Source: Candidatus Aenigmatarchaeota archaeon
GTDB taxonomy: Archaea > Aenigmatarchaeota > Aenigmatarchaeia > CG10238-14 > SCSR01
Reading direction: 5' to 3'
DNA length: 46,132 nt
NCBI GenBank assembly: GCA_039000165.1
Contig: JAWBTW010000006.1
Span: 1-46,132 of the forward strand
In this document: in pieces, positions 1 through 46,132 of the stretch
How the letters are laid out: the number at the start of each line of letters is the position of its first letter
Numbering within the stretch: position 1 is the first letter of the stretch
Notes under the pieces: generated by a model
Databases searched by the model: none
Seen by the model: the letters and a program-made list of their open reading frames with translations, nothing else
Told to the model about the DNA's origin: nothing
Made by a program: the position numbers and the translations under genes

Positions 1-274
1 AAGATTCGCAGATGCTTGTTTTTTATTTGGAAGCCTAGTAACTGGTAGCTTCACAACAAGAAGTGATGTTGATTTACTATTTGTTTCGTCAAAAGAAGAA
101 AAGATAAGAAATGTTTGTATAAAATTGGAAGAAAGGTATGGAATTAAAGTTCAGACAATAGTAATAGATAAAAAAGAAATTAAAAAATTTAAAAAAAGTT
201 CTCTTTTTAAAACGATAAAAAAAGAATCATTAGTATTGTTTGACAATATAAACATAAAGAGTGAATTTACATGA
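1..274 (+). CDS. Minimal nucleotidyltransferase (MNT) antitoxin, 5'-partial
   Basis: Frame 2 reads ...FLFGSLVTGSFTTRSDVDLLFV... (GS-x10-DxD Pol-beta NTase motif); TGA 272-274 overlaps the next ATG (ATGA). Not in ORF track. Confidence 0.85.
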   Translation, partial: RFADACFLFGSLVTGSFTTRSDVDLLFVSSKEEKIRNVCIKLEERYGIKVQTIVIDKKEIKKFKKSSLFKTIKKESLVLFDNINIKSEFT

Positions 275-705
275 AAAGAATTTTTTCAGAAATAGAAAAA
301 GAAAGAATTTTTAACTCACAAGTAAGCTTGCTTAAGCAAGACCTTAAAGATTGTTGTCTTCTCATCAAAAACAAAAGTTATAGAAGTGCTTACATTTTTT
401 TATTTGACTCCTTAGAAAGAGTTTTCGACTTGTTCTTTATAACAAAAGGAGAAAAACCTGTCAATAGAAAAGAAAGAGAAGAATTTGTTTTCAGGTTTTT
501 CTCCCCAGAAACTTACCGAAAGTATAGGAGCTTTTACTACGAAAGAAGAGGTGGAATGTACGAGGATTTCCTTCTCATAACACTAAAAGATTTTAAAGAG
601 CTTTTGAAATTTTTTGAAAAAGTATTTGCAGAAATTCAGAAAAGGATTAAGAAAAAAATAAACAACGAAATTGTTCAACTAATCGACACTCTCAAATCAT
701 GTTAG
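271..705 (+). CDS. HEPN-domain protein (MNT-HEPN pair)
   Basis: 144 aa helical protein coupled to MNT; 'YRSAYIFLF..LE' and R-x4-Y (RRGGMY) patterns typical of archaeal HEPN proteins. Confidence 0.7.
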   Translation: MKRIFSEIEKERIFNSQVSLLKQDLKDCCLLIKNKSYRSAYIFLFDSLERVFDLFFITKGEKPVNRKEREEFVFRFFSPETYRKYRSFYYERRGGMYEDFLLITLKDFKELLKFFEKVFAEIQKRIKKKINNEIVQLIDTLKSC

Positions 706-785
706 CTTTTTAAGGTAATCGATACCTTTTTCAAATTTCTTTACCTAAATAACTTATAAACAAATAAAAATCTGAAGTTGATTTT

Positions 786-2381
786 ATGATTAAAAACATA
801 AGGTTTTTAGTAGTTTTAGCTTTTTTAGCAATTTCTGCTTACTTTTTGCTTGCTCCTTTACTTTTTGCATCAAAAGGGGTTGTTGTAGTTTCCATAGATG
901 AAAATAGTAAGTGTGAAGGAATAAGGGAGGGAAGCATAATAACTGAAATGCGTGGTACAGCAATTTCAAGCGAAGAAGATTTTGAAAATTATTTGAAAAA
1001 TGTTAAGCAAGGGGAATACGTAAGCATGGTAATAAACAACTTGCCAGGAGGTTGCACAGCTTTAAACGATAGCTACTTGGGAATAAAAGTAAGAGATTTA
1101 GAAAAGAAAGTTTTAAAGTTTGGAATTGATTTAGCAGGGGGAAAAGTTTCGATTTTTTCTTCACCACAAAACCTAGAAAAAGTGAAAGAAATTCTGGAGA
1201 AAAGAATAGAAATTTTTAAAGTTCCTGAAGCCAGCGTTTCGATTTCTGACAAAACAATAAAAATAATAAGTTTGAAAGATGAGAAGCTTGAACCTTTACT
1301 TATAAAAGGAAAATTTGAGGCAAAAATCTTTGAGGAAATTAAAATAAAAAACAACACTGGAAAAATTCCTCTTGGACAAGAGGATTACACTATAGTCCTT
1401 GAAGATGGTAAGATAAAAATTGATGGAAATTACTACAAAGAAAACGAAACCTTTACTTTACAATCCATAGAATTTACGTTAAAAAACATAACTAACTCAA
1501 GTGTTTATCTTGAAGCTCTAGTTTTCACAAAAGAAGATGTAAAAGTTCTAGCATATGGGTTTGTAAAGTATAACCCCTCAGCAAAACTTTACGAGTTTAA
1601 TATTCCTGTAGAAATTTCTGAAGAAGCTTCTGAAAGAATTTCAAAGATCATAGACAGGATGCCGACAACAACAGAATTTGGAGCTATAGTTTTAAACGGA
1701 AGGTTAATTTACTATTTAGATGGAAAAGAAGTTAGCAACCTAGCAATTCCCTTTAGCATGGTTGGGAGAAAAATTGAGAGCATTTCTATCCTTGGTTTTA
1801 GAGAAAGTGAAGAGGCAGCAAGCCTAGAGAAAAACAAAATTGAAGCTTCTTTAAAAACAGATGAGCTTGAAAAGATGGAATTAATTAAAACAGTTGAACT
1901 AGAAGCAAAATACCCGATGCTTTTAAATTATTTTTTCCTCGTCTCAATTTTAGAGGCGGCCATTTTTTCTTTAATTTCTTTTACTAGATATAAACAAGGA
2001 AAATTTTTAATTTCACTGTTCCTTCTTTCTTTACTTCAAATCTTCTTGATATTTGGGGTTATAGCAATTTCGCAAAGCTTAGTTCCAAACAGCTGGTTAA
2101 TAAATTCTTCCACTCTTTTTGGAAGCTTAACAGCAGAGACCTTAACTTTAATTCAATTTATGTTTATTCTTGAGAAAAGAGTGAGAAAAAAAATAATAAG
2201 CTTAGAATTCAAGTTAAAAAAGATAATAAGTTTATCCAACCTTCTAAACATTTTAACGATATTTTCTTCTCTCGTTCTTATTTTTGTTTTCAAAAACTTT
2301 GGATTAAGCATGCTAACAGGTTTTTTCTTTAGCTTTCTATTTTTAGTCCCACTTCTTGATGAAATAGTAAAATCTACTTGA
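786..2381 (+). CDS. secD: Divergent SecD-like translocase subunit with N-terminal PDZ-like domain
   Basis: N-terminal TM, PDZ-like segment (GVVVVSIDENS...GIREGSIITEM), SecD signature LKFGIDLAGG, 'ILEKRI', C-terminal TM helices. Confidence 0.7.
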   Translation: MIKNIRFLVVLAFLAISAYFLLAPLLFASKGVVVVSIDENSKCEGIREGSIITEMRGTAISSEEDFENYLKNVKQGEYVSMVINNLPGGCTALNDSYLGIKVRDLEKKVLKFGIDLAGGKVSIFSSPQNLEKVKEILEKRIEIFKVPEASVSISDKTIKIISLKDEKLEPLLIKGKFEAKIFEEIKIKNNTGKIPLGQEDYTIVLEDGKIKIDGNYYKENETFTLQSIEFTLKNITNSSVYLEALVFTKEDVKVLAYGFVKYNPSAKLYEFNIPVEISEEASERISKIIDRMPTTTEFGAIVLNGRLIYYLDGKEVSNLAIPFSMVGRKIESISILGFRESEEAASLEKNKIEASLKTDELEKMELIKTVELEAKYPMLLNYFFLVSILEAAIFSLISFTRYKQGKFLISLFLLSLLQIFLIFGVIAISQSLVPNSWLINSSTLFGSLTAETLTLIQFMFILEKRVRKKIISLEFKLKKIISLSNLLNILTIFSSLVLIFVFKNFGLSMLTGFFFSFLFLVPLLDEIVKST

Positions 2382-2904
2382 AAATTTTTCCTAAAATTTT
2401 TGAAGAAGCTCTTTCTGGTAAAGCTTTAGGAAAAACCAAACCTAAGAGAGCTCCAACGATAACATCCGAAGGATAATGCACACCTGAATAGATTGAAGAA
2501 AGAGGAATCAGGAAAAGCAAGTATATCGATAAAAATTTTTTAAGCCAGCTTGGAGAGTTTTCTGGAATAAAGAAAAAAGAAAGATAGGATATGAAGGCAT
2601 GGGAAGAAGGAAAGGATGGGTCTGCTTTCTTGAAAACAACATTTATCTCCTGGTCTGCATCATAAGGCCTTTCTCTTCCAACTAAATATTTAAGTGAAAC
2701 GACAAAAATATAGCCAATAACGGCAACAACAAAAAGATGGAAAAGTTTCTTATGTTGTCTATTTCTAAATAAATCATAAGCGACATAAATCAAGTAAATA
2801 TAAACAGAATAAATAAGGAAAATTGCGAAATAAGCTAAGTGAACAGAAAAAAAGTTAACGTTGAGAAATTTTACAACTTCCAAATCTACCTCGGCTAAAT
2901 TCAT
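2374..2904 (-). CDS. PAP2-family membrane phosphatase
   Basis: K-x6-RP, SFPSSH, GVHYPSDV motifs; hydrophobic segments. Confidence 0.9.
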   Translation of the reverse strand: MNLAEVDLEVVKFLNVNFFSVHLAYFAIFLIYSVYIYLIYVAYDLFRNRQHKKLFHLFVVAVIGYIFVVSLKYLVGRERPYDADQEINVVFKKADPSFPSSHAFISYLSFFFIPENSPSWLKKFLSIYLLFLIPLSSIYSGVHYPSDVIVGALLGLVFPKALPERASSKILGKIFK

Positions 2905-5588
2905 AGCCTGACATACCTCCCTCTTGTCTCACCAAAGTAAAACAGAAGTTCGCCACCACAAACTAAACATTTTCCGATTAAAGGAACTCTTCTGAAGGTT
3001 TTATTACATTTGTTACAAACAAAACCGTCAAAATCGCTCAAAACTTCTTCTTGTTTCTTGTGATTAAAAGCTTCTGAAATGGAGAGAAGCCTTCCAAAAC
3101 TCATAAGCTCGGACTTTTTAACTCCTAAAGCATCGAAAACCCTTTCCAAAGGTGGAAGGAGCTGGCTTTCTATATAATATTTTGAGTCGATTTTTAGGTT
3201 GTGAGTTTTAACATACTCTGGATCTTCTGCTCTTTCTGAAAGAAGTTGAGTTCCTTGAATTATCACATAACCAATTCTATCCCCAATTCCCGGAGCTCCT
3301 GCAGGTGACCTTTTTCTTAACTTTTTAACTAATTCAATATGAGGTTGAACTCCTTTGTATTCCTTTAAAGATTTTGTTATTCCTCTGGTAATTATCAAAT
3401 CCTCTATAGGAATCTCATTTCTACTGAGTTTTGTTAAAACTTCTCTAACATATCTTAAAGCTTTTTTCGGGTTCTGCTCCTTCAAAATTATATCAAGAAC
3501 TTTATACAAAGTTTTGGAAACCAGATCACACCAGTCTCTCCTAACAGTTTCTATTCCTTTCATCACTATTTTTTCCTTCCATTCTCCGTTAGATTTTTCG
3601 AAGCTCCAACCTGCATATCTTTTCTTTGTCAACACAAGCAAAGTCTTAAAAATACCTTCTATTTTCATTTTAACTATACCTGCATGCTCTTTGTTTATAA
3701 ACTCAGCTAACTCTTCACCTAACTTTAAAGCTTCTTCTAAATCAGTTGTTAAAAGCTTCACCATTATAGAATCTGTATCGCCATAAACAACCTCATAACC
3801 TTTCTTACTTTCAACAATATTCTTTGTTTTTTCTATCAAAAACCTTCCACAGCTTGTTATCGCGTTTGCGATTTCCAAAACATAAAGCCTTGCTCTTACA
3901 TAGCCTGTATATCCATAAAAGGCGTTTGCCATTATTTTCAGGGCATATTGCTTCGCATCTAAAACTTTTTTCTCGTTTTCGTTTTTTGCCTTCTCCATTT
4001 CTTTCTTAACCCTGTCTCTTTCTTCTATCAAAAATTTCAAAATTTTGGGAATAATTCCTTCCCTTACTTCCTTCCTTACAAAAAAAGCACCAGAAGGTGT
4101 TTTTATGAGCTCACCTTCACTTTCCTTGACAACCAAAGTCGTTGGACAAATGTTAAAAGAAATAAATATAGAAGGATACATCGAACGGAAGTCAAGATAA
4201 GCAACACAATTCGTATGCAGACCAACTTTTGGCTCTAGAACCAAAGCTCCCTTCAAACCTTTTACTTCTCTTTCTTCCATTCTTTTGAAAACTTCATCAG
4301 AAGAAGGCTTAACAGGGATAACAAAATCTCTCTTGTTAAATTCACGAAGCAATAAGTTCTCTACTCTTGCACTTTCTTTACTGTCTAAAACATCTTGCAA
4401 AAGTAAACCTGAAACTTTTGAAAGTTCCACAAATTTACTCAACATGTCCTTCTCCACTAAAAGTTTCAAGGTAAGTTCAGCATCCTTTCTTGCATAATTT
4501 ATCAATTCGTGCTTCTGCTCTTCAGAACCGTTCCAGAATTTTGAAATCTCACTATGAGTTATATCGACTTTATCTTCCTTCAGCAATTCTTTCGCAACAT
4601 CTCCTAGGCCGTACCTTTTAAGCCTAAGCAAGCCTTTTTCGACAGCCTCTTTAACAAGCTCATAAACATCAACCACAACCCTCCCAAAAACAGAGTGTCT
4701 ATACCTGATGCCAACTTTCTTTGAACTTGTAGCTTTTTGCTGGCACCTTCCTAAAACTCTTGGTATTTTGTTAACTCTTAACCTTTCAAGAATGTATGGT
4801 AAATCAAAATTGTTTATGTTGTAACCAACTATCACATCCGGATCGAATTTTTTTATCACTTCGACAAACTCCTGGAGCATTTCAGCCTCATTTGAAAAAA
4901 CGACAACATCCTTTTCAAATTTTTTAACAGGTTTTGAAACTAAAACTAATGTATTGTTGTTTTCGTAAGCAGGAAAAAAGGAAAGGCTTATTATTATTAT
5001 CGGGTCTTTTAAAGGGTTGGGTGTACCTTCCTTTCCTGGAACAACTTCTATATCTAAGCTTAAGTATTTTAGGTTAACATTTGATTTTTCATCTATACTT
5101 TCAATTTTTCTTACTTTAATCACTTTATCTGCCTTGACAAGAATAGTGTTCATGTTTTGACCCTCAACTTTAATCCAACCCATTCCCGAAATGTTAAAGT
5201 CTGCCATAAATCTGTATTTGAAAAGGATGTCTGCTTCAAAAATCTTATCGATAAAATCTTTTTTGTTAAGCTCCTCTCTTATTTCTGGAACTTTGGAAGG
5301 ATCAGTAAGAGTTACTCTTAACATTTTTACCTTATTCTTGCTGAATCCTATTGGTAAAAATTTTTCCTCTTCCTTAATTTCAACTAATAAGGAGAAAAAT
5401 TTTTTCTTCATAAAATCCACAAACTCTTGCTCGCAACCTTTTTTAGGTAAAACGTAAAAATAAGGTAAAAAATTCTCGTAAAAGGCACAAACTGTTTTTC
5501 CTTCTTTCGTTTTTCCGAAAATTCTTATTATTGGTTTGCCGTCTAAAGGAATGTAATCGCAGTCAAGAACTTGAAATATCACTTCCAT
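2901..5588 (-). CDS. polB: Family-B DNA polymerase with C-terminal DP2-like zinc finger
   Basis: ExoI DIE, ExoII YNINNFD, ExoIII YARKD; Pol motifs DFRSMYPS, KIMANAFYG, YGDTDS; C-terminal CNKC-x-RRVPLIGKCLVCGG. Confidence 0.97.
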   Translation of the reverse strand: MEVIFQVLDCDYIPLDGKPIIRIFGKTKEGKTVCAFYENFLPYFYVLPKKGCEQEFVDFMKKKFFSLLVEIKEEEKFLPIGFSKNKVKMLRVTLTDPSKVPEIREELNKKDFIDKIFEADILFKYRFMADFNISGMGWIKVEGQNMNTILVKADKVIKVRKIESIDEKSNVNLKYLSLDIEVVPGKEGTPNPLKDPIIIISLSFFPAYENNNTLVLVSKPVKKFEKDVVVFSNEAEMLQEFVEVIKKFDPDVIVGYNINNFDLPYILERLRVNKIPRVLGRCQQKATSSKKVGIRYRHSVFGRVVVDVYELVKEAVEKGLLRLKRYGLGDVAKELLKEDKVDITHSEISKFWNGSEEQKHELINYARKDAELTLKLLVEKDMLSKFVELSKVSGLLLQDVLDSKESARVENLLLREFNKRDFVIPVKPSSDEVFKRMEEREVKGLKGALVLEPKVGLHTNCVAYLDFRSMYPSIFISFNICPTTLVVKESEGELIKTPSGAFFVRKEVREGIIPKILKFLIEERDRVKKEMEKAKNENEKKVLDAKQYALKIMANAFYGYTGYVRARLYVLEIANAITSCGRFLIEKTKNIVESKKGYEVVYGDTDSIMVKLLTTDLEEALKLGEELAEFINKEHAGIVKMKIEGIFKTLLVLTKKRYAGWSFEKSNGEWKEKIVMKGIETVRRDWCDLVSKTLYKVLDIILKEQNPKKALRYVREVLTKLSRNEIPIEDLIITRGITKSLKEYKGVQPHIELVKKLRKRSPAGAPGIGDRIGYVIIQGTQLLSERAEDPEYVKTHNLKIDSKYYIESQLLPPLERVFDALGVKKSELMSFGRLLSISEAFNHKKQEEVLSDFDGFVCNKCNKTFRRVPLIGKCLVCGGELLFYFGETRGRYVRL

Positions 5589-5597
5589 ATTCTTAAA

Positions 5598-6767
5598 TTA
5601 AGTGAAATCTATTTTAATAGTTTCTCTTGTTTTTAAGTTAACTAACCAAAAAACAGGTTTGGTTAAAAAACTTCCTGTGGTTAGGATTGTTGTTCCCTTG
5701 TAATTTAAAACTGAAGGAAAATGAAAATGACCAGAAGCTAAAATATCTGGAACTAAATCTATGATGAATGGGTTTGGGATGTAAATTTGCTTTTGTGTTT
5801 GTGGGATTTGTCTCTTCCTGAGTATGTTTAATAAAATCTTTTCAGGTAGAGCATTGAAAAAAGAAAAATCAAAATTTGGATGAAGAATTAGAAGATTTAA
5901 GGATTTTTCAACTTTAAGAAATGATGGACTTTCTATGAATTCTTCTTTTTCTGGATCTATCTCTCCCTTAAGCCAGGTATAATGGTAGCCTTTTGGTAAG
6001 TTACTAAACATTTCTTCAAAATCCTCAACTCTTGAAGAAATGTCGCCAAGAAAAAAAACATAAAGTTTTTTGTATAAGGAGTTGTTTATCCAATCTAAAA
6101 ATTTCTCATAACTTTTTTTGTTGAAATTCTTGTCATCCATATGAAAATCTGAAACAAAAAGACAAAAAGCCTCTTCAGAAGTTTTACTAATTTCTTTTTT
6201 AAGTGGAATTTCAGGTAAAACAACCTTTTTCACATAAATCCTTTCACCTTCTCTTTCACAAACCAAACCTAAAACTTCATCTTCAAGAATAAAGTTAAAA
6301 TCTTCACTCAAATTCTCAAAGTAAACTGTTTGTTCGCCAGTTAAGTCTTCCACTACCAAATACTTTTCGTTCTCATTTTTTTCTTTCACCATAACTATTA
6401 ATGAAAACTTCCTTGATTTTGGTGAGATTTTATTTATTGATATTAAATTAACTAAGTCCAAATGCTTAACCAAAAATTTTTTTATTTCCTCATATTTTGT
6501 GGAAAGGAAGTTAGTATAATCAGAAACGCTTAGAATCTTATCTTCTTTTTTCGGAGTTTTTAAGATTTCTGAGTAATAGGTTAACTTTTTTTCTATTTCT
6601 TTTAAAACATCTAGAGTCACTATTAAGGGGTAGTTTGATTTTTTTAGTTCTTCCAAGTAGAAATTTATGTTCTTTTTTTCAAGTAAGTAATCTAGTGCTT
6701 GTGGGTTTAGTTGGAAGCCGTTTTTCAAAAATTCCTTAATAATTTGTTGCCTTTCCATACAACTCAT
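5598..6767 (-). CDS. PolD small-subunit (DP1)/B-subunit-like protein, probably nuclease-degenerate
   Basis: N-terminal helical domain (IIKEFLKNGFQLNPQALDYL), OB fold (IVMVKEK...VEDLTG...ILEDEVLG), phosphoesterase motifs SDFH, GD, PDILASGHFH, YKGTTIL. Confidence 0.85.
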   Translation of the reverse strand: MSCMERQQIIKEFLKNGFQLNPQALDYLLEKKNINFYLEELKKSNYPLIVTLDVLKEIEKKLTYYSEILKTPKKEDKILSVSDYTNFLSTKYEEIKKFLVKHLDLVNLISINKISPKSRKFSLIVMVKEKNENEKYLVVEDLTGEQTVYFENLSEDFNFILEDEVLGLVCEREGERIYVKKVVLPEIPLKKEISKTSEEAFCLFVSDFHMDDKNFNKKSYEKFLDWINNSLYKKLYVFFLGDISSRVEDFEEMFSNLPKGYHYTWLKGEIDPEKEEFIESPSFLKVEKSLNLLILHPNFDFSFFNALPEKILLNILRKRQIPQTQKQIYIPNPFIIDLVPDILASGHFHFPSVLNYKGTTILTTGSFLTKPVFWLVNLKTRETIKIDFT

Positions 6768-6775
6768 AGGAATTT

Positions 6776-7033
6776 TTATCTTTTTAATATATAAACTGTA
6801 AGACCTTTCTTACCTTCTTTTTTAGAATGAGGTGTTGGGATTGCTTCTATTTTTCCAATTTCAACAAGTTCGTTTAAATATTTATCTACAGTGTTCCAAC
6901 TAACTTCCTTACCAATTTTTTCACTAATCATACTACGAATTGCGTTTATAGAAATAGGGGTGTTTACATCTTTCAAAACTTCCACTATAAGGTTTTGAAC
7001 TTCAAACCTTTTACTTGGTCTTCCTCTTTTCAT
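6776..7033 (-). CDS. Small winged-helix protein
   Basis: 85 aa; basic N-terminus KRGRP, HTH (SINAIRSMISEK...VSWNTVDKYLNELVEIGKI) and wing; 8 nt upstream of the DP1-like gene. Confidence 0.75.
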   Translation of the reverse strand: MKRGRPSKRFEVQNLIVEVLKDVNTPISINAIRSMISEKIGKEVSWNTVDKYLNELVEIGKIEAIPTPHSKKEGKKGLTVYILKR

Positions 7034-7048
7034 CTTTTCACTATCATT

Positions 7049-7062
7049 TTTTATGAACTTTC
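7049..7062 (-). repeat. Inverted copy of the array core (GAAAGTTCATAAAA on minus strand)
   Basis: TTTTATGAACTTTC is the exact reverse complement of the 14-mer repeated in 7122-7207. Confidence 0.85.
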
Positions 7063-7071
7063 TAAATTAAG

Positions 7072-7080
7072 TATAAATAA
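7072..7080 (-). promoter_or_regulatory. Putative TATA box of the wHTH-DP1-polB operon
   Basis: TTATTTATA on the minus strand about 40 nt upstream of ATG 7033. Confidence 0.5.
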
Positions 7081-7121
7081 ACAATATAAAATTTTCAGGA
7101 AATTTTTTTACCTTATTACTT

Positions 7122-7207
7122 TTCATAAAATTTTTCCGAAAGTTCATAAAAATTGTTTGAAAGTTCATAAAATTTTTCCGAAAGTTCATAAAAATTGTTT
7201 TTGAAAA
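7122..7207 (+). repeat. Four tandem 21-bp direct repeats in ABAB arrangement
   Basis: TTCATAAAATTTTTCCGAAAG (7122, 7164) alternating with TTCATAAAAATTGTTTGAAAG (7143; variant at 7185). Confidence 0.92.
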
Positions 7208-7282
7208 TTATTAGAAGTGAAGAATTTTGAAAAACATTAAATTTCTTATAATATACAGCTATTCAAAAAATTTTCCAAATCT

Positions 7283-7669
7283 TTACAAAAATTTCATCAA
7301 CCCATTTATCATGAAGAATTTTATGATGATAGCTCGAACAAAATTTTCTTTTCCCCTTAGTGGTTCATAGCTGGTTGGGTTGGAATGTTTTACTTTCACT
7401 AACAAATTCATCTTAACCAATTTGTTAAGCCTTTTTCTTAACGCTTCTATCCCTATCTTAAAGTGGTGAGTGTTCTTAAGTTCGCTATAAAGAAGTGGAA
7501 AACAATACGGTTGAGTATCGTTTGGAAACTCTTTACCTGTCATGTAAAATTTTCTTAAAATTTGAATGTCAATAAAATCCAAACGTTCGATTAAAGATAG
7601 AATTTCATCCTTCATTTCTAAATTTTTTTCTATAGAGATATTATCCATAAGTGAATCTGTGCTGTTCAT
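7283..7669 (-). CDS. Winged-helix protein of unknown function
   Basis: LDFIDIQILRKFY, HTH-like LLYSELK...IGIEALRKRLNKLVKMNLLVKV, wing NPTSY; ends LMKFL. Confidence 0.65.
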   Translation of the reverse strand: MNSTDSLMDNISIEKNLEMKDEILSLIERLDFIDIQILRKFYMTGKEFPNDTQPYCFPLLYSELKNTHHFKIGIEALRKRLNKLVKMNLLVKVKHSNPTSYEPLRGKENFVRAIIIKFFMINGLMKFL

Positions 7670-7752
7670 TTTTTATCCCATCATCGAGTAAGTAAAATAA
7701 ATGTGATTATTTTTTCCTCTTCAATAATAAATACATTTCGGTAATTCAGAAT

Positions 7753-8439
7753 TTATATCAGATTGATTATTTTAACGTCAATTTTTTCATCGACAATATC
7801 GATTATTCCACAATACCCTTCGGGAAATCTCCCAGAATTTATTATCTTTGTGTTTTCAATTTCGTCAATTCCTCTTGCTTCATGCACATGTGAGCATATC
7901 GCAACTTTTGGTTTATACTTTTCTATAAAATTTCTTACAGCTTCTGATCCTATATGTGCTCCTGTATAAGCAATATCAACCTTCGTGTTAAACGGAGGAA
8001 CATGGGTAACTTGAATTTTTATCTTACATTCTTTCACTTTTTCATAACCTTTCCTCAAACCTTCTTCAATCTCATTTTCATTGGGTTCTAAAGGTGTGTT
8101 AAAAGGAGTTTTAGCACCACCAAACCCATAAAAACCAACGTTTTCTATTATCTTTCCTTCACCATGCAGGCTTATTCCTTTTTCTTTAAATAATTCTACA
8201 AGTTCCTTATCAAAATTTCCTGGAACTGCAAGTATAGGTTTTTTAAAAGTTTTAAATTCTTCTATTACAAGCTCACCTATATCCCTAGCTTCAAAACCTT
8301 TAGGAAGATTGTAATCAGTGAAGTCTCCAAGCAAAACTATAACATCAAAATTTATGAAAGAAATTTTATCCATGTAAGTAATTATGTTTTCAACATCGTT
8401 ATGGATGTCGCTTGCGATTAAAATCCTCATTAAACTCAA
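7753..8439 (-). CDS. Calcineurin-like metallophosphoesterase (Icc-related)
   Basis: SDIH, GDFTD, PGNFD, THVPP, HVHE motifs. Confidence 0.9.
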   Translation of the reverse strand: MSLMRILIASDIHNDVENIITYMDKISFINFDVIVLLGDFTDYNLPKGFEARDIGELVIEEFKTFKKPILAVPGNFDKELVELFKEKGISLHGEGKIIENVGFYGFGGAKTPFNTPLEPNENEIEEGLRKGYEKVKECKIKIQVTHVPPFNTKVDIAYTGAHIGSEAVRNFIEKYKPKVAICSHVHEARGIDEIENTKIINSGRFPEGYCGIIDIVDEKIDVKIINLI

Positions 8440-8469
8440 TATATTAAATCACTATATAAAAATAAATTG

Positions 8470-8802
8470 ATGGTAGTTAGCAAGAAAAAAGGTTATAGGG
8501 TTGAAAGGAAAATAAGAAAAATTTTTGAAAGTTATGGTTGGAAAGTTGTAAGGGCAGGGGCAAGCCTAGGAGAGGCGGATCTAATCTGCATAAAAAATAA
8601 AAAATGTATCTTATTACAAATCAAATCAACAAAAAAAGACGCTTTATACTATAAAGGTTATTTTTCCGATAAGTTTGAAGGATTTCCTTTTTATGTAGTG
8701 GTGGACTTCGGTTATGGAAAAATTAGAATAACAAAGCCGAAGGAAAAAATCACCCTGGAAGAAGGAAAGGAATTAGAGGATTTCCTAAAAAATATTAAAT
8801 AA
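8470..8802 (+). CDS. hjc: Holliday junction resolvase Hjc
   Basis: KKGYRVERK...GWKVVRAGAS...ADLI...QIKST. Confidence 0.85.
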   Translation: MVVSKKKGYRVERKIRKIFESYGWKVVRAGASLGEADLICIKNKKCILLQIKSTKKDALYYKGYFSDKFEGFPFYVVVDFGYGKIRITKPKEKITLEEGKELEDFLKNIK

Positions 8803-8831
8803 GTAAGCTATAATATTAAAAGGAAGATTTT

Positions 8832-9380
8832 ATGCCTGTACTAGTTAAAGACATAATGAGCAGGCCTGCAGTAACTATAGAAGAAAATAAATCAGCAAAA
8901 GTTGCAGGCGAACTAATGAAAAAGAAAAGAAAAGGAGCCTTAATAGTCGTAAGAAAAGGAAAACCAGTTGGTATTATAACAGACAGTGATTTGATAAGGA
9001 AAGTTGTAGCAAAAAACCTGAAACCTTCTGAAGTTAAGGTTAAGGATATAATGTCAAAACCTTTGGTGACTATTGGCCCAGAAGAGAATATAATAGAGGC
9101 AAGTAGAAAAATGAAAAGAAGTAATATAAAAAGGTTGCCAGTAGTGGAAAACGGAAAAGTTGTTGGTGTACTTTCCTTGACAGACATAGCAAAGACTTCT
9201 CCAGAAATGCTTGATTTACTTGAATACAGGTTAAGGATGAGGGAAGAGCCATTTGGTATAAAGGAAAAATTCACTTCAGGAATTTGTGAGAACTGTGGGA
9301 ATTATAGCGAGCGTTTAACTGAAGTTAACAATCAATGGGTTTGTGAAGATTGTAAGGATGAACTTGAAAGCGAATATTAA
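8832..9380 (+). CDS. CBS-pair protein with C-terminal zinc ribbon
   Basis: Two VKDIMS CBS repeats; GICENC...WVCEDC. Confidence 0.9.
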   Translation: MPVLVKDIMSRPAVTIEENKSAKVAGELMKKKRKGALIVVRKGKPVGIITDSDLIRKVVAKNLKPSEVKVKDIMSKPLVTIGPEENIIEASRKMKRSNIKRLPVVENGKVVGVLSLTDIAKTSPEMLDLLEYRLRMREEPFGIKEKFTSGICENCGNYSERLTEVNNQWVCEDCKDELESEY

Positions 9381-9388
9381 ATGGTTTT

Positions 9389-9859
9389 ATGCTTACCGAT
9401 AAAATTAGGGAAATTCAAAAAGAAATATTAAACTTCAAAGGAGTACCCATAATAGTAGAAGGAAAAAAAGATGAGGAAGCTTTAAAGAGGCTTGGTTTTC
9501 AAAATATTGTAAAGATTTCCGGCAAACCCTTGGAGAAAGTTTTTGAAGAAGTTAGCAATTTCAAATCTGTTGTCATTCTTTCAGATTTCGATGAAGAGGG
9601 TAAAAAAATTTTTGCAAAATTGAGAAAATTACTCTCTTCAAATGGAATAAAAGTTCACACTTTTTTAAGGAACAAGATTAAATCAACTCTCAAAATCAAA
9701 AAAATTGAAGAAATAAACTCTTTAACAAAGCTTATGGAGGATGATTACTATGGCAAAACTTGCTCAATCTACGATAAAATATTTAATAGAAGTAGAATTT
9801 TCTTGCGACGGGATGGTGGAAAAACCAGACGTAATAGGGGCAATATTCGGGCAAACTGA
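9389..9859 (+). CDS. Small TOPRIM-domain protein (RNase M5-like)
   Basis: IIVEGKKD and ILSDFDEEG TOPRIM motifs. Confidence 0.85.
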   Translation: MLTDKIREIQKEILNFKGVPIIVEGKKDEEALKRLGFQNIVKISGKPLEKVFEEVSNFKSVVILSDFDEEGKKIFAKLRKLLSSNGIKVHTFLRNKIKSTLKIKKIEEINSLTKLMEDDYYGKTCSIYDKIFNRSRIFLRRDGGKTRRNRGNIRAN

Positions 9860-10607
9860 AGGTTTGCTTGGTCAAGATTTGGATTTAAGGGAATTGCAAA
9901 GAAGTGGAAGAATAGGAAGAATAGATGTTGAACTTAACGTGACTGAAGAAGGAAAAACTATTGGTAAGTTCTTTGTTCCTTCAAGTCTTGATTCTTCAGA
10001 AACAGCTTTACTAGCAGCTTCTTTTGAGACTATAGAAAGAATTGGACCATGCAACGCAAAGGTTAAAGTTAAAACAGTAAAGGATGTGAGAAATGCTAAG
10101 AGGGATTATGTTCTTAAAAGGGCGAACGAGATTTTAGAAAAACTTTTGAGCGAAGAGATTCCTTCAACTTCAAAAATTACTGAGCTACTAAGGGAAAACG
10201 TGAGAGCTGCACAGATAACCGAATTTCAAGGCTTACCAGCAGGCCCTGATGTTCAAAATTCAGACGAAATAATAGTAGTTGAGGGAAGAGCAGATGTTAT
10301 TAACCTCTTGAAAAATGGGATTAAGAATGTTATCGCAATAGGAGGAGCAACAATACCTAAAACAATAATAGATTTGACAAAAGAAAAAGTTACGACTTTG
10401 TTTGTAGATGGTGATAGAGGAGGAGAACTAATCATCAAAGAGCTTCTTAACCTCGGTGAAATCGATTATATAGCAAGAGCACCAGAAGGTAAAGAAGTGG
10501 AAGAACTAACAAAAAAAGAAATTTTTAAAGCTTTGAGAGAAAGGATTTCTATCGAGCAATATAAACCTGAAGTCAAAACTAAGGAGCTAACTGAATTTAC
10601 CCAATAA
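9750..10607 (+). CDS. dnaG: Archaeal DnaG (primase-like/exosome-associated), short form
   Basis: VEKPDVIGAIFGQTEGLLG, ELQRSGRIGRI, VVEGRADV, DGDRGG, GKEVEEL. Confidence 0.93.
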   Translation: MAKLAQSTIKYLIEVEFSCDGMVEKPDVIGAIFGQTEGLLGQDLDLRELQRSGRIGRIDVELNVTEEGKTIGKFFVPSSLDSSETALLAASFETIERIGPCNAKVKVKTVKDVRNAKRDYVLKRANEILEKLLSEEIPSTSKITELLRENVRAAQITEFQGLPAGPDVQNSDEIIVVEGRADVINLLKNGIKNVIAIGGATIPKTIIDLTKEKVTTLFVDGDRGGELIIKELLNLGEIDYIARAPEGKEVEELTKKEIFKALRERISIEQYKPEVKTKELTEFTQ

Positions 10608-10657
10608 TTGTAAACTATTACTTAAAATTAAATAAGCTAAAATATTTTAGAAGAGAT

Positions 10658-10948
10658 ATGGCTAAAAAAAACGAAAATGGTTACAAAGTTTTAATTTCAA
10701 CCCTGATAAAATGTGAAGAAAAAATAGTAGGTAAAGTTGCTATTACTATAGCAAAAGAAATTAAAGGTTTAGAAGTTGATGACAAGGGTAATGTGGTAAA
10801 AGTTGTTAATGGTGAAGAAGCATTTGAAGCCCTTTACCAAGAGTATAAAAAATATGGTTTTGGACTTGTCACAGCTATAATAAAACCACACATAAAAGAG
10901 GTTTTGAAAAAATATCCAAACCTTAAAATCCCTGAAGAATTAAGGTAA
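10658..10948 (+). CDS. Hypothetical small soluble protein
   Basis: 96 aa ORF with genome-typical composition; no confident family. Confidence 0.7.
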   Translation: MAKKNENGYKVLISTLIKCEEKIVGKVAITIAKEIKGLEVDDKGNVVKVVNGEEAFEALYQEYKKYGFGLVTAIIKPHIKEVLKKYPNLKIPEELR

Positions 10949-10997
10949 AAGTTAACTTTTAAGGTTTGCTGGGTTTAATAATATTTAAGGAGTAAAT

Positions 10998-11882
10998 ATG
11001 CAAACAAAAGAAAAAGTCTTACTCATCTTAGGTTTGCTTAACTTTTTGGTTTTTGTTCAAGGTTTGGCTTTAAAAATTCCTGATTACATTCGAAGTTTAC
11101 CTTTTAGAATTCCTGAACAAAGGCCAGAATTAATTTCAGCTATGCAAATGTTCACACCTTTTGAAGTTTCAATTCAACTTTTAGTATTTTTCTTTTTCTT
11201 CATTACACCGGGTTTTATATTTACTCTAGCTTTTTTTAAAGAACTGACAAAATTAGAGAAAATTTTTCTATCTTTTACAATTTCCACACTTATTTTTGGA
11301 ATTTTTGATAATATTGGAGCTGGTATGTTAGGGTCTATGAATTATTATTCTATTTGTAGTACTACTTCTCTAATTTTTATAGTAGCTTTTTCTGTTTTAG
11401 GGCTCTTTTTCTTGTATGTTAAAAAAATTGGTTTGGGAGGTAAGCTATTTAAACTAATTTTTATAGTCGTTTCAATAATTTTCTTTTTATTACCTCTTTT
11501 AATCCTCAAAAACATTGAGTTTGGAACTTTGTTAGAGTTTGAAAAAATAATACCTTGGTGGTTTAATCCACCCTGCATTTGTTCCGAAGTTAACTTTTTG
11601 GTTGGGGTCGGTAGTTTATTAATTGTCCTCTTTTTGTTGAATTTCGTAGTTAAACTTAAAAGGGAGCTTATCTTAATACCACTTTTACTTCTTTTGGGTT
11701 TTGTCTTCTTTTCTTCATCTAAGTTTTTAGACACTTACCATGGGATGCTTTCTTTTAGTTCACCAACCTTCTTAGTTTGGGTAGAAGATTTAGCTAATAA
11801 ATCCGAATTGTTAATGTTAATAAGTCTTTTAATCTTGCTTTTATTGAACCTAGAAATGTTGAGAGTGGTGAGAAAAATATGA
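10998..11882 (+). CDS. Polytopic membrane protein of unknown function
   Basis: About 8 hydrophobic helices; AAGGAG RBS upstream. Confidence 0.75.
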   Translation: MQTKEKVLLILGLLNFLVFVQGLALKIPDYIRSLPFRIPEQRPELISAMQMFTPFEVSIQLLVFFFFFITPGFIFTLAFFKELTKLEKIFLSFTISTLIFGIFDNIGAGMLGSMNYYSICSTTSLIFIVAFSVLGLFFLYVKKIGLGGKLFKLIFIVVSIIFFLLPLLILKNIEFGTLLEFEKIIPWWFNPPCICSEVNFLVGVGSLLIVLFLLNFVVKLKRELILIPLLLLLGFVFFSSSKFLDTYHGMLSFSSPTFLVWVEDLANKSELLMLISLLILLLLNLEMLRVVRKI

Positions 11883-12160
11883 TGCTAACGATAATAAACT
11901 TAGTTTTGGCATCTCTCTTATCGATAGTTTCATTTGTAAATCTTTTTATAGTAAAGAAGAAAACAAAAGAAATTCCACAAACTTGGAATTATTTGGCAAT
12001 AGGTTTCTTCTTTTTATTCCTTTCTCAAATAGCTATTTTTTTCAGGACGCTTTACCAACAACCTGCTTATTTCTTGCAATTTTATAGCGAAGCTCTTGCA
12101 ATAGTTGGTGTATTCTTTGTATTGAGAGGGATTTTGATTTATCTTGGGAAATCAAGGTAG
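11879..12160 (+). CDS. Small 3-TM membrane protein
   Basis: Three hydrophobic helices; ATGA coupling to upstream gene. Confidence 0.7.
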   Translation: MMLTIINLVLASLLSIVSFVNLFIVKKKTKEIPQTWNYLAIGFFFLFLSQIAIFFRTLYQQPAYFLQFYSEALAIVGVFFVLRGILIYLGKSR

Positions 12161-12168
12161 TACTTCTT

Positions 12169-12705
12169 TTACAAAGTTACTTCATGAATAATGGAATAAG
12201 TAGGGCCAGCTCTGTTTAATTCGCTTTTTATCAGTTGTATTCTATCTATTTTCATAGCCCCAACCCTTAGATTACTCATTTCTTTAATTTTTTTAATTAC
12301 AAACTCTCTTTCTTCGATTGCCTTTACCCGGCATAAGGTGATGTGAGGGGGCTTAGAATCTCCACCTATTTGTTTTAATACCATTTTTCTTAGACTTTCT
12401 ATTTTTTCGTTCTCGTCTTTTACATCAAGAGCTATGACTCTCAAAAACCTCTCGTTTGGAATTAGTTTTATTCCTTCAACAAAAACTTCAAACGGTTTAA
12501 AAGTTGAAGATAGTGTATCAAGACCATTCTTTATTTTTTCCACTTCATTTTCTTTTGTCTCTCCAAGAAAACTCAGACAAATATGAAGGTTATATTCTTC
12601 AACAAACTTACACCTTATGGGCAACTTTTTTATTTCTTCCATAATCTTTTTTATGTTTTGGCGTAATTTTTCTGGAACCAATATGCCAACGAAGCATCTA
12701 ACCAT
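12169..12705 (-). CDS. thpR: RNA 2',3'-cyclic phosphodiesterase (2H family)
   Basis: MVRCFVGI, NLHICLSFLG, PHITLCRVK, LIKSEL..AGPTY. Confidence 0.9.
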   Translation of the reverse strand: MVRCFVGILVPEKLRQNIKKIMEEIKKLPIRCKFVEEYNLHICLSFLGETKENEVEKIKNGLDTLSSTFKPFEVFVEGIKLIPNERFLRVIALDVKDENEKIESLRKMVLKQIGGDSKPPHITLCRVKAIEEREFVIKKIKEMSNLRVGAMKIDRIQLIKSELNRAGPTYSIIHEVTL

Positions 12706-12770
12706 AATTTTTATCTATTGTGAAAGAATAAAAATAATAATTACCAATAATTTTATAGGTGGTTTTTAAA

Positions 12771-13037
12771 ATGGCAGAAGAGACAAGAATAAGGGCAGCT
12801 GATATTATTGGTAAGAATGTGGTAAGTGAAGAGACAGGAAGAAAGTTTGGAGTTGTGGCTAATGTTGACTTTGTCACAGAAAGTGGGGAATTGCTTAACC
12901 TAGTTGTTGATGAACCAACAAAGTATCTTTTAGACATGAACCTTAAAACTGACGAAAAAGGAAGAGTTTTAATTCCTTTCAGCGCAGTAAAGTCAGTAGG
13001 AGATTTTGTCATAGTATCAGAAAGTGAACTAGTTTAA
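12771..13037 (+). CDS. PRC-barrel protein
   Basis: IIGKNVVSEETGRKFGVV...IPFSAVKSVGDFVIV; AGGTGG RBS. Confidence 0.9.
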   Translation: MAEETRIRAADIIGKNVVSEETGRKFGVVANVDFVTESGELLNLVVDEPTKYLLDMNLKTDEKGRVLIPFSAVKSVGDFVIVSESELV

Positions 13038-14023
13038 ACCCAAGTAATTTCGACCTCATCTATTCTCCATTTTGGCTTAATTCTATCTTTAAAAGTAGGT
13101 TTCCATCCAGATTTATAAGCTAGTAAGCCTACCCAGGCAATCATAACTCCGTTATCACCAGAGTATTTTTCTGGAACAACATAAAGCTTTGCTCCTCTTT
13201 CTTCACACATTACCTTCATCATTTCTTGCAATCTTTTGTTTGCTGCAACTCCACCAACTAGTAAAACTTCTTCTTTTCCTGTATGGGCTAAAGCTCTTTC
13301 TGTTACTTCTGTTAGCATCGCAAAACAAGTCTCTTGAAGGGAAAAGGCTAAATCTTCTTTCGATATTCCTTTTCTTAACAGCTTAAGAGCTGCTGTTGCT
13401 ATGCCAGAAAAAGAAACATCCATTCCTTTAACAACATAAGGCAATTCAACATAATGTTTTCCTTCTTTTGCTATTTTTTCTATTTCTGCACCACCAGGCA
13501 TGGGCAGCTTCATTTCCCTTGCAACAATATCTAAGCAATTTCCTAAGGGAATATCTTGGGTTTCACCGAATATTCTGTATTTTCCTTCAACAAAAGCGAT
13601 TATTTGTGTGTTGCCTCCAGAAAGATAGACAAAAATAGGGTCTTTTGTTTTAGTTGTTAGTTTACCTATCTCTAAATGCGCACAACAATGATTTACAGGT
13701 ATTAAAGGTTTTTTATACTTTTTTGAAATTTCTACTGCAAAGTTTGCAGTAAAAGTTAAAGGAGGAGAAAGCCCCGGGCCCGCGGAATAGCTTACCAAAT
13801 TTATTTTTTCCCAACTTAAACCAGAAACTTTTAACGCTTTTTCTAGAAGTTTTGCAGCAACTTTTTCATGATGCTCTTTTGCTTCATTTGGAACTATACC
13901 CTTTCCAATCTTTGGTATGTAAGTATCTCTTTCATCAGCCAAAATATTTCCTTTTTCATCTATTATACCAACACCAAAAGTGTGAGCTGTTCCTTCGAAA
14001 CCAAGGGAGATTTTCTCGAACAT
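13034..14023 (-). CDS. kae1: KEOPS t6A threonylcarbamoyltransferase Kae1
   Basis: GFEGTAHT, GPGL, HCCAHLE, SGGNTQ, GGVAAN, DNGVMIA, WRIDEV. Confidence 0.96.
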   Translation of the reverse strand: MFEKISLGFEGTAHTFGVGIIDEKGNILADERDTYIPKIGKGIVPNEAKEHHEKVAAKLLEKALKVSGLSWEKINLVSYSAGPGLSPPLTFTANFAVEISKKYKKPLIPVNHCCAHLEIGKLTTKTKDPIFVYLSGGNTQIIAFVEGKYRIFGETQDIPLGNCLDIVAREMKLPMPGGAEIEKIAKEGKHYVELPYVVKGMDVSFSGIATAALKLLRKGISKEDLAFSLQETCFAMLTEVTERALAHTGKEEVLLVGGVAANKRLQEMMKVMCEERGAKLYVVPEKYSGDNGVMIAWVGLLAYKSGWKPTFKDRIKPKWRIDEVEITWV

Positions 14024-14100
14024 AATCAACAATTAACTTTTTTTAAATTGTTTTTATTAAAACTTAAAAAGAGTTTGCAACTTAAGTTTAAAGTGTGTTT

Positions 14101-16260
14101 ATGAAAGACGAAGAAATTATAGAAAAAGTTTTGGAAGTTTCAAAGTTTGAAAAGCTTAATCCTGTGCAAGAAGAAGCTATAAAGAAAGGTTTGCTTAAGG
14201 GAAAAAATTTAGTGATATTTGCGCCTACTGCAAGCGGAAAAACGCTTTGTGCAGAACTTGCAGCCGTTAAAACAATACTTGAAAAAAGAGAAAAAGTTGT
14301 TTACATGGTTCCTTTAGTTGCCTTAGCAAACGAAAAGTATAAGGATTTTAAAGAAAAGTACTCTAAGCTTGGAATAAAAGTTGCTTTATCTGTTGGAGAT
14401 TTGGATAATTCTGATCCATGGCTTAAGAATTATGATTTAATCGTTGTTTCAAACGAAAAAATGGATAGTTTAATAAGACATGGAGCTGATTGGATTGCAG
14501 AAGTTGGGCTAATAGTTGTTGATGAAATCCATCTCTTACAACAAGCAGACAGAGGGCCAACTTTAGAAATAGTTCTAACTCTTCTAAGAAAACTTATTCC
14601 AAACGCACAGGTTATCGCTTTATCTGCTACGATAAAAAATGCAGAAGAATTAGCTGAATGGTTAAGCGCAGAGACTGTTATTTCTGAGTGGAGACCTGTA
14701 AAGCTCTATAAAGGAGTAAGCTTTCCATATAGGATAAAGTTTTTGGAAAAAAATGGCTATGAGTTAGACTCAAGCTTACCTTTAGAAGCTTCAATCATAA
14801 AAAACACCTTAGAATCAAGGAAACAGGCTTTGTTTTTTGTTTCTACTAGAAAAAGTGCAGAAAGCTTGGCAGAAAAGTTAGGAAAAGTTGTGAGTCAATA
14901 CTTAGGAAGAAAAGAGAAAGAAGATTTAGAGGGTTTGGCAAATGAAGTTGAAAGTGTGCTAGAGATTCCAACGCAGCAATGTAAAAAATTGGCAAGATGT
15001 ATTAGACAAGGAGTTGCTTTTCATCATGCCGGCCTTCTTTTCCAACAAAAATCTTTGATAGAGGAGAATTTTAGAAAAGGTTTGATTAAGGTTATAGTTG
15101 CAACCCCAACCTTAGCTTATGGTGTTAATTTACCTAGTTGGCGTGTAATAATGAGGGATCTAAAGAGGTATCAACCAGGAATAGGTGCTGTTTTTGTTTC
15201 AATTTTAGATGTTCAACAAATGCTTGGAAGGGCTGGAAGACCACAATACGATGATTTCGGTGAAGGCATAATTTTGTCAAAAAGTGAAGAAGAGGCAGAA
15301 GAAATTATAGAATATTACATTTATGGTGAAGCAGAAGAAATTCAGTCAAAACTGGCAGCAGAACCTGCTTTGAGAATGCACACTTTAGCTTTAATAGCAA
15401 ACGAATTTTGTAAAACAGAAAAATCTTTGCTAGAATTTTTTTCAGAAACTTTTTTTGCTTATCAGTATGGGGAAGTTTCGATTATAAAAGAAAAAATTTT
15501 AGAAATTTTGAAATTACTTGAGGAATGGAAGTTTATCGAGAGAAAAAAAGAAAAACTTAGTGCTACAAGGATAGGAAGAAGGGTTTCTGAACTTTACATT
15601 GATCCTTTAACCGCAAACTATTTTATCCAATCTCTTAAAAAAGCAACAAAAAAGGAAGTTCAGCCTTTCAGCTTTTTACAAGTTATTTGTAACACAATAG
15701 AAATGAAACCTTTGTTAGGCATAAGAACTGGCGAATTTTCAGAATTAAACGAAAAAATTGCTGAAAGGGAAAGTTTGTTTTTACAAAAAATACCAGAAGA
15801 ATGGGATTTGGAATTTGACGATTTTTTAAGAAGTGTTAAAACAGCTTTAATGTTTGAAGCTTGGATAAACGAAGCAAGCGAGGAAGAAATTTTAACAAAA
15901 TTTAAAGTTGCACCAGGAGAATTTTACGGAAGAAGAGAAATAGCAGATTGGTTAATTTATTCTTTGCAGGAGCTTGCCCTTCTTCTAGGTTACAAGAAAT
16001 TGCTTTTGCCTATAAGAAAGCTTAGGGTTAGACTTGAGTATGGGGTAAAAGAAGAGCTTTTACCTTTGGTAAGACTAAAAGGAATAGGACGGATAAGAGC
16101 AAGGAAATTGTTTAATTCTGGAATCAAAACCATTTCTGACTTGAAAAAAATTCCTTTAGAAAGTTTGGCTAGGCTTGTTGGGGAAAAAACAGCGTATAAA
16201 ATCAAAGAGCAGTTAGGGGAAATTAGGAAAAAAGAAGAAAGGCAAATTACTTTAAGATAA
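14101..16260 (+). CDS. hel308: Ski2-like DNA helicase Hel308/Hjm
   Basis: [31 protein letters not shown]-terminal Hh[11 protein letters not shown]. Confidence 0.95.
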
Positions 16261-16298
16261 CTTTAAGAGTTTGTAACGTAACAAAATTTTGTGAGAAC

Positions 16299-16883
16299 AT
16301 GAAAAAAACAATCGAAAATCTTGCAAAGGCTTTTGTTGGCGAATGCCAAGCAAGGAATCGTTATACTTTTTATTCAAAAGTTGCAAAGAAAGAAGGTTTT
16401 GAGCAGATAGCTGAAATTTTCTTAATTACTGCAGAAAACGAAAGAGAACATGCGAGCTGGCTTTTCAAGTTGATTAATGAGCTAAAGAAAAAATCAAAAG
16501 AGAAAATAGAAGAAATAAAAGTTGAAGCAAGTGTGCCAACAACTCTTGGAAGCACAACAGAAAACTTAAAAGCAGCGATAGCAGGAGAGAATTACGAGTA
16601 CACGAAAATGTATCCTGAGTTTGCCGAAATTGCTGAAAAGGAAGGTCTAAAAGAAATTGCTAAAAGGTTGAGAGCAATAGCTATAGCAGAGAAACATCAT
16701 GAAGAGAGATACAAAAAAATACTCGCAGAAGTGGAAAAAGGGACGGTTTTTAAGAAAGAAAAAGAAGTTTGGTGGGTTTGCAGAGAATGTGGTTATGTAC
16801 ATTTCGGGAAAGAGCCTCCAGAAAGATGTCCATCTTGCGATCATGAAAGAAGCTTTTATCAGTTAAAGTGTGAAGAGTATTAG
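16299..16883 (+). CDS. rbr: Rubrerythrin
   Basis: [30 protein letters not shown]...CPSC. Confidence 0.95.
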
Positions 16884-16891
16884 GGAAGAAA

Positions 16892-17266
16892 ATGACAAAA
16901 CAGAAGCAAATTTACAGGTGCAATGTTTGCGGTAATATAGTTGAAGTTCTAGATGCAGGAATCGGTCAATTAGTTTGTTGTGGCCAACCAATGGAATTGC
17001 TAGAAGAAAAAACAGAAGATGTTGGGAAGGAAAAGCATGTTCCAGTAATAGAAAAAACAGAAAAGGGAATAAAAGTGAAAGTTGGTTCAGTGTCTCATCC
17101 TATGGAAGATTCTCATTACATAGAATGGATAGAGTTAATTGCAGACGGAAAATATTGCAGAAAATTCTTAAGACCAGGAGAAAAGCCAGAAGCAGAATTT
17201 GAAGTAAAAGCAGAAAAGGTTGAGGCAAGGGAATACTGTAACATTCATGGACTTTGGAAAGCCTGA
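16892..17266 (+). CDS. dfx: Desulfoferrodoxin (2Fe superoxide reductase)
   Basis: CNVCGN...CCGQPM, EKHVP, HPM..HYIEW, CNIHGLW. Confidence 0.95.
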
Positions 17267-17372
17267 ATTATTTATAAAGCAAGATAGAAGATTAAGTAGA
17301 GAAAAATTTAAATATTCTTTAGTTTCTTTTTTAAATACTGGATGACCTTTTCTTTTTTTGGGAATTTAGAAG

Positions 17373-18131
17373 GTGAGCGCTATAGACGAGAACTACTATA
17401 TAGTTGAAGGAAACTATCAGTTTATGACCGAAGAGGATGTAAGAAATGGAAATTACAGACTCAAAAAACTAAAAATTGGACCTTTTTTCATAGTTACAGA
17501 AGAAGGTTACAAAGGTCTAACAAAAGTAGGAAAAATACCAAGAGTTGTATCTAGGTTTACAAAAAATTTGTACAAAGAACTTAACCTTTCTAGTAGCTAT
17601 AATTCTATCGAAGAAATAATTAAAGAGATAGGGAAAAACAATGTCTCACAAAAAAATGTTGAAGAAAGAAACAAACTTCTTTACAAGTTAATTCTTGAGA
17701 GTAACTTACAAACATGGAGAAAGGCTTTTGGAATTTTTCCTATCTTATACAAATCAGAAGATTCTTACCAAATTTTTTCATTTTTAACAAGCGTGCTTGA
17801 GAAAAAAGGCTTGTTTGAAACCTTCTCTTTAATAGTAGATGAGGAGAGTTTTCCACATGATAAACTCGATTTTCAGCGCAAACAACATGCTTATCTTCTA
17901 AACGAGAAGTATAGGTTTATTAACTTAAGTAAAGATGAAAAAGGAAGAACTGTTTGGGTTCCTAATAGGTTTGATTCTTTCTTTTCCTTTAACAGAAATC
18001 TGAAGAGAATTCTTGAAATTGAAAAAGCACCGGCAGAAATTTTAAAAATTGTGGAGATGTGGGAAAAAATCCTATTTGAAGAGAAAAGGAAAATAGAAGA
18101 GTTTGAATTGAGGTTTGCACTTAAAACTTAA
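17373..18131 (+). CDS. Hypothetical protein
   Basis: 252 aa ORF, no recognisable motif. Confidence 0.65.
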   Translation: MSAIDENYYIVEGNYQFMTEEDVRNGNYRLKKLKIGPFFIVTEEGYKGLTKVGKIPRVVSRFTKNLYKELNLSSSYNSIEEIIKEIGKNNVSQKNVEERNKLLYKLILESNLQTWRKAFGIFPILYKSEDSYQIFSFLTSVLEKKGLFETFSLIVDEESFPHDKLDFQRKQHAYLLNEKYRFINLSKDEKGRTVWVPNRFDSFFSFNRNLKRILEIEKAPAEILKIVEMWEKILFEEKRKIEEFELRFALKT

Positions 18132-18901
18132 AACATTTTTGCAAATTTCCCAGTTTTTCTTGAGTAATCAAACCCAAATTTATAGGTTAAAATACTTATG
18201 AAAAAATAAATAAGACCAACAACAACAGAAAAAACCATTTCTTGAAAGTATGGTTTGCTTAACAAAAGATTCCTTAAACTTTCAAAAAGATTACCATAAG
18301 GCATTATTCTTGCTAAAACTTGCGCTTGATAAGGCAAAATTTTTAGCGGTGATAGAGGGAAAGAAAGAAGTATAAAAAACTGAAGGCTTGCCCAAGCAAG
18401 CCATGCGTAATCTCTTCCTAAAATAAAGTATAAACCTGCTATTAGGATTGCTAGTGTAACCGAAAGAAACACTGTTAAAACAATAAAAGGTATTATCTCC
18501 AAACTTATTTGCGCTAGGTTAAAGAAGAATAGATTAGTTACCAAAAGCATGAAAAATAGGTTTAAGGAAGAAATTAGCAAACTAAAAATTATTCTTCCAA
18601 GCAAGTATTCCCACTTTCCAACTCCTGTTATAAATATATGGTGAGCCTCACTATGCCAAGCATCTTCATTAATACTCAAGTTTATCGTTGATTGAACCAC
18701 ATAAGCATAACTCCAGAAGACGTTTATAACCAAAACAATCTTTCCTGCTTCACTCGCAAATTCTCCTGTCCAAATAGCAAAAAGACCCCAGATTATTATT
18801 GAAGTTATGGGGAAATAGAAAAGCTCAAGCCATCTCCATCTAGATTTGATGAAAATTAAATAGTCTCTATAAACTAGTGCCTTTAACCTTGAAAATTTCA
18901 T
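18128..18901 (-). CDS. ABC-2 type permease
   Basis: Six TM helices; ATGA-coupled to the ATPase gene (start trimmed to ATG 18901). Confidence 0.88.
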   Translation of the reverse strand: MKFSRLKALVYRDYLIFIKSRWRWLELFYFPITSIIIWGLFAIWTGEFASEAGKIVLVINVFWSYAYVVQSTINLSINEDAWHSEAHHIFITGVGKWEYLLGRIIFSLLISSLNLFFMLLVTNLFFFNLAQISLEIIPFIVLTVFLSVTLAILIAGLYFILGRDYAWLAWASLQFFILLSFPLSPLKILPYQAQVLARIMPYGNLFESLRNLLLSKPYFQEMVFSVVVGLIYFFISILTYKFGFDYSRKTGKFAKMF

Positions 18902-19599
18902 CCTCCCAACCTCAACCAATAATTTTCTAAGGTTTTGTACTTTTTCAAAAGTTTACTTTTTTCTTCAACTTCCAAGATTTTTCCATCTTTTATAAAAGCT
19001 ATTTTATTTGCTAATCTTTCAACCTCAACCATATCATGACTTGCAAAAAATATTGTAGTTCCATTCCTGTTTAACTCTTTTAAAAATGTGTGAATTTCTC
19101 TTTTGGTTTTTGGGTCAAGACCAAATGTGGGTTCATCTAGAATTAAAACCTTAGGTTTATTTAGTAAAGCCTTTGCTAGAGCAACTTTTGATAGTTCTCC
19201 TGTCGAAAGTTCCCACCCTTCACTTTCCCTTAAATAAGAAATTCTAAAATCTTTCAAAATTTTTTCGACTCTTCTTTGTTCAACCCCATAAAGTTTTGCG
19301 TAACAATTAAGAAAGTCTTTAACCTTAAGATGAGATGATGGTTTTTCGGCAGGTACATAGTTAACAATTTGAAGAATCTCTTTATCCTTGAACGGGTTTT
19401 TGCCAAGGATTTTTATTTCCCCCTTATCAGGAATGATAATTGTTAAGAGAATGTTAATGAGAGTGGTTTTCCCAGAACCATTCGGCCCAAGAAGCGCAAA
19501 GAATTCACCTTCCTCTACTTCAAGATTAATGTTTTTGAGAGAGAAACTTTCTTCTCCCTTAAAGGTTTTGTACAAATTTCTTATTTCTAGAGCTTTCAT
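18898..19599 (-). CDS. ABC exporter ATP-binding protein
   Basis: GPNGSGKT, LSTGE, ILDEPT, SHD; start trimmed to MKALEI because the longer ORF runs into a tRNA. Confidence 0.93.
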   Translation of the reverse strand: MKALEIRNLYKTFKGEESFSLKNINLEVEEGEFFALLGPNGSGKTTLINILLTIIIPDKGEIKILGKNPFKDKEILQIVNYVPAEKPSSHLKVKDFLNCYAKLYGVEQRRVEKILKDFRISYLRESEGWELSTGELSKVALAKALLNKPKVLILDEPTFGLDPKTKREIHTFLKELNRNGTTIFFASHDMVEVERLANKIAFIKDGKILEVEEKSKLLKKYKTLENYWLRLGG

Positions 19600-19640
19600 A
19601 CTTTTTAAATTGTTAACTAATAAATTAGAAGATTTTTTGA

Positions 19641-19727
19641 TGGGGTTGCTGGGATTTGAACCCAGGTTACGAGCGCCCGAGGCTTCCACCAATTTTCGTG
19701 TCCTAGACCAAGCTAGACGACAACCCC
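19641..19727 (-). tRNA. tRNA-Pro(CGG) with 12-nt intron at position 29/30 (19684-19695)
   Basis: Acceptor GGGGTTG/CAACCCC, T-arm CTGGG-TTCAAAT-CCCAG; removing AAATTGGTGGAA restores stem CGAGC/GCTCG around CT-CGG-GC. Confidence 0.88.
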
Positions 19728-20318
19728 TTATTTTACTTCAATTGTTATCTTTATTTCAGTCTCAGGGTTTTTCAATTTTTCCACAAGCTCTCTTTTTAAA
19801 TCGCAAGCAGCTTTGTTAGCTAGTATAGCCAATGTTCTGTTATCAATAAAATCAGATTTTCTAACCACAATATCTTCTGCATGACTTAACTTTAGGGCAG
19901 GCGAACCATAAGCTATTATAACATCTTCTATTCCAGCAGCACTAATTTTTATCTCAATTTTTTTCCCTTCTTTTAAGGCCTCCTTTATTTCTTTGCTTAA
20001 ATCTTTACATGCTTTATTTGCCTTTACCCCAATTATACAATCAGCGTCTTTTTTTATTTCTCCAGATTTTGTGATTTCAAAAGTTGTTTTATGCATAGCA
20101 GAAATGTTAGGATGACCATAAGCTATTATTTCCTCTTTCACAGGCTTAATTTCCATCAAAAGTTTCCAACCTCTTTCTGTTGGAATGTAAGCTCCTGTTT
20201 CTGTGTAAAAAACCATACCTTTTGCTTCCAAGGCTTCAAAAGTTGCTCTAATCATTTCAGGAGTTATTGCTGGCAATTCAGGCTCAATTTCTCTCATTTC
20301 TTTTGTTTCTTTTTTCAT
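19728..20318 (-). CDS. DUF371-family protein with N-terminal wHTH-like extension
   Basis: GHPNISAMHKTTFEITK, DCIIGV, IVVRKSDF, ANKAACDL. Confidence 0.85.
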   Translation of the reverse strand: MKKETKEMREIEPELPAITPEMIRATFEALEAKGMVFYTETGAYIPTERGWKLLMEIKPVKEEIIAYGHPNISAMHKTTFEITKSGEIKKDADCIIGVKANKACKDLSKEIKEALKEGKKIEIKISAAGIEDVIIAYGSPALKLSHAEDIVVRKSDFIDNRTLAILANKAACDLKRELVEKLKNPETEIKITIEVK

Positions 20319-21058
20319 TTTTCTTTCCTCCCAAAAGTTAACCATCCAGTATGCATTATGCCAACAGTTTTCGGTCTTGTATACTTTTCAACTTGCCACT
20401 CTCTTACTATATTTTCAACAGTTTTTATATTACAAAAACCTTTCTCTTTCATTTTTTTTGTTACAGAAGAAACTTGCTCTATATAAGGAGAATAAACAAC
20501 CAGCCAACCTCCTGGTTTTAAAGCTTTGTAAGCATGCTCTATAACCTTTTCAGCATCCTTTAGATCTAAAGTTATTAAGTCAACGTTTTTTTCATCAATA
20601 CCTTTTGTTATATCTTTTTCTTTTAGTTTGATGTTTTTTAATCCTGAAAGTTTAATGTTTTTCTTTGCAATTTTTGCAAATTTTTTATTGCTCTCATAAG
20701 TAACAACTTTTCCAGGAGAAAGATAACTTGCAAGAAATATAGCTAAAAAACCAGAACCAGTTCCTGCATCTACGACCAAACTTCCTGGTTTAATTCCTGT
20801 GTAAGCAAGAATTAAGGCAGCATCTTTTGGCATAATTATTTGTGGTAGTCTTTCAAGTTTTTCGAGCAAATCTACTATTGTTGGGTTAACTATTACAAAT
20901 TCTTTATTCAAGTGAGTTTTGATTTTTTCACCAAAACTTTTTTTAAAAAGTTCTTCTAAGTTGAAAATTCCATCTTTTGTGTGAAATTTTCCTTTTTTCA
21001 CTTTTACCAAGTAAGAACTTTCTTTTGAAAGAAGTAAAACCGGCTGATTTTTCTTCAT
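20315..21058 (-). CDS. trmI: tRNA (adenine-57/58-N1)-methyltransferase
   Basis: PQIIMPKD, DAGTGSG, LDL, YSPYIEQ, HTGWL. Confidence 0.93.
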   Translation of the reverse strand: MKKNQPVLLLSKESSYLVKVKKGKFHTKDGIFNLEELFKKSFGEKIKTHLNKEFVIVNPTIVDLLEKLERLPQIIMPKDAALILAYTGIKPGSLVVDAGTGSGFLAIFLASYLSPGKVVTYESNKKFAKIAKKNIKLSGLKNIKLKEKDITKGIDEKNVDLITLDLKDAEKVIEHAYKALKPGGWLVVYSPYIEQVSSVTKKMKEKGFCNIKTVENIVREWQVEKYTRPKTVGIMHTGWLTFGRKEK

Positions 21059-21239
21059 GATTGCTCACCTATTTCTTAATTTTTAATTTTCTCATTTTTA
21101 AGTCAAACAATTAAAAAGTATACATTTTAAATATTTTTTCATTTGATAAAGTATAAAACGATGCACGGATGAGAATGAAAGAACTGGAAGAGAAAATAGG
21201 GAAAAAAGTTGAAATTTCAGTTATTTAATTCCCTGCTAT

Positions 21240-22154
21240 TCACATGCTCCTCAGAATTCTTATGCGCTCTTCTATTGGTGGGTGGGTTGCATATAACTTA
21301 TCCAAAGGACTTTTATTAGGGTCTACAAAAAATAAGTGACTAACTGCTTCACTAACTTTCATCTCCCCTTGATTTATTTTCATGATTTTCTCTAAAGCAG
21401 AAGCTAGACCTTCAGGATATCTCGTTAACTCTACTGCGCTCGCATCAGCAAGAAATTCCCTTCTTCTTGAGATTGCAAATTGAACAAGCCTAACAGCAAT
21501 GGGAGCTATTAAAGCTAGGATTGCCCCTATTACAATAAGTAAAAGAATGCTCCCCCCACCTTTTCCACTTCTTCTATCCCTACTGTATAAACTATAACGA
21601 AGAGATCTTAGTAGCATGTAGCTTAAAATAGCAACTAACCCAACCATCACAGCAACTATTGTCATAAACCTTATGTCATAGTTTTTGATGTGAGAAATTT
21701 CATGTGCGATTACTCCTTCTATCTCATCTCTTTTTAAATTTTTAAGTAAACCTGTTGTTACTGCTATTGAAGCATTCTCAGGGTTTCTTCCTGTAGCAAA
21801 GGCGTTTATTTCCTCGCTTTCTATAATGTAAATTTTTGGTTTTGGTATGCCTGCAGCTATGCTTAGACCTTCAACAGTATTCACAAGATGAACATAATTT
21901 TTATCATTTTCATCTATAGGTTTTGCGTTTGTTGCGGTAAGAACAACTTTATCTCCATACATGTAGCTTCCATAAGTATAAAGGGAAACAAAGAATATCG
22001 CAAAAATAAGAAAAAACAAGGAAAGTTCTGGTAGAAAAATTTCGCCTATAATATAGATTAAGCCAGTAAGGAAAGCAAAAACAATAAGAGCTAAAAGAAG
22101 AGAATTTCTTCTATTTTTAGCTATTTGGTCATAAAAACTAATCCTTTCCATCAA
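21240..22154 (-). CDS. htpX: Membrane zinc metalloprotease HtpX (M48)
   Basis: NAFATG, AHEISH, SRRREFLAD, THPPIEERI. Confidence 0.95.
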   Translation of the reverse strand: MMERISFYDQIAKNRRNSLLLALIVFAFLTGLIYIIGEIFLPELSLFFLIFAIFFVSLYTYGSYMYGDKVVLTATNAKPIDENDKNYVHLVNTVEGLSIAAGIPKPKIYIIESEEINAFATGRNPENASIAVTTGLLKNLKRDEIEGVIAHEISHIKNYDIRFMTIVAVMVGLVAILSYMLLRSLRYSLYSRDRRSGKGGGSILLLIVIGAILALIAPIAVRLVQFAISRRREFLADASAVELTRYPEGLASALEKIMKINQGEMKVSEAVSHLFFVDPNKSPLDKLYATHPPIEERIRILRSM

Positions 22155-22705
22155 AATTCCACTTTAACTGGTTTTCTTTCTTCTTCTGCAATTTCAAAGT
22201 ATTCTTTTGGCTTATTCTTTCCAATAATTTTTGCAAACCAAACTCCAGGAATTGTTGAAATTGTGTTATTAAACCTTAAAACAGAATCATTATAAAACTG
22301 TCTTGCATAAGCTATCTTATTTTCTATTCCTTCAAGCTGTTCTTGCAAGAGTTTAAAGTTTTCACTAGCTTTAAGCTTTGGGTAATTTTCAGCTATGGCA
22401 AAAATTGTTTTTAAAGCTTTTGTTAGTTCACCTTCTGCTTTTACTCTTTCTTTCATTGTTGTCGCACTTAGCATCTTCTCCCTAGCTTCTGTAACCATCT
22501 TTATTGCTTCTTTTTCATGTTTCATGTAACCTTTTACCGTTTCAACTAAGTTTGGTACCAAGTCTGCTCTTTTCTTAAGTTGAACGTCTATTTGACTCCA
22601 CGCATTTTCTACTCTGTTAGAAAGGACTATTATTCTATTTATATAGTAAATGCAAATCCCAGCTAGTATGCATATCAAAACTATTGCAAGTATTATCTCT
22701 ATCAT
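22151..22705 (-). CDS. lemA: LemA-family protein
   Basis: AWSQIDVQLKKRADLVPNLV, ENYPKLKAS, ENKIAYARQFYN. Confidence 0.95.
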   Translation of the reverse strand: MIEIILAIVLICILAGICIYYINRIIVLSNRVENAWSQIDVQLKKRADLVPNLVETVKGYMKHEKEAIKMVTEAREKMLSATTMKERVKAEGELTKALKTIFAIAENYPKLKASENFKLLQEQLEGIENKIAYARQFYNDSVLRFNNTISTIPGVWFAKIIGKNKPKEYFEIAEEERKPVKVEF

Positions 22706-22709
22706 TTCT

Positions 22710-22955
22710 TCATCCTCTTATAAAAAAGAATAGAACTACTACCAATATAAAGATTAGAGAAGTTATGAGAAGGAAGTAAAAAGCTTCTTTTGAGGTTGCT
22801 AAAGCTATTGGAAAGGGACCAATCCAAATTATAGCACCACCTTCAATTTTTGTTTGTTTTGATTCAAGAAGCAATAAAACACTTCCTAGCAAGACTAAAC
22901 CAATTCCTAGAAAAAATATAAAAGCTCCTACAGGAATGTTTTGAAGTTCCATCAT
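22710..22955 (-). CDS. DUF131-like small membrane protein
   Basis: EGGAIIWIGPFPI between two TM helices. Confidence 0.8.
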   Translation of the reverse strand: MMELQNIPVGAFIFFLGIGLVLLGSVLLLLESKQTKIEGGAIIWIGPFPIALATSKEAFYFLLITSLIFILVVVLFFFIRG

Positions 22956-23007
22956 TATTTTTTATACGTATAAAGCTTATTAAACTAACAATCCAAAAAG
23001 AAAAAGT

Positions 23008-24087
23008 ATGAGAGCTTATATAGTTACAACTTTAATAGGAACTTTTGCTTTAGACGAAAATAACAACATTATCTCTTTCATACCGTTTCCAAAAAATTTT
23101 GAGAAAATTGCAGAGAAGCTAATAGCTTGCGAGACAGAAGTTATAGAAGAAGAGAAAAGAATTCAAAATGAACTCTCAAAAAAAGGTTATACTGATTTTG
23201 TTTTTTCTCTTAAAAAACCTGGAGTTAAAAATGTAGAAGTTGAAAATAAGGCAGAAGCTTTTATAAAGGAAAACCTGAGAAAAATAGCAATAGAAAAGGG
23301 TTTTGTTAAAGACGATATGGAATTTAACCAATTTCTTTCAAGAATAGGGGTAGAATTAACAAAGCTGAGAATCAAAAAAGCCTTAACCAAAGATAAACTA
23401 ATAGTTCAAGTTAATGGTGCAATAGAAGAATTGGATAAAACAATAAACATCTTTGTTGAAAGAGCAAGGGAATGGTATTCTTTGCACTTTCCCGAAATGG
23501 ATAATATAGTAAGTAGCCATGAAAGATACTTAAAGATAATAAAAGAGTTTGGTTCAAGAGAAAAAGTAGCAGATAAAGACTTGGTTCAGTTCAAAAACAA
23601 AAGTATGGGTATGGATTTTTCCCATGAAGACATAAAACATGTTCAAGAGTTTGCAAGAATTGTTCTCCAGCTTTTTGAGACCAGAGAAAAACTAACAAAG
23701 TATCTTGAAAAACTTTTGAAGGAGGTTGCACCTAACTTTACGGAACTTGCAACTCCAATCCTAGCTGCAAAGTTTATCTCAAAGGCAGGAAGCTTAGAGA
23801 AACTTGCTAAAATGCCTTCTTCAACGATTCAGCTTCTTGGTGCAGAAAAGTCGCTTTTCAGATTTTTGCATGGAAAAGGAAAAAGTCCAAAGTATGGTTT
23901 ACTTTTTCAACATCCCTACGTTCAAAAATCTCCTTCAAAATTAAGAGGAAAAGTTGCAAGGCATTTGGCGGCAAAGTTAAGTATGGCTGTAAAAATAGAT
24001 TTTTACTCAAAAGAGTATAAGGCTGACAAGTTGAAGAAAGATTTGGAAGAGGAAATAAAAAAGATTTTATCAAAGGAAAAAGGCTAG
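23008..24087 (+). CDS. nop5: Box C/D RNP protein Nop5
   Basis: REWYSLHFPE, APN, MPSSTIQLLGAEKSLF, PKYGLLFQHP. Confidence 0.95.
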   Translation: MRAYIVTTLIGTFALDENNNIISFIPFPKNFEKIAEKLIACETEVIEEEKRIQNELSKKGYTDFVFSLKKPGVKNVEVENKAEAFIKENLRKIAIEKGFVKDDMEFNQFLSRIGVELTKLRIKKALTKDKLIVQVNGAIEELDKTINIFVERAREWYSLHFPEMDNIVSSHERYLKIIKEFGSREKVADKDLVQFKNKSMGMDFSHEDIKHVQEFARIVLQLFETREKLTKYLEKLLKEVAPNFTELATPILAAKFISKAGSLEKLAKMPSSTIQLLGAEKSLFRFLHGKGKSPKYGLLFQHPYVQKSPSKLRGKVARHLAAKLSMAVKIDFYSKEYKADKLKKDLEEEIKKILSKEKG

Positions 24088-24090
24088 AGC

Positions 24091-24759
24091 ATGGAGGCAA
24101 AACCGTATAAGTTTGAAGGTGTTTATCTTGTAGAAAACAAGATTTGTACGCTTAACCTTATTCCTGGAAAAAGTGTTTACGGAGAAAAACTGATTAAAAT
24201 AAAAGAAAAAGAATACAGAGAATGGGTTCCTTCTCGTTCAAAGTTGTGCGCAGCTGTAAAAAAAGGAATAAAGCATTTCCCGTTTAAAAAAGGTAGCAAA
24301 GTGCTTTACTTGGGAGCTGGTACAGGAACTACGATAAGTCATATTAGCGATATAATAGGAAAGGAAGGAATAATTTATGCGATAGAGATTTCTGAAAGAC
24401 CGTTAAGGGAGTTGATAAGATTAGCAGAAGTTAGGCAAAACATAGTACCAATCCTTGCTGATGCAAGAATGATAGAAACTTACCAGAATTTGATAACAGA
24501 AAAAGTGGATATAATTTATGAGGATGTTGCAGACCCTGACCAGATTAAGATACTTGTGAAGAATTCAGAGAAATTCTTGAAAGAGGGGGGAATTGCTGAA
24601 ATAGCCATAAAATCTCAAAGCATTAGTTCAACAAAACCACCAAGAGAAGTCTATAGAGAATGTTTGCAAGAATTAGGAAAGCATTTTGAAATTCTGGATA
24701 AAGTTGAGCTTGACCCTTATGAAAAATTTCATCTTTTTGTAGTTTTAAGGAAATCTTGA
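24091..24759 (+). CDS. flpA: Fibrillarin 2'-O-methyltransferase
   Basis: SVYGE, YREW.P.RSKL, VLYLGAGTGTTISH, NIVPILADA. Confidence 0.95.
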   Translation: MEAKPYKFEGVYLVENKICTLNLIPGKSVYGEKLIKIKEKEYREWVPSRSKLCAAVKKGIKHFPFKKGSKVLYLGAGTGTTISHISDIIGKEGIIYAIEISERPLRELIRLAEVRQNIVPILADARMIETYQNLITEKVDIIYEDVADPDQIKILVKNSEKFLKEGGIAEIAIKSQSISSTKPPREVYRECLQELGKHFEILDKVELDPYEKFHLFVVLRKS

Positions 24760-24988
24760 AAGTTTTAGTTTTCTGACTTCAAATTTTTGGCTTTAAAAAG
24801 TACGGCTAAAGCAAAGATATATGCTAAAAAATTAATGAAAAGAGAAGGTTTAAAGGTAAGGAAAAAAAGCTAGAAAAAAACTCGTACCAAAACCAACAGA
24901 TGCAATCCAAAAAGCCAGCTTAATTATTTTCTTTTGGTTCGTTTTCAAGTGTACCTACTTGTTACTTATTTCATAATCTTAAATTTCT

Positions 24989-25114
24989 TTAAGGAAGTCT
25001 TGAAGCAGGTTTAAGAAAACCACCAATTCTATCTTGGGCTACCCAGTTGACTCTCCACTTGAGCATTTTCCTGTCTTCTACAAGCTCAATCTCTACTTTT
25101 TTTATAACTTCCAT
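24989..25114 (-). CDS. 41-aa hypothetical microprotein
   Basis: MEVIKKVEIELVEDRKMLKWRVNWVAQDRIGGFLKPASRLP; GAGGT RBS; 4 nt after upstream stop. Confidence 0.5.
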   Translation of the reverse strand: MEVIKKVEIELVEDRKMLKWRVNWVAQDRIGGFLKPASRLP

Positions 25115-25118
25115 TTAA

Positions 25119-25322
25119 TTACCTCAACTTTGGGATAAAGTTTCTAGAGTATGAATCTATCCTAAACTCAAGCAAATTTGTTTGAGTTTTAAACTTTGTT
25201 AGGGAAGATTCAAGAAAGCTTCTTCCACAAGTTTTGCAAAACATCCTTCTTTCTCCAAAACCATCTATAAATCTTATAATTCTTCGTGAGTTACAAAGCA
25301 AACATCTCATCATACTACTCAC
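25119..25322 (-). CDS. Small zinc-ribbon protein
   Basis: CLLC...CKTC; contains QTNLLEF. Confidence 0.7.
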   Translation of the reverse strand: MSSMMRCLLCNSRRIIRFIDGFGERRMFCKTCGRSFLESSLTKFKTQTNLLEFRIDSYSRNFIPKLR

Positions 25323-25430
25323 TTTAAAAAATTAGGTTTGATAGTTATACTTGGTTTTCCCAACCTCACTTCCGCTGATTCAGAAAAATAAGGTAATTTT
25401 TGTTTTGTTTTTGAAAATAAAAGCTTAAAT

Positions 25431-26483
25431 TTACTTTTTACCAAAAAATCTGCCTAATTCTCTAATCAACCTTCTTTCAAAAATTTCCCTATTTTCTTCC
25501 TTTATGCTTGCTCCTGCAGCATGAGGATGACCACCACCACCGTTTAAACCTTTTGCGCTTCTTTCCATTATTTTTCCCAGGTCTATTTCTAAGCTTCCTC
25601 TGTACCTTGCATGGATTGCGTATTTTTTTCCAACTTTTCTAAAAACAACAAGAACCTTTTCAGGAAATTTGCCAGACATTTTTGTTGAAATGAGGGAAGT
25701 TATTTCTCTATGTTTTGTTTCAATTTCTGAAATCAGGAGATTTACTTCTTTATATTCTTTTAAATTCTTCCAGAAAATTTTTTCACAATCTTTTATTTTT
25801 TTCAAGTATTTTTTTAACGCTTTTCTTACAGCTTCGTTTTTCTTGAACTCTTCCAAAGAGCTAGTTCTTTCCAACAACCTAAAAGTTTTTTCAAAACCAA
25901 TTTCGCTAATTATTCCCACAAGTTTTTCAACTTCTTTCCAAACTCTTGTTTTTGGTATATCTTCTTTACTTTTTATTTTCAACCCTTTAAGCAAATCTTT
26001 ACAATCAGAAAAACCAAAATCACTAATAGTTCCTATTATGGCCAACCATTTTTCACTTTCAGTGTTAAGAATTTTTGAAAAAAACTTGTAAGTAACATAA
26101 GAAGCAGGCTGATAGATTTTTGGATTTTTAATTCTTGGGTTGATATACACAATTCTTTTTGCGTTTAAGTTTTTTCTTGGTGGGTGATGATCTATGATGA
26201 GGATATCTTTTTTAAACCTTAGTAATTTTTCTTTCATGTAAGAAATGTCTATATCTAAAACGATTATCTTATCAAAATTCTTAACTTTTTTTGCTATTTT
26301 TTCAATTTCTTCATTGGAGGATGCGCACTTTCTTTCAACTTTTAAACCAAGTTTTTTCATACATTTAGAAAATATTAATCCCGAAGATAACCCGTCTAAA
26401 TCCTTGTGGTAAACCAAGAGAATTCTATCGTCAGGTTTAATCTTCCTTAGAAAAGAAATTCCTCTTTTTATCAATTCTTCCAT
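25431..26483 (-). CDS. DHH/DHHA1 phosphoesterase (RecJ-like)
   Basis: YHKDLDG, VLD, IIDHH, GTISD, GGGHPHAAG. Confidence 0.92.
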   Translation of the reverse strand: MEELIKRGISFLRKIKPDDRILLVYHKDLDGLSSGLIFSKCMKKLGLKVERKCASSNEEIEKIAKKVKNFDKIIVLDIDISYMKEKLLRFKKDILIIDHHPPRKNLNAKRIVYINPRIKNPKIYQPASYVTYKFFSKILNTESEKWLAIIGTISDFGFSDCKDLLKGLKIKSKEDIPKTRVWKEVEKLVGIISEIGFEKTFRLLERTSSLEEFKKNEAVRKALKKYLKKIKDCEKIFWKNLKEYKEVNLLISEIETKHREITSLISTKMSGKFPEKVLVVFRKVGKKYAIHARYRGSLEIDLGKIMERSAKGLNGGGGHPHAAGASIKEENREIFERRLIRELGRFFGKK

Positions 26484-26484
26484 A

Positions 26485-27126
26485 TTATTCTTTTTTTTCT
26501 TCTGTTAACTTTTTTATTGTTTCCTCATCAAGAAGTATTAATTGTAACTGTTGTGTTGGTTGCGTGCTTGCTTGTAAGTGGAACTCGATAAGTGAGAGCA
26601 AAGTATCACAATAATGGAATATTAAGGCCTCGAAGTTTCTTGGAGGAGTTGGGCCGGTTTCACCAAAGTGTGAGGCAACTATGTGAATTACCTCCTCTGG
26701 AAATCCTTGATGATAAAGTTCGGCTGTGGCGAGCATTGTATGATCTAGTAAAATTCCAGTATGTTCTAAACCTCTTTCAGTTTTTTTGTACTCGAATATT
26801 TTCATCAAATCATGTAGAATTGCAGCAGCCAAGAGGTTATCTCTATTTACAGGAATACCATAATTTTCTTCAACTGCATCAGCAACCTTGAGACAAACTT
26901 CTGCCAAGGCAATTGAATGGTTCAAAACATCTCTTTCTACTGTTATTTTTCCTGCGCCTGAAGTAACAGTAAAAACACATCTAGCCTCTTCTATTTTCAG
27001 TTTTGGATATTTCTTAAAATCTTTATTGCTAAGTCTAGGGTTTTTAACAAACTCTATTACTTTCTTTCTCAATTCTTCATTCTTAATTTTTTCTGCTAAT
27101 TCTATCAATTTTTGCATTTCTTTCAC
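26485..27126 (-). CDS. HD-domain phosphohydrolase
   Basis: H...ILHDLMK...DH...SH.G..P...EA..FHYCD. Confidence 0.88.
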   Translation of the reverse strand: MKEMQKLIELAEKIKNEELRKKVIEFVKNPRLSNKDFKKYPKLKIEEARCVFTVTSGAGKITVERDVLNHSIALAEVCLKVADAVEENYGIPVNRDNLLAAAILHDLMKIFEYKKTERGLEHTGILLDHTMLATAELYHQGFPEEVIHIVASHFGETGPTPPRNFEALIFHYCDTLLSLIEFHLQASTQPTQQLQLILLDEETIKKLTEEKKE

Positions 27127-27417
27127 TTAACCGAAGAGTGCACTCAAGCCTGCTACTGCTTCTTCAGCTTTCTCCTTTTCTTCCTTTTCTTCCCTCTTCT
27201 CTTCCCTTTCTTCAGGTTGTTGAGGAGCTAGCGAAAAGCTTACAGCCTGTTTTAATATCTCGTCTATGTTAACTCCTTCTAAGCTTGCTACCAAGGCCTT
27301 TATTTTATTTTCATCAGGAGTTAGACCTAGGGCTTGGAATATTTTCTTTATGTTTTCTTCTGTTATTGGAAGCTTTGCTGAGTGAAGCAGTAGCGCGCTA
27401 TATACAACTTCCATCAT
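27127..27417 (-). CDS. rpl12: Ribosomal stalk protein P1 (L12)
   Basis: VYSALLLH...AGLSALFG. Confidence 0.96.
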
Positions 27418-28172
27418 TTAGCACCTCCAAATTTTTCTAAAGCTAAAGCATTTTGATAAGCTTTAATTAGCAAGTATTGAATGTTTTCTTTTGTAGGATA
27501 ATTAATGTTTATAGAAAGATTTAAAGCTTGATTAAAGGCTTCTTTTATCTTCTCTGGAAAAATGTTGACGAGCTCCAGAGTTTCTTTATTGTATATTCTT
27601 CCGTCTTCATACATCCCTACTAAATTTAAACTAATCTTTACTGGTTGAATTTTAAGTTTTCTTAAAACATTTGCTAAATCTTTCGATATAACATTACCTT
27701 TCTTTGCAACAATCACATCTTTTTTAACAACGATTTTTCCTTCTTCAACACCAACAGGAATACCCGCTTTGGACAATTCACTTATCACAGGACCTGGAAG
27801 TAGAGAAGTAGGTCCTGCGCTTACTTTTATGTCCTCGTTAGCTATATCCCCTTCTTTAGCAAAGGTTGGGAATTTAAGTTTACTTATTATAGAGTAAATT
27901 TTAAAACAATCCTCATTAGAAAGTAAAACTGCTGGTTGGTTAGGAATTATTTTTTCAAGCTCATCAAGGTTTTTAACTTCAAGCTCCTTTAAAGCATGAA
28001 GCAAAATTGATTTTTTTACTACCTTAATTATCCCTTTCTCTCTTATCTCTTTTCTTATTTCCTGAAACTGTTTGCTCGGAAGTTTGAATATATCTATCAG
28101 TCCAATAACCTTATATCTTCTAATCATTTCCTTTAATTCTTCTTTTTTTGCAATCTTTTCTTCTCTTGCCAT
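27414..28172 (-). CDS. rpl10: Ribosomal protein uL10 (P0)
   Basis: AKEGDIA..DI.V.AGPT..PGP, YPTKENI; lies between L1 and P1. Confidence 0.95.
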
Positions 28173-28174
28173 TT

Positions 28175-28792
28175 TTATACCTCAAGCTTTATCGGTTTAC
28201 TCATCGTTAATTTTAGCAAAACTTCACCTATGTTTTGTTTTCCTTTTGGTAACTTTGCTTTTAAAGCCTCTAAAACAGCTTCGATATTTTCTGCAATTTC
28301 TTCATCCTTCATATCTTCCTTTCCTACCATACATTGAACTACTGGCGAATCTTTTATCCTTATTCTTACAGATTTTTTATAATTTTCTATTAGTTTTTCA
28401 ACGTTACCAGTAATTATTCTCGGCATCTTTCCTCTTGGACCAAGGAATTGGCCTAAATACTTACCGATTAAAGGCATAAGCTTAGGTTCGGCCAAGAAAA
28501 AATCAACGGTTTTAGCAAGCTTTCTTACTTCCCTCTTATTCTTTGCAATTTTCTCTATATCTGAGCTTGTCAGAACTTCAGCATCAACATCCTTTATAGT
28601 ATCAGAAAAAACAACAATCCTTACTTTTTTACCCTTACCATGAGGCAAAACAACATCTTCTGTTATCTTATTCTCGGGTTTCTTTGGATCGAACTCTTTA
28701 AGATTAATTATCAGATCAAAACTTTGAACAAAATTTCTTTTCTTCGATTTTTCTCTCAATTCCTTTATTTTTTCAATTATTTTTTCTTTCAC
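28175..28792 (-). CDS. rpl1: Ribosomal protein uL1
   Basis: KKRNFVQSFDL, LPHG, LGPRGKMP, LTMSKP; GTG start after GGAGGT. Confidence 0.95.
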   Translation of the reverse strand: MKEKIIEKIKELREKSKKRNFVQSFDLIINLKEFDPKKPENKITEDVVLPHGKGKKVRIVVFSDTIKDVDAEVLTSSDIEKIAKNKREVRKLAKTVDFFLAEPKLMPLIGKYLGQFLGPRGKMPRIITGNVEKLIENYKKSVRIRIKDSPVVQCMVGKEDMKDEEIAENIEAVLEALKAKLPKGKQNIGEVLLKLTMSKPIKLEV

Positions 28793-28796
28793 TTTA

Positions 28797-28824
28797 ACCT
28801 CCTGCCTAAGCAGTGACTTGCGGT
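28797..28824 (-). promoter_or_regulatory. Putative L1-binding mRNA element overlapping the rpl1 RBS
   Basis: ACC-GCAAGUCA-CUGC-UUAG-GCAG-GA-GGU: two helices around an asymmetric loop. Confidence 0.5.
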
Positions 28825-28856
28825 ATATTTTAGATATGTGCGCAAGACTTATAAAC

Positions 28857-29312
28857 CTAACTAAATCCTTCAAAACTTTCCAAACTTAAAAGCATCCTTT
28901 CAATCTCATTTTTCAAGTAAATATTTTCGATGTTTTCCATTCCTTTAGCTATAAAGTGTTTAGCTTTGTAAAGTAAGTATGGGTTTTTGTTTTTTGCTTT
29001 TACAGAGTTGATAAACTGTTCAAGATATAGACTTGCGTACTTAAATTCAGTTAAAAGAAAGGCGTTTTGAAAGTTCTTTTGTCCGTTTAACAATTCTTTT
29101 GTTTTGTCAAGAAACAGTAAGTTTAAACTTTTGTAAGTTTGTTCGCTTAAACTTCTATAAAGTTCATTCAGCTCTTTTGAAATTCTTTCAATTTTTTCTA
29201 TCTTACCTTCTTTTTTTCCTTTTCTCAAAAGTCTGGAAAGAGTTAATAAAACAGCAACGCCTAAGGTTGAAGTACCTAAAGTGAGAACAAAAAATCCGGT
29301 AATCTCCATCAA
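28857..29312 (-). CDS. Hypothetical protein with N-terminal TM anchor
   Basis: 151 aa; hydrophobic N-terminus then helical domain; inserted between rpl11 and rpl1. Confidence 0.65.
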   Translation of the reverse strand: MMEITGFFVLTLGTSTLGVAVLLTLSRLLRKGKKEGKIEKIERISKELNELYRSLSEQTYKSLNLLFLDKTKELLNGQKNFQNAFLLTEFKYASLYLEQFINSVKAKNKNPYLLYKAKHFIAKGMENIENIYLKNEIERMLLSLESFEGFS

Positions 29313-29334
29313 TAATAAATTGATTTTTTAGAAT

Positions 29335-29832
29335 TTATTTTAAAAGATGGTTCCATTTTCCTTCGTCAATTTCTTTTATAATCTCTTTTGCTTTTTTTCC
29401 TTCCACAGTTACTGCCATGCTGTTGGCTGTACCTATAACTTGCTTTACTGCATTTTTCAAATCTTTCGAAAGCATTCCTTGCATTTTGATTTTCGCTATT
29501 TTTATACACTGTTCCATTGTTAAATTTCCAACACTTGTTTTTCCACTTGCCTTTTCTTCTTCAGTCAATTTTGCTTTTTCAATTCCTAATTCCTTTTTAA
29601 TTAAGCTAGAAGTTGGTGGTAAACCAATAGAAATTTCATATTCTTTTGTTTCCTTATCTATGGTTATTTTTACAGGAACTTGCATTCCTTCATAATCTTT
29701 TGTCATTTCATTTATTTTTTTGAAAATTTCCCCTATGTTTATCTTATAAACACTGAGTTTAGGTGCAGTAGTCGGTCCTGGAGAAGCCTTTCCACCTTCT
29801 ACCATTATTTCAATAGTTTCTTTCTCTCCCAT
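29335..29832 (-). CDS. rpl11: Ribosomal protein uL11
   Basis: VEGGKASPGP, GMQVPV, PPTSSLIKKE, GTANSM. Confidence 0.95.
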   Translation of the reverse strand: MGEKETIEIMVEGGKASPGPTTAPKLSVYKINIGEIFKKINEMTKDYEGMQVPVKITIDKETKEYEISIGLPPTSSLIKKELGIEKAKLTEEEKASGKTSVGNLTMEQCIKIAKIKMQGMLSKDLKNAVKQVIGTANSMAVTVEGKKAKEIIKEIDEGKWNHLLK

Positions 29833-29837
29833 GGAAT

Positions 29838-30278
29838 TCACTTACTCGTTTTCTCAATCATTTTCACAAATTCCACACTAACAGTTACTGGAATTGGTAC
29901 AGCAACCTCAAGTAGTTCTATGGTTACTTCTCTTTTTGTCTTATCATACCTTACAACTTTTCCTTTTTCTCCTTTAAATGGCCCGCCTATAATTTCTACT
30001 ACATCTCCTTGGTTTAGCTCGATTTCTACTGTTTTTGGTTCCAAGAACCTTTGGATTTCTTTTATCTCTACAGGAGTTTTAATTAAGCCTCTTACATGAG
30101 GAATTGCTTGAATTGCTTTTTCTATATCTTTTACATCACCCTCGACAAAAATGTAACCTTTGATTTCTTCTGGATGAACCAAAGCTTTAATGTTAAGGTT
30201 ATTTGTTTTTGCTTTTGAGGCTATAGCTTCTGCTACTATGTTTTCTCTTCCAACAACTGTTTTTACAGTATATATCAT
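29838..30278 (-). CDS. spt5: Transcription elongation factor Spt5
   Basis: KGYIFVE, KOW GDVVEIIGGPFKG, VPIPVTV. Confidence 0.96.
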   Translation of the reverse strand: MIYTVKTVVGRENIVAEAIASKAKTNNLNIKALVHPEEIKGYIFVEGDVKDIEKAIQAIPHVRGLIKTPVEIKEIQRFLEPKTVEIELNQGDVVEIIGGPFKGEKGKVVRYDKTKREVTIELLEVAVPIPVTVSVEFVKMIEKTSK

Positions 30279-30287
30279 TTTTATCAC

Positions 30288-30461
30288 TTAAAATGAAAGT
30301 AGGAGAGCCAATAAATATAAGATAAACCCTATAAAACCTATAAGAGTTATTCCTATCGCGCAAATTCTTATAGTTGTTATCAATTCTTCATATTCTGGTT
30401 TTTTACAGGCTGCTATTACTCTTCTATAATTTTGAATACTCTCTTTTATGTTTAGCTTCAT
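30288..30461 (-). CDS. secE: Protein translocase SecE/Sec61-gamma
   Basis: Manual translation MKLNIKESIQNYRRVIAACKKPEYEELITTIRICAIGITLIGFIGFILYLLALLLSF; canonical ftsZ-secE-spt5 order. Confidence 0.93.
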   Translation of the reverse strand: MKLNIKESIQNYRRVIAACKKPEYEELITTIRICAIGITLIGFIGFILYLLALLLSF

Positions 30462-30470
30462 GCGCATCTT

Positions 30471-31562
30471 CTAGATAAACTCTACTCCAAGTATTTTCTC
30501 TATGTCTTTTCTTTCTTCCTCACTAAAAGGCTTTTCTGGCCCAAATATTTGTGGTGATTTAACTCCTGTTATTATGAGCAAGGCTCTTATAGTATCGCCT
30601 AACTCTTTTGCTATTTGTGCTCCCCAAATTATTTTTGCATCTGGTGATAGCCTTGAGGAAACTGCTTCACAAACTTGTTGTGCTTCTCTAATAGTTATGT
30701 CTGGCCCTCCCATGACATTTATTAAAGCACCCTTTGCTCCGTTAATGTCAACTGTAATCAATGGATTGTTTAAAGCTTTTTCTACAGCCTCTAAAGCTCT
30801 GTTTTCTGTGTCGCTTTCACCCATACCAATCATTGCTAACCCTCCTTGTGACATTACTGCTCTTACATCTGCAAAGTCTAAGTTAACCAATCCAGGCTTT
30901 GTTACAAGTTCTGTTATTCCTTTAACTGCATTAACTAGAATTTCGTCAGCAACTTTAAAAGCTGTAGCTATGCTTACGTCTGGAACAATTTCTAAGAGTT
31001 TATCGTTTGGGATTACTATTAAGGTATCTACTACACCTTCTAAGTTTTTGAGTCCTTCTTTTGCGTTTGCCATTCTTACTTTTCCTTCCATGGTAAAAGG
31101 TAAAGTTACTACCGCAACAGTTAAAGCACCCATTTTTTTAGCTATATCAGCGATTACTGGTAAGCTTCCTGTTCCTGTCCCACCACCCAAACCACAAGTT
31201 AAAAACACTAAATCTGCTCCTCTCAAAGCCTTCTTCAAGTCTTCTTTACTTTCTTTTGCAGCTTCCATTCCTATTCTTGGGTCTGCTCCTGCTCCTAGCC
31301 CTCCAGTAAGTTCTTTTCCTATCAGGACTTTAACGTCAGCATCGGTATAAAGTAAGTCTTGAGCATCGGTGTTTACTGCTATAGTTTCTGCCCCAACTAT
31401 ACCTACTTGCATCAGCCTTGTTATAGTGTTGTTTCCTGCACCTCCTGCCCCCACTACTTTTATTCTAGTTTTCCTTTTTTCTAAGATGTCTCTTATTTCT
31501 TCATCAAAGGGAGAAACTTTTGAAGGTGCGCCGGTTTTTTCTATTATTTGCTTCACTCCCAT
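30471..31562 (-). CDS. ftsZ: Cell division protein FtsZ (FtsZ1 by synteny)
   Basis: GAGGAGNN, NTDAQDL, GGGTGTG, NLDFAD. Confidence 0.98.
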   Translation of the reverse strand: MGVKQIIEKTGAPSKVSPFDEEIRDILEKRKTRIKVVGAGGAGNNTITRLMQVGIVGAETIAVNTDAQDLLYTDADVKVLIGKELTGGLGAGADPRIGMEAAKESKEDLKKALRGADLVFLTCGLGGGTGTGSLPVIADIAKKMGALTVAVVTLPFTMEGKVRMANAKEGLKNLEGVVDTLIVIPNDKLLEIVPDVSIATAFKVADEILVNAVKGITELVTKPGLVNLDFADVRAVMSQGGLAMIGMGESDTENRALEAVEKALNNPLITVDINGAKGALINVMGGPDITIREAQQVCEAVSSRLSPDAKIIWGAQIAKELGDTIRALLIITGVKSPQIFGPEKPFSEEERKDIEKILGVEFI

Positions 31563-31604
31563 ATAACCACTGATTAAATATTCTATGAAATTAAGAATTT
31601 ATTC

Positions 31605-32264
31605 TTATTTGAAAACATCTACAAACCTCACTTCTTCCAGTTTTACCCATTCTTTTATGGTTTTTGCAATCCTTTCTTTAACTTCTCTTGTTAGGTTGAA
31701 CGTTTTTTTAAACTCTATCTCGACACTTTTTTCTTTCAATTTTATTTCTAACTCTTCCTTCTCTATTCCAGTAAAATAAAATACAATAGCTTCAACTTTT
31801 TCTTTTGTATCCTTTATTTCACCAACTATTTCTATCTCATACTCTAGAGTTTTTCCTGCTAAAGGATGGTTAAAATCAACTTTCACTCTTCCCCCAGAAA
31901 TACTTATTATCCTTCCTCTAAAACCTGCGATATTTACTATTTCTCCAACTTTTGGTTGTATGTTTTGCTCTTTGAAGCTAGATAAAGGAATCGTTTGAAC
32001 TAAAGCAGGGTTTCTTTCTCCAAAAGCTTCTTCAGGCTTAATTTCTACTTTTCTCTTTTCTCCAACTTTCATTTCTTTTAGAGCTTTATTTAAACCAGCT
32101 AGAATGAATTTAGCATCGACTATTATTGGGATTGGTTTATACTTTATTTCCGGGTTGTAAATTCCTTCTTTTTTTGCCAAATCTTCTTTTGTTAAATCAA
32201 AAATTTCTCCTGTATCTTTTACTCTTCCAACATAATCTATGTAGACAAAATCTCCAGTGTTCAT
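31605..32264 (-). CDS. Long-type FKBP peptidyl-prolyl isomerase (SlyD-like)
   Basis: GDFVYIDYVG, PEEAFGER, VDFNHPLAGKTL. Confidence 0.93.
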   Translation of the reverse strand: MNTGDFVYIDYVGRVKDTGEIFDLTKEDLAKKEGIYNPEIKYKPIPIIVDAKFILAGLNKALKEMKVGEKRKVEIKPEEAFGERNPALVQTIPLSSFKEQNIQPKVGEIVNIAGFRGRIISISGGRVKVDFNHPLAGKTLEYEIEIVGEIKDTKEKVEAIVFYFTGIEKEELEIKLKEKSVEIEFKKTFNLTREVKERIAKTIKEWVKLEEVRFVDVFK

Positions 32265-32416
32265 TTTTTCACCTTCCCTTCACACAAAATACAAAACCTT
32301 TGGCCAGGAACTACACACAAGGGACAAACTTTTGCTTTGCAAACATGGCAAGTGTAGAGTCCTGGCGAATACTTATTACAAGCTTGGCAATAACCTCCTA
32401 CCGCTATTTTTATCAC
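32261..32416 (-). CDS. Cys8 zinc-finger microprotein (48-51 aa)
   Basis: ..AVGGYCQACNKYSPGLYTCHVCKAKVCPLCVVPGQRFCILCEGKVKK; four CxxC; TGA overlaps the FKBP ATG. Not in ORF track. Confidence 0.8.
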   Translation of the reverse strand: MIKIAVGGYCQACNKYSPGLYTCHVCKAKVCPLCVVPGQRFCILCEGKVKK

Positions 32417-32455
32417 CTATAACATACAATAAGAGTTATATACTTAAGAATGTTG

Positions 32456-33136
32456 TTACTTAGGTACTAGTTCAGCTTTTTTAATCTCAAAAGTTCCAGA
32501 GTAATTTTTATAATTTATTACAAACTTTTTAACTTCAACTCTTTTCTTGAAAAAAGGAGCATCTAGAACAGTTGTTTCTATTTCTCCTCCCTCACCAGCA
32601 GGGTTTATCTTATATTTTTCCATTATTTCTTTCAGTTTTTTTATCACTTGAGCATCAATTTCTTTTCCAAGAAAGCTTTCATCAAAAGGGAAAGCGAAGA
32701 CTCCAGTAATTATTACTTTGAAATTGCTTTCAACAATTTCTTCCAAGAGTTTTACTTGATCTTCACCCCACAAAGGGTTTATGCATTCTAAATCAAGTTC
32801 TTTACAGACTTTTTCTATCCTGCTTTTTTGATAATTCGAAGCAATAGCTCCTGTTGCTACTCCTTCAATTTTAAACTTTTCCTTTGCTTTTACCAGAATT
32901 TTTTTCAAATCCTCCAACTCTTTTTCTTTTTCTCCTTTTGTTGTTTTTTGAATCAAAGGCAAGCCTATAGCTTTTGCTTGAAGTTTTGTGAGTTTAATAT
33001 TTGGAACATGAAACATGTAGCTTTCCTTGTTTTTTGAAATTAGAGTAATTAGACAAACTACATCATGCTTTCCTAAAACTCTTTTTAAAGCTAAGCAGGA
33101 ATCCTTACCACCTGTAAATAAAATTCCAACTCTCAT
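32456..33136 (-). CDS. Diphthine-ammonia ligase (Dph6 family)
   Basis: TGGKDS, SYMFH, GAIASNYQ, PAGEGGEIET. Confidence 0.92.
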   Translation of the reverse strand: MRVGILFTGGKDSCLALKRVLGKHDVVCLITLISKNKESYMFHVPNIKLTKLQAKAIGLPLIQKTTKGEKEKELEDLKKILVKAKEKFKIEGVATGAIASNYQKSRIEKVCKELDLECINPLWGEDQVKLLEEIVESNFKVIITGVFAFPFDESFLGKEIDAQVIKKLKEIMEKYKINPAGEGGEIETTVLDAPFFKKRVEVKKFVINYKNYSGTFEIKKAELVPK

Positions 33137-33175
33137 GATTTCATTTTTAAGTTAAACTTAAAGAAATTTTTCATG

Positions 33176-33193
33176 ATGTTAGACGTCTAACAT
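33176..33193. repeat. Perfect palindrome ATGTTAGACGTCTAACAT (copy 1)
   Basis: 18-bp perfect inverted repeat. Confidence 0.9.
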
Positions 33194-33224
33194 TAAGATG
33201 CTATACCTCTTCAGGGTTTCTGAG

Positions 33225-33346
33225 TGCAGGGGCTGGGATTTGAACCCAGGAAGGCACTAAGCCACAGGATTTCCTATCATCTTAAAATCAAAACTTAAGG
33301 TTTTGCCTTAAGTCCTGCGCCTTTGACCAGACTTGGCTACCCCTGC
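33225..33346 (-). tRNA. tRNA-Leu(TAA) with 36-nt canonical intron (33271-33306)
   Basis: GCAGGGG/CCCCTGC acceptor, CAGGA-CT-TAA-G|intron|A-TCCTG, long variable arm, central helix CTTA/TAGG. Confidence 0.93.
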
Positions 33347-33393
33347 CTACTTTAAAATATAGTTTGAAATAAAAAGTTTTTTACTTTTTAGTA

Positions 33394-33409
33394 TGTTAGA
33401 CGTCTAACA
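33394..33409. repeat. Perfect palindrome TGTTAGACGTCTAACA (copy 2)
   Basis: 16-bp core identical to copy 1. Confidence 0.9.
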
Positions 33410-33488
33410 AAAGCAAAATACAATTACAGGTTTTAAATTTAAATAGCATCAAGATTGTTTAAAAATATAGGAGTTTAAAAGTTAAATT

Positions 33489-34289
33489 TTACTTGATTTT
33501 CTTTAATTCCTTCCCAAATTCCTTTATCTTTTTACTTAAAGCTTCTATCGCTTCAAAAACTATTTCCTCAGCAGTTAAGCCAGAGGTTGTTTCCACGTTA
33601 AAGACAAAAGTATCTTCCAAAGCTTCAACTTTTATTGCTTCTTCAGGACAAACTTCAAGACATTGCAAACATAAGTTACAAGATTTTTCATCAGTTACTA
33701 TTATCTTTCCATTCTCAACTTTCAAAATTTTTCTTACACATTTTGCTACACACTTTGCACACTTTTCCCCTTTACATTTTCTTGTGTCAATAGAAATAGC
33801 AGGCATATTCTTATAGCTAGCTACAGAAGCTTGCCATTTTGCATGTTCTCTTCCAAAGCCAAGCTGAGCTGTTGCTTCAAATTCCAATTCTTCATTTTCA
33901 AAAAGTTCAATTATCGGAATATTGTCAAAAACTGGATAAACATCTTTATTCTTTGATTTTAAATCACCAGAATAAACAATGCAAGGACCTTTCTTCTTAA
34001 GAACAAACTTTACTTGACATCTGCTACATCCTTTCCCTTCGCATTTACATTCATTTGGTAACTCATAAATGTTTCTTTCGAACTTTAAAGGAATTTGGCC
34101 AAGTCTGTTTGCTATTATTTCATCCTGTAAAGAAGAACTATTCTTTAGAAAATCAACAAACTCTATAGCCATTGTTGGTATTTCCATCATCATAACTCTT
34201 CTCAAAGAATTTGCAAAGCCTGGAGTTATACCGCTTATAACAAAACTAATCTCAGGCTCACTTTTCTTTAAAATTTTTACTTCCATCAA
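33489..34289 (-). CDS. rpoD: RNA polymerase subunit D (Rpo3)
   Basis: FANSLRR, NSS..DEIIANRLG.IP, EHAKWQ; Cys cluster and ferredoxin-like insert. Confidence 0.96.
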   Translation of the reverse strand: MMEVKILKKSEPEISFVISGITPGFANSLRRVMMMEIPTMAIEFVDFLKNSSSLQDEIIANRLGQIPLKFERNIYELPNECKCEGKGCSRCQVKFVLKKKGPCIVYSGDLKSKNKDVYPVFDNIPIIELFENEELEFEATAQLGFGREHAKWQASVASYKNMPAISIDTRKCKGEKCAKCVAKCVRKILKVENGKIIVTDEKSCNLCLQCLEVCPEEAIKVEALEDTFVFNVETTSGLTAEEIVFEAIEALSKKIKEFGKELKKIK

Positions 34290-34335
34290 ACCACTATAAC
34301 TCTACTTTTTTCTTTCTAACTATTTAATTTTTTGC

Positions 34336-34740
34336 TTAAACTCTTCTTCCCCTTCTTCCACCTTTCGCACGCATTCTTCCATGAATTATAGGAGTTACAT
34401 CTTCTATCATTCCAATTTTTAAACCAGCTCTTGCCAAAGCTCTTATAGCAGGTTGGGCTCCTGGTCCTGGTGATTTGCTTTTTGTTCCTCCAGCAGCTCT
34501 AACTCTTATGTGTACGCCAGTAATTCCTTTAGCTAAAGCTTCTTCGGCAGCTTTTTTTGCTGCAAGCATCGCAGGAAAAGGCATTCCTTCTTCTCTATCT
34601 TTGTCTGTCATCATTCCACCAGAATACCTTGCTATAGTCTCTGAACCAGTGATGTCAGTAATGTGAACTATGGTGTTGTTGGCAGTACTATAAATGTGAG
34701 CTATTCCCCACCTTTCCTTTTTTTCCTTTTCCTCCATCAC
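34336..34740 (-). CDS. rps11: Ribosomal protein uS11
   Basis: [26 protein letters not shown]. Confidence 0.97.
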
Positions 34741-35192
34741 TTCACCTTTACTTCTATTTTTTCTTCTTCTCCTCTTCTAACTATATATCCCGGATAAGGG
34801 ACTTTTCTTCTGTCTATAAACACATGACCATGAACTATTAGTTGCCTAGCATGTTTGATAGTGTTTGCTAAACCTTTTCTAAAAACAATTGTTTGTAACC
34901 TTCTCTCTAAAATATTTTCGACAGTCAAACTTAAGACATCATCTAAGCTTGCTTTTTCATCCAGCAAACCAAGTCTGTTTAACTTTTCAATCAACTCTTT
35001 CTCTTTTTTCTTATCTTTTTTTGCTGCCAAATCTCTTGCTATTCTTCTGTACTTTCTTAGGATAGCTTCTGCTCTCCAAAGCTCCCTTTTCCTTTTTAAG
35101 CCGTAATCTTTCATTATTTTTCTTTCTCTCTCTAACCTTTCTTTATCCCATGGTTTTCTTGGTACTTCATATTTTTTTCTCTGTCTTTTCAT
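34737..35192 (-). CDS. rps4: Ribosomal protein uS4
   Basis: [24 protein letters not shown]. Confidence 0.97.
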
Positions 35193-35196
35193 TCAA

Positions 35197-35769
35197 TCAC
35201 TTCTTTTCCTCTTTCTTTTCTTTTTTCTCTGTGGCGATTCTGACAGCTTTTCTAACGACACCAACAACCCTTCCCTTTCTGAAAGAGCTTCTTGTTCTTT
35301 GTCCTCTTACAGGTAAACCAAGCATATGTCTTATTCCTTTATAAGTTTTCAAATCTATCATCCTTTGGATGTCAAACTTTCTGTAAATTTCAACATCAGC
35401 TCCTGACAAGTGCAAATCTTTTCCTGTTTCTCTATCTTTTCTCCTGTTCAAAAGATAAGGTGGAATGCCGTAACTTAAAGGATTTTTAATTATTTTTTCT
35501 ATTTTTTGAATATCTTCTTCGCCCAAACTCCCAAGTTTTATTTTTGGGTTAATACCAGAAGCTTCACACACTGCTTTACTAAACGTAAAGCTGACTCCTT
35601 TTATACCCCTTAAAGCGTACATCAAGGGTTTTTCTCCATCCAAATCTGTATTTAAAACTCTAACAATTTTTCTAGCTTTTACTTCCTTAGGTTTCTTCTC
35701 TTCCTTTACTTTTTCCCTTTCCTTAGGTTTCTCTTCTATTTTCTCTTCCTTTACTTTTGTTACTCCCAT
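35197..35769 (-). CDS. rps13: Ribosomal protein uS13
   Basis: TDLDG, NRRKD, YKGIRH..GLPVRGQRT. Confidence 0.97.
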   Translation of the reverse strand: MGVTKVKEEKIEEKPKEREKVKEEKKPKEVKARKIVRVLNTDLDGEKPLMYALRGIKGVSFTFSKAVCEASGINPKIKLGSLGEEDIQKIEKIIKNPLSYGIPPYLLNRRKDRETGKDLHLSGADVEIYRKFDIQRMIDLKTYKGIRHMLGLPVRGQRTRSSFRKGRVVGVVRKAVRIATEKKEKKEEKK

Positions 35770-35825
35770 TTTCTCCCTTGCTTATAATCTTTAGAGGTAT
35801 TTTTTTAAACTTATAAATTTTAAAA

Positions 35826-35897
35826 TGGACCGGCCGGGATTCGAACCCAGAACCTCCACCATGCCAAGGTGGCGATCTACCGTTGATCTACCGGCCC
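35826..35897 (-). tRNA. tRNA-Ala(GGC)
   Basis: GGGCCGG/CCGGTCC with G3-U70, CCACC-TT-GGC-AT-GGTGG, TTCGAAT loop. Confidence 0.96.
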
Positions 35898-35898
35898 A

Positions 35899-36906
35899 TC
35901 AGCTTATCCTTCTTAAATTTTCTATGTTTTCACAACTTTTTCTCACATGACAACCCAAACATACTCTTCTTTCTAAGTTTTGAATTTTCCCCTTTTCTGG
36001 TATTGTTTTTCCCCTACAAATCATTTCTATTTCTTTTTTATATTTTAAAAACTTTCTTTTCATTTCTTCATCTATGTTTACTTTAACAAGTGTTTTCGAT
36101 TCGAAGAATATAAGATAGCTTTTTTCTACTTTTTTTCGGAAAAACTCTTCAAGAAGTATAGCTTCTCCTACGTTCTGAAGCAAGTGCTCCTCTTTTACAC
36201 CTTTTTTGCTCAACTTCCCAAGTTTTATATCTATTGGTATTATCTCATTCTCTTTTATTCCAATAATGTCAGGAGTTCCGGTTAGACCGATCTTAAAGGA
36301 GCAAAGTGTTTTTTCTGTGAATAAGTGTTTAAAACCTTCTTCGTTCAGGAGTTCGTAAAATTTTAAAATAAAATCCTTTAAACTTTCCCTACTTAAGCTT
36401 GTTTTTCCTTCATACTTCTCTAAAGCCTTTTCAACACAATACTCGATAACATTTTCTAGAGGTCCTTTCATGAGGTTTCTGATGAAAATGTTTAAGGCAA
36501 GATGGATTGCTTCCCCATCCCATGTTTTCCCTTTTCTTTCCTTGAATTCTTTAGCTAAAACAACTTTTTCTAAAAAAAGCCTTCTTGGGCATTGATAAAA
36601 TTTACCCACTTCTAATGGTGTAACAAAAAGTTTTCTGTTTTTATTTGCAATGAACTTTATTTTCTTTAAAATTTCTTCTACATTCCCTATTTCTTTTTCA
36701 ACTTTTATCTTTCCTCCCTTACCTTTTATTATTTTTCTCTTCTCAAGTTCTTGCAGCATTATGAAGAGAATGTCCGAAGAGTTTACATTTTTAGAAAGCA
36801 TTTTAATTAAAATTTTCTCCAGTTCAACTTCTTCGTTTAAGTAAAGATTAAGGATTTGGGCAATTGTATAAATATCTTTATCTCTAACTTCAACCCCAAC
36901 TTTCAT
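35899..36906 (-). CDS. Solo Cas4-like PD-(D/E)xK nuclease with N-terminal extension
   Basis: YQCPRR, G..IH, GTPD...PIDIK, LQ, C-terminal CLGC...C (1+3 Cys). Confidence 0.8.
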   Translation of the reverse strand: MKVGVEVRDKDIYTIAQILNLYLNEEVELEKILIKMLSKNVNSSDILFIMLQELEKRKIIKGKGGKIKVEKEIGNVEEILKKIKFIANKNRKLFVTPLEVGKFYQCPRRLFLEKVVLAKEFKERKGKTWDGEAIHLALNIFIRNLMKGPLENVIEYCVEKALEKYEGKTSLSRESLKDFILKFYELLNEEGFKHLFTEKTLCSFKIGLTGTPDIIGIKENEIIPIDIKLGKLSKKGVKEEHLLQNVGEAILLEEFFRKKVEKSYLIFFESKTLVKVNIDEEMKRKFLKYKKEIEMICRGKTIPEKGKIQNLERRVCLGCHVRKSCENIENLRRIS

Positions 36907-36919
36907 CTAAATCACAGAA

Positions 36920-37078
36920 TTATCTTTTAGAAGCCCATTTTAACTTTCTTGGATCCCTTCCAAGCATGTAATTCTTTTCGCATTTTGAACTACAAAAATA
37001 AAGAATTTCCCCACTGTTCTTGACGAACATTTTTCCTCTGTTTATCTTGAAATTTCTGCTACAAAAACTGCATTTCAT
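36920..37078 (-). CDS. rpl24e: Ribosomal protein eL24
   Basis: Manual translation MKCSFC...[22 protein letters not shown]...RDPRKLKW. Confidence 0.95.
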
Positions 37079-37082
37079 AAAA

Positions 37083-37292
37083 TTACCTTTCTTCCATCTT
37101 TGCTGCAGTTTCCATTTCTGTTTCTCTCAACATCAATATATCTCCAACTCTTATAGGACCAATAACATTTCTTGTCAAAACCTTTCCTTTATCAGGACCT
37201 TCTAAAACTTTGCATCTTACTTGAGTGACACCTCTAACTCCTGTTCTTCCTAATATTTGTAAAACTTCTGCAGGATAAGCATCTTTTGCCAT
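37083..37292 (-). CDS. rps28e: Ribosomal protein eS28
   Basis: [23 protein letters not shown]. Confidence 0.96.
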
Positions 37293-37294
37293 TT

Positions 37295-37663
37295 TTATCC
37301 TTTAATCTTTGAAACTCTTTCTATTATCTCTTTTAAACTTTCTTTTGCTTCGCCAGGCTCAATTATACAAACAGATGCAGCAGCGACATCTATTCCAGCA
37401 GCTCTTCCTAGTTCTTGCTTGCTTGGTACATAAACGTAAGGAATACCCTTTTCTTCACAGAGAGGAGGAAGGTGCATTACAATTTCCTCAGGTTCGACAT
37501 CTTCTGCTATTACAACTAGTTTTGCTAAACCCTTTTCAACAGCTTTTGTTGTTTCGTTAGTTCCTTTTTTAACTTTTCCGGTATTCTTTGCGACTTCAAC
37601 TGCTTGCAATACTTTATCACTCAAATCTTTTGGTACATTAAACTTCACGTAGGCTTTCGGCAT
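37295..37663 (-). CDS. rpl7ae: Ribosomal/RNP protein L7Ae (eL8)
   Basis: [31 protein letters not shown]. Confidence 0.97.
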
Positions 37664-37729
37664 ACCATCACCTCATGCCACTATCAAATTCTATACATAT
37701 TAGAAGGTTTATATAGTTTTTGTATCCAC

Positions 37730-39394
37730 CTACTTGTGAGCAAAAAATAAAACAACTTTATCTTCTCTTACATCATCAACCCTTGCGAAACCTGTTCTTT
37801 GGAGTTGAATTATTTCGTCTTTCTTCACGTTTTTAATTCCAACCTCTGCTATTCCTTTTTTTATCAAGCCATCTGGCATGACCAATTCAACGTTAAAGTT
37901 TGGTTCTGAAACCCAGTGAATCTTTTGAACTTCCATCTTTATTTTTTCACTTAGAAATTCTGCTCTTTTCTTTAGCTTGATGGAGAAAAGGTTTATTAAG
38001 CCAACTTCTTTGTTCCTAAACTTTTTCAAATCTTCTCTTTCAACGAATATTTTATCTGTGTTTACAGGTAAAGTTCTGTAACCTCTTTCAGGAAAGTCAG
38101 GATGTAAGGGAATCTTTACTTCTTTTATTTTAGGGGCATTTTTTACAGAAATTTTTTCTGGTTCAAAAATTGCGAAGTATCTGTTTGCTTCGCTGTCAAC
38201 AATTTTTCTATTCTCAGCATAAAGAATCTCTGCAGGTACAGTAACATCGGCTAAACTCAAACCCATGTTTATTATAAACTTTCTTATTGCTTCAGGCTTT
38301 ATTCCTCTTCTTCTCAAAGATTGTAAGCTCCATGTTCTTGGGTCATCCCATCCAAAGAATTCACCTCTTTCTATAGCTTTTCTTGCTTGAGTTTTGCTTA
38401 ACTTCATTTCCTTTATGCTTAGTAAGCCATAATGAATGAAAAAAGGTTTTTTAAGCCCAAGCTTATCCCATATAAATTCTTCTACCATATCTTCAATTAC
38501 CAAGTCTTTCCCTCTCAGAATATGGGTAATTCCTAATAACTGATCGTCAACAGCCCAGCTGAACTCGAGAAGAGGCCAAACTTTATACTTATCACCAACT
38601 CTTGGATGCTTTCTTTCTACTATTCTAAAAAGAACTCTGTCTCTGAAAGCAGGGTTAGGATGTTTCATGTCGGTTTTCAATCTTAAAACTGCTTCACCTT
38701 CACGATACTCTCCACTTAACATTTTTTTCCATTTTTCCAAGTTTTCTTCTTCACTTTGGTTTCTATGCGTGCATTCTTTTCCCAAACTCCTGTTTTTTCT
38801 TAAAGTTTCCGCGTCGCATTCACAAACATAAGCCAAACCTTTTTTTATCAACTCTTCTGCATGTTTATAAAATATTTCTAACCTATCCGACTTGTAAATG
38901 GTTTCATCCCATTTTACACCAAGCCATTTTAAACCATCAATAATCATATCGTAAGCTTCTGGTAGAACAAACTTTTCCTCTGAACCTATTGTATCATCTA
39001 TAACCAAGAACAACTTTCCTTTATATCTTTTCACGTATTCATCATTAAGTATAACCATTCTCGCATTTCCTATGTGTAAAGGACCTGAAGGATAAGGAGC
39101 AAGTCTCATAACCACTTTGCCAACTTCAGCATTAGGTAAAGGAGGTAGTTCTTTTTTCTCAACTTTTGGTTTTTCTATTTCAACTCCAAGTTCTTCCAAC
39201 TTCTTTTTTTGTTCCTCCAAGCTTAGAGAGTTCACTTCTTTTACAATTTTTTTTATTTTTTCTACTAATTCTTTCCTTCTATCTTTTAATTCTGGCTTTT
39301 CTGCTAGAATTTTTCCAAGCACAGCATCGACTTTAGCCTTTCCACCATATTTTACTGCATTTATTAAACAATGCTTCAGTATCTCATTTTCCAT
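37730..39394 (-). CDS. gltX: Glutamyl-tRNA synthetase
   Basis: APYPSGPLHIGN, THILRGKD, LSK, WDDPR. Confidence 0.96.
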   Translation of the reverse strand: MENEILKHCLINAVKYGGKAKVDAVLGKILAEKPELKDRRKELVEKIKKIVKEVNSLSLEEQKKKLEELGVEIEKPKVEKKELPPLPNAEVGKVVMRLAPYPSGPLHIGNARMVILNDEYVKRYKGKLFLVIDDTIGSEEKFVLPEAYDMIIDGLKWLGVKWDETIYKSDRLEIFYKHAEELIKKGLAYVCECDAETLRKNRSLGKECTHRNQSEEENLEKWKKMLSGEYREGEAVLRLKTDMKHPNPAFRDRVLFRIVERKHPRVGDKYKVWPLLEFSWAVDDQLLGITHILRGKDLVIEDMVEEFIWDKLGLKKPFFIHYGLLSIKEMKLSKTQARKAIERGEFFGWDDPRTWSLQSLRRRGIKPEAIRKFIINMGLSLADVTVPAEILYAENRKIVDSEANRYFAIFEPEKISVKNAPKIKEVKIPLHPDFPERGYRTLPVNTDKIFVEREDLKKFRNKEVGLINLFSIKLKKRAEFLSEKIKMEVQKIHWVSEPNFNVELVMPDGLIKKGIAEVGIKNVKKDEIIQLQRTGFARVDDVREDKVVLFFAHK

Positions 39395-39467
39395 AACTAT
39401 AAGAAATAAAAATAAAAAGAAAAAGTTAACTGAGACTCAGTTTATTGATTTAGCTTTTGCAATGCTT

Positions 39468-40067
39468 CTATAGAGAAATGTTACAAATCCTTAAGGTTTT
39501 TCGCTCTTCATTTCTTACCTCTTCCCTATTTCTTAATGTCAAACCTTTCCATTCTCCTCTCACTGGTCTTGTTTCTATTCTTGTTTCATTTCTTATTTCC
39601 TTCTGAACCTTTCCCAACCCAGGGTTTTTTAGAGGTATAGGGTTAAATTTATAGCAACATGGTTTCTTAAAAGTTATCAAGTAATTTTTAAAATCACCAG
39701 AAATGCTTGAGCCGCAAGCAAACTTTTTAGTCAATAATGTAAGAACACTTCCGTCATCACTTCTGTAAAAAAAGATTTTTGTACCTTCAGGTTTTGTAAT
39801 ATTCCCGATTTCTTCTATTTTAAAAACATTATTGCCTATTAATAAGTAAATATTTTTTTCACTCCCATTTTCTATGATTAGAAAAACAACCTGTTTAGTT
39901 TCATTTGTTGTTTTGTCAAAAGCTATCCCTTCTAGCACTTCAGTTTTTGGAAAATTAGATTGATAAAAGCTTGATTGAATTTCTGATGTTTTTGCAACTG
40001 CTAAAGCTCCCATTACGCTTATTATGGACAACCCTAAGATTAACATTTTTTTATTCATTTTTTTCAC
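39468..40067 (-). CDS. Secreted or membrane-anchored hypothetical protein
   Basis: Basic N-terminus plus hydrophobic signal-like segment. Confidence 0.7.
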   Translation of the reverse strand: MKKMNKKMLILGLSIISVMGALAVAKTSEIQSSFYQSNFPKTEVLEGIAFDKTTNETKQVVFLIIENGSEKNIYLLIGNNVFKIEEIGNITKPEGTKIFFYRSDDGSVLTLLTKKFACGSSISGDFKNYLITFKKPCCYKFNPIPLKNPGLGKVQKEIRNETRIETRPVRGEWKGLTLRNREEVRNEERKTLRICNISL

Positions 40068-40102
40068 CTTCTAAAAATTTTAAAATGAAAGTTTATTAAG
40101 TC

Positions 40103-40137
40103 AAAAGATTTTTTTGGGTTTCCACCCTAAATCTTTT
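40103..40137. promoter_or_regulatory. Imperfect inverted repeat in divergent promoter (putative operator)
   Basis: AAAAGATTT-tttt-GGGT-ttcc-ACCC-t-AAATCTTTT. Confidence 0.55.
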
Positions 40138-40171
40138 TTAGGTTTAAAAATAATTCGAATAAAAGATAATT

Positions 40172-40933
40172 ATGGAAGAAGAGATAAAAATTTCAAGAGA
40201 ATTTCTTAAAACGATAGCTGCAGATACTAGGGTAGACATCCTAAAAGCCTTAGAAGAAAGGCCGATGACAGCTTCAGAGCTTTCCAGATTTTTAAATAAA
40301 CATGTGACGACAATTTCAGAGCATCTAGAAATTTTAAAGAAATCAAACTTGGTGGAGAGAATAGAAAGACCTGGAAGAAAATGGGTTTACTACCAATTAA
40401 CAAAAGAAGGTAAAAAAATTCTCCATCCTACTTCTTACCGTTGGGTAATGGTATTGGTTATTTCTTTCATAGCAATATTAGCAGGTTTTTTTGTTTGGAA
40501 CGTTGAAGCTTATCCTGGTGATTTCCTTTATCCTGTTAAGCGTGCAAGGGAAAGCTTACAACTTTTCTTTACTTTAAGCGATACAGAAAAAGTTAATAGG
40601 TGTATAAGTTTAGCAGAAGAGAGGCTAAAGGAAGCTAAGGTTTTAATAGAAAGAGGGAAAGAGGATTTAGCTAAGAATGCTGTGAAAGAATACACCCAAC
40701 AGATAGAAAATGTAAGAAAAGAAGTGGAGAAATATAACATTCCCTCTAACTTGGAATTTCTCAGCGAGTCAACTTCAAAAACAATTTTTATACTTCAAAA
40801 CCTTAAGGTAAAAACACCAAAACTTAACGAAGAGATAAACTTAGCCTTAAACATTTCCCTAGATACGCATAAAGGAGCTATTAAGCAATTAGGAAAAATC
40901 ACAGGAAGAGCTTATTCCTCTTCAATACCTTAG
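40172..40933 (+). CDS. ArsR-like wHTH + TM + extracellular helical (DUF5667-like) protein
   Basis: TRVDILKAL..RPMTASELS..TISEHL..WVYY.LT; TM; PGDFLYPVKRA.E...AEERL.E. Confidence 0.82.
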   Translation: MEEEIKISREFLKTIAADTRVDILKALEERPMTASELSRFLNKHVTTISEHLEILKKSNLVERIERPGRKWVYYQLTKEGKKILHPTSYRWVMVLVISFIAILAGFFVWNVEAYPGDFLYPVKRARESLQLFFTLSDTEKVNRCISLAEERLKEAKVLIERGKEDLAKNAVKEYTQQIENVRKEVEKYNIPSNLEFLSESTSKTIFILQNLKVKTPKLNEEINLALNISLDTHKGAIKQLGKITGRAYSSSIP

Positions 40934-41778
40934 AAATTAATTATAGAAGCATAACCAACTACTGAGCTGTAATCTTCTGTTACATCACCTGAGGTAGCAT
41001 ACTTCAAAAGTTTCATTTTTTTGACTTTCATTTCTTTTGCCACAACAATTGCTACAGCTATGGGACCAAAGCCACAAACACTTGCGTTTTTTTCATTTAT
41101 TTTTTCGAAAAATTCTTTTTCGTCAAGTTTGATTATCGATTTGATTAAGCTTAGATCAATCTTTTCTGCAATTTCTTGAGGAATATAGTGTGAAAAATCT
41201 GAGCTAGCTATTATGCACCATTTTTCCTTTTCTTTTTTGATTAAACTAGCTATGCTTTTCCCTATTATTCTACAACCTTCTAAAAGTGTATCATCCGCAA
41301 ATTCGTTCAAAATACAAATTGGTACAAACTTGAAATCATTTCCAAATCTAAACTGTAAGAAAGGGAGCTGGACTTCAATAGAATGTTCATATTGATGTGC
41401 TAGAACATCATGCTCTAAAATTTCACATTCTTTTAAAAGTTTTTCCGCCATGCTTTCATGAATGCTTACTCCTCCCAAAGGTGTTTTCCAAATGCCAGAT
41501 CTCATTAAAGCAAATTTTGAACCCATTCCAGAGTGGTTTGGTCCTAAAATTATAAAATTTGCATTCTCAAGTCTTGAATAAACCCAAGCAGCAACAGGCC
41601 CAGAATAAACATAACCTGCATGGGGTACTATTGCAGTTATTACATTTTGCTTTTTTATGCTTTTTGGGCCTAGTTTATGGTTAAAACAATAGTTTATTTC
41701 CTTCTTGAGAGATTCAGGGTTAATACTGTAAAAACTTCCAGCTACTACAGGCTCTCTCAAGATTAGCATTCGAATCAT
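40930..41778 (-). CDS. MEMO1-family (AmmeMemoRadiSam protein B)
   Basis: PVVAGSFY, PHAGYVYSG, GPNH, EHSIEVQLPF, SSDFSH, CGFGP, VVGYAS. Confidence 0.95.
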   Translation of the reverse strand: MIRMLILREPVVAGSFYSINPESLKKEINYCFNHKLGPKSIKKQNVITAIVPHAGYVYSGPVAAWVYSRLENANFIILGPNHSGMGSKFALMRSGIWKTPLGGVSIHESMAEKLLKECEILEHDVLAHQYEHSIEVQLPFLQFRFGNDFKFVPICILNEFADDTLLEGCRIIGKSIASLIKKEKEKWCIIASSDFSHYIPQEIAEKIDLSLIKSIIKLDEKEFFEKINEKNASVCGFGPIAVAIVVAKEMKVKKMKLLKYATSGDVTEDYSSVVGYASIINF

Positions 41779-42010
41779 CTTTTAATTATTTTTTAAACTA
41801 ATATGTTTTTTGTTACTTTTATATTCTTTTATATATATTTTCTTGAGTTTAAATGTCTTTTAAAGTATATAATTTTAAAAATTTTTTCAAAAAATTATTT
41901 TTTAAAAATTATATTCACAAGCAAGTTTTAATTAATATGTTTCAAAATAGCTATATAACTAACTATAAATATATCTTCCTCATTAAATTATAATTGGAGT
42001 GTGACCAAAT

Positions 42011-42307
42011 TTGGTGAAAGAAAAATCCGCTTCAAGACTTTTTTTAAGGCAAAAACCGGTTAAACTGCTTGTAAGCCTTATTTCAGGGCCAAAGTATGCA
42101 ACAATTCTTTCAAAGGAAATCGATTGTACCTATTCCCATACAGTAAAATTGCTCGATCAATTCAAATCTTTTGGTTTGGTCGAATTTGAAAAGAAAGGAA
42201 GAATAAAAACAGTTAGCCTTACAGATTTAGGTGAAGATTTAGCTAGTTCCATAGAAAATGTTTTAGTGAAACTTTCCAAGCTGAAAGAGAAGACACAGGA
42301 AAAATAA
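42011..42307 (+). CDS. MarR-like winged-helix regulator
   Basis: YATILSKEIDCTYSHTVKLL...GLVEFEKKGRIK.V.LT..G. Confidence 0.85.
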   Translation: MVKEKSASRLFLRQKPVKLLVSLISGPKYATILSKEIDCTYSHTVKLLDQFKSFGLVEFEKKGRIKTVSLTDLGEDLASSIENVLVKLSKLKEKTQEK

Positions 42308-42360
42308 AAAACTGTTTTTAACCATTTGAAAATATTTTTTTAAAAGTCTAATATTTAAGA

Positions 42361-42639
42361 GTGGGAATAAAAGAATTTTTCAAGCCAACATGGAAGAAAT
42401 TGATAATTTTTATCGTGGTATTTACTTTTACTTCTATTACTGGCATTCTTTATGAAAGCGTTTCATTACGAAAAGGTTCGATTACTCTTGTTGGTTCACC
42501 CTTACCTTACATAGTTAGCTGTGATAAAACGAAAACAGTTTGTCCAGAGTTGCCAATTTCTTTTAACATATTAGCTCTTTTTGGAGATATAATTTTATGG
42601 TACATAGCTGCTTGTGCTATTTGCTTGCTTTTAAGGTAA
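42361..42639 (+). CDS. Small 2-TM membrane protein
   Basis: KEFFKPTWKKL start, two TMs, loop C-x6-C. Confidence 0.7.
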   Translation: MGIKEFFKPTWKKLIIFIVVFTFTSITGILYESVSLRKGSITLVGSPLPYIVSCDKTKTVCPELPISFNILALFGDIILWYIAACAICLLLR

Positions 42640-42668
42640 AAATATTTTTAGACCTAAAATTTAATTAG

Positions 42669-43025
42669 ATGCTGGTTCCTTTTTCAGAAAAAGAATGCGT
42701 TACTTTTAAAACCAAAAGAATTTTATTTCCAGATAAAATCTTGAAATTCTTGAAAAAGCTTGAAAGGAAAAGGTACAGTATTGAAATCTTTTACAATTCC
42801 AAAAAAATTAGCTTAGATGAATTTGAAAAAATGATTAAAACTCAAGATTATAACCAGGATTTTTTAACTTTTTCTGCTAAAAGGTTTGACGGAAATTATG
42901 TTTCTGGTTATGCACTTTACTTCCTTTTCTCTCCTGAGGGAATAGAGAATTTTTATTCTTCAGGCTTTACTTTGAAAGGAAATTGGGTAGAGCTTCTAGA
43001 GTTGCTTCTTGAAAGTTTGGGTTAA
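42669..43025 (+). CDS. Hypothetical protein
   Basis: 118 aa ORF, no motif recognised. Confidence 0.6.
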   Translation: MLVPFSEKECVTFKTKRILFPDKILKFLKKLERKRYSIEIFYNSKKISLDEFEKMIKTQDYNQDFLTFSAKRFDGNYVSGYALYFLFSPEGIENFYSSGFTLKGNWVELLELLLESLG

Positions 43026-43057
43026 AGATATTATACGAACTTAACAAAATTTTATCT

Positions 43058-43870
43058 ATGGAAGAACTGAAAAAACTTGAGACCGAACTCAAAATAAGAG
43101 GGTTTTCTGAAAAAACCATAAAGGCTTACCTTTTCTGGAACAAGAAGTTTTTAGAAAATGTTAAAAAAAGGCCTGAAGAAATTGAGCAGGATGATGTCAA
43201 AAATTTTATAGCACAAAAAATTTCAGAAAATGTTTCACCTAAGTCGATAATTCTGATCAGAGCTGCCTTAAAGTTCTTCTACGATGAAGTTTTAGGTAAG
43301 AATATAGTCAATTTTAAATCACCAAAAGTTTCGAAAAGTTTACCTGTTGTCCTTACAAAGGAAGAGGTAAAAAACCTTATAGACTCGATAAAAAATAAGA
43401 AACATCAACTTATTGTTAAGCTTCTTTATTCTTCTGGTTTGAGGTTAAGCGAGTTAGTTAACCTTAAGGTTGGTGATATTGAGTTAAACGAAAGCGTTGG
43501 TTGGGTGAGAGGTGGAAAAGGAAAAAAAGACAGGCTTTTTATCATCTCAAAAAAGCTTTGCGATGAACTTAAAGAATTAATTGAGGGAAGAGATGAAGAA
43601 GAATTTCTCTTTCCTGGAAGGAAAGGAAGGATGTCTGAAAGAAATGTGCAGAAAATAATTAAAATTGCGGCAAAAAAAGCAGGAATAGATAAGCCTGTCC
43701 ATCCTCACACTTTGCGTCACAGCTTTGCAACTCACTTGCTAGAAGCAGGAGAAAACATAAGAAAGATTCAAGAACTTTTAGGTCATTCTAATTTATCTAC
43801 AACTCAAATTTATACCCATGTTTCAACAGAAGAATTAAAAAAAGTGAAAAATCCTCTTGATGAGTTATAG
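43058..43870 (+). CDS. xerA: XerA-like tyrosine recombinase
   Basis: SGLRLSE, GKGKKDR, HTLRHSFATH, LLGH, TTQIY; full catalytic set. Confidence 0.9.
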   Translation: MEELKKLETELKIRGFSEKTIKAYLFWNKKFLENVKKRPEEIEQDDVKNFIAQKISENVSPKSIILIRAALKFFYDEVLGKNIVNFKSPKVSKSLPVVLTKEEVKNLIDSIKNKKHQLIVKLLYSSGLRLSELVNLKVGDIELNESVGWVRGGKGKKDRLFIISKKLCDELKELIEGRDEEEFLFPGRKGRMSERNVQKIIKIAAKKAGIDKPVHPHTLRHSFATHLLEAGENIRKIQELLGHSNLSTTQIYTHVSTEELKKVKNPLDEL

Positions 43871-43878
43871 GTTTAATT

Positions 43879-44220
43879 TTATTTTGAATGTTTTTCAGCT
43901 ATATCTCCAGCAATTGGTAATTTATATTTTTCTCCTTGATAACTCTTGATTATCAAAATTATCCAGAGAACAAATGTAAGAAGGCCGATTAGTGTTGAAA
44001 TGACCCAACCCGCAACTGGTATTAGATTAAAGAAAATAGCGACAACTGTTAAACCTAAGAATGTTATTATGGATTGCAACGCATGAAATTTTACAAACTT
44101 ACTCTTGTTTTCTAGGATAAGAAATATTAGACCTGTTATCCACCCAAGAACATAGCAAAGTGCGCCTTCTACATTTTCTTCTAAACCCAAGCTCGTCTTC
44201 TCTTTTTTTGTTTTCTTCAT
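43879..44220 (-). CDS. DUF4870-like membrane protein
   Basis: GLEENVEGALCY, FVKFHALQS, YKLPIAGDIAE. Confidence 0.85.
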   Translation of the reverse strand: MKKTKKEKTSLGLEENVEGALCYVLGWITGLIFLILENKSKFVKFHALQSIITFLGLTVVAIFFNLIPVAGWVISTLIGLLTFVLWIILIIKSYQGEKYKLPIAGDIAEKHSK

Positions 44221-44264
44221 AAATTTTATTTGATTGTTAACTTTATAAGCTTAGAATTTTTTCT

Positions 44265-44282
44265 TTGTTAGACGTCTAACAA
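44265..44282. repeat. Perfect palindrome TTGTTAGACGTCTAACAA (copy 3)
   Basis: 18-bp perfect inverted repeat, same 16-bp core. Confidence 0.9.
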
Positions 44283-44323
44283 TGTTTGAATTTTTATCAA
44301 TTCCTTAATTTTAAAATTCATAA

Positions 44324-45490
44324 TCAATTCCAACAGACAATGAATTTTTGGCTGTAGATCTTGCTAAGTATAAGAATATTCGAAAGTCTGGCTATTTTTT
44401 CTGCAGTCTCTAAATAAACTCTTTCAGCTTTCATAAATTCAGCAGCACACCATGTTAAAGGTTTAGGGCAATATTTTGGTAAAGAGCCGTCAAAATCAAT
44501 CTGCTCAGGGAAATAGTAAACGTTTGGTATTTTTCTCATGTAGTTAATCCATTTTTTTGCTCCTTTTAAAGCTTTAAGAGCAATCTCATAAGCTTTTACT
44601 TCAAAAGCATTTCTTGCTAGGTAACAATAAGCTTGAGTTATTAAAGCGCAACCCATAGGCCAAGGTCTTCCACTTCCCTTTCCACTTATCGTTTCACCAT
44701 TCCAAAAATCATCCTTATACCTCAAAGGAATTTTCACACCTTTTACTTTAACACAAAGTTCTTCTTCAACTTTTTCTAGAGTAGATAAAATTCTTTCCAA
44801 ATTTTCTTTTTTCTTTAAAATTTCTAACTCGCTTTCAAAAAGGATGTTTAAGCCAAGAACAACTTCTAAATCAACGATTCTTTCCGAAGGACTTTTGACA
44901 AAACTTTTTATTTTTTTGTCGTAAAAGCTTTCTAAACTTTCAATTAGTTCATCCAGAATTTTCTTGTCTTCTTTGTTTTTCCCAAAAATCTTTTCAGCAC
45001 ATTTTATACCCCATATAAGTGCAGAAGTTGTGTAAAAGAAGTAACCTTTTTTCTGTTCCCAAACATCCACGCTAGGTTTCTTACTTTTTATCTGTTCTAA
45101 CAAAGCTTTATAAGACTCTTTTAGTTTTTTTAAGTCAACTCTTAATCCTTTAATTCTTGAAACAACTACAAACCTTAAAGCATCCTGATCTAATTGCCTA
45201 TTGCAATCACCATTACACCAAGCATTAGGGTCTGGTTTACCATCAACTTCATACCTTTGATAGAATAAACCATTATCAGTTGGTAAGTTTAAAACAAACT
45301 CTGCTATTTTTCTTGCAGTTTTTCTGTCAAAGTTTACAAGCTCCAAAGCAACAAAGAAAGCGTCTCTTGGCCAAACATGAAAGTATTCTTTGTGCTCAAA
45401 CCCAGGTCCTTCTAAAGCAGCAACTAAACTATGGTTTTTTCCTATATTTTTTGTTATCTTTTCTAAGGCTATTTTGATTATTTCCGTCAT
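44324..45490 (-). CDS. GH15 glucoamylase-like glycoside hydrolase
   Basis: WPRD, QLD, DVWEQ, LRY..D, PW, FPEQ, PLTW. Confidence 0.85.
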   Translation of the reverse strand: MTEIIKIALEKITKNIGKNHSLVAALEGPGFEHKEYFHVWPRDAFFVALELVNFDRKTARKIAEFVLNLPTDNGLFYQRYEVDGKPDPNAWCNGDCNRQLDQDALRFVVVSRIKGLRVDLKKLKESYKALLEQIKSKKPSVDVWEQKKGYFFYTTSALIWGIKCAEKIFGKNKEDKKILDELIESLESFYDKKIKSFVKSPSERIVDLEVVLGLNILFESELEILKKKENLERILSTLEKVEEELCVKVKGVKIPLRYKDDFWNGETISGKGSGRPWPMGCALITQAYCYLARNAFEVKAYEIALKALKGAKKWINYMRKIPNVYYFPEQIDFDGSLPKYCPKPLTWCAAEFMKAERVYLETAEKIARLSNILILSKIYSQKFIVCWN

Positions 45491-45556
45491 TTTATTACTG
45501 TTTGATAGTTACTATTATTTAAAAATTTCTATATTTCACTACAGAATAGTGAAAAA

Positions 45557-46039
45557 CTATTTTAAAAGCAATACACTACTATTCTTTTTAGAAAGCTCAT
45601 AAAGGAGTTTTTTTGTTCCTTTTTCTAGAGAAGAAAGTCTACTTTTAAGGCTGTAGATAGTATCTTTACTTGAATAAAACTCAAATAAGGGATCCTTAAA
45701 AACTATTTCCATATAATTTCTACAATCTTTAAGTGCGTTTGCATAATTCTGTAATACTTTCTTTAGCTCTTCTGGGATTCTTTCTTCTTCAATTTTTTTA
45801 GCATCTTCCTTAAGCATAGAAAGAACTTCCTCGCAGGTGTAGCAAAACTCTTCAAAAGACTTTAAAATCATTTCAACCTTTCCCTTTTCCTCCATTTTAC
45901 TTTCTTCTCGAGATATGATTCCTCTTGAGACTGCAAGAGTTTGTTCTCTTAACTCCTGATAAAAAGAATGAATATTAGTTTTTGCATCGTTTAATCTATC
46001 AAAAACCCCTATATAGTTCATTTTTCTTCGTTCTTCCAT
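45557..46039 (-). CDS. Hypothetical helical protein
   Basis: 160 aa, coiled-coil-like composition. Confidence 0.6.
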   Translation of the reverse strand: MEERRKMNYIGVFDRLNDAKTNIHSFYQELREQTLAVSRGIISREESKMEEKGKVEMILKSFEEFCYTCEEVLSMLKEDAKKIEEERIPEELKKVLQNYANALKDCRNYMEIVFKDPLFEFYSSKDTIYSLKSRLSSLEKGTKKLLYELSKKNSSVLLLK

Positions 46040-46132
46040 GTATAAAAATAGAAAAGTAAAGTTTAAATATTACTTTTTTTATTATTATTTATTAGTGGTA
46101 ACATGGGAGGTTTAGGAGTTCCACCTGAAAAA

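What the first reader, a model, noticed from the sequence alone, without database searches (positions are those of the whole stretch)
2901..6767. Eukaryote-like two-subunit polymerase: PolB with a DP2-type zinc finger next to a DP1/B-subunit paralog
Seen: an intact PolB ends with CNKCNKTFRRVPLIGKCLVCGGELL, and the gene 9 nt upstream is a DP1 homolog; no DP2 is in the window. Established: PolD DP2 ends with a CxxC-x3-RRxPLxGKCxxCGG finger in its DP1-binding region, and eukaryotic Pol alpha/delta/epsilon/zeta bind inactive DP1-derived B subunits through C-terminal Cys domains. Typical archaeal PolB3 enzymes lack this. Inference: a PolB-DP1 heterodimer, either an intermediate or a convergent analog of eukaryotic replicases. 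C-terminal Zn domains on some archaeal PolBs have, as I recall, been noted in comparative genomics, so the novelty is more likely the complete operon and complex.
Basis: partly seen in the sequence, partly recalled or inferred. Interest (0 to 1): 0.92.

Follow-up and report, generated by a model that had tools for sequence, protein, structure and literature searches.

The report
Known Aenigmatarchaeota PolB–DP1 two-subunit replicase
This archaeon has lost the usual archaeal replicase PolD and instead encodes a family B polymerase carrying PolD's docking zinc finger next to a catalytically dead DP1 subunit, a eukaryote-like arrangement that is real here but was already described in 2020 and tested for binding in 2025.

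Summary
Window 2901-5588 (-) encodes an intact 895-aa PolB. Its last 40 residues carry a four-Cys finger that aligns to the Zn-III finger of PolD DP2. Nine nt upstream, 5598-6767 (-) encodes a 389-aa DP1 homologue. The genome (783 kb, 91.6% complete) shows no DP2 and no second DP1. The closest relatives are Candidatus Aenigmatarchaeota MAGs.

The DP1 homologue lacks the proton-donor His of the exonuclease site: the GNHD motif reads GEID. A complex model docks the finger's RRxP loop and the C-terminal tail onto the most conserved DP1 residues, with score 0.73 against a best control of 0.00. The DP1-PolB gene pair recurs in 28 of 30 loci examined.

This is the published 'B6-aenigma1' PolB with inactive DP1 (PMC7544198). 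Yeast two-hybrid has already shown DP1 binding to the Aenigmatarchaeota PolB-DP2CTD (PMC12680538).

Small additions here:
- the conserved operon;
- a minimal CTD made of linker, Zn ribbon and tail, with no helix bundle;
- an 85-aa winged-helix gene leading the operon, with a repeat array in front of it.

The parts
2901..5588 (-). PolB catalytic subunit, 895 aa. The exonuclease motifs (D179/E181, N257/F261/D262, Y365/D369) and polymerase motifs (D466/Y471, K551..Y558 G559, Y602 D604 T605 D606) are intact.
   Evidence: These residues are invariant in 104 orthologues. AlphaFold2 model: mean pLDDT 87.3.
3051..3098 (-). Flexible linker between the PolB thumb and the C-terminal domain (residues 831-846). 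It holds a degenerate PIP-like segment: G832-[KR]-Q834-x-x-L837 in 98 and 95 of 104 relatives, where this copy has L834 and I837.
   Evidence: pLDDT is below 50 only at 831-846. The PIP consensus is recalled, not tested.
2937..3023 (-). DP2 Zn-III-type zinc ribbon (residues 856-884): C858, C861, C874, C877 and the R866-R867-x-P869 loop.
   Evidence: Aligns to DP2. The Cys are invariant; R866 is kept in 96, R867 in 100 and P869 in 101 of 104. Residues 866-872 and 880-883 lie in the modelled interface.
2904..2936 (-). Short C-terminal tail (residues 885-895) that takes the place of the helix bundle of the DP2 and eukaryotic CTDs. [KR]889 and [RK]891 are conserved.
   Evidence: The model shows beta strands at 880-885 and 888-890 and no helix after the finger. 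Residues 891-895 contact DP1-like 78-81 in the model. Conservation: 99 and 101 of 104.
5598..6767 (-). DP1-like B subunit, 389 aa: N-terminal region, OB fold and a degenerate phosphodiesterase domain. It is the only DP1 homologue in the genome.
5955..5966 (-). Degenerate phosphodiesterase motif III: G268-E269-I270-D271 where canonical DP1 has G-N-H-D.
   Evidence: Alignment of 128 short and 12 long DP1 forms. The His of GNHD is P. abyssi H451, seen by comparing 5ihe with 6hmf. The depositors call it the proton donor, and the H451A variant is exonuclease-deficient.
6336..6350 (-). Acidic docking patch E140-D141-x-T143-G144 of the DP1-like OB domain.
   Evidence: D141 is kept in 123, E140 in 112, T143 in 116 and G144 in 116 of 123. 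The patch lies in the modelled interface opposite the RRxP loop.
6776..7033 (-). 85-aa winged-helix protein with an invariant MKRGR N-terminus, encoded 8 nt upstream of the DP1-like gene. Probably a DNA-binding regulator of the operon.
7035..7207 (.). Repeat array in front of the winged-helix gene: four exact copies of a 14-nt motif, three direct copies 21 nt apart (7138, 7159, 7180) and one inverted (7049-7062).
   Evidence: expected 0.25; 0 of 100 shuffles reach 4. These are the only exact copies in the genome. The motif lies in the same place in close relatives.
2374..2904 (-). PAP2-family phosphatase gene that overlaps the PolB stop by 4 nt. It is linked only in the closest relatives and is probably unrelated in function.
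   Evidence: Found downstream of PolB in L006, L007 and L008 only, out of the 5 loci that reach that far.

Best explanation
The window comes from an Aenigmatarchaeota chromosome and encodes this phylum's substitute for PolD. The catalytic subunit is a proofreading family B polymerase. A flexible linker joins it to a minimal C-terminal domain derived from the DP2 Zn-III finger.

The finger's Arg-Arg-x-Pro loop and the short tail behind it dock onto the acidic patch of the OB/phosphodiesterase body of a DP1 homologue, which has lost its nuclease proton donor. DP1 has thus become a non-catalytic B subunit, as in eukaryotic Pol alpha, delta and epsilon.

What is shown here:
- the domain identities;
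- the failure to find DP2;
- the loss of the catalytic His;
- the conserved operon;
- a complex model that passes its controls.

What is shown by others: DP1 binds the PolB-DP2CTD of this phylum in yeast two-hybrid.

What is inferred: the pair is the main replicase, and the dead DP1 is kept as a tether to the replisome, for instance through its N-terminal region to GINS, as DP1N does in Thermococcus.
For: Identity and taxon. The nearest loci, at 83-90% identity, are Candidatus Aenigmatarchaeota MAGs. The contig also carries ribosomal proteins L1 and L10, FtsZ, an RNA polymerase subunit, Nop5, fibrillarin, Kae1 and GluRS.

Finger. It aligns to DP2 (E 3e-5 and 4e-5). In the five sampled genomes of family f10 that keep DP2, three of the five show a match to residues 855-887 of this PolB (48-52% identity). 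In two of them it lies on the same contig and in an open frame of the same length as the DP2 N-domain hit.

No DP2. There are 0 hits in the genome and hits in 6 of 121 sampled genomes of the phylum, 5 of them in family f10. The f10 PolB alignments stop at residue 830-835, so those PolBs lack the CTD. The one f10 PolB tested is nearer to this genome's second, ordinary PolB (431 against 278 bits). A PolB match with best E <= 1e-130 is present in 114 of 121 genomes.

Dead DP1. GNHD reads GEID, and canonical H320 is Q. Across 128 short forms the metal ligands decay (D207 in 50, H209 in 36 of 128), while P340, D341, N355, Y356, K357, L378 and R381 stay nearly invariant.

Binding. The complex score is 0.73 (runs 0.73, 0.67, 0.75) against a best of 3 controls of 0.00. 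The mark was reached by 58 of 80 solved complexes and 2 of 110 mismatched pairs. Partner pLDDT is at least 68, and at least 81% of contacts are shared between runs. The interface residues are the most conserved ones on both chains. Literature: the Zn-III loop docks in the DP1 OB/PDE groove, and a 20-aa Zn-III peptide binds DP1 with nanomolar affinity (PMC6355029). Yeast two-hybrid shows the interaction for the Aenigmatarchaeota pair (PMC12680538).

Operon. A PolB start lies directly downstream of the DP1-like gene in 28 of 30 loci.

Main replicase. In 12 of 23 genomes of the same family, the only PolB match at E <= 1e-20 is the CTD-bearing one.
Against: The complex model resembles solved DP1-DP2 and eukaryotic CTD/B-subunit complexes. 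By the tool's own caveat its pass may therefore reflect likeness rather than binding of this copy, and my own alignments were used.

This copy of the DP1-like protein still has six of the eight canonical active-site residues of motifs I-V checked (D207, H209, D242, H296, H347, H349), so metal binding or a residual activity is not excluded.

The genome is 91.6% complete in 25 contigs, so a DP2 on unassembled DNA cannot be formally excluded. One genome of the same family, G091, has a DP1-DP2 pair on a 3-kb contig.

A second PolB with a PIP-like C-terminus exists here and could do part of the replication.

The N-terminal 75 residues of the DP1-like protein find no solved DP1N by sequence. The GINS-tether idea rests only on the NCBIfam alignment starting at profile position 3 and on a GINS gene in the genome.

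Placement in the published 'B6' clade was not tested with a tree.
Confidence: 0.82

Rival explanations
1. The PolB-CTD/DP1-like pair is a specialised repair or lagging-strand enzyme. The second, ordinary PolB (contig C17, 830 aa) is the main replicase, as PolB1 is in Crenarchaeota.
For: The second PolB is intact and close to Thermococcales PolB (551 bits against 381 bits for the CTD-bearing one). It ends in a PIP-like Q-x-x-L-x-x-F-I (consensus recalled). The operon's neighbours include repair genes: Hjc, a Hel308-like helicase and a metallophosphoesterase.
Against: In 12 of 23 sampled genomes of the same family only one PolB match at E <= 1e-20 was found, and it is the CTD-bearing one. A strong match to this PolB is present in 114 of 121 genomes. 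Families that keep DP2 have only the ordinary PolB, which suggests that the CTD form took over DP2's role. Matches are not copy numbers and these genomes are incomplete, so the argument is not airtight.
Confidence: 0.12
2. PolD still exists. The DP1-like protein partners a DP2 that is missing from the incomplete assembly, and the PolB finger is a vestige.
For: The assembly is 91.6% complete. G091, of the same family, carries DP1 and DP2 on a 3-kb contig with GC close to that of its own DP1-like locus (0.384 against 0.393).
Against: No DP2 was found in 115 of 121 sampled genomes, including 22 of 23 of the same family. The proofreading His is lost, which would leave a PolD without proofreading. 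The finger and tail are under strong constraint. The DP1-like gene is coupled to PolB, not to a DP2.
Confidence: 0.03
3. The locus is a binning or assembly artefact or a mobile-element polymerase, as was shown for the 'B6-aenigma2' sequences that were Baldrarchaeia contigs in Aenigmatarchaeota bins.
For: PMC12680538 reports such contamination for the two-finger form. A tyrosine recombinase gene lies at 43058-43870 in the same window.
Against: The 46-kb contig carries core informational genes at an even GC of 0.28-0.36. The same gene order recurs in many genomes of the phylum. This is the single-finger form, which the 2025 paper accepts as truly Aenigmatarchaeota.
Confidence: 0.01

Closest known systems
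Aenigmatarchaeota PolB with DP2-derived CTD plus inactivated DP1 ('B6-aenigma1', Kazlauskas et al. 2020, PMC7544198; 'PolB-DP2CTD', PMC12680538)
   Same: Same phylum. The C-terminus carries a single four-Cys motif most like DP2 Zn-III. DP2 was not found, DP1 is retained but inactive, and the CTD is shorter than in DP2 ('degenerate', 'shorter length'). DP1 binding is modelled here and was shown there by yeast two-hybrid.
   Different: Nothing of substance. This is another genome of the same system. Three things are added here that neither main text mentions (supplements not readable): the gene pair is conserved as an operon; the short tail after the finger is conserved and sits in the modelled interface; and part of the phylum has a winged-helix gene leading the operon.
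Archaeal PolD (DP1-DP2), e.g. Pyrococcus abyssi, PDB 6HMS/6T8H
   Same: The B subunit is homologous to DP1 (OB plus Mre11-like phosphodiesterase fold). The docking element is homologous to Zn-III with its basic RRxP loop, and an acidic patch on DP1 receives it.
   Different: The catalytic subunit is a family B polymerase, not the double-psi-barrel DP2. DP1 has lost the H451-equivalent proton donor. The helix bundle of the DP2 CTD is missing, so proofreading must come from the PolB exonuclease domain.
Eukaryotic Pol delta (POLD1-POLD2 / Pol3-Pol31), and likewise Pol alpha and epsilon
   Same: A family B catalytic subunit has a Cys-rich C-terminal domain that binds a nuclease-dead DP1-type B subunit. 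This PolB's best solved match is human Pol delta (410 bits), against 166 bits for the genome's ordinary PolB. The DP1-like profile weakly reaches Pol31 and POLD2 (E 5e-4 and 0.017).
   Different: There is one Cys motif instead of two (CysA and CysB). No Fe-S-type CysB and no helical part of the CTD are present. No Pol32/p66-type third subunit was identified. The B subunit is much closer to archaeal DP1 than to eukaryotic B subunits.
Baldrarchaeia PolB3-DP2CTD (PMC12680538)
   Same: A PolB fused to a DP2-derived CTD, in a lineage that lacks DP2 and keeps DP1. Yeast two-hybrid shows binding to DP1.
   Different: According to that paper the Baldrarchaeia CTD is full length and resembles the DP2 and eukaryotic CTDs, whereas the Aenigmatarchaeota CTD is shorter with a different predicted structure. 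That matches the linker, Zn ribbon and tail seen here.

Membership tests
Aenigmatarchaeota PolB-DP2CTD ('B6-aenigma1') | Family B polymerase with intact exonuclease and polymerase motifs | tested here: met
   Pfam DNA_pol_B E 2e-122 and DNA_pol_B_exo1 E 1e-37. The motif residues are present and invariant in 104 orthologues.
Aenigmatarchaeota PolB-DP2CTD ('B6-aenigma1') | One C-terminal four-Cys motif most similar to DP2 Zn-III | tested here: met
   DP2 models NF003103 and NF011302 match residues 856-883. PDB DP2 chains match at E 4e-5. There is a single CxxC...CxxC, with all four Cys invariant.
Aenigmatarchaeota PolB-DP2CTD ('B6-aenigma1') | Host is Aenigmatarchaeota and the genome lacks DP2 | tested here: met
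   The nearest loci are Candidatus Aenigmatarchaeota MAGs. Of the 21 listed relatives that carry an organism name from a source, 19 are named Aenigmatarchaeota or Aenigmarchaeota, one 'archaeon' and one 'Omnitrophica'. There is no DP2 hit in a 91.6%-complete genome.
Aenigmatarchaeota PolB-DP2CTD ('B6-aenigma1') | Co-occurs with an inactivated DP1 | tested here: met
   A single DP1 homologue lies next to the PolB. Motif III reads GEID instead of GNHD.
Aenigmatarchaeota PolB-DP2CTD ('B6-aenigma1') | Placement in the B6 clade of the PolB tree, next to the published reference sequence | not tested
The only indirect evidence is that this PolB scores much higher against Pol delta than the ordinary PolB does.
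Archaeal PolD small subunit DP1 (active proofreading exonuclease) | Complete Mre11-type motifs I-V, including the GNH[DE] proton-donor His | tested here: not met
   Column 270 is I here and H in 12 of 12 long DP1 forms. N269 is E. All five DP1 NCBIfam models score far below their cut-offs.
Archaeal PolD small subunit DP1 (active proofreading exonuclease) | Partner DP2 encoded in the genome | tested here: not met
   within the limit of 91.6% completeness.
Eukaryotic-type replicative PolB holoenzyme (catalytic subunit CTD with CysA and CysB, plus B subunit) | Two Cys motifs and a helical CTD | tested here: not met
   The sequence has only one four-Cys motif. The model shows no helix after the finger.
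Eukaryotic-type replicative PolB holoenzyme (catalytic subunit CTD with CysA and CysB, plus B subunit) | A nuclease-dead DP1-type B subunit bound through the CTD | tested here: inconclusive
   The loss of the catalytic His is shown. Binding is only modelled here (0.73 against 0.00). It was shown by yeast two-hybrid for this phylum by others.

The most novel reading that the evidence does not exclude
The 85-aa winged-helix protein encoded 8 nt upstream of the DP1-like gene may be more than a regulator. It could be a third, DNA-binding accessory subunit of the PolB-DP1 holoenzyme, playing the part that winged-helix modules play elsewhere in replisomes. It lies directly upstream of the DP1-like gene in 26 of 34 relatives' loci, and in L010 and L011 it is better conserved than the DP1-like protein. 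Together with the minimal 'finger plus tail' docking, that would make this a three-part, Pol-delta-like enzyme in a DPANN archaeon.
Probability: 0.1. Interest if true: 0.55.

Novelty: already known. Interest (0 to 1): 0.2.

Why it matters
The system matters for how eukaryotic replicases arose. It shows, in a living archaeal lineage, a family B polymerase that has captured PolD's docking finger and turned DP1 into an inert B subunit. That point has already been made in print (2020) and the interaction has been tested (2025), so this window adds another example rather than a discovery.

What a specialist might still use from this analysis:
- The DP1-PolB pair is a conserved operon across the phylum.
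- The Aenigmatarchaeota CTD reduces to a flexible linker, one Zn ribbon and a conserved basic/aromatic tail. Both the ribbon and the tail sit in the modelled interface, so this is the smallest natural B-subunit docking module seen in this analysis.
- Within one phylum the DP2-keeping family lacks the CTD form and the others have it. That makes the phylum a natural before-and-after series for the replacement.
- A lineage-specific winged-helix gene with a repeat array in front of it leads the operon.

Tried and rejected
Third subunit by likeness to Pol32/p66N. The winged-helix protein was folded (pLDDT 83.8) and searched against the PDB and the ESM Atlas. The best matches are DNA-binding domains of Zur/Fur, PadR and LmrR regulators (E 3.5e-4 and weaker). 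The Rpa2 winged helix appears only at rank 45, and at E 0.67 by sequence profile, which is not significant. I therefore read the protein as a regulator.

Origin of replication at the repeat array. Orc1/Cdc6 lies on another contig (C3, E 9e-84; a second, weaker one on C10). The repeats are conserved only among the closest relatives.

DP1 N-terminal domain. The first 75 residues of the DP1-like protein find no solved DP1N (best E 0.084, to an unrelated ribosomal protein). The GINS-tether role stays an inference.

Is G091's DP1-DP2 contig contamination? GC (0.384 against 0.393) does not decide it.

Link to the published reference sequence.

Supplementary files of the papers are closed. The figures and tables of PMC7544198 and PMC12680538 on Aenigmatarchaeota DP1 motifs, gene context and the AlphaFold3 interface may already contain what I list as small additions.

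Besides the two papers named, they gave no other paper on an Aenigmatarchaeota PolB-DP1 enzyme. 'Not in print' for the operon rests on word searches for operon, adjacent, neighbo and genomic context in PMC7544198 and for operon and adjacent in PMC12680538, in the main texts only.

Full report
1. What is in the sequence

On the minus strand, ORF 2901-5588 gives an uninterrupted 895-aa protein. It matches Pfam DNA_pol_B (E 2e-122) and DNA_pol_B_exo1 (E 1e-37). The exonuclease and polymerase motif residues are present and invariant in an alignment of 104 orthologues.

Residues 856-883 match the C-terminal part of two NCBIfam DP2 models (E 3e-5 and 2e-4). Searched against the PDB, the last 70 residues hit only DP2 chains at significant E-values: P. 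abyssi residues 1120-1148 of 1270 at E 4e-5, and T. kodakarensis at E 2e-4.

Nine nt upstream, ORF 5598-6767 gives a 389-aa protein. It matches five DP1 models, all far below their curated cut-offs (best E 1e-40). It also matches solved DP1 chains, at E 1e-14 alone and E 5e-39 as a profile of 123 relatives.

2. Genome and taxon

The window is contig C6 of a 783-kb assembly in 25 contigs, 91.6% complete. Own-genome searches gave these results:
- no DP2 N-domain;
- no DP2 full-length match apart from the PolB tail itself;
- one DP1 homologue, which is this one;
- two PolBs, this one and an 830-aa one on C17 without any Cys tail.

The closest PolB loci in public genomes (83-90% identity) are titled Candidatus Aenigmatarchaeota archaeon. 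Of the 21 listed relatives that carry an organism name from a source, 19 are named Aenigmatarchaeota or Aenigmarchaeota, one 'archaeon' and one 'Omnitrophica'. The contig carries core genes: L1, L10, FtsZ, an RNA polymerase subunit, Nop5, fibrillarin, Kae1 and GluRS. Its GC is even, at 0.28-0.36. It is therefore chromosomal and not an obvious mis-bin.

3. How general the system is

The C-terminal 136 residues found 281 proteins at E <= 0.001. Of the 120 listed (the query plus 119), all 120 have a CxxC...CxxC in the last 75 residues, with 17-30 residues after it. The stricter RR-x-P pattern is met by 70 of 120.

In a sample of 121 genomes of the phylum (G000 included):
- The DP2 N-domain was found in 6: 5 of 5 in family f10 and 1 of 23 in the window's own family.
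- The DP1-like protein was found in 96 with this query.
- A PolB match with best E <= 1e-130 was found in 114. The seven weaker ones are the five f10 genomes plus G043 and G073.

The f10 PolB alignments stop at residue 830-835. The one f10 PolB compared is nearer to this genome's ordinary PolB (37% identity, 431 bits) than to the CTD-bearing one (32%, 278 bits). In three of the five f10 genomes (G016, G060, G097) residues 855-887 of this PolB also find a match (48-52% identity). In G060 and G097 that match lies on the same contig and in an open frame of the same length as the DP2 N-domain hit. Within the phylum the two states are thus nearly exclusive: DP2 with long DP1 and ordinary PolB, or no DP2 with short DP1 and PolB-CTD. 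The one exception is G091, treated below.

Of the 30 best DP1-like loci (own locus included), 28 have a PolB N-terminus starting directly downstream on the same strand. One exception ends at a contig edge (L044) and one has no PolB in the flank (L045). The same order is seen in five named MAG loci.

4. The B subunit is catalytically degraded

I aligned 128 short forms (300-420 aa) with 12 long, canonical forms. In the long forms the Mre11-type residues are kept: D207 and H209 in 12 of 12; G241 and D242 in 12 of 12; G268 in 12, N269 in 10, H270 in 12 and D271 in 11; H296 in 12; H347 in 9 and H349 in 12.

This protein keeps D207, H209, D242, H296, H347 and H349, but reads G-E-I-D at 268-271 and Q at the canonical H320. 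The His of GNHD is P. abyssi H451: the wild-type chain 5ihe and the H451A chain 6hmf differ exactly there. The depositors call H451 the proton donor and the H451A variant exonuclease-deficient.

Across the short family the ligands decay further (D207 in 50 and H209 in 36 of 128; His is not among the four commonest residues at column 270). By contrast E140, D141, T143, G144, P340, D341, N355, Y356, K357, L378 and R381 are invariant or nearly so. Selection therefore acts on a surface, not on catalysis.

5. The docking

The AlphaFold2 model of the PolB (mean pLDDT 87.3) shows low confidence only at 831-846. It then shows a small beta-rich module at 849-895 and no helix after the finger. The CTD is thus a linker, a Zn ribbon and a tail, without the helix bundle described for the DP2 CTD. 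This agrees with the 2025 paper's wording that the CTD is 'degenerate' and 'shorter' with 'a different predicted structure'.

The complex model used the DP1-like alignment and PolB residues 820-895. It scored 0.73, 0.67 and 0.75 (median 0.73), against 0.00 for the best of three controls. The mark was reached by 58 of 80 solved complexes and 2 of 110 mismatched pairs. Partner pLDDT is at least 68 and at least 81% of contacts are shared between runs.

The tool warns that such a pass can come from likeness to solved complexes, and solved DP1-DP2 and eukaryotic CTD/B-subunit complexes do exist. It also warns that its calibration did not use my alignments. The pass therefore supports binding but does not show it.

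The contacts are sensible. PolB 866-872 (the RRxP loop), 880-883 and 891-895 meet DP1-like 76-92, 126-129, 140-145 and 162-163. These are the most conserved positions on both sides:
- PolB: R866 in 96, R867 in 100, P869 in 101, L870 in 100, G872 in 104, E880 in 97, F883 in 103, [KR]889 in 99 and [RK]891 in 101 of 104.
- DP1-like: D141 in 123, E140 in 112, T143 in 116, G144 in 116 and Y92 in 105 of 123.

This mirrors the solved PolD interface, where the basic Zn-III loop sits in an acidic OB/PDE groove and a 20-aa Zn-III peptide suffices for nanomolar binding (PMC6355029, passages).

6. Function

The polymerase and proofreading sites of the PolB are intact, and the DP1 nuclease is not. The pair therefore works like a eukaryotic catalytic subunit with a B subunit. 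That it is the main replicase is inferred from three things: DP2 was not found, a strong match to this PolB is present in 114 of 121 genomes, and in 12 of 23 genomes of the same family the only PolB match is the CTD-bearing one (matches are not copy numbers). The second PolB here could still share the work, and I give that rival 0.12.

Why keep a dead DP1? In Thermococcus the DP1 N-terminal domain binds Gins51 and links PolD to the CMG helicase, as Dpb2 does for Pol epsilon (PMC9023282, passages). Here the NCBIfam DP1 alignment starts at profile position 3 and the genome has a GINS gene. However, the N-terminal 75 residues find no solved DP1N, so this step is inference only.

7. Comparison with what is known

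Kazlauskas et al. 2020 (PMC7544198, sections 19-21 read as passages) describe exactly this. [quoted passage not shown] It also reports that DP1 binds the PolB-DP2CTD of both by AlphaFold3 and yeast two-hybrid, but does not bind PolBs without the CTD. Finally, it shows that the two-finger 'B6-aenigma2' sequences were Baldrarchaeia contamination.

The present PolB is the single-finger form. Its Pol-delta-like character fits those papers: human Pol delta is its best solved match, at 410 bits against 166 bits for the ordinary PolB. Clade membership was not tested with a tree, and the reference accession could not be fetched.

8. Seen beside the finding

An 85-aa protein (6776-7033) is encoded 8 nt upstream of the DP1-like gene. 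tblastn finds it directly upstream, on the same strand, in 26 of 34 relatives' loci. In L010 and L011 its identity is higher than that of the DP1-like protein. In the phylum sample it was found in 35 of 121 genomes: 23 of 23 in the window's family, 7 of 7 in f3, and none in f2 (0 of 10) or f10 (0 of 5) with this query.

The protein has an invariant MKRGR N-terminus (AT-hook-like; that label is recalled) and a winged-helix fold. Its nearest solved folds are Zur/Fur, PadR and LmrR DNA-binding domains (Atlas).

In front of the gene lie four exact copies of a 14-nt motif, three of them 21 nt apart and one inverted next to the start codon. The expected number is 0.25, and 0 of 100 shuffles reach 4. 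These are the only exact copies in the genome. The motif is present at the same place in the closest relatives only. The simplest reading is an autoregulator with its operator. A role as an accessory subunit is not excluded.

9. Verdict

But the system is already published, including a binding test for the same phylum. Novelty: already known. Interest 0.2.

Noticed in passing
window 6776-7033 (-): An 85-aa winged-helix protein with an invariant MKRGR N-terminus is encoded 8 nt upstream of the DP1-like gene. It sits directly upstream of the DP1-like gene in 26 of 34 relatives' loci and was found in 35 of 121 sampled genomes of the phylum. All hits that carry an organism name are from Aenigmatarchaeota. 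Its fold is closest to Zur/PadR-type DNA-binding domains.
   Followed up: partly
window 7035-7207: Four exact copies of a 14-nt motif lie just upstream of the winged-helix gene: three direct copies at 21-nt spacing and one inverted. They are the only exact copies in the genome, and the motif is conserved at the same place only in the closest relatives (L006, L007, L020). It looks like an operator array. Orc1/Cdc6 is on other contigs.
   Followed up: partly
window 7283-7669 (-) and 7753-8439 (-): A 128-aa ORF of no known family and an intact 228-aa calcineurin-like metallophosphoesterase lie upstream of the operon. ORFs with matching ends appear in the same order in L006, L007, L010 and L011. 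An active phosphoesterase thus sits next to a dead DP1 phosphoesterase.
   Followed up: no
window 8467-8802, 9741-10607, 14095-16260, 25431-26483, 35899-36906: The window is rich in replication and repair genes: Hjc resolvase, a Toprim (DnaG-like) protein, a Hel308-type helicase, a DHH/DHHA1 (RecJ/GAN-like) protein and a PD-(D/E)XK Cas4-like nuclease.
   Followed up: no
L015 (G091:C64:1-3058) and L033 (G091:C11): One genome of the window's own family has a canonical DP1-DP2 pair on a 3-kb contig and also the DP1-like/PolB-CTD operon. The GC of the two loci is alike (0.384 and 0.393), so this is either coexistence of both systems or contamination from a similar organism.
   Followed up: partly
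G005, G016, G027, G060, G097 (family f10); L049-L058: One family of the same class keeps DP2 and a long DP1 (open frames of 460-523 aa). It has only an ordinary PolB of about 770 aa without the finger. DP1 and DP2 are on different contigs there.
   Followed up: partly
L004 1426-3918 (-) (G000:C17), and window 3051-3098: The genome's second PolB ends in a PIP-like Q-x-x-L-x-x-F-I. The CTD-bearing PolB family keeps a degenerate version (G-[KR]-Q-x-x-L-x-[DE]-A-[IF]) in the linker just before the finger, as if the finger had been added behind the old C-terminus. In this copy the Q is an L. The PIP consensus is recalled.
   Followed up: partly
proteins P0005, P0021, P0039, P0043, P0074: Several close orthologues of the PolB are 1250-1335 aa long and carry intein/LAGLIDADG Pfam domains. 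The PolB in this window is intein-free.
   Followed up: no
G013:C2 and G013:C21: One genome of the same family has two copies of the winged-helix/DP1-like gene pair, on two contigs.
   Followed up: no
window 43058-43870 (+): A tyrosine recombinase (phage integrase family, E 9e-49) lies near the right end of the window.
   Followed up: no

Follow-up and report, generated by a model that had tools for sequence, protein, structure and literature searches.

Two published systems come closest to the locus described here. Passages of the main text of Kazlauskas et al. 2020 (PMC7544198) report that a group of family-B DNA polymerases (PolB) of the Aenigmarchaeota, "B6-aenigma1," co-occurs with an inactive DP1 clade, "Aenigma_GB_GCA_002789635-like," and propose that the inactivation of DP1 was afforded by the exonuclease of PolB itself. 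According to parts of a more recent paper (Nat Ecol Evol 2025; PMC12680538), DP1 binds PolB-DP2CTD in Aenigmatarchaeota and Baldrarchaeia, as seen in yeast two-hybrid assays and AlphaFold3 models, and does not bind PolBs without the C-terminal domain. The same paper calls the C-terminal domain of the Aenigmatarchaeota "degenerate," being shorter and of a different predicted structure, whereas that of the baldrarchaeial PolB3 is longer and fuller.

The window (the whole stretch of 46,132 nucleotides analyzed here, contig JAWBTW010000006.1 of a Candidatus Aenigmatarchaeota archaeon) encodes the same protein pair in the same phylum. In comparison with the 2020 system, we find no difference of substance: DP2 was not detected in the genome, the DP1 homologue is probably inactivated and has its closest homologues in Aenigmatarchaeota, and PolB carries one C-terminal metal-binding motif that is most like that of DP2. 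As in the 2025 system, the genome also encodes a second PolB without the finger. The two-subunit DP1-like/PolB system, eukaryote-like in its design, is real, but it is already published for Aenigmatarchaeota (2020, 2025).

The pair can be regarded as a living model of the step thought to have given rise to the eukaryotic replicative polymerases, in which a family-B polymerase would capture the PolD docking module and retain the PolD small subunit as an inactive adaptor. This significance has been drawn in print as well (2020, 2025). To it the window adds a well-assembled example with intermediate active-site decay, a tight operon, and a weak computational hint of contact between the N-terminal domain and GINS; the lineage-by-lineage decay of the metal ligands and a conserved upstream winged-helix gene are further small additions. 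A term search of the main text of PMC7544198 returned no statement on gene adjacency, on a lineage-wise gradient of ligand loss, or on upstream genes. The set could offer convenient small constructs for biochemistry and opens no new question.

We consider it highly probable that the DP1-like protein belongs to a two-subunit family-B replicase, as its second, non-catalytic subunit. In this archaeon, a member of the DPANN, the catalytic PolD subunit DP2 would have been lost, and PolB would end with a short zinc finger derived from the Zn-III module of DP2. The basic RRxP loop of PolB would enter the groove that separates the OB domain of the DP1-like protein from its phosphodiesterase (PDE) domain, the docking mode also used by the DP2 C-terminal domain in PolD and by the C-terminal domains of catalytic subunits on the B subunits of eukaryotes. 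Proofreading by the DP1-like protein would have ceased, the 3′–5′ exonuclease of PolB would take over, and the retained N-terminal four-helix domain would tether the polymerase to Gins51 of a CMG-like helicase.

The DP1-like gene and its neighbors

The features of the locus, all on the minus strand unless noted otherwise, are as follows.

2901..5588, minus: family-B DNA polymerase (PolB), 895 aa; Pfam DNA_pol_B 409.5 bits, exonuclease domain 130.1 bits
2958..3017, minus: C-terminal Cys4 zinc finger of PolB (aa 858–877) with RRVP loop, DP2 Zn-III type
5598..6767, minus: DP1-like (B-subunit-like) gene; 389 aa when read from the first ATG, 386 aa from the ATG at 6758
5601..6170, minus: reduced phosphodiesterase domain (aa 200–389) with three deletions, from alignment with long DP1s
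5955..5969, minus: motif III remnant KGEID (aa 267–271) in place of PGNHD, Asn to Glu and His to Ile
6213..6416, minus: OB fold (about aa 118–185), strands 120–183 in the model
6588..6767, minus: N-terminal four-helix domain, DP1N-like (aa 1–60), helices 6–15, 22–31, 34–43, and 52–60 in the model
6776..7033, minus: small winged-helix gene, 85 aa; Pfam TBPIP/Hop2 winged helix, 23.1 bits (cut-off 22.8)
7034..7282: intergenic stretch in which a 14-mer recurs exactly, at 7049–7062 (minus) and at 7138–7151, 7159–7172, and 7180–7193 (plus), four copies in all
7283..7669, minus: conserved ORF of 128 aa on the upstream side of the gene cluster, not assigned to a family

A gap of 8 nt separates the winged-helix gene from the DP1-like ATG downstream of it, and the start codon of PolB lies 9 nt past the DP1-like stop; judged by this spacing, the three genes probably form a tight operon. 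The open reading frame of 389 aa given in the original prediction was confirmed, although 386 aa is as likely because the relatives and the database gene call (386 aa) begin at the second ATG (6758).

The DP1-like protein matches the NCBIfam DP1 model NF003118 with an E value of 1.1e-40 and 140.1 bits, below the cut-off of 445 bits, and lies still further under the cut-offs of the four remaining canonical-DP1 models (NCBIfam PRK04036 equivalogs). The 12 long DP1s that served as reference reach 397–562 bits on NF003118, four of them above the cut-off. Sequence comparison with solved DP1 chains gave an E value of 1e-14. The assignment is not a matter of chance, because homologues reach an E value of 3e-193; the nearest of them (77–34% identity) belong to Candidatus Aenigmatarchaeota in NCBI records. 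A pattern-based search for relatives of the DP1-like protein alone in a contig collection returned 153 pattern matches, none of which was confirmed. The Pfam scan of the protein gave no PF04042 (DNA_pol_E_B) match at E ≤ 0.01, a family that is found in some other members of the short DP1-like family, and on the PDE domain it gave Metallophos_2 alone, at 17.9 bits and below its 27-bit cut-off.

The predicted model of the DP1-like protein (pLDDT 91.1, pTM 0.86) contains both the N-terminal helical domain and the OB fold, whose persistence had been claimed from the sequence. Its best Foldseek match is a solved DP1 (E value 1.6e-24); eukaryotic B-subunit folds are matched with E values of 1.1e-17 (6tny_B), 3.4e-14 (5vbn_A), and 1.6e-11 (4y97_G). 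In both sequence and fold, DP1 is nearer to the protein than any B subunit is. The N-terminal domain aligns with the N termini of long DP1s, and Phe-13, Gly-17, and Leu-25 are nearly invariant among 41 family members. When the protein is aligned with long DP1s, Glu-140, Asp-141, Asp-163, and Pro-185 of the OB region do not vary.

Like canonical PolD (P. abyssi 5IHE, 6HMF, and 6T8H), which provides the best fold matches, the pair combines an N-terminal domain, an OB fold, and a PDE domain with a Zn-III type RRxP element for putative docking. Unlike canonical PolD, the partner is a family-B polymerase and not the two-barrel DP2; the DP1-like protein lacks the catalytic histidine and three loops and measures about 390 residues versus 460–640 in canonical DP1. 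By analogy, it resembles the eukaryotic B subunits (Pol δ p50, Pol ε p59, and Pol α p70), in which an inactive PDE/OB subunit sits on the Cys-rich tail of a family-B polymerase. Whereas the eukaryotic polymerases possess CysA and CysB, the tail of the window's PolB has one Cys4 motif.

State of the nuclease site

We aligned the DP1-like protein and four of its kin with the 12 long DP1s. Motif I (SDFH, aa 206–209) retains the aspartate and the histidine, and motif V (GHxH) is retained as SGHFH (aa 345–349). Motif II reads GDISSR (aa 241–246), in which GD is retained and "xxDG" is deleted together with about 19 subsequent residues. Motif IV (LHPN, aa 295–298) retains its histidine with proline in place of glycine, and the counterpart of RHLAP is RKRQIPQ (aa 317–323). 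The retained motifs and all of the substitutions listed in the original prediction, including KGEID at motif III, thus recur in this alignment. The shortness of the protein results from the deletions, which include one after motif III and one near the C terminus.

Ile-270 of motif III shares an alignment column with His-451 of P. abyssi DP1 (PGNHDA in 5ihe_A and PGNADA in the H451A variant 6hmf_A). In the text of PMC6355029 bearing on this residue, His-451 is a critical proton donor, and its alanine variant is the standard exonuclease-dead PolD. This supports the reading that the nuclease site of the DP1-like protein is disabled, in agreement with the partial inactivation proposed for it originally. 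Because the proton donor is replaced by isoleucine and three loops around the site are deleted, the protein probably does not proofread, and its nuclease activity is presumably nil. The motif strings of the PolB exonuclease and polymerase (aa 178–181, 257–262, 365–369, 466–473, 551–559, and 602–607) let PolB appear active, with its exonuclease strings intact. That proofreading is left to PolB, as the original prediction had it and as Kazlauskas et al. 2020 propose in the main text (PMC7544198), is therefore reasonable.

Ligand-type residues are found at six of the seven metal-ligand positions (Asp-207, His-209, Asp-242, His-296, His-347, and His-349), with glutamate replacing asparagine at the seventh, and the H451A variant of P. 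abyssi DP1 loses neither metal, as stated in part of PMC6355029. A metal centre with residual or altered hydrolysis is thus conceivable, and the protein might still be an enzyme, holding a two-metal centre (Glu for Asn) and acting weakly, or in an altered way, as a nuclease or phosphoesterase beside the PolB exonuclease. Consistent with this, the pattern D-H-D-E-x-H-H-H is exact in 24 of 232 short-family proteins, and 60 of the 232 retain six to seven of the eight canonical residues (124 retain none or one). Genera g10, g3, and g7 of the window's taxonomic family keep the ligand pattern at only 35–47% identity, and three short proteins (P0049, P0053, and P0122) have Asp-His at motif III, as does one long DP1. 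However, loss of the proton-donor histidine alone suffices for an exonuclease-deficient PolD (PMC6355029, same passages), the loops past motifs II and III are deleted, and the grouping by pattern is circular, its rows being related. Moreover, genera g5, g6, g9, g11, g2, and g16 of the same taxonomic family have lost nearly all ligands and yet retain the gene and its location, so that the metal centre is dispensable. We regard a surviving enzyme as improbable and favor a non-catalytic subunit.

In the short family as a whole, the motif III histidine column holds a histidine in 5 of 232 proteins and Asn-His in one. Metal-ligand decay differs from lineage to lineage within the phylum, and the DP1-like protein of the window represents an intermediate state. 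None of the metal-ligand columns is invariant across 41 family members; the invariant positions are non-catalytic (Ser-110, Ser-122, Asp-141, Cys-170, Pro-185, Arg-319, Pro-340, Asp-341, and Tyr-356 to Gly-358).

The free drift of the catalytic motifs, together with an evolution faster than that of PolB (28–77% versus 50–87% identity across the same 29 relatives), could also be expected of a decaying, functionless relic. Against this stand an open frame for the gene matched in 193 of 201 genomes sampled from the phylum, its fixed linkage to PolB, fourteen invariant non-catalytic residues along with the conserved N-terminal domain, and the yeast two-hybrid binding published for the phylum (PMC12680538, in part). 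We reject a pseudogene as very improbable.

The PolB zinc finger and the distribution of DP2

The zinc finger lies within the last 40 residues of PolB and is the single Cys motif there. PolB residues 856–883 match positions 1042–1069 of the 1125-position DP2 model NF003103 with E values of 3.3e-5 and 3.5e-6, and a side-by-side reading with five DP2 C termini from the same phylum shows resemblance to Zn-III. Of 21 PolB tails read, 20 carry the RRxP loop (that of the window and 19 of 20 others), as do all five DP2s. In the relevant part of PMC6355029, both arginines of the RRxP loop of DP2 lie in the OB–PDE groove of DP1. In DP2, roughly 60 further residues come after Zn-III; the C-terminal domain of PolB has no counterpart of these. 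By analogy with the published pairs, the window's own DP1-like protein and PolB probably bind each other. The finger, the key feature of the locus as a candidate docking site, was missing from the original prediction, as was the published status of the system. The second PolB of the genome, encoded on contig C17, has no Cys motif; either PolB may replicate the genome.

In each of 30 loci, the DP1-like gene is followed immediately by PolB. Among the 107 genomes of the 201-genome sample with listed locations for both the DP1-like gene and the finger, the two lie within 6.5 kb in 101. The finger is downstream on the same strand in 93 (2.56–6.42 kb), upstream in one, on the opposite strand in seven, and on another contig in six.

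In the window's own assembly (783 kb, 25 contigs, 91.6% complete), no DP2 was found: the sole match to NF003103 is the PolB tail, and PF03833 has no match. The absence of DP2 is to be read as "not found," because of this completeness and contig number. The assembly contains one DP1 homologue only, so the DP1-like gene is not a paralogue, as it had been called.

The DP1-like protein might instead be a normal small subunit of PolD, its DP2 partner being encoded in a portion of the genome missing from the assembly. This reading would be compatible with the completeness given above and with a DP2 C-terminal fragment, a 721-nt stretch, on a small contig of a relative of the same genus (G168:C78); a second stray fragment occurs on a small contig of another relative (G091:C64). 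However, the remaining two genomes of the genus yielded no DP2 proper, and full-length DP2 is confined to one family (f11, eight of eight) among the 201 genomes. The DP1s of this DP2-bearing family are long and retain GNHD in all six that were read; this comparison, named as a test in the original prediction, comes out in favor of that prediction. Together with the score of 140 bits against a cut-off of 445, the missing catalytic histidine, and the docking finger on PolB itself, this leads us to reject a merely unassembled DP2, which has very little probability.

In a quick, unrooted tree, one branch (SH-aLRT 99) has 45 short forms on one side and 18 long DP1s on the other; being unrooted, the tree bears on this split and not on descent of the short form from the phylum's own long DP1.

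The N-terminal domain and the upstream genes

A DP1N–Gins51C–GAN complex of T. kodakarensis has been solved, and the genome of the window encodes a GINS protein of the Gins51 type that includes the C-terminal domain (contig C12). For DP1N and Gins51C, the predicted complex reached a score of 0.42, versus 0.00 for the best control, and received the verdict "weak support." Of 157 solved complexes, 116 reach the pass mark, as do 2 of 215 mismatches; passes at 0.60 or less comprise just 18 of the 157 solved complexes and both passing mismatches. The partner has a pLDDT of 74, the runs, which used custom alignments as input, share at least 95% of contacts, and the pass may reflect memory because a similar complex is already solved. 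The prediction gives weak support to binding of Gins51 by the N-terminal domain, through which the polymerase may be tethered. Of the helicase adaptor proposed originally, the conserved N-terminal domain and the presence of Gins51 hold, and the link through GINS itself is still something we infer. Those parts of the literature that treat Aenigmatarchaeota with DP1 and GINS yielded no link between the DP1 N-terminal domain and GINS for the phylum.

The winged-helix gene adjoins the DP1-like gene upstream in 28 of 30 loci. Fold searches with its product returned generic matches only (Pol III C39, Fur/Zur, PadR, and Hop2; best E value 5.7e-4), with the Rpa2 winged helix at rank 49. Because the matches are generic, the fold search does not decide between a regulator and a subunit. 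In eukaryotic Pol32/p66, an N-terminal winged helix docks onto the B subunit. A three-part replicase of this kind, with the winged-helix protein as a previously undescribed third subunit on the DP1-like protein, the N-terminal domain hooking Gins51, and, in the window's genus, a structural two-metal centre formed by the surviving ligands, seems unlikely to us. A literature search found no paper uniting Aenigmatarchaeota, DP1, and a winged helix.

In other families of the phylum, an ORC1-type gene adjoins the DP1-like gene upstream in 10 of 11 loci, and all nine neighbors scanned match NF001625. An origin of the winged-helix gene as a remnant of the Orc1/Cdc6 winged helix was considered and dropped (profile–profile probability 0.2%, E value 0.35, 13 columns).

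The four intergenic copies of the 14-mer are the only exact ones in the 783-kb assembly. Two loci of the same genus have two exact copies each. The third, for which only 127 nt were at hand, contains none, and neither do 22 loci from other genera; the repeat is not conserved outside the genus. The 128-aa ORF beyond it has no Pfam match at E ≤ 0.01; in 24 of 30 loci it lies upstream of the cluster.

The DP1-like protein and its nuclease site

The DP1-like gene lies between two closely spaced ORFs on the same strand.

6776..7033, minus strand: 85-aa ORF, ending 8 nt before the DP1-like ORF
5598..6767, minus strand: DP1-like ORF, 389 aa from the first ATG
2901..5588, minus strand: PolB (family-B DNA polymerase) ORF, 895 aa, starting 9 nt past the DP1-like stop codon

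Relatives start at the second ATG (6758), as does the database gene call (P0001, 386 aa), so that the DP1-like protein may comprise 386 aa. The G+C content of the window is ∼32%.

All five NCBIfam models of the PolD small subunit match the DP1-like protein, the best being NF003118 (E 1.1e-40), at 140 bits versus a cut-off of 445 bits. Pfam returns Metallophos_2 alone (17.9 bits, below the 27-bit cut-off), and solved DP1 chains match with E ∼1e-14. An AlphaFold2 model computed from 41 aligned members of the family has high confidence (pLDDT 91.1, pTM 0.86); in it, four helices at the N terminus precede an OB barrel and a reduced α/β domain. When searched with Foldseek, this model retrieves Pyrococcus abyssi DP1 as the top match (E 1.6e-24, TM 0.67), followed by the eukaryotic B subunits of Pol δ (1.1e-17), Pol ε (3.4e-14), and Pol α (1.6e-11).

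We aligned the window protein with four kin and 12 long (canonical-type) DP1s, which score 397–562 bits on NF003118, 4/12 of them above the cut-off. The alignment bears out every motif state read in the original prediction, and its observation of a partly inactivated nuclease site is confirmed as a whole. Motif I retains Asp207 and His209. Motif II retains Gly-Asp242, and the remainder of the motif is absent together with ∼19 residues after it. Motif III reads KGEID (aa 267–271) in place of PGNHD and is followed by a second deletion, motif IV retains His296 with its Gly changed to Pro, RQIPQ stands where the long DP1s have RHLAP, and motif V is GHFH; a C-terminal insert of 13 residues is lost in a third deletion. 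Of the seven metal positions, six still have ligand-type residues, and Glu replaces the Asn.

In a Protein Data Bank profile search, the column of Ile270 falls within PGNHDA of the wild-type chain 5ihe_A and PGNADA of the H451A variant 6hmf_A. The window protein is therefore naturally altered at the very position that is mutated in the standard exonuclease-dead variant. H451A is described as an exonuclease-deficient PolD variant that still binds both metals (in part of PMC6355029).

The protein had been called a DP1 “paralog,” which is not borne out, because it is the single DP1 homologue in the assembly of the window's genome (783 kb, 25 contigs, 91.6% complete). In the same assembly, the Pfam model of the N terminus of DP2, the catalytic subunit of PolD, finds no match, and NF003103, the full DP2 model, matches only 28 residues at the C terminus of the adjoining PolB (E 3.5e-6).

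Decay of the metal ligands

A word-indexed search yielded 145 relatives of the DP1-like protein, the nearest of which (77–34% identity) are “hypothetical proteins” of Candidatus Aenigmatarchaeota. An exhaustive search returned 875 cluster representatives with E ≤ 0.001, including 85 with E ≤ 1e-30. None of the metal-ligand columns is invariant in the 41 aligned family members; the invariant residues are S110, S122, D141, C170, P185, R319, P340, D341, Y356, K357, G358, T360, L378, and R381.

The motifs were then counted in all 232 proteins of 300–425 aa from both searches, the window protein included, which are related rows in one automatic alignment. In motif III, the canonical His occurs in five proteins and the canonical Asn in 25, and a single protein has both. 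Zero or one of the eight canonical residues is kept in 124/232 and six or seven in 60/232, and 24/232 have the exact ligand pattern of the window protein. All stages of loss are present within the window's own family, a grouping by taxonomy and not by feature. The pattern is D-H-D-E-[IV]-H-H-H in all four genomes of the window's genus; genera g10, g3, and g7 of the family retain most of it despite 35–44% identity, and in g5, g6, g9, g11, g2, and g16 it is nearly all gone. Because every stage occurs within one family, the metal site is dispensable, with the window's lineage at the well-preserved end. This gradient is a nuance on the published label of an inactive DP1 and is compatible with it.

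The same substitutions in DP2-bound DP1 of the lineage, which the original prediction had named as evidence against itself, are absent: all six DP1 ORFs (472–512 aa) read from seven fetched loci of the DP2-bearing family f11 keep GNHD. A quick unrooted tree of 63 rows (the window, 44 short representatives taken at roughly even steps through the exhaustive search, 12 long DP1s, and six from f11) places 45/45 short forms on one side of one branch (SH-aLRT 99) and groups f11 with the long DP1s.

The probable PolB partner and the distribution of the pair

Pfam assigns DNA_pol_B (409.5 bits) and an exonuclease domain (130.1 bits) to the 895-aa ORF, and all six strings that we take to be its three exonuclease and three polymerase motifs are present. 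Residues 856–883 correspond to positions 1042–1069 of the 1125-position DP2 model, and read as a single Cys4 finger whose loop is RRVP, resembling the third zinc finger (Zn-III) of DP2.

We compared 20 PolB C termini from across the phylum with five DP2 C termini of its one DP2-bearing family. The finger is present in all 20 PolB tails, with CxxC as the second Cys pair in nine and CxC in 11 (loci L069, L072–L075, L078–L080, L085–L087). The loop is RRxP in 19/20, the exception having Arg-Ser for Arg-Arg (RS-x-P, L076), and RRxP occurs in the same setting in 5/5 DP2 C termini. Whereas DP2 continues for ∼60 residues past the finger, the PolB tail lacks them. According to passages of the PolD structure paper (PMC6355029), the two Arg of this loop sit in the electronegative groove between the OB and PDE domains of DP1, and a 20-residue Zn-III peptide has nanomolar affinity for DP1.

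The biology of the pair is already published. Passages of Kazlauskas et al. (2020; PMC7544198) describe exactly this system: most Aenigmarchaeota are without DP2, the C terminus of their B6 PolBs has one metal-binding motif (“B6-aenigma1”) or two, derived from DP2's third zinc finger, and the co-occurring DP1s are inactive, “presumably” owing to PolB's own proofreading domain. Parts of a later study (Nat Ecol Evol 2025, PMC12680538) present yeast two-hybrid and AlphaFold3 evidence for binding of DP1 to PolB-DP2CTD, and not to PolBs without the C-terminal domain, in Aenigmatarchaeota and Baldrarchaeia, and describe the aenigmatarchaeal domain as degenerate and shorter. The core of the original interpretation, which left proofreading to PolB, was right; besides the term “paralog,” it erred in missing the PolB zinc finger.

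Across 201 sampled genomes of the phylum, the DP1-like family profile matched 193 and NF003103 matched 161, with near-full-length DP2 solely in f11 (8/8 genomes). DP2 fragments lie on small contigs of G091 (C64, with a DP1 fragment beside it) and of G168 from the window's genus (C78), two genomes otherwise equipped with the short DP1-PolB pair. They may belong to a second PolD system, but are probably binning strays of mis-binned DNA. Weak mid-model matches occur in G148 and G068 (E ∼1.5e-4). All other listed matches are confined to model positions within 1021–1107, in open frames mostly of 870–960 aa, a few being longer or cut short. Among the matches listed (150 rows each), at least 107 genomes have a short DP1-like place as well as a place matching the finger only.

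Location of the finger with respect to the DP1-like gene (107 genomes among the matches listed)
Same strand, downstream, 2.56–6.42 kb: 93 genomes
Same strand, upstream: 1 genome
Opposite strand, within 0.5–4 kb: 7 genomes
Different contig: 6 genomes

PolB starts directly past the DP1-like gene in 30/30 fetched loci, and its first ∼490 residues are 50–87% identical to the window's copy, versus 28–77% for the DP1-like protein.

The assembly contains two family-B polymerases, the second of which lies on contig C17 (7617–8852, minus strand; 832-aa open frame, 246.7 bits) without a C-terminal Cys motif. Narrow patterns did not detect polymerase motif A or the first of the exonuclease motifs in it, so that it may be a divergent or inactivated paralogue. 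In several relatives (e.g. G105, G173, G022, G064, G188, G115), the PolB-finger frame spans 1300–1400 aa instead of ∼900, which suggests an intein or other insertion. On the same (minus) strand, a PAP2-family membrane phosphatase gene (2374–2904, 69.3 bits) has a 4-nt overlap with the PolB stop and may thus be co-transcribed with the polymerase genes.

A possible helicase link and the upstream genes

The N-terminal domain of the DP1-like protein, conserved in the 41-member alignment, is modeled as a four-helix bundle like DP1N, for which PMC9023282 gives four helices. A Gins51-type GINS (177 aa, with the C-terminal domain) is encoded on contig C12 of the window's genome, next to a gene that reads as primase-like, and such a GINS is matched in 60/61 genomes of the order. 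The complex of DP1-like residues 1–75 and Gins51 residues 120–177, both supplied as alignments, scored 0.42 (three runs 0.42, 0.43, 0.42), with three controls reaching 0.00 at most, and the verdict was “weak support”; partner pLDDT is 74, and at least 95% of contacts are common to the runs. In calibration, 116/157 solved complexes and 2/215 mismatches reached the mark, and scores of 0.60 or under comprised 18 of the 157 solved complexes and both passing mismatches. Because a like complex is already solved for Thermococcus kodakarensis, the pass may reflect likeness only, and we consider the predicted GINS link about evenly balanced.

The 85-aa protein has a generic winged-helix fold, and its gene is directly upstream of the DP1-like gene in 28/30 loci; of the two exceptions, one lies at the start of a contig and the other comes from a different family. 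At 42–84% identity to the window's copy, the protein is more strongly conserved than its DP1-like neighbor (28–77%). The 27 relatives in the database (28 rows when the window protein is counted) are hypothetical or lack a name. A single-protein search found the gene in 38/41 genomes of family f1, in 9/9 of f3, and also in f5 and f6 of the order; it was found in 0/12 of f2 and is rare elsewhere in the phylum.

In 10/11 loci from other families (L037, L105–L114), an ORC1-type initiator gene (395–445 aa) occupies the upstream position, ending 7–169 nt before the DP1-like gene; NF001625 matched in 9/9 scanned. In the window's family, a 128-aa ORF occupies this place together with the winged-helix gene, and the Orc1 genes of the window's genome are on contigs C3 and C10. 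No relation between the winged-helix protein and Orc1 was detectable. The 128-aa ORF (7283–7669, minus strand) is conserved upstream of the cluster in 24/30 loci and has no family match at E ≤ 0.01.

The intergenic region 7034–7282, upstream of the winged-helix gene, contains four copies of one 14-mer, three direct with 21-nt spacing (7138, 7159, 7180) and one inverted (7049), which are its only exact copies in the 783-kb assembly. The array is operator-like, and the simplest reading is that the winged-helix protein is a local autoregulator, although it may instead be a third polymerase subunit. Among the loci examined, the 14-mer was not found beyond the genus, within which two further loci carry two exact copies each.

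Follow-up and report, generated by a model that had tools for sequence, protein, structure and literature searches.

What is a small winged-helix protein doing at the head of a DNA polymerase operon? The question is raised by the window, by which we mean the whole stretch of DNA that was analysed (46,132 nt). It is the entire contig C6 (46 kb) of the genome of an uncultured Aenigmatarchaeota archaeon, G000, whose assembly is 783 kb and about 92% complete. Its minus strand carries a string of genes for wHTH85, an 85-residue winged-helix protein, followed by a DP1-like small polymerase subunit, a family B DNA polymerase (PolB) and a PAP2 phosphatase-family membrane protein (Table 1). The initial annotation had read this string as an apparent operon with gaps of 8, 9 and -4 nt, with which the coordinates and the Pfam match of PAP2 agree, and had proposed two possible roles for wHTH85, a third polymerase subunit or an autoregulator that binds the repeats next to its gene. 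Met4 of the DP1-like protein was invariant in 30 of 30 orthologues, and consequently the DP1-like start may lie 9 nt further on and the gap to wHTH85 may be 17 nt.

Table 1. Features of the wHTH85 locus, its surroundings and the Orc1/Cdc6 gene of the same genome (coordinates are those of the window unless a contig is named).
Feature	Coordinates	Strand	Remarks
PAP2 phosphatase-family membrane protein	2374..2904	-	Pfam E 3.5e-19; start overlaps PolB stop by 4 nt
Family B DNA polymerase (PolB)	2901..5588	-	CxxC...CxxC finger at the C-terminus; this part is similar to the end of PolD large subunits
DP1-like small polymerase subunit, 389 aa	5598..6767	-	Probable true start Met4
wHTH85, 85-aa winged-helix protein	6776..7033	-	ATG start; N-terminal MKRGRP AT-hook-like arm
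Intergenic region, 249 nt	7034..7282	.	18.5% G+C; matches the place of the sister-family oriC
Proximal box GAAAGTTCATAAAA	7049..7062	-	Gene orientation; ends 15 nt before the wHTH85 ATG
Spacer between inverted boxes, 75 nt	7063..7137	.	14.7% G+C (window mean 32.3%)
Weaker fourth distal core TTCATAAAA	7122-7130		Inside the 75-nt spacer
Three exact distal boxes GAAAGTTCATAAAA	7138..7193	+	At 7138, 7159 and 7180, so 21 nt apart; opposite in orientation to the proximal box
up128, second lineage-specific winged-helix protein, 128 aa	7283..7669	-	Far side of the boxes from wHTH85
Metallophosphoesterase	7753-8439	-	Upstream end of the minus-strand gene string
Hjc-type Holliday junction resolvase	8467-8802	+
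Toprim-domain ORF	9389-9859	+
Toprim-domain ORF	9741-10607	+
Hel308-like helicase	14095-16260	+
Cdc6-B, sole Orc1/Cdc6 of G000, 360 aa	G000 C3:36541-37623	-	Cdc6_C domain kept

The DP1-like protein matched PolD small-subunit models, with scores below their cut-offs. Its 30 orthologues had few invariant columns and had not kept the phosphoesterase motifs, which fits the published view of an inactive DP1. The PolB appears to be B6-aenigma1, an assignment based on its one-finger C-terminus and its phylum. Kazlauskas et al. (2020; PMC7544198) described B6-aenigma PolBs with zinc-finger C-termini and an inactivated DP1 in those Aenigmarchaeota that have no DP2, and this PolB-finger and inactivated-DP1 polymerase was proposed there as a model of where the replicative polymerases of eukaryotes come from. 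The main text of that paper does not use the terms winged, operon, neighb-, third subunit, Pol32 or C-subunit. The neighbourhood of the polymerase genes is rich in replication and repair genes, as the Hjc-type resolvase and the Hel308-like helicase lie within 8 kb. The two Toprim-domain ORFs share 119 nt, which they read in different frames, and may represent either two genes or one frameshifted DnaG-like gene. Metatranscriptome reads on positions 2300-9500 numbered 0 in three raw-read runs of the same study (about 3-5% of each run was read) and one contig run.

The wHTH85 protein begins MKRGRPSKR and is basic (pI 9.9, with 17 Lys and Arg versus 10 Asp and Glu), and it joins the MKRGRP arm to a winged helix of three helices, with a basic beta hairpin as its wing. 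In 52 aligned wHTH85 sequences the residues R3, G4, R5, W46, N47, T48, K51, Y52, E55 and P68 were invariant and P6 was retained in at least 90%; the invariant residues from W46 to E55 correspond to the third helix, which is the putative recognition helix. The codons under the fixed residues varied among 30 loci (six for Arg3, four for Gly4, five for Arg5 and four for Pro6), and because codons vary while residues stay fixed, wHTH85 is no chance ORF and is under protein-level selection. The AlphaFold2 model was a winged helix (pLDDT 88.7) with the order H-H-H-strand-strand, its elements being helices 8-23, 29-40 and 46-58 and strands 62-68 and 76-83, so that three helices are followed by the two-stranded beta hairpin of a winged-helix fold. 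Foldseek assigned a probability of 1.00 to matches with many winged-helix domains. The top matches were PadR/LmrR, Fur/Zur, TA0346, RTP (the Bacillus replication terminator protein) and Hop2 DNA-binding domains, with Foldseek E values of 4e-4 to 5e-3 and VIA Z scores of 9.3-10.9, and Atlas agreed. These matches were generic, with a Z of at least 8 for 170 chains, and included histone H1/H5 globular domains. The winged helix of Cdc6 or Pol32 was not among the matches listed, which excludes nothing because generic winged helices dominate those lists. Together, the model, the fold matches and the codon turnover confirmed the 85-residue winged-helix ORF with a basic KRGRP N-terminus that had initially been annotated.

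Database searches with wHTH85 returned few relatives. The sole Pfam family to pass was the TBPIP/Hop2 winged helix (PF07106), at 23.1 bits versus a cut-off of 22.8 (E 7e-5). We rejected the assignment of wHTH85 as a Hop2-type protein because the margin was 0.3 bit and the protein stops at the wing, without a coiled coil. The Pfam AT_hook model had no match in wHTH85 at E up to 1, no NCBIfam family matched, the best E in PHROGs was only 0.019, and a sequence search of solved structures yielded nothing (best E 0.74). Viral contigs contained no relatives of wHTH85 or up128. A database search identified 28 wHTH85 relatives, almost all of 85 residues, and a profile search of 1.84 billion representative proteins identified just 89 at E up to 0.001. 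Of these, 85 were stand-alone proteins of 57-136 residues fused to nothing; three of the four longer relatives had HTH/winged-helix Pfam domains alone and one was without a significant family. An RGRP arm that precedes a helix-turn-helix typically sits in an AT-rich minor groove beside the major-groove contact. The invariant RGRP arm and recognition helix, as read from the alignment, point to DNA binding by wHTH85.

To place the gene in its phylum, genomes (often incomplete) were sampled and labelled by family, with f1 being the family of the window. wHTH85 was matched in 55 of 201 genomes, among them 38/41 in f1, 9/9 in f3, 1/1 in f5, 1/1 in f6, 3/17 in f13 and 2/2 in f21, with 0/12 in f2 and 0/1 in f4; the f13 and f21 matches were weaker and had the DP1-like gene on different contigs. 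The DP1-like protein was matched in 159 of the 201 genomes. The three f1 genomes without a wHTH85 match were likewise without a DP1-like match, and the locus is probably unassembled in them since the two are missing together. Conserved linkage in related genomes had been named beforehand as a test of the annotation, and it was borne out: wHTH85 immediately preceded DP1-like and PolB at every one of the 29 relatives' loci that were fetched, counts that are not independent as the genomes are related. Among 30 loci, counting that of the window, 27 separated wHTH85 from DP1-like by 0-69 nt, one had a gap of -4 and the remaining two had over-extended ORF calls. One genome, G013, has two wHTH85/DP1-like pairs, on contigs C2 (36927-37821) and C21 (753-2022), for which duplication, strain mixture or a binning artefact are possible. 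In five loci (L007, L008, L009, L020 and L031) there was an extra coding sequence between up128 and wHTH85. That in L020 (1244-1432) is a wHTH85 paralogue of 38% identity, and this spot seems to gather small winged-helix genes.

The polymerase genes also occur without wHTH85, and we fetched 14 DP1-like loci from families that do not have it. In 12 of these 14 sister loci a gene of about 400 residues immediately preceded DP1-like in the same orientation; in a further one (L040) it was adjacent on the opposite strand, and the last, L042, had a canonical 512-aa DP1 and neither this gene nor PolB. All six of the slot genes that were tested were Orc1/Cdc6 (Cdc6_lid plus Cdc6_C, E 1e-23 to 1e-30), and all 13 aligned at 50-73% identity. 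A counterpart of the window's phosphoesterase was likewise upstream in four f2 loci (L033, L034, L035 and L045), which gives an f2 order of phosphoesterase, intergenic region, Cdc6, DP1-like and PolB. The counterpart order in f1 is up128, intergenic region and then wHTH85 where f2 has Cdc6. The zinc motif was at the end of 10/10 sister PolBs examined, with no wHTH85 in the slot. These findings were important for the co-occurrence of wHTH85 with finger-bearing PolBs, which the initial annotation had suggested as a check and which did not hold: wHTH85 is found with the polymerase pair in f1, f3, f5 and f6, but f2 has DP1-like in 12/12 genomes and wHTH85 in none. Because sister families have the pair without the gene, a finger-bearing PolB/DP1-like pair does not need wHTH85, and because Cdc6 fills the same tight slot in those families, tight linkage implies no polymerase contact.

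The sister intergenic region contained inverted pairs of TTCCAnnnGAAAnnnnGGGGT-type origin recognition box (ORB) elements flanking an AT-rich stretch with a TATAACAnTGTTATA palindrome at its centre, and a short ORB-like element overlapped the BRE/TATA sequence some 22 nt ahead of Cdc6. To judge by its sequence, this region is a textbook canonical archaeal origin layout. It agrees with the archaeal origins described in PMC4010727, and archaeal origins are reported to adjoin their initiator gene (PMC3607249; PMC4010727). An ORB weight matrix, built from 13 ORBs and hence circular for those training sites and not for their inverted partners, identified inverted ORB pairs in 13/13 Cdc6 loci, with scores of 14-32. 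A second ORB group was observed downstream of PolB in L034 (5968-6049), L035 (311-395), L045 (61-142) and L038 (519-542), such that the Cdc6/DP1-like/PolB block is bracketed by ORB clusters in several of these loci. The bracketed block may be likened to the two ORB clusters around cdc6 in Thermococcales, whose members are also described as sharing the oriC-cdc6-dp1 order (PMC1904270).

The wHTH85 loci were different in this respect. In the same matrix scan 0/29 of them had an ORB scoring 13 or more; the best score in the entire G000 assembly was 14.8, and 800 kb of G082, a genome of the same genus, had one isolated match of 20.0. The TATAACAnTGTTATA palindrome was retained upstream of wHTH85 in about 15 f1, f3 and f6 loci despite the loss of the ORBs. 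It was absent from the locus in the window's genus, and a relocated palindrome there was considered and rejected, as the sole palindrome-like matches in G000 and G082 lay in short divergent promoter regions that differed between the two genomes.

The Orc1/Cdc6 proteins themselves follow the same division. Genomes of f2 hold two Cdc6 paralogues, the polymerase-linked A copy, which is close to Sulfolobus Cdc6-1 (2qby_A, E 1e-104), and a second copy, B. The sole Orc1/Cdc6 of G000 is of the B type, being 37% identical to A and having 2qby_A as its nearest match at E 1e-51. Its gene starts 4 nt inside the preceding 533-aa gene and is in an operon with no adjoining intergenic region or repeats, which is unusual for an origin-linked initiator, and the f2 copies of Cdc6-B are similarly embedded. 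Stop codons occurred inside the aligned range of several relatives' B-type matches. When A-type Cdc6 was counted at E below 1e-170 across 76 genomes of the order, it was present in f2 (20/23) and f4 (1/1) and absent from f1 (0/28), f3 (0/19), f5 (0/1), f6 (0/3) and f33 (0/1), the reverse of the distribution of wHTH85 and up128. In profile searches of five f2 genomes, up128 was found in 0/5 and wHTH85 gave one weak match (E 0.002) inside a 258-aa frame. Descent of the small proteins from Cdc6 was rejected: hhalign of wHTH85 against 13 Cdc6-A sequences gave a probability of 0.2%, with no PF09079 match at E up to 1, and up128 against Cdc6-A gave 0.06%. No homology was detectable between wHTH85 and up128 (hhalign 1.2%). 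A quick DP1-like tree of 42 rows was poorly resolved, needing two label changes of which well-supported branches force only one, so the swap may be a single event and the co-distribution counts as about one observation. A literature search on Aenigmarchaeota or DPANN with origin, ORB or Cdc6 found no paper describing the swap.

What occupies the intergenic region in place of the ORBs is a set of boxes. Exact GAAAGTTCATAAAA occurs four times in the G000 assembly, all within 7049-7193, and the locus has the only cluster of at least three boxes (1 mismatch allowed) in that genome; the same was true in the 800 kb of G082. The repeats that the initial annotation had placed at 7040-7210 are thus real. 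Moreover, as inverted repeats flanking an AT-rich stretch beside the wHTH85 gene, they have the layout of an archaeal replicator-initiator pair. When up to 1 mismatch was allowed, the 330 nt that precede wHTH85 contained 54 GAAAGTTYATA sites, spread over 23 of 30 loci, a density of 5.66 per kb. Elsewhere in these loci the density was 0.30 per kb, about 19x lower, and genome-wide it was 0.17 per kb; among the 54 sites the counts from four same-genus loci are circular because the pattern was derived from the window. The other 7/30 loci had no box at 1 mismatch or fewer, and the 13 sister Cdc6-A upstream regions had 0 sites. Rfam found nothing near gathering scores on 6500-8000.

The boxes were also phased. 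Of 42 spacings between same-strand TTCATA neighbours, 24 were 19-22 nt and three were 42-44 nt, equal to two or four helical turns. Many genera follow a common plan: inverted copies lie furthest out, between -260 and -400, the palindrome comes next, between -130 and -150, and a direct copy stands close to the gene, between -20 and -45. This distal-inverted and proximal-direct layout round an AT-rich centre extends to three further families. A related box with an unchanged TTCATAAAA core formed arrays in seven more loci, which belong to f3, f6 and one divergent genus of f1, and a distal inverted GAAAGGTCATAAAA often accompanied it. In these more distant f3/f6 forms and their divergent f1 counterparts, the wHTH85 arm was GR(T/R)P or RGRK and the SWNTVKKY helix was unchanged.

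The position of the proximal box, which resembles an archaeal BRE/TATA element, requires some care. It was 7-32 nt before the ATG across loci and 23-32 nt in many genera, such that it overlaps the promoter distance in some genera and is too near the ATG in others. In the window's genus it was 15-16 nt from the ATG, with a GTGA Shine-Dalgarno-like element between them; at that distance, which is too near for a promoter that yields a leadered mRNA, we infer that it would lie at or after the transcript start and would not serve as a TATA box. An unrelated gene for a 700-aa protein also has a one-mismatch copy, 23 nt ahead of its own ATG.

The second small protein of the locus, up128, was well conserved (44-91% identity), with a predicted MarR/ArsR/TubR-like winged-helix fold and no Pfam family above cut-off. 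Its gene flanked the intergenic region in 25 of 29 wHTH85 loci. Among the five genomes of further families that were searched, up128 was found in four and flanked the region in three of those four. It was not found in G063, a 91% complete genome in which the boxes and wHTH85 are present. Based on its position, up128 is a possible alternative or partner binder of the boxes.

Taken together, these comparisons show a polymerase operon in Aenigmatarchaeota that sits at the ancestral oriC-cdc6-dp1 replication island, and one large lineage in which Cdc6-A and the ORBs have been exchanged in place for small winged-helix genes and phased boxes. Within this setting, we consider it most likely that wHTH85 binds the phased repeats rather than serving as a polymerase subunit. 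Our preferred proposal, to which we assign a probability of roughly one half, is that wHTH85 binds the TTCATAAAA-core boxes upstream of its own gene and thereby autoregulates the polymerase operon. This proposal is supported by the invariant arm and helix, by the sole box cluster being at the protein's own promoter and by the phasing of the boxes, and also by the constancy of both the TTCATAAAA core and the recognition helix, each of which has flanks that drift.

If the proposal is correct, the recognition helix SWNTVxKYLxEL would read the GTTCAT part of the box through the major groove, with the RGRP arm at the N-terminus placed in the minor groove of the neighbouring A-tract. As a monomer, wHTH85 would fill boxes that are two helical turns apart, and occupation of the proximal box, at or just past the BRE/TATA element, would throttle transcription of wHTH85, DP1-like and PolB. 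The region acted on would descend from the chromosomal origin that sister families have kept beside Cdc6. The proximal copy may simply be a promoter, however, because the box resembles BRE/TATA and has the one-mismatch copy at an unrelated gene, and up128 or Cdc6-B could be the box binder instead. With regard to the two readings in the initial annotation, an autoregulator acting on the adjacent repeats fits the invariant arm and helix, the repressor-like folds and the clustered, phased boxes, and the third polymerase subunit is left with linkage as its only support.

A larger role is conceivable for the same boxes, and we raise it tentatively: wHTH85, alone or with up128, may mark the chromosomal origin through iteron-like boxes flanking an AT-rich unwinding stretch, in replacement of Cdc6-A and the ORBs, and MCM loading would then pass through the remaining divergent Cdc6-B. 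This is nested within the box-binding proposal because both require box binding. The slot that wHTH85 occupies is held by Orc1/Cdc6 in most of the sister loci, where every such gene has its ORB pairs; in the wHTH85 loci the palindrome has often outlived the ORBs; A-type Cdc6 and wHTH85 are complementary across families of the order; and Cdc6-B lies inside an operon with neither an intergenic region nor repeats beside it. There is also a precedent in Sulfolobus, in which oriC3 is described as requiring the winged-helix protein WhiP but no Orc1/Cdc6 (PMC3607249; PMC4010727). Against such a role, a single winged helix of 85 residues has no ATPase and no known MCM-recruiting part, making helicase loading by wHTH85 alone impossible, and the cumulative GC skew of 800 kb of G082:C1, in which the locus is at about 751 kb, followed the coding strand with no clean turning point. 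In addition, the window's genus has lost the origin palindrome, the swap was possibly a single evolutionary event, and Cdc6-B or up128 could bind the boxes themselves.

The corresponding evolutionary scenario is similarly speculative: in several Aenigmatarchaeota families the ancestral origin may have changed its recognition system in place, to wHTH85, up128 and phased TTCATAAAA boxes beside the eukaryote-like PolB-finger/DP1 operon, with Cdc6-B either confined to helicase loading or uninvolved. If wHTH85 does specify an origin, it would join WhiP as the second natural example of an origin on an archaeal chromosome that something other than Orc1/Cdc6 defines, and the old and new origin states could be compared locus by locus. 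If wHTH85 merely autoregulates, it would be an ordinary small repressor in an unusual place.

We think it unlikely that wHTH85 instead has a general part in chromatin or the nucleoid or controls distant genes, with the boxes being bound by up128 or Cdc6-B or representing promoter-like duplications. Its high pI and the histone H1/H5 domains among the fold matches are consistent with such a role, as are the co-travelling of up128 with the locus and the likeness of the boxes to BRE/TATA, but a recognition helix that does not vary argues for a single fixed target, the genome has its sole box cluster at the wHTH85 promoter, and G063 combines boxes and wHTH85 with no up128 found. Least credible of all, and in our estimation very improbable, is a third subunit of the PolB/DP1-like polymerase that resembles Pol32/p66 and docks on the B subunit by an N-terminal winged helix, for which the tight conserved linkage and the joint presence or absence of wHTH85 and DP1-like in f1 would speak, whereas f2 has the polymerase pair with its zinc motif and no wHTH85, the invariant residues are those expected for DNA contact, the arm and winged helix use all 85 residues with no linker or PIP-type tail, and nearly all relatives are fused to nothing.

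Several known systems resemble parts of this locus. WhiP at oriC3 of Sulfolobus is described as a winged-helix protein encoded beside an origin without classic ORBs that binds AT-rich repeats (PMC3607249; PMC4010727). WhiP is larger, tandem and Cdt1-related, whereas wHTH85 is a single winged helix with an RGRP arm, a distinction drawn from descriptions of WhiP. On the basis of that single domain of 85 residues, wHTH85 as a WhiP/Cdt1-like initiator was rejected. The Orc1-1/Cdc6 and ORB system shares the slot upstream of DP1-like and an AT-rich stretch with inverted repeats, but wHTH85 has no AAA+ domain and the boxes are without the ORB G-string.

Iteron-binding plasmid Rep proteins (RepA, pi and RepE) have winged-helix domains, bind direct repeats that stand about 21-22 bp apart and have an autorepression site at their own promoter. 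Boxes at a spacing of 21-22 nt, one of them near the gene's own promoter, are likewise present at wHTH85 loci; these Reps are plasmid-borne and carry two winged-helix domains, where wHTH85 has one. Fission-yeast Orc4, a eukaryotic ORC subunit, has nine AT-hooks for RGRP-type minor-groove recognition of AT-rich origins, compared with the single AT-hook-like arm joined to a winged helix in wHTH85. Pol32/p66, the third subunit of Pol delta, is alike in associating a winged helix with a B-subunit-type protein and a zinc-finger family B polymerase. It differs in that wHTH85 lacks the linker and PCNA-binding tail and in that the archaeal polymerase pair occurs without wHTH85 in sister families.

The closest structural likeness is to small repressors of the PadR/Fur/BlaI type, which gave the best structural matches and whose usual mode is autoregulation from promoter-overlapping sites, as we propose for wHTH85. 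In comparison with these repressors, wHTH85 has an RGRP arm and no dimerisation or ligand domain, and its candidate sites are asymmetric phased repeats, not palindromes.

Follow-up and report, generated by a model that had tools for sequence, protein, structure and literature searches.

The window, i.e., the whole 46,132-nt stretch of DNA analysed here, is contig C6 of the 783,037-base genome (25 contigs, 91.6% complete) of a hot-spring Aenigmatarchaeota (DPANN) archaeon, and from 2374 to 8439 every gene in it lies on the minus strand, including one for a PAP2 protein. This run contains the p85-DP1-PolB operon, whose first gene encodes p85, an 85-residue winged helix-turn-helix protein (6776-7033), followed downstream by a DP1-like small subunit (5598-6767; NF003118, E = 1.1e-40, below the cut-off) and a family-B DNA polymerase, PolB (2901-5588; TIGR00592, 427.7 bits), which ends in a zinc finger of the DP2 type (similarity of residues 856-883 to the DP2 C-terminus, E = 3.3e-5). 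The two-subunit polymerase of Aenigmatarchaeota, PolB with a DP2 C-terminal domain plus DP1, is already published (PMC7544198, PMC12680538); the available text of the former describes a B6-aenigma1 polymerase group and the absence of DP2, and that of the latter an interaction of the PolB-DP1 pair in yeast two-hybrid.

A 249-bp intergenic interval (7034-7282) lies upstream of this operon. Its own upstream neighbour is p128, a 128-residue winged-helix protein (7283-7669, minus strand), next to a metallophosphoesterase (MPE; 7753-8439, minus strand), beyond which genes for Hjc, a CBS protein and Toprim/DnaG-like proteins are found on the plus strand. An Rfam scan of 6700-7700 returns only a chance-level snoRNA match (18.4 bits against a 45-bit threshold).

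Boxes in the interval upstream of p85

We find that the interval carries four exact copies of a 14-mer, GAAAGTTCATAAAA. Three are direct boxes on the plus strand, each 21 bp after the last: box 1 at 7138-7151 (22.9 bits), box 2 at 7159-7172 (20.5 bits) and box 3 at 7180-7193 (22.9 bits). The fourth is promoter-proximal and inverted (7049-7062, minus strand), so that the p85 coding strand shows GAAAGTTCATAAAA with 15 nt left before the ATG at 7033; we regard this box as a candidate operator. In phase with the direct boxes lies a degenerate box 0, TACTTTTCATAAAA (7117-7130, plus strand), with four mismatches in its GAAAG part. A repeat finder resolves the same region into 37-nt units, of which those at 7122-7158 and 7164-7200 are 100% identical and that at 7143-7179 is 78% identical; the units are spaced 21 and 21 bp start-to-start, in an ABAB pattern that amounts to a 42-bp higher-order repeat. 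The array is 105-160 nt upstream of the p85 start.

The original prediction had described four direct repeats in this ABAB arrangement, and we find the period and the pattern to be as stated, but the first unit (TTCATAAAA, at 7122) is only a partial box. The inverted copy is exact, as proposed, and the DNA that separates it from the array is indeed AT-rich; the predicted length of about 60 bp reaches only the partial box, and the spacer from the inverted box to the first full direct box is 75 bp (7063-7137, 14.7% GC). Immediately adjacent to the proximal box is a block, TAAATTAAGTAT (7063-7074, minus strand; ATACTTAATTTA on the coding strand), that is invariant in an alignment of congeners (A6). 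At the other end of the interval, a weak box-like site, CCAAATCTTTACAAAAAT (7274-7291, plus strand; 10.7 bits, repeat family D1), overlies the p128 stop codon ~84 bp (4 x 21) past box 3, and congeners have a stronger box at this position, 79-86 bp from the array.

Iterons are characterized by at least three direct repeats phased at some two helical turns beside AT-rich DNA, and the interval, with three full boxes and one partial box, shows this arrangement; it also has the inverted repeat copy at the presumed promoter of the adjoining gene, here the exact box 15 nt from the ATG. The oppositely oriented sites around the AT-rich 75 bp resemble oriC1 in form only.

Genome-wide uniqueness and assembly

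Exact GAAAGTTCATAAAA occurs four times in the entire genome (783,037 bases, 25 contigs), all within 7049-7193, a count that had been suggested as a check. With up to one mismatch there are nine matches versus seven for a reversed-pattern control, and the five outside the locus are scattered singly. A box matrix places 4 of its 5 matches of at least 20 bits in the interval, with the best matches elsewhere in this genome found inside ORFs or at ORF ends; on the 802-kb contig of a congener, 4 of 11 matches of at least 16 bits fall in the homologous interval, and neither this genome nor that contig contains a box cluster outside the locus. We considered and rejected a wider p85 regulon, as the top motif matches elsewhere sit in ORFs.

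When the genome is scanned throughout for local repeats, the locus comes right after the CRISPR array (C19) and four coding repeats. By repeated 9-mers, the interval is fourth of 109 intergenic stretches of at least 180 bp, outranked by two stretches of the CRISPR locus and a third that looks coding, and its GC content of 18% is the lowest among the 40 stretches listed. Leaving aside the CRISPR array and coding repeats, no other non-coding part of the genome is as dense in repeats as the interval. Two other repeat clusters, at C8:30732-31988 and on C17 near 1060-1140, were entertained as origins and discarded, as both look like coding sequence.

Logan contigs from three runs (two studies) are interrupted at the repeat, which is usual for k-mer graphs, and cannot fix the box copy number, but each of the three runs yields a 65-nt piece (7129-7193) that bridges two units, with no alternative joint, and three separately assembled congeners have the same three full boxes. 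This agreement between runs and assemblies speaks against an artefact, which was one way in which the original prediction could have failed. An artefact belongs to a set of readings, together with a centromere-like partition site and a neutral tandem duplication, that we consider very improbable as a whole. Plasmid centromeres (parC/ParR, tubC/TubR) are direct-repeat arrays before the operon of a small DNA-binding protein, and the array before p85 resembles them in this respect; The structural matches of p128, although weak, also include TubR (4asn_A, E = 0.024). Against this, the operon contains no ParA, ParM or TubZ-type motor gene, and against a neutral duplication stands the exact phasing of the boxes, which is conserved across two families, as follows.

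Conservation of the boxes with p85

We find p85 in 31 of 41 related genomes and, in each of 20 loci, before the DP1-like gene. Across the interval from it lies p128 in 18 of the 20 (the remaining two are cut by contig ends), with MPE beyond p128 in 17. Among four congeners, the direct boxes and the TAAATTAAGTAT block stand out as conserved between diverged flanks (alignment A6, with a mean column identity of 73%); the proximal box is largely conserved, with two to three substitutions in G001 and G002, and the spacer shows no conservation past its first ~30 nt.

For a broader view we used the box matrix, which was seeded in the genus, iterated over all loci and trained on these intervals, so that the counts over 22 loci are descriptive and not a test: 17 of 22 loci have a box on the coding strand no further than 60 nt from the ATG of p85, 13 of 22 have at least two distal boxes, and same-strand neighbours are spaced by 21 (15 times), 22 (four times), 44, 63 and 79-86 bp. 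G028, of family f5, has six boxes at exactly 21 bp, 292-397 nt upstream of p85, and one inverted proximal box at about -40. In G028, p85 has neither p128 nor MPE adjoining, and another small winged-helix gene takes the place of p128; since boxes and p85 are kept together there, the boxes travel with p85. In five genomes that have a divergent Orc1 and lack p85 the motif is neither enriched nor clustered, with counts below the reversed-pattern control, and 394 kb of a sixth such genome likewise contain no cluster of it.

As judged by alignment and matrix, these comparisons show that the boxes, with their phasing and layout, persist from genus to genus and in two families, and the conservation in relatives on which the original prediction depended is found. 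The feature is real, conserved and lineage-specific, and the box counts across relatives perhaps reflect one evolutionary event. The comparative data further mark the boxes as certainly a cis-element tied to p85, and we predict with good confidence that they are p85 recognition sites. A different binder, p128 or the remaining divergent Orc1 described below, with p85 a mere neighbour, is improbable. The position of p128, which flanks the interval in 18 of 20 loci, its far stronger conservation and the weak box over its stop codon would suit such a reading, but G028 retains the six-box array and the proximal box with no p128 beside them, genomes with a divergent Orc1 and no p85 show no motif enrichment, and the best-conserved box sits at p85's own start.

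The corresponding slot in sister families

Relatives were found by a search with the DP1-like protein, and the regions upstream of DP1 were inspected. In two sister families of the same order (f4 and f7), all six loci have the order MPE, intergenic region, Orc1 and DP1, with Hjc before MPE. The intergenic region spans 190-690 bp, the Orc1/Cdc6 has 404 residues, and an ORB (TTTCCAnnnGAAA-N4-GGGGT) lies ~60-70 nt from orc1. A second ORB of opposite orientation, at the MPE end, is matched by the pattern in L113 and L116; in the other four loci only the orc1-proximal ORB is matched, and similar inverted G-strings are visible by eye at the MPE end. Between the ORBs is AT-rich DNA with a palindrome, TATAAC-N3-GTTATA, that is present in all six loci, and a mini-ORB-like TTTTCCAATAGAAAAAGG is found at the orc1 promoter. 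By its sequence features this interval is a textbook oriC. The adjoining Orc1 is an orthologue of S. solfataricus Orc1-1 (2qby_A, 384.7 bits); the f4/f7 genomes also encode a second, divergent Orc1 (183-269 bits; TIGR02928), and p128 was not found in any of the five that were examined.

In the clade formed by families f1, f5 and f6 (the p85 clade), the same slot holds p128, boxes and p85. Full-length Orc1-1 (at least 431 bits) is found in 0 of 32 genomes of this clade and in 87 of 89 from other families in a 121-genome sample; of the two exceptions among the latter, one is fragmented and one is without a match. Conversely, p85 is present in 32 of 32 genomes of the clade and in 3 of 89 others, where the matches are distant (44-63 bits), for 35 of 121 overall. 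Thirteen p85-bearing genomes checked singly have the divergent Orc1 type only (156-279 bits). In the genome studied here this divergent Orc1 is encoded outside the window (C3:36562-37590, 279 bits), and C10 has a third Orc1-like ATPase, which is a very weak match. The original prediction was right that the window contains no cdc6, since Orc1/Cdc6 matches fall on C3, C10, C12 and C7 and none on C6, but its term "Orc1/Cdc6-independent" is too strong in view of the genes on C3 and C10.

An ORB matrix built from seven f4/f7 ORBs, which themselves score 30-36 bits, finds no match of at least 8 bits in 7034-7282, in accord with the claim that this interval lacks a canonical ORB, nor in 20 p85-type intervals. 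Its best matches are 20.1 bits in this genome and 16.2 bits in G001:C1, versus the self scores of 30-36 bits, and a regular-expression search for the TTTCCAnnnGAAA dyad plus GGGGT returns none. The palindrome is retained exactly in 4 of the 20 p85-type intervals, against a background, at up to one mismatch, of two to three matches per 0.8 Mb in G000 (this genome) and G001. Synteny of MPE, intergenic region, Orc1-1 or p85, DP1 and PolB holds, which places the interval in a position homologous to that of oriC1; because the synteny is shared and the palindrome persists, we regard the f4/f7 and p85-type intervals as homologous. On this gene-order evidence, a p128-boxes-p85 module took the place of the ORBs and Orc1-1 in the p85 clade. 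Copy numbers of Cdc6-1 and Cdc6-2 are tabulated for 18 Aenigmatarchaeota rows in PMC12680538 (Supplementary Table 1), which may already record some of this pattern of gene loss.

No sizeable intergenic region is found beside the remaining Orc1, either in the p85 clade or in f4. The short intervals beside it contain apparent tRNA genes by eye and no repeats, and the corresponding region of G024 has no ORB-like repeats.

The replacement of Orc1-1 and the ORBs raises well above what the array alone would justify the possibility that the interval is the chromosomal replication origin of the p85 clade, with the boxes as iterons bound by p85, perhaps together with p128. The 15%-GC spacer would then be the unwinding element, MCM would be brought by p128 or the remaining divergent Orc1, and the proximal box would additionally serve autoregulation, as happens in iteron plasmids and, it appears, with Orc1-1 at its own promoter in the sister families. 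We hold this reading tentatively; it overlaps with an operator function, and the two do not exclude one another. In its favour are the positional homology of the slot to the ORB/Orc1-1 oriC of f4/f7, the loss of Orc1-1 and ORBs from the whole clade, the ancestral palindrome in 4 of 20 intervals, a remaining Orc1 that has no sizeable intergenic region beside it in the clade or in f4, a repeat density that no other non-coding stretch reaches outside the CRISPR array and the coding repeats, and a layout that fits iteron replicons as outlined in the available text of PMC10602881. On the other side, one Orc1 is kept and could fire an unseen origin, the assembly being 91.6% complete, and some archaea replicate without an origin or without Cdc6, according to the portion of PMC5663688 available. 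Further counterarguments come from the proteins themselves and from the promoter.

GC skew counts neither for nor against an origin here, because the positive control fails. Both in the window and in G001:C1, cumulative GC skew follows gene strand only. For strand-corrected GC3 skew, 889 of 1000 permutations attain the observed range in G001:C1 and 444 of 1000 do so at the canonical oriC of G035:C11, our positive control, and gene-orientation walks, like GC3 skew, show no signal even at the latter.

The p85 and p128 proteins

The predicted folds of p85 and p128 agree with the original prediction that both flanking genes encode winged helix-turn-helix proteins. The model of p85 (pLDDT 83.7) has an H-H-H-beta-wing-beta layout preceded by a disordered N-terminal MKRGRPS tail, and the Pfam TBPIP winged helix matches at 23.1 bits versus a cut-off of 22.8. 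Invariant residues map to the N-terminal MKRGR tail, to helix 3 (SWNT..KY) and to the wing (PHSK...G.TVY); the RGRP in the tail is a putative AT-hook core. Fold matches are generic and include Zur/Fur, PadR/LmrR, TA0346, RTP and Phr (E from 3.5e-4, Z up to 10.9; 184 chains at Z of at least 8). The predicted model has the winged helix-turn-helix fold expected of an autoregulated transcription factor. Helix 3 is identical in L029, L032 and L033 despite variant boxes, i.e., these three loci show no co-variation of protein and site, a point against the favoured reading given below.

The p128 protein has no Pfam family but 203 relatives, is far more conserved than p85 (54-91% identity in a 35-sequence alignment, A2), and is modelled as a winged helix extended by further helices at both termini; its structural matches, TubR among them, are all weak (E of at least 0.019). 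Profiles of p85 and p128 find nothing below E = 0.13 among PDB sequences, and the fold searches return generic winged helices only; chains of Orc1, Rep or Cdt1 are not prominent among them, an outcome that rules nothing out.

An origin-binding role for p85 has to contend with these results. The protein is a single 85-residue winged helix with no ATPase and no second domain, and it matches no Rep, Cdt1 or Cdc6 family in Pfam, nor any Rep family in NCBIfam; neither p85 nor p128 matches a CDT1 family at E of 0.01 or less. Descent of p85 from the winged helix of Orc1-1, as a relic, is unsupported, as hhalign against an Orc1-1 alignment gives E = 0.35 over 14 columns. The comparison of p85 with the divergent Orc1 gives E = 0.0041 with a probability of 8%, and that of p128 with the Orc1-1 profile E = 0.25. 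A relationship of p85 or p128 to Sulfolobus UBP was likewise rejected, as UBP has a different fold, a beta-hairpin saddle, as described in the accessible text of PMC12141716.

Distant p85-like/p128-like pairs in families f14 and f22 coexist with Orc1-1 and lie away from replication genes, so the p85 family is not an initiator by nature, and this too weighs against the origin reading. These pairs look like ordinary regulators and have upstream repeats of their own; those of f14 are direct repeats before the p85-like gene, which favours the boxes being p85 sites.

Candidate promoter and proposed autoregulation

The original prediction had offered a repressor site as its alternative to an origin, and the position of the proximal box lends this good support: it is 15 nt from the ATG and just downstream of TTAATTTA, and 17 of the 22 loci have a box of this orientation no further than 60 nt from the p85 start. 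On the coding strand the order is ATACTTAATTTA, GAAAGTTCATAAAA, 15 nt and ATG. From its place in the genus-invariant block, we infer that TTAATTTA is a TATA-like promoter element; if so, transcription would start a few bases before the ATG, and the proximal box would cover the stretch that RNA polymerase needs. Archaeal repressors usually bind between TATA box and start, and, with TTAATTTA as the presumed TATA box, the position of the box relative to the ATG and the TTAATTTA block is compatible with overlap of the core promoter. The box itself is not the TATA element, because its distance to the ATG varies among genera from 0 to ~22 nt.

The mechanism that we propose starts with p85, whose winged helix would read the GAA-N2-TTC core of each box while its invariant N-terminal MKRGRP tail would read the adjoining A/T tract. 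Bound to the inverted proximal box, p85 would block RNA polymerase and so repress the p85-DP1-PolB operon, and we think it probable that the proximal box autoregulates this operon. The three to six upstream boxes, two turns apart and on one helix face, would be filled by p85 in a cooperative manner and could supply the proximal box or contact it by looping. The p128-boxes-p85 module occupies the ancestral oriC slot, having replaced the Orc1-1 gene and the ORBs.

Deletion of orc1 would also remove the promoter of DP1-PolB, so that the acquisition of another promoter and regulator would suffice to explain the arrangement, and this by itself counts against the need for an origin. Archaeal activator and repressor sites are usually nearer the start than 105-160 nt, as in this genome, or 290-400 nt, as in G028, and this distance is a hint of a role besides transcription. 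We infer the identity of the binder, repression and any replication role, and as a whole the favoured reading, in which the boxes are p85 sites and the proximal one is an autorepression operator in a module that replaced Orc1-1 and the ORBs, commands about equal measures of belief and doubt from us.

Discussion

The locus shares its layout with iteron replicons and autoregulated repressors, while its proteins place it outside the iteron, Orc1-1/ORB and WhiP systems. Iteron replicons such as those of F (RepE), pPS10 (RepA), R6K (pi) and RK2 (TrfA) combine direct repeats, an AT-rich region and an adjoining initiator gene (PMC10602881, available text), and the p85 interval is like them in its ~20-bp direct repeats at two turns, its AT-rich stretch, its winged-helix gene and its inverted promoter copy. 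It is unlike them in being chromosomal and archaeal, and in that p85 is a single winged helix rather than a WH1+WH2 Rep. Iteron plasmids carry an inverted half-iteron pair at the initiator promoter, where the p85 interval has one full inverted box. As for the regulatory comparison, in Phr-type winged-helix repressors the operator overlaps the region between TATA box and start, and p85 resembles such autoregulated archaeal repressors (Phr of Pyrococcus, PDB 2p4w) in that it, too, is small and winged-helical and has its putative site between the start of its own gene and a TATA-like element. The p85 locus differs in its extra phased array of three to six sites 100-400 nt upstream, in having no other genomic target and in being a former origin.

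WhiP, which is related to Cdt1, contains more than one winged helix. To our knowledge, archaeal chromosomal origins are almost always bound by Orc1/Cdc6 on ORBs, the Sulfolobus WhiP origin being the exception known to us. In that case, oriC3, a non-Orc1 winged-helix protein defines an archaeal chromosomal origin (PMC12141716, available text), and p85 is similar as a winged-helix, non-Orc1 candidate initiator at an archaeal chromosomal site; however, p85 and p128 match no CDT1 family, and origin function was shown genetically for WhiP, whereas p85 is a candidate. The oriC1/Orc1-1 origins of Sulfolobus and Pyrococcus (PMC12141716, PMC1904270, in the parts available) likewise have opposed sites around an AT-rich core and one site at the promoter of the downstream binder gene, and the slot upstream of the DP1-polymerase operon is that of the sister Aenigmatarchaeota. 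In contrast to oriC1, the box sequence is unrelated to the ORB, p85 is not an AAA+ protein, and no orc1 or cdc6 adjoins.

The furthest-reaching reading of these data is that the Orc1-1/ORB origin was replaced in situ, in f1, f5 and f6, by an iteron-like replicator composed of the 14-bp boxes with p85 and perhaps p128, such that the interval is a working origin and p85 a new, minimal origin-recognition protein. We regard this as rather doubtful; if true, the partner of p85 would be either MCM itself or the divergent Orc1 that remains. Such a replicator module may have been captured from a circular element: the order repeats-p85-p128 in f14 is a circular permutation of p128-repeats-p85.

We found no published description of the boxes or of the replacement of Orc1-1, including in the available text of PMC7544198, where neither "winged" nor "Orc1" occurs, and of PMC12680538. 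What sets the p85 clade apart is that Orc1-1 and every ORB are lost, the gene neighbourhood on the origin side is kept, and new, conserved and phased boxes appear in the same slot together with a small DNA-binding protein that is likewise new. If the boxes only regulate, they show the rewiring of a replicative polymerase operon after loss of the initiator gene and its promoter. If they also fire replication, a cellular archaeal chromosome would have an origin in the style of iterons, possibly of a kind new to archaea, and the replacement of an initiator by a non-orthologous one could be studied in a tractable case.

Canonical origins and winged-helix gene pairs in related families

The sister families f4 and f7 carry, in the interval between the metallophosphoesterase gene and orc1 (L113-L118), origins in which Orc1-binding elements (ORBs) accompany a conserved palindrome, TATAAC-N3-GTTATA, lying in an AT-rich core, and a mini-ORB-like element is positioned over the orc1 promoter.

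Distant relatives of p85 and p128, the two winged-helix genes that flank the box interval of the window, are found in family f14 (genome G104, L139 3800-4750), as a p85-like gene of 88 aa with a p128-like gene of 126 aa after it; such a pair is also present at L142. At L139 the pair sits among surface-protein genes, TTTCTCCGAATTCCAA is present twice, 63 bp apart, upstream of it, and a TCCGGA-N6-TCCGGA palindrome separates the two genes. Relative to the p128-boxes-p85 order of the window, the gene order here is circularly permuted. Within the genome that contains the window, G000, contig C17 (C17:551-1007 and C17:2322-2558) has 457 bp of intergenic DNA with 19% GC and no obvious repeats next to several small winged-helix genes, one of which is a weak p85 paralogue (protein search, E = 0.014; profile search, 27.9 bits).

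Intergenic repeats

Several intergenic copies of the palindrome TGTTAGACGTCTAACA are present, in the window (33180-33200 and 33393-33410) and on contig C1 (C1:79201 and C1:79505), and the window copies flank what appears by eye to be a tRNA gene. Among the repeat clusters of G000, a CRISPR-like array that repeats every ≈67 bp (C19:6000-8650) ranks first.

Replication genes

A third Orc1/Cdc6-like AAA+ protein, very divergent and 354 aa long, is encoded on contig C10 (C10:22478-23380, minus strand; L010), and scores 76.7 bits against the Orc1/Cdc6 profile TIGR02928 and 23.6 bits, below the cut-off, against Pfam Cdc6_lid. A counterpart was not found in the congener genome G001 at E ≤ 1e-10, and the gene may therefore be confined to this strain or belong to a mobile element. 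The MCM of G000 is 669 aa long and lacks an intein (C7:18445-20454; L150); the MCM genes of many close relatives are 981-1137 aa in length, with LAGLIDADG/intein domains. Two Toprim-domain ORFs in the window (9389-9859 and 9741-10607, plus strand) share 119 nt, which they read in different frames; they may be parts of one DnaG-like gene that is split or frameshifted, or they may be two genes.

In the polymerase operon headed by p85, a DP1-like subunit adjoins a family-B polymerase with a terminal DP2-type zinc finger (window 2901-6767, minus strand), and a search of G000 for DP2 (PF03833) found none. Two published papers (PMC7544198, PMC12680538) already describe a eukaryote-like two-subunit polymerase of Aenigmatarchaeota, and the polymerase and DP1-like pair of the window is this enzyme.
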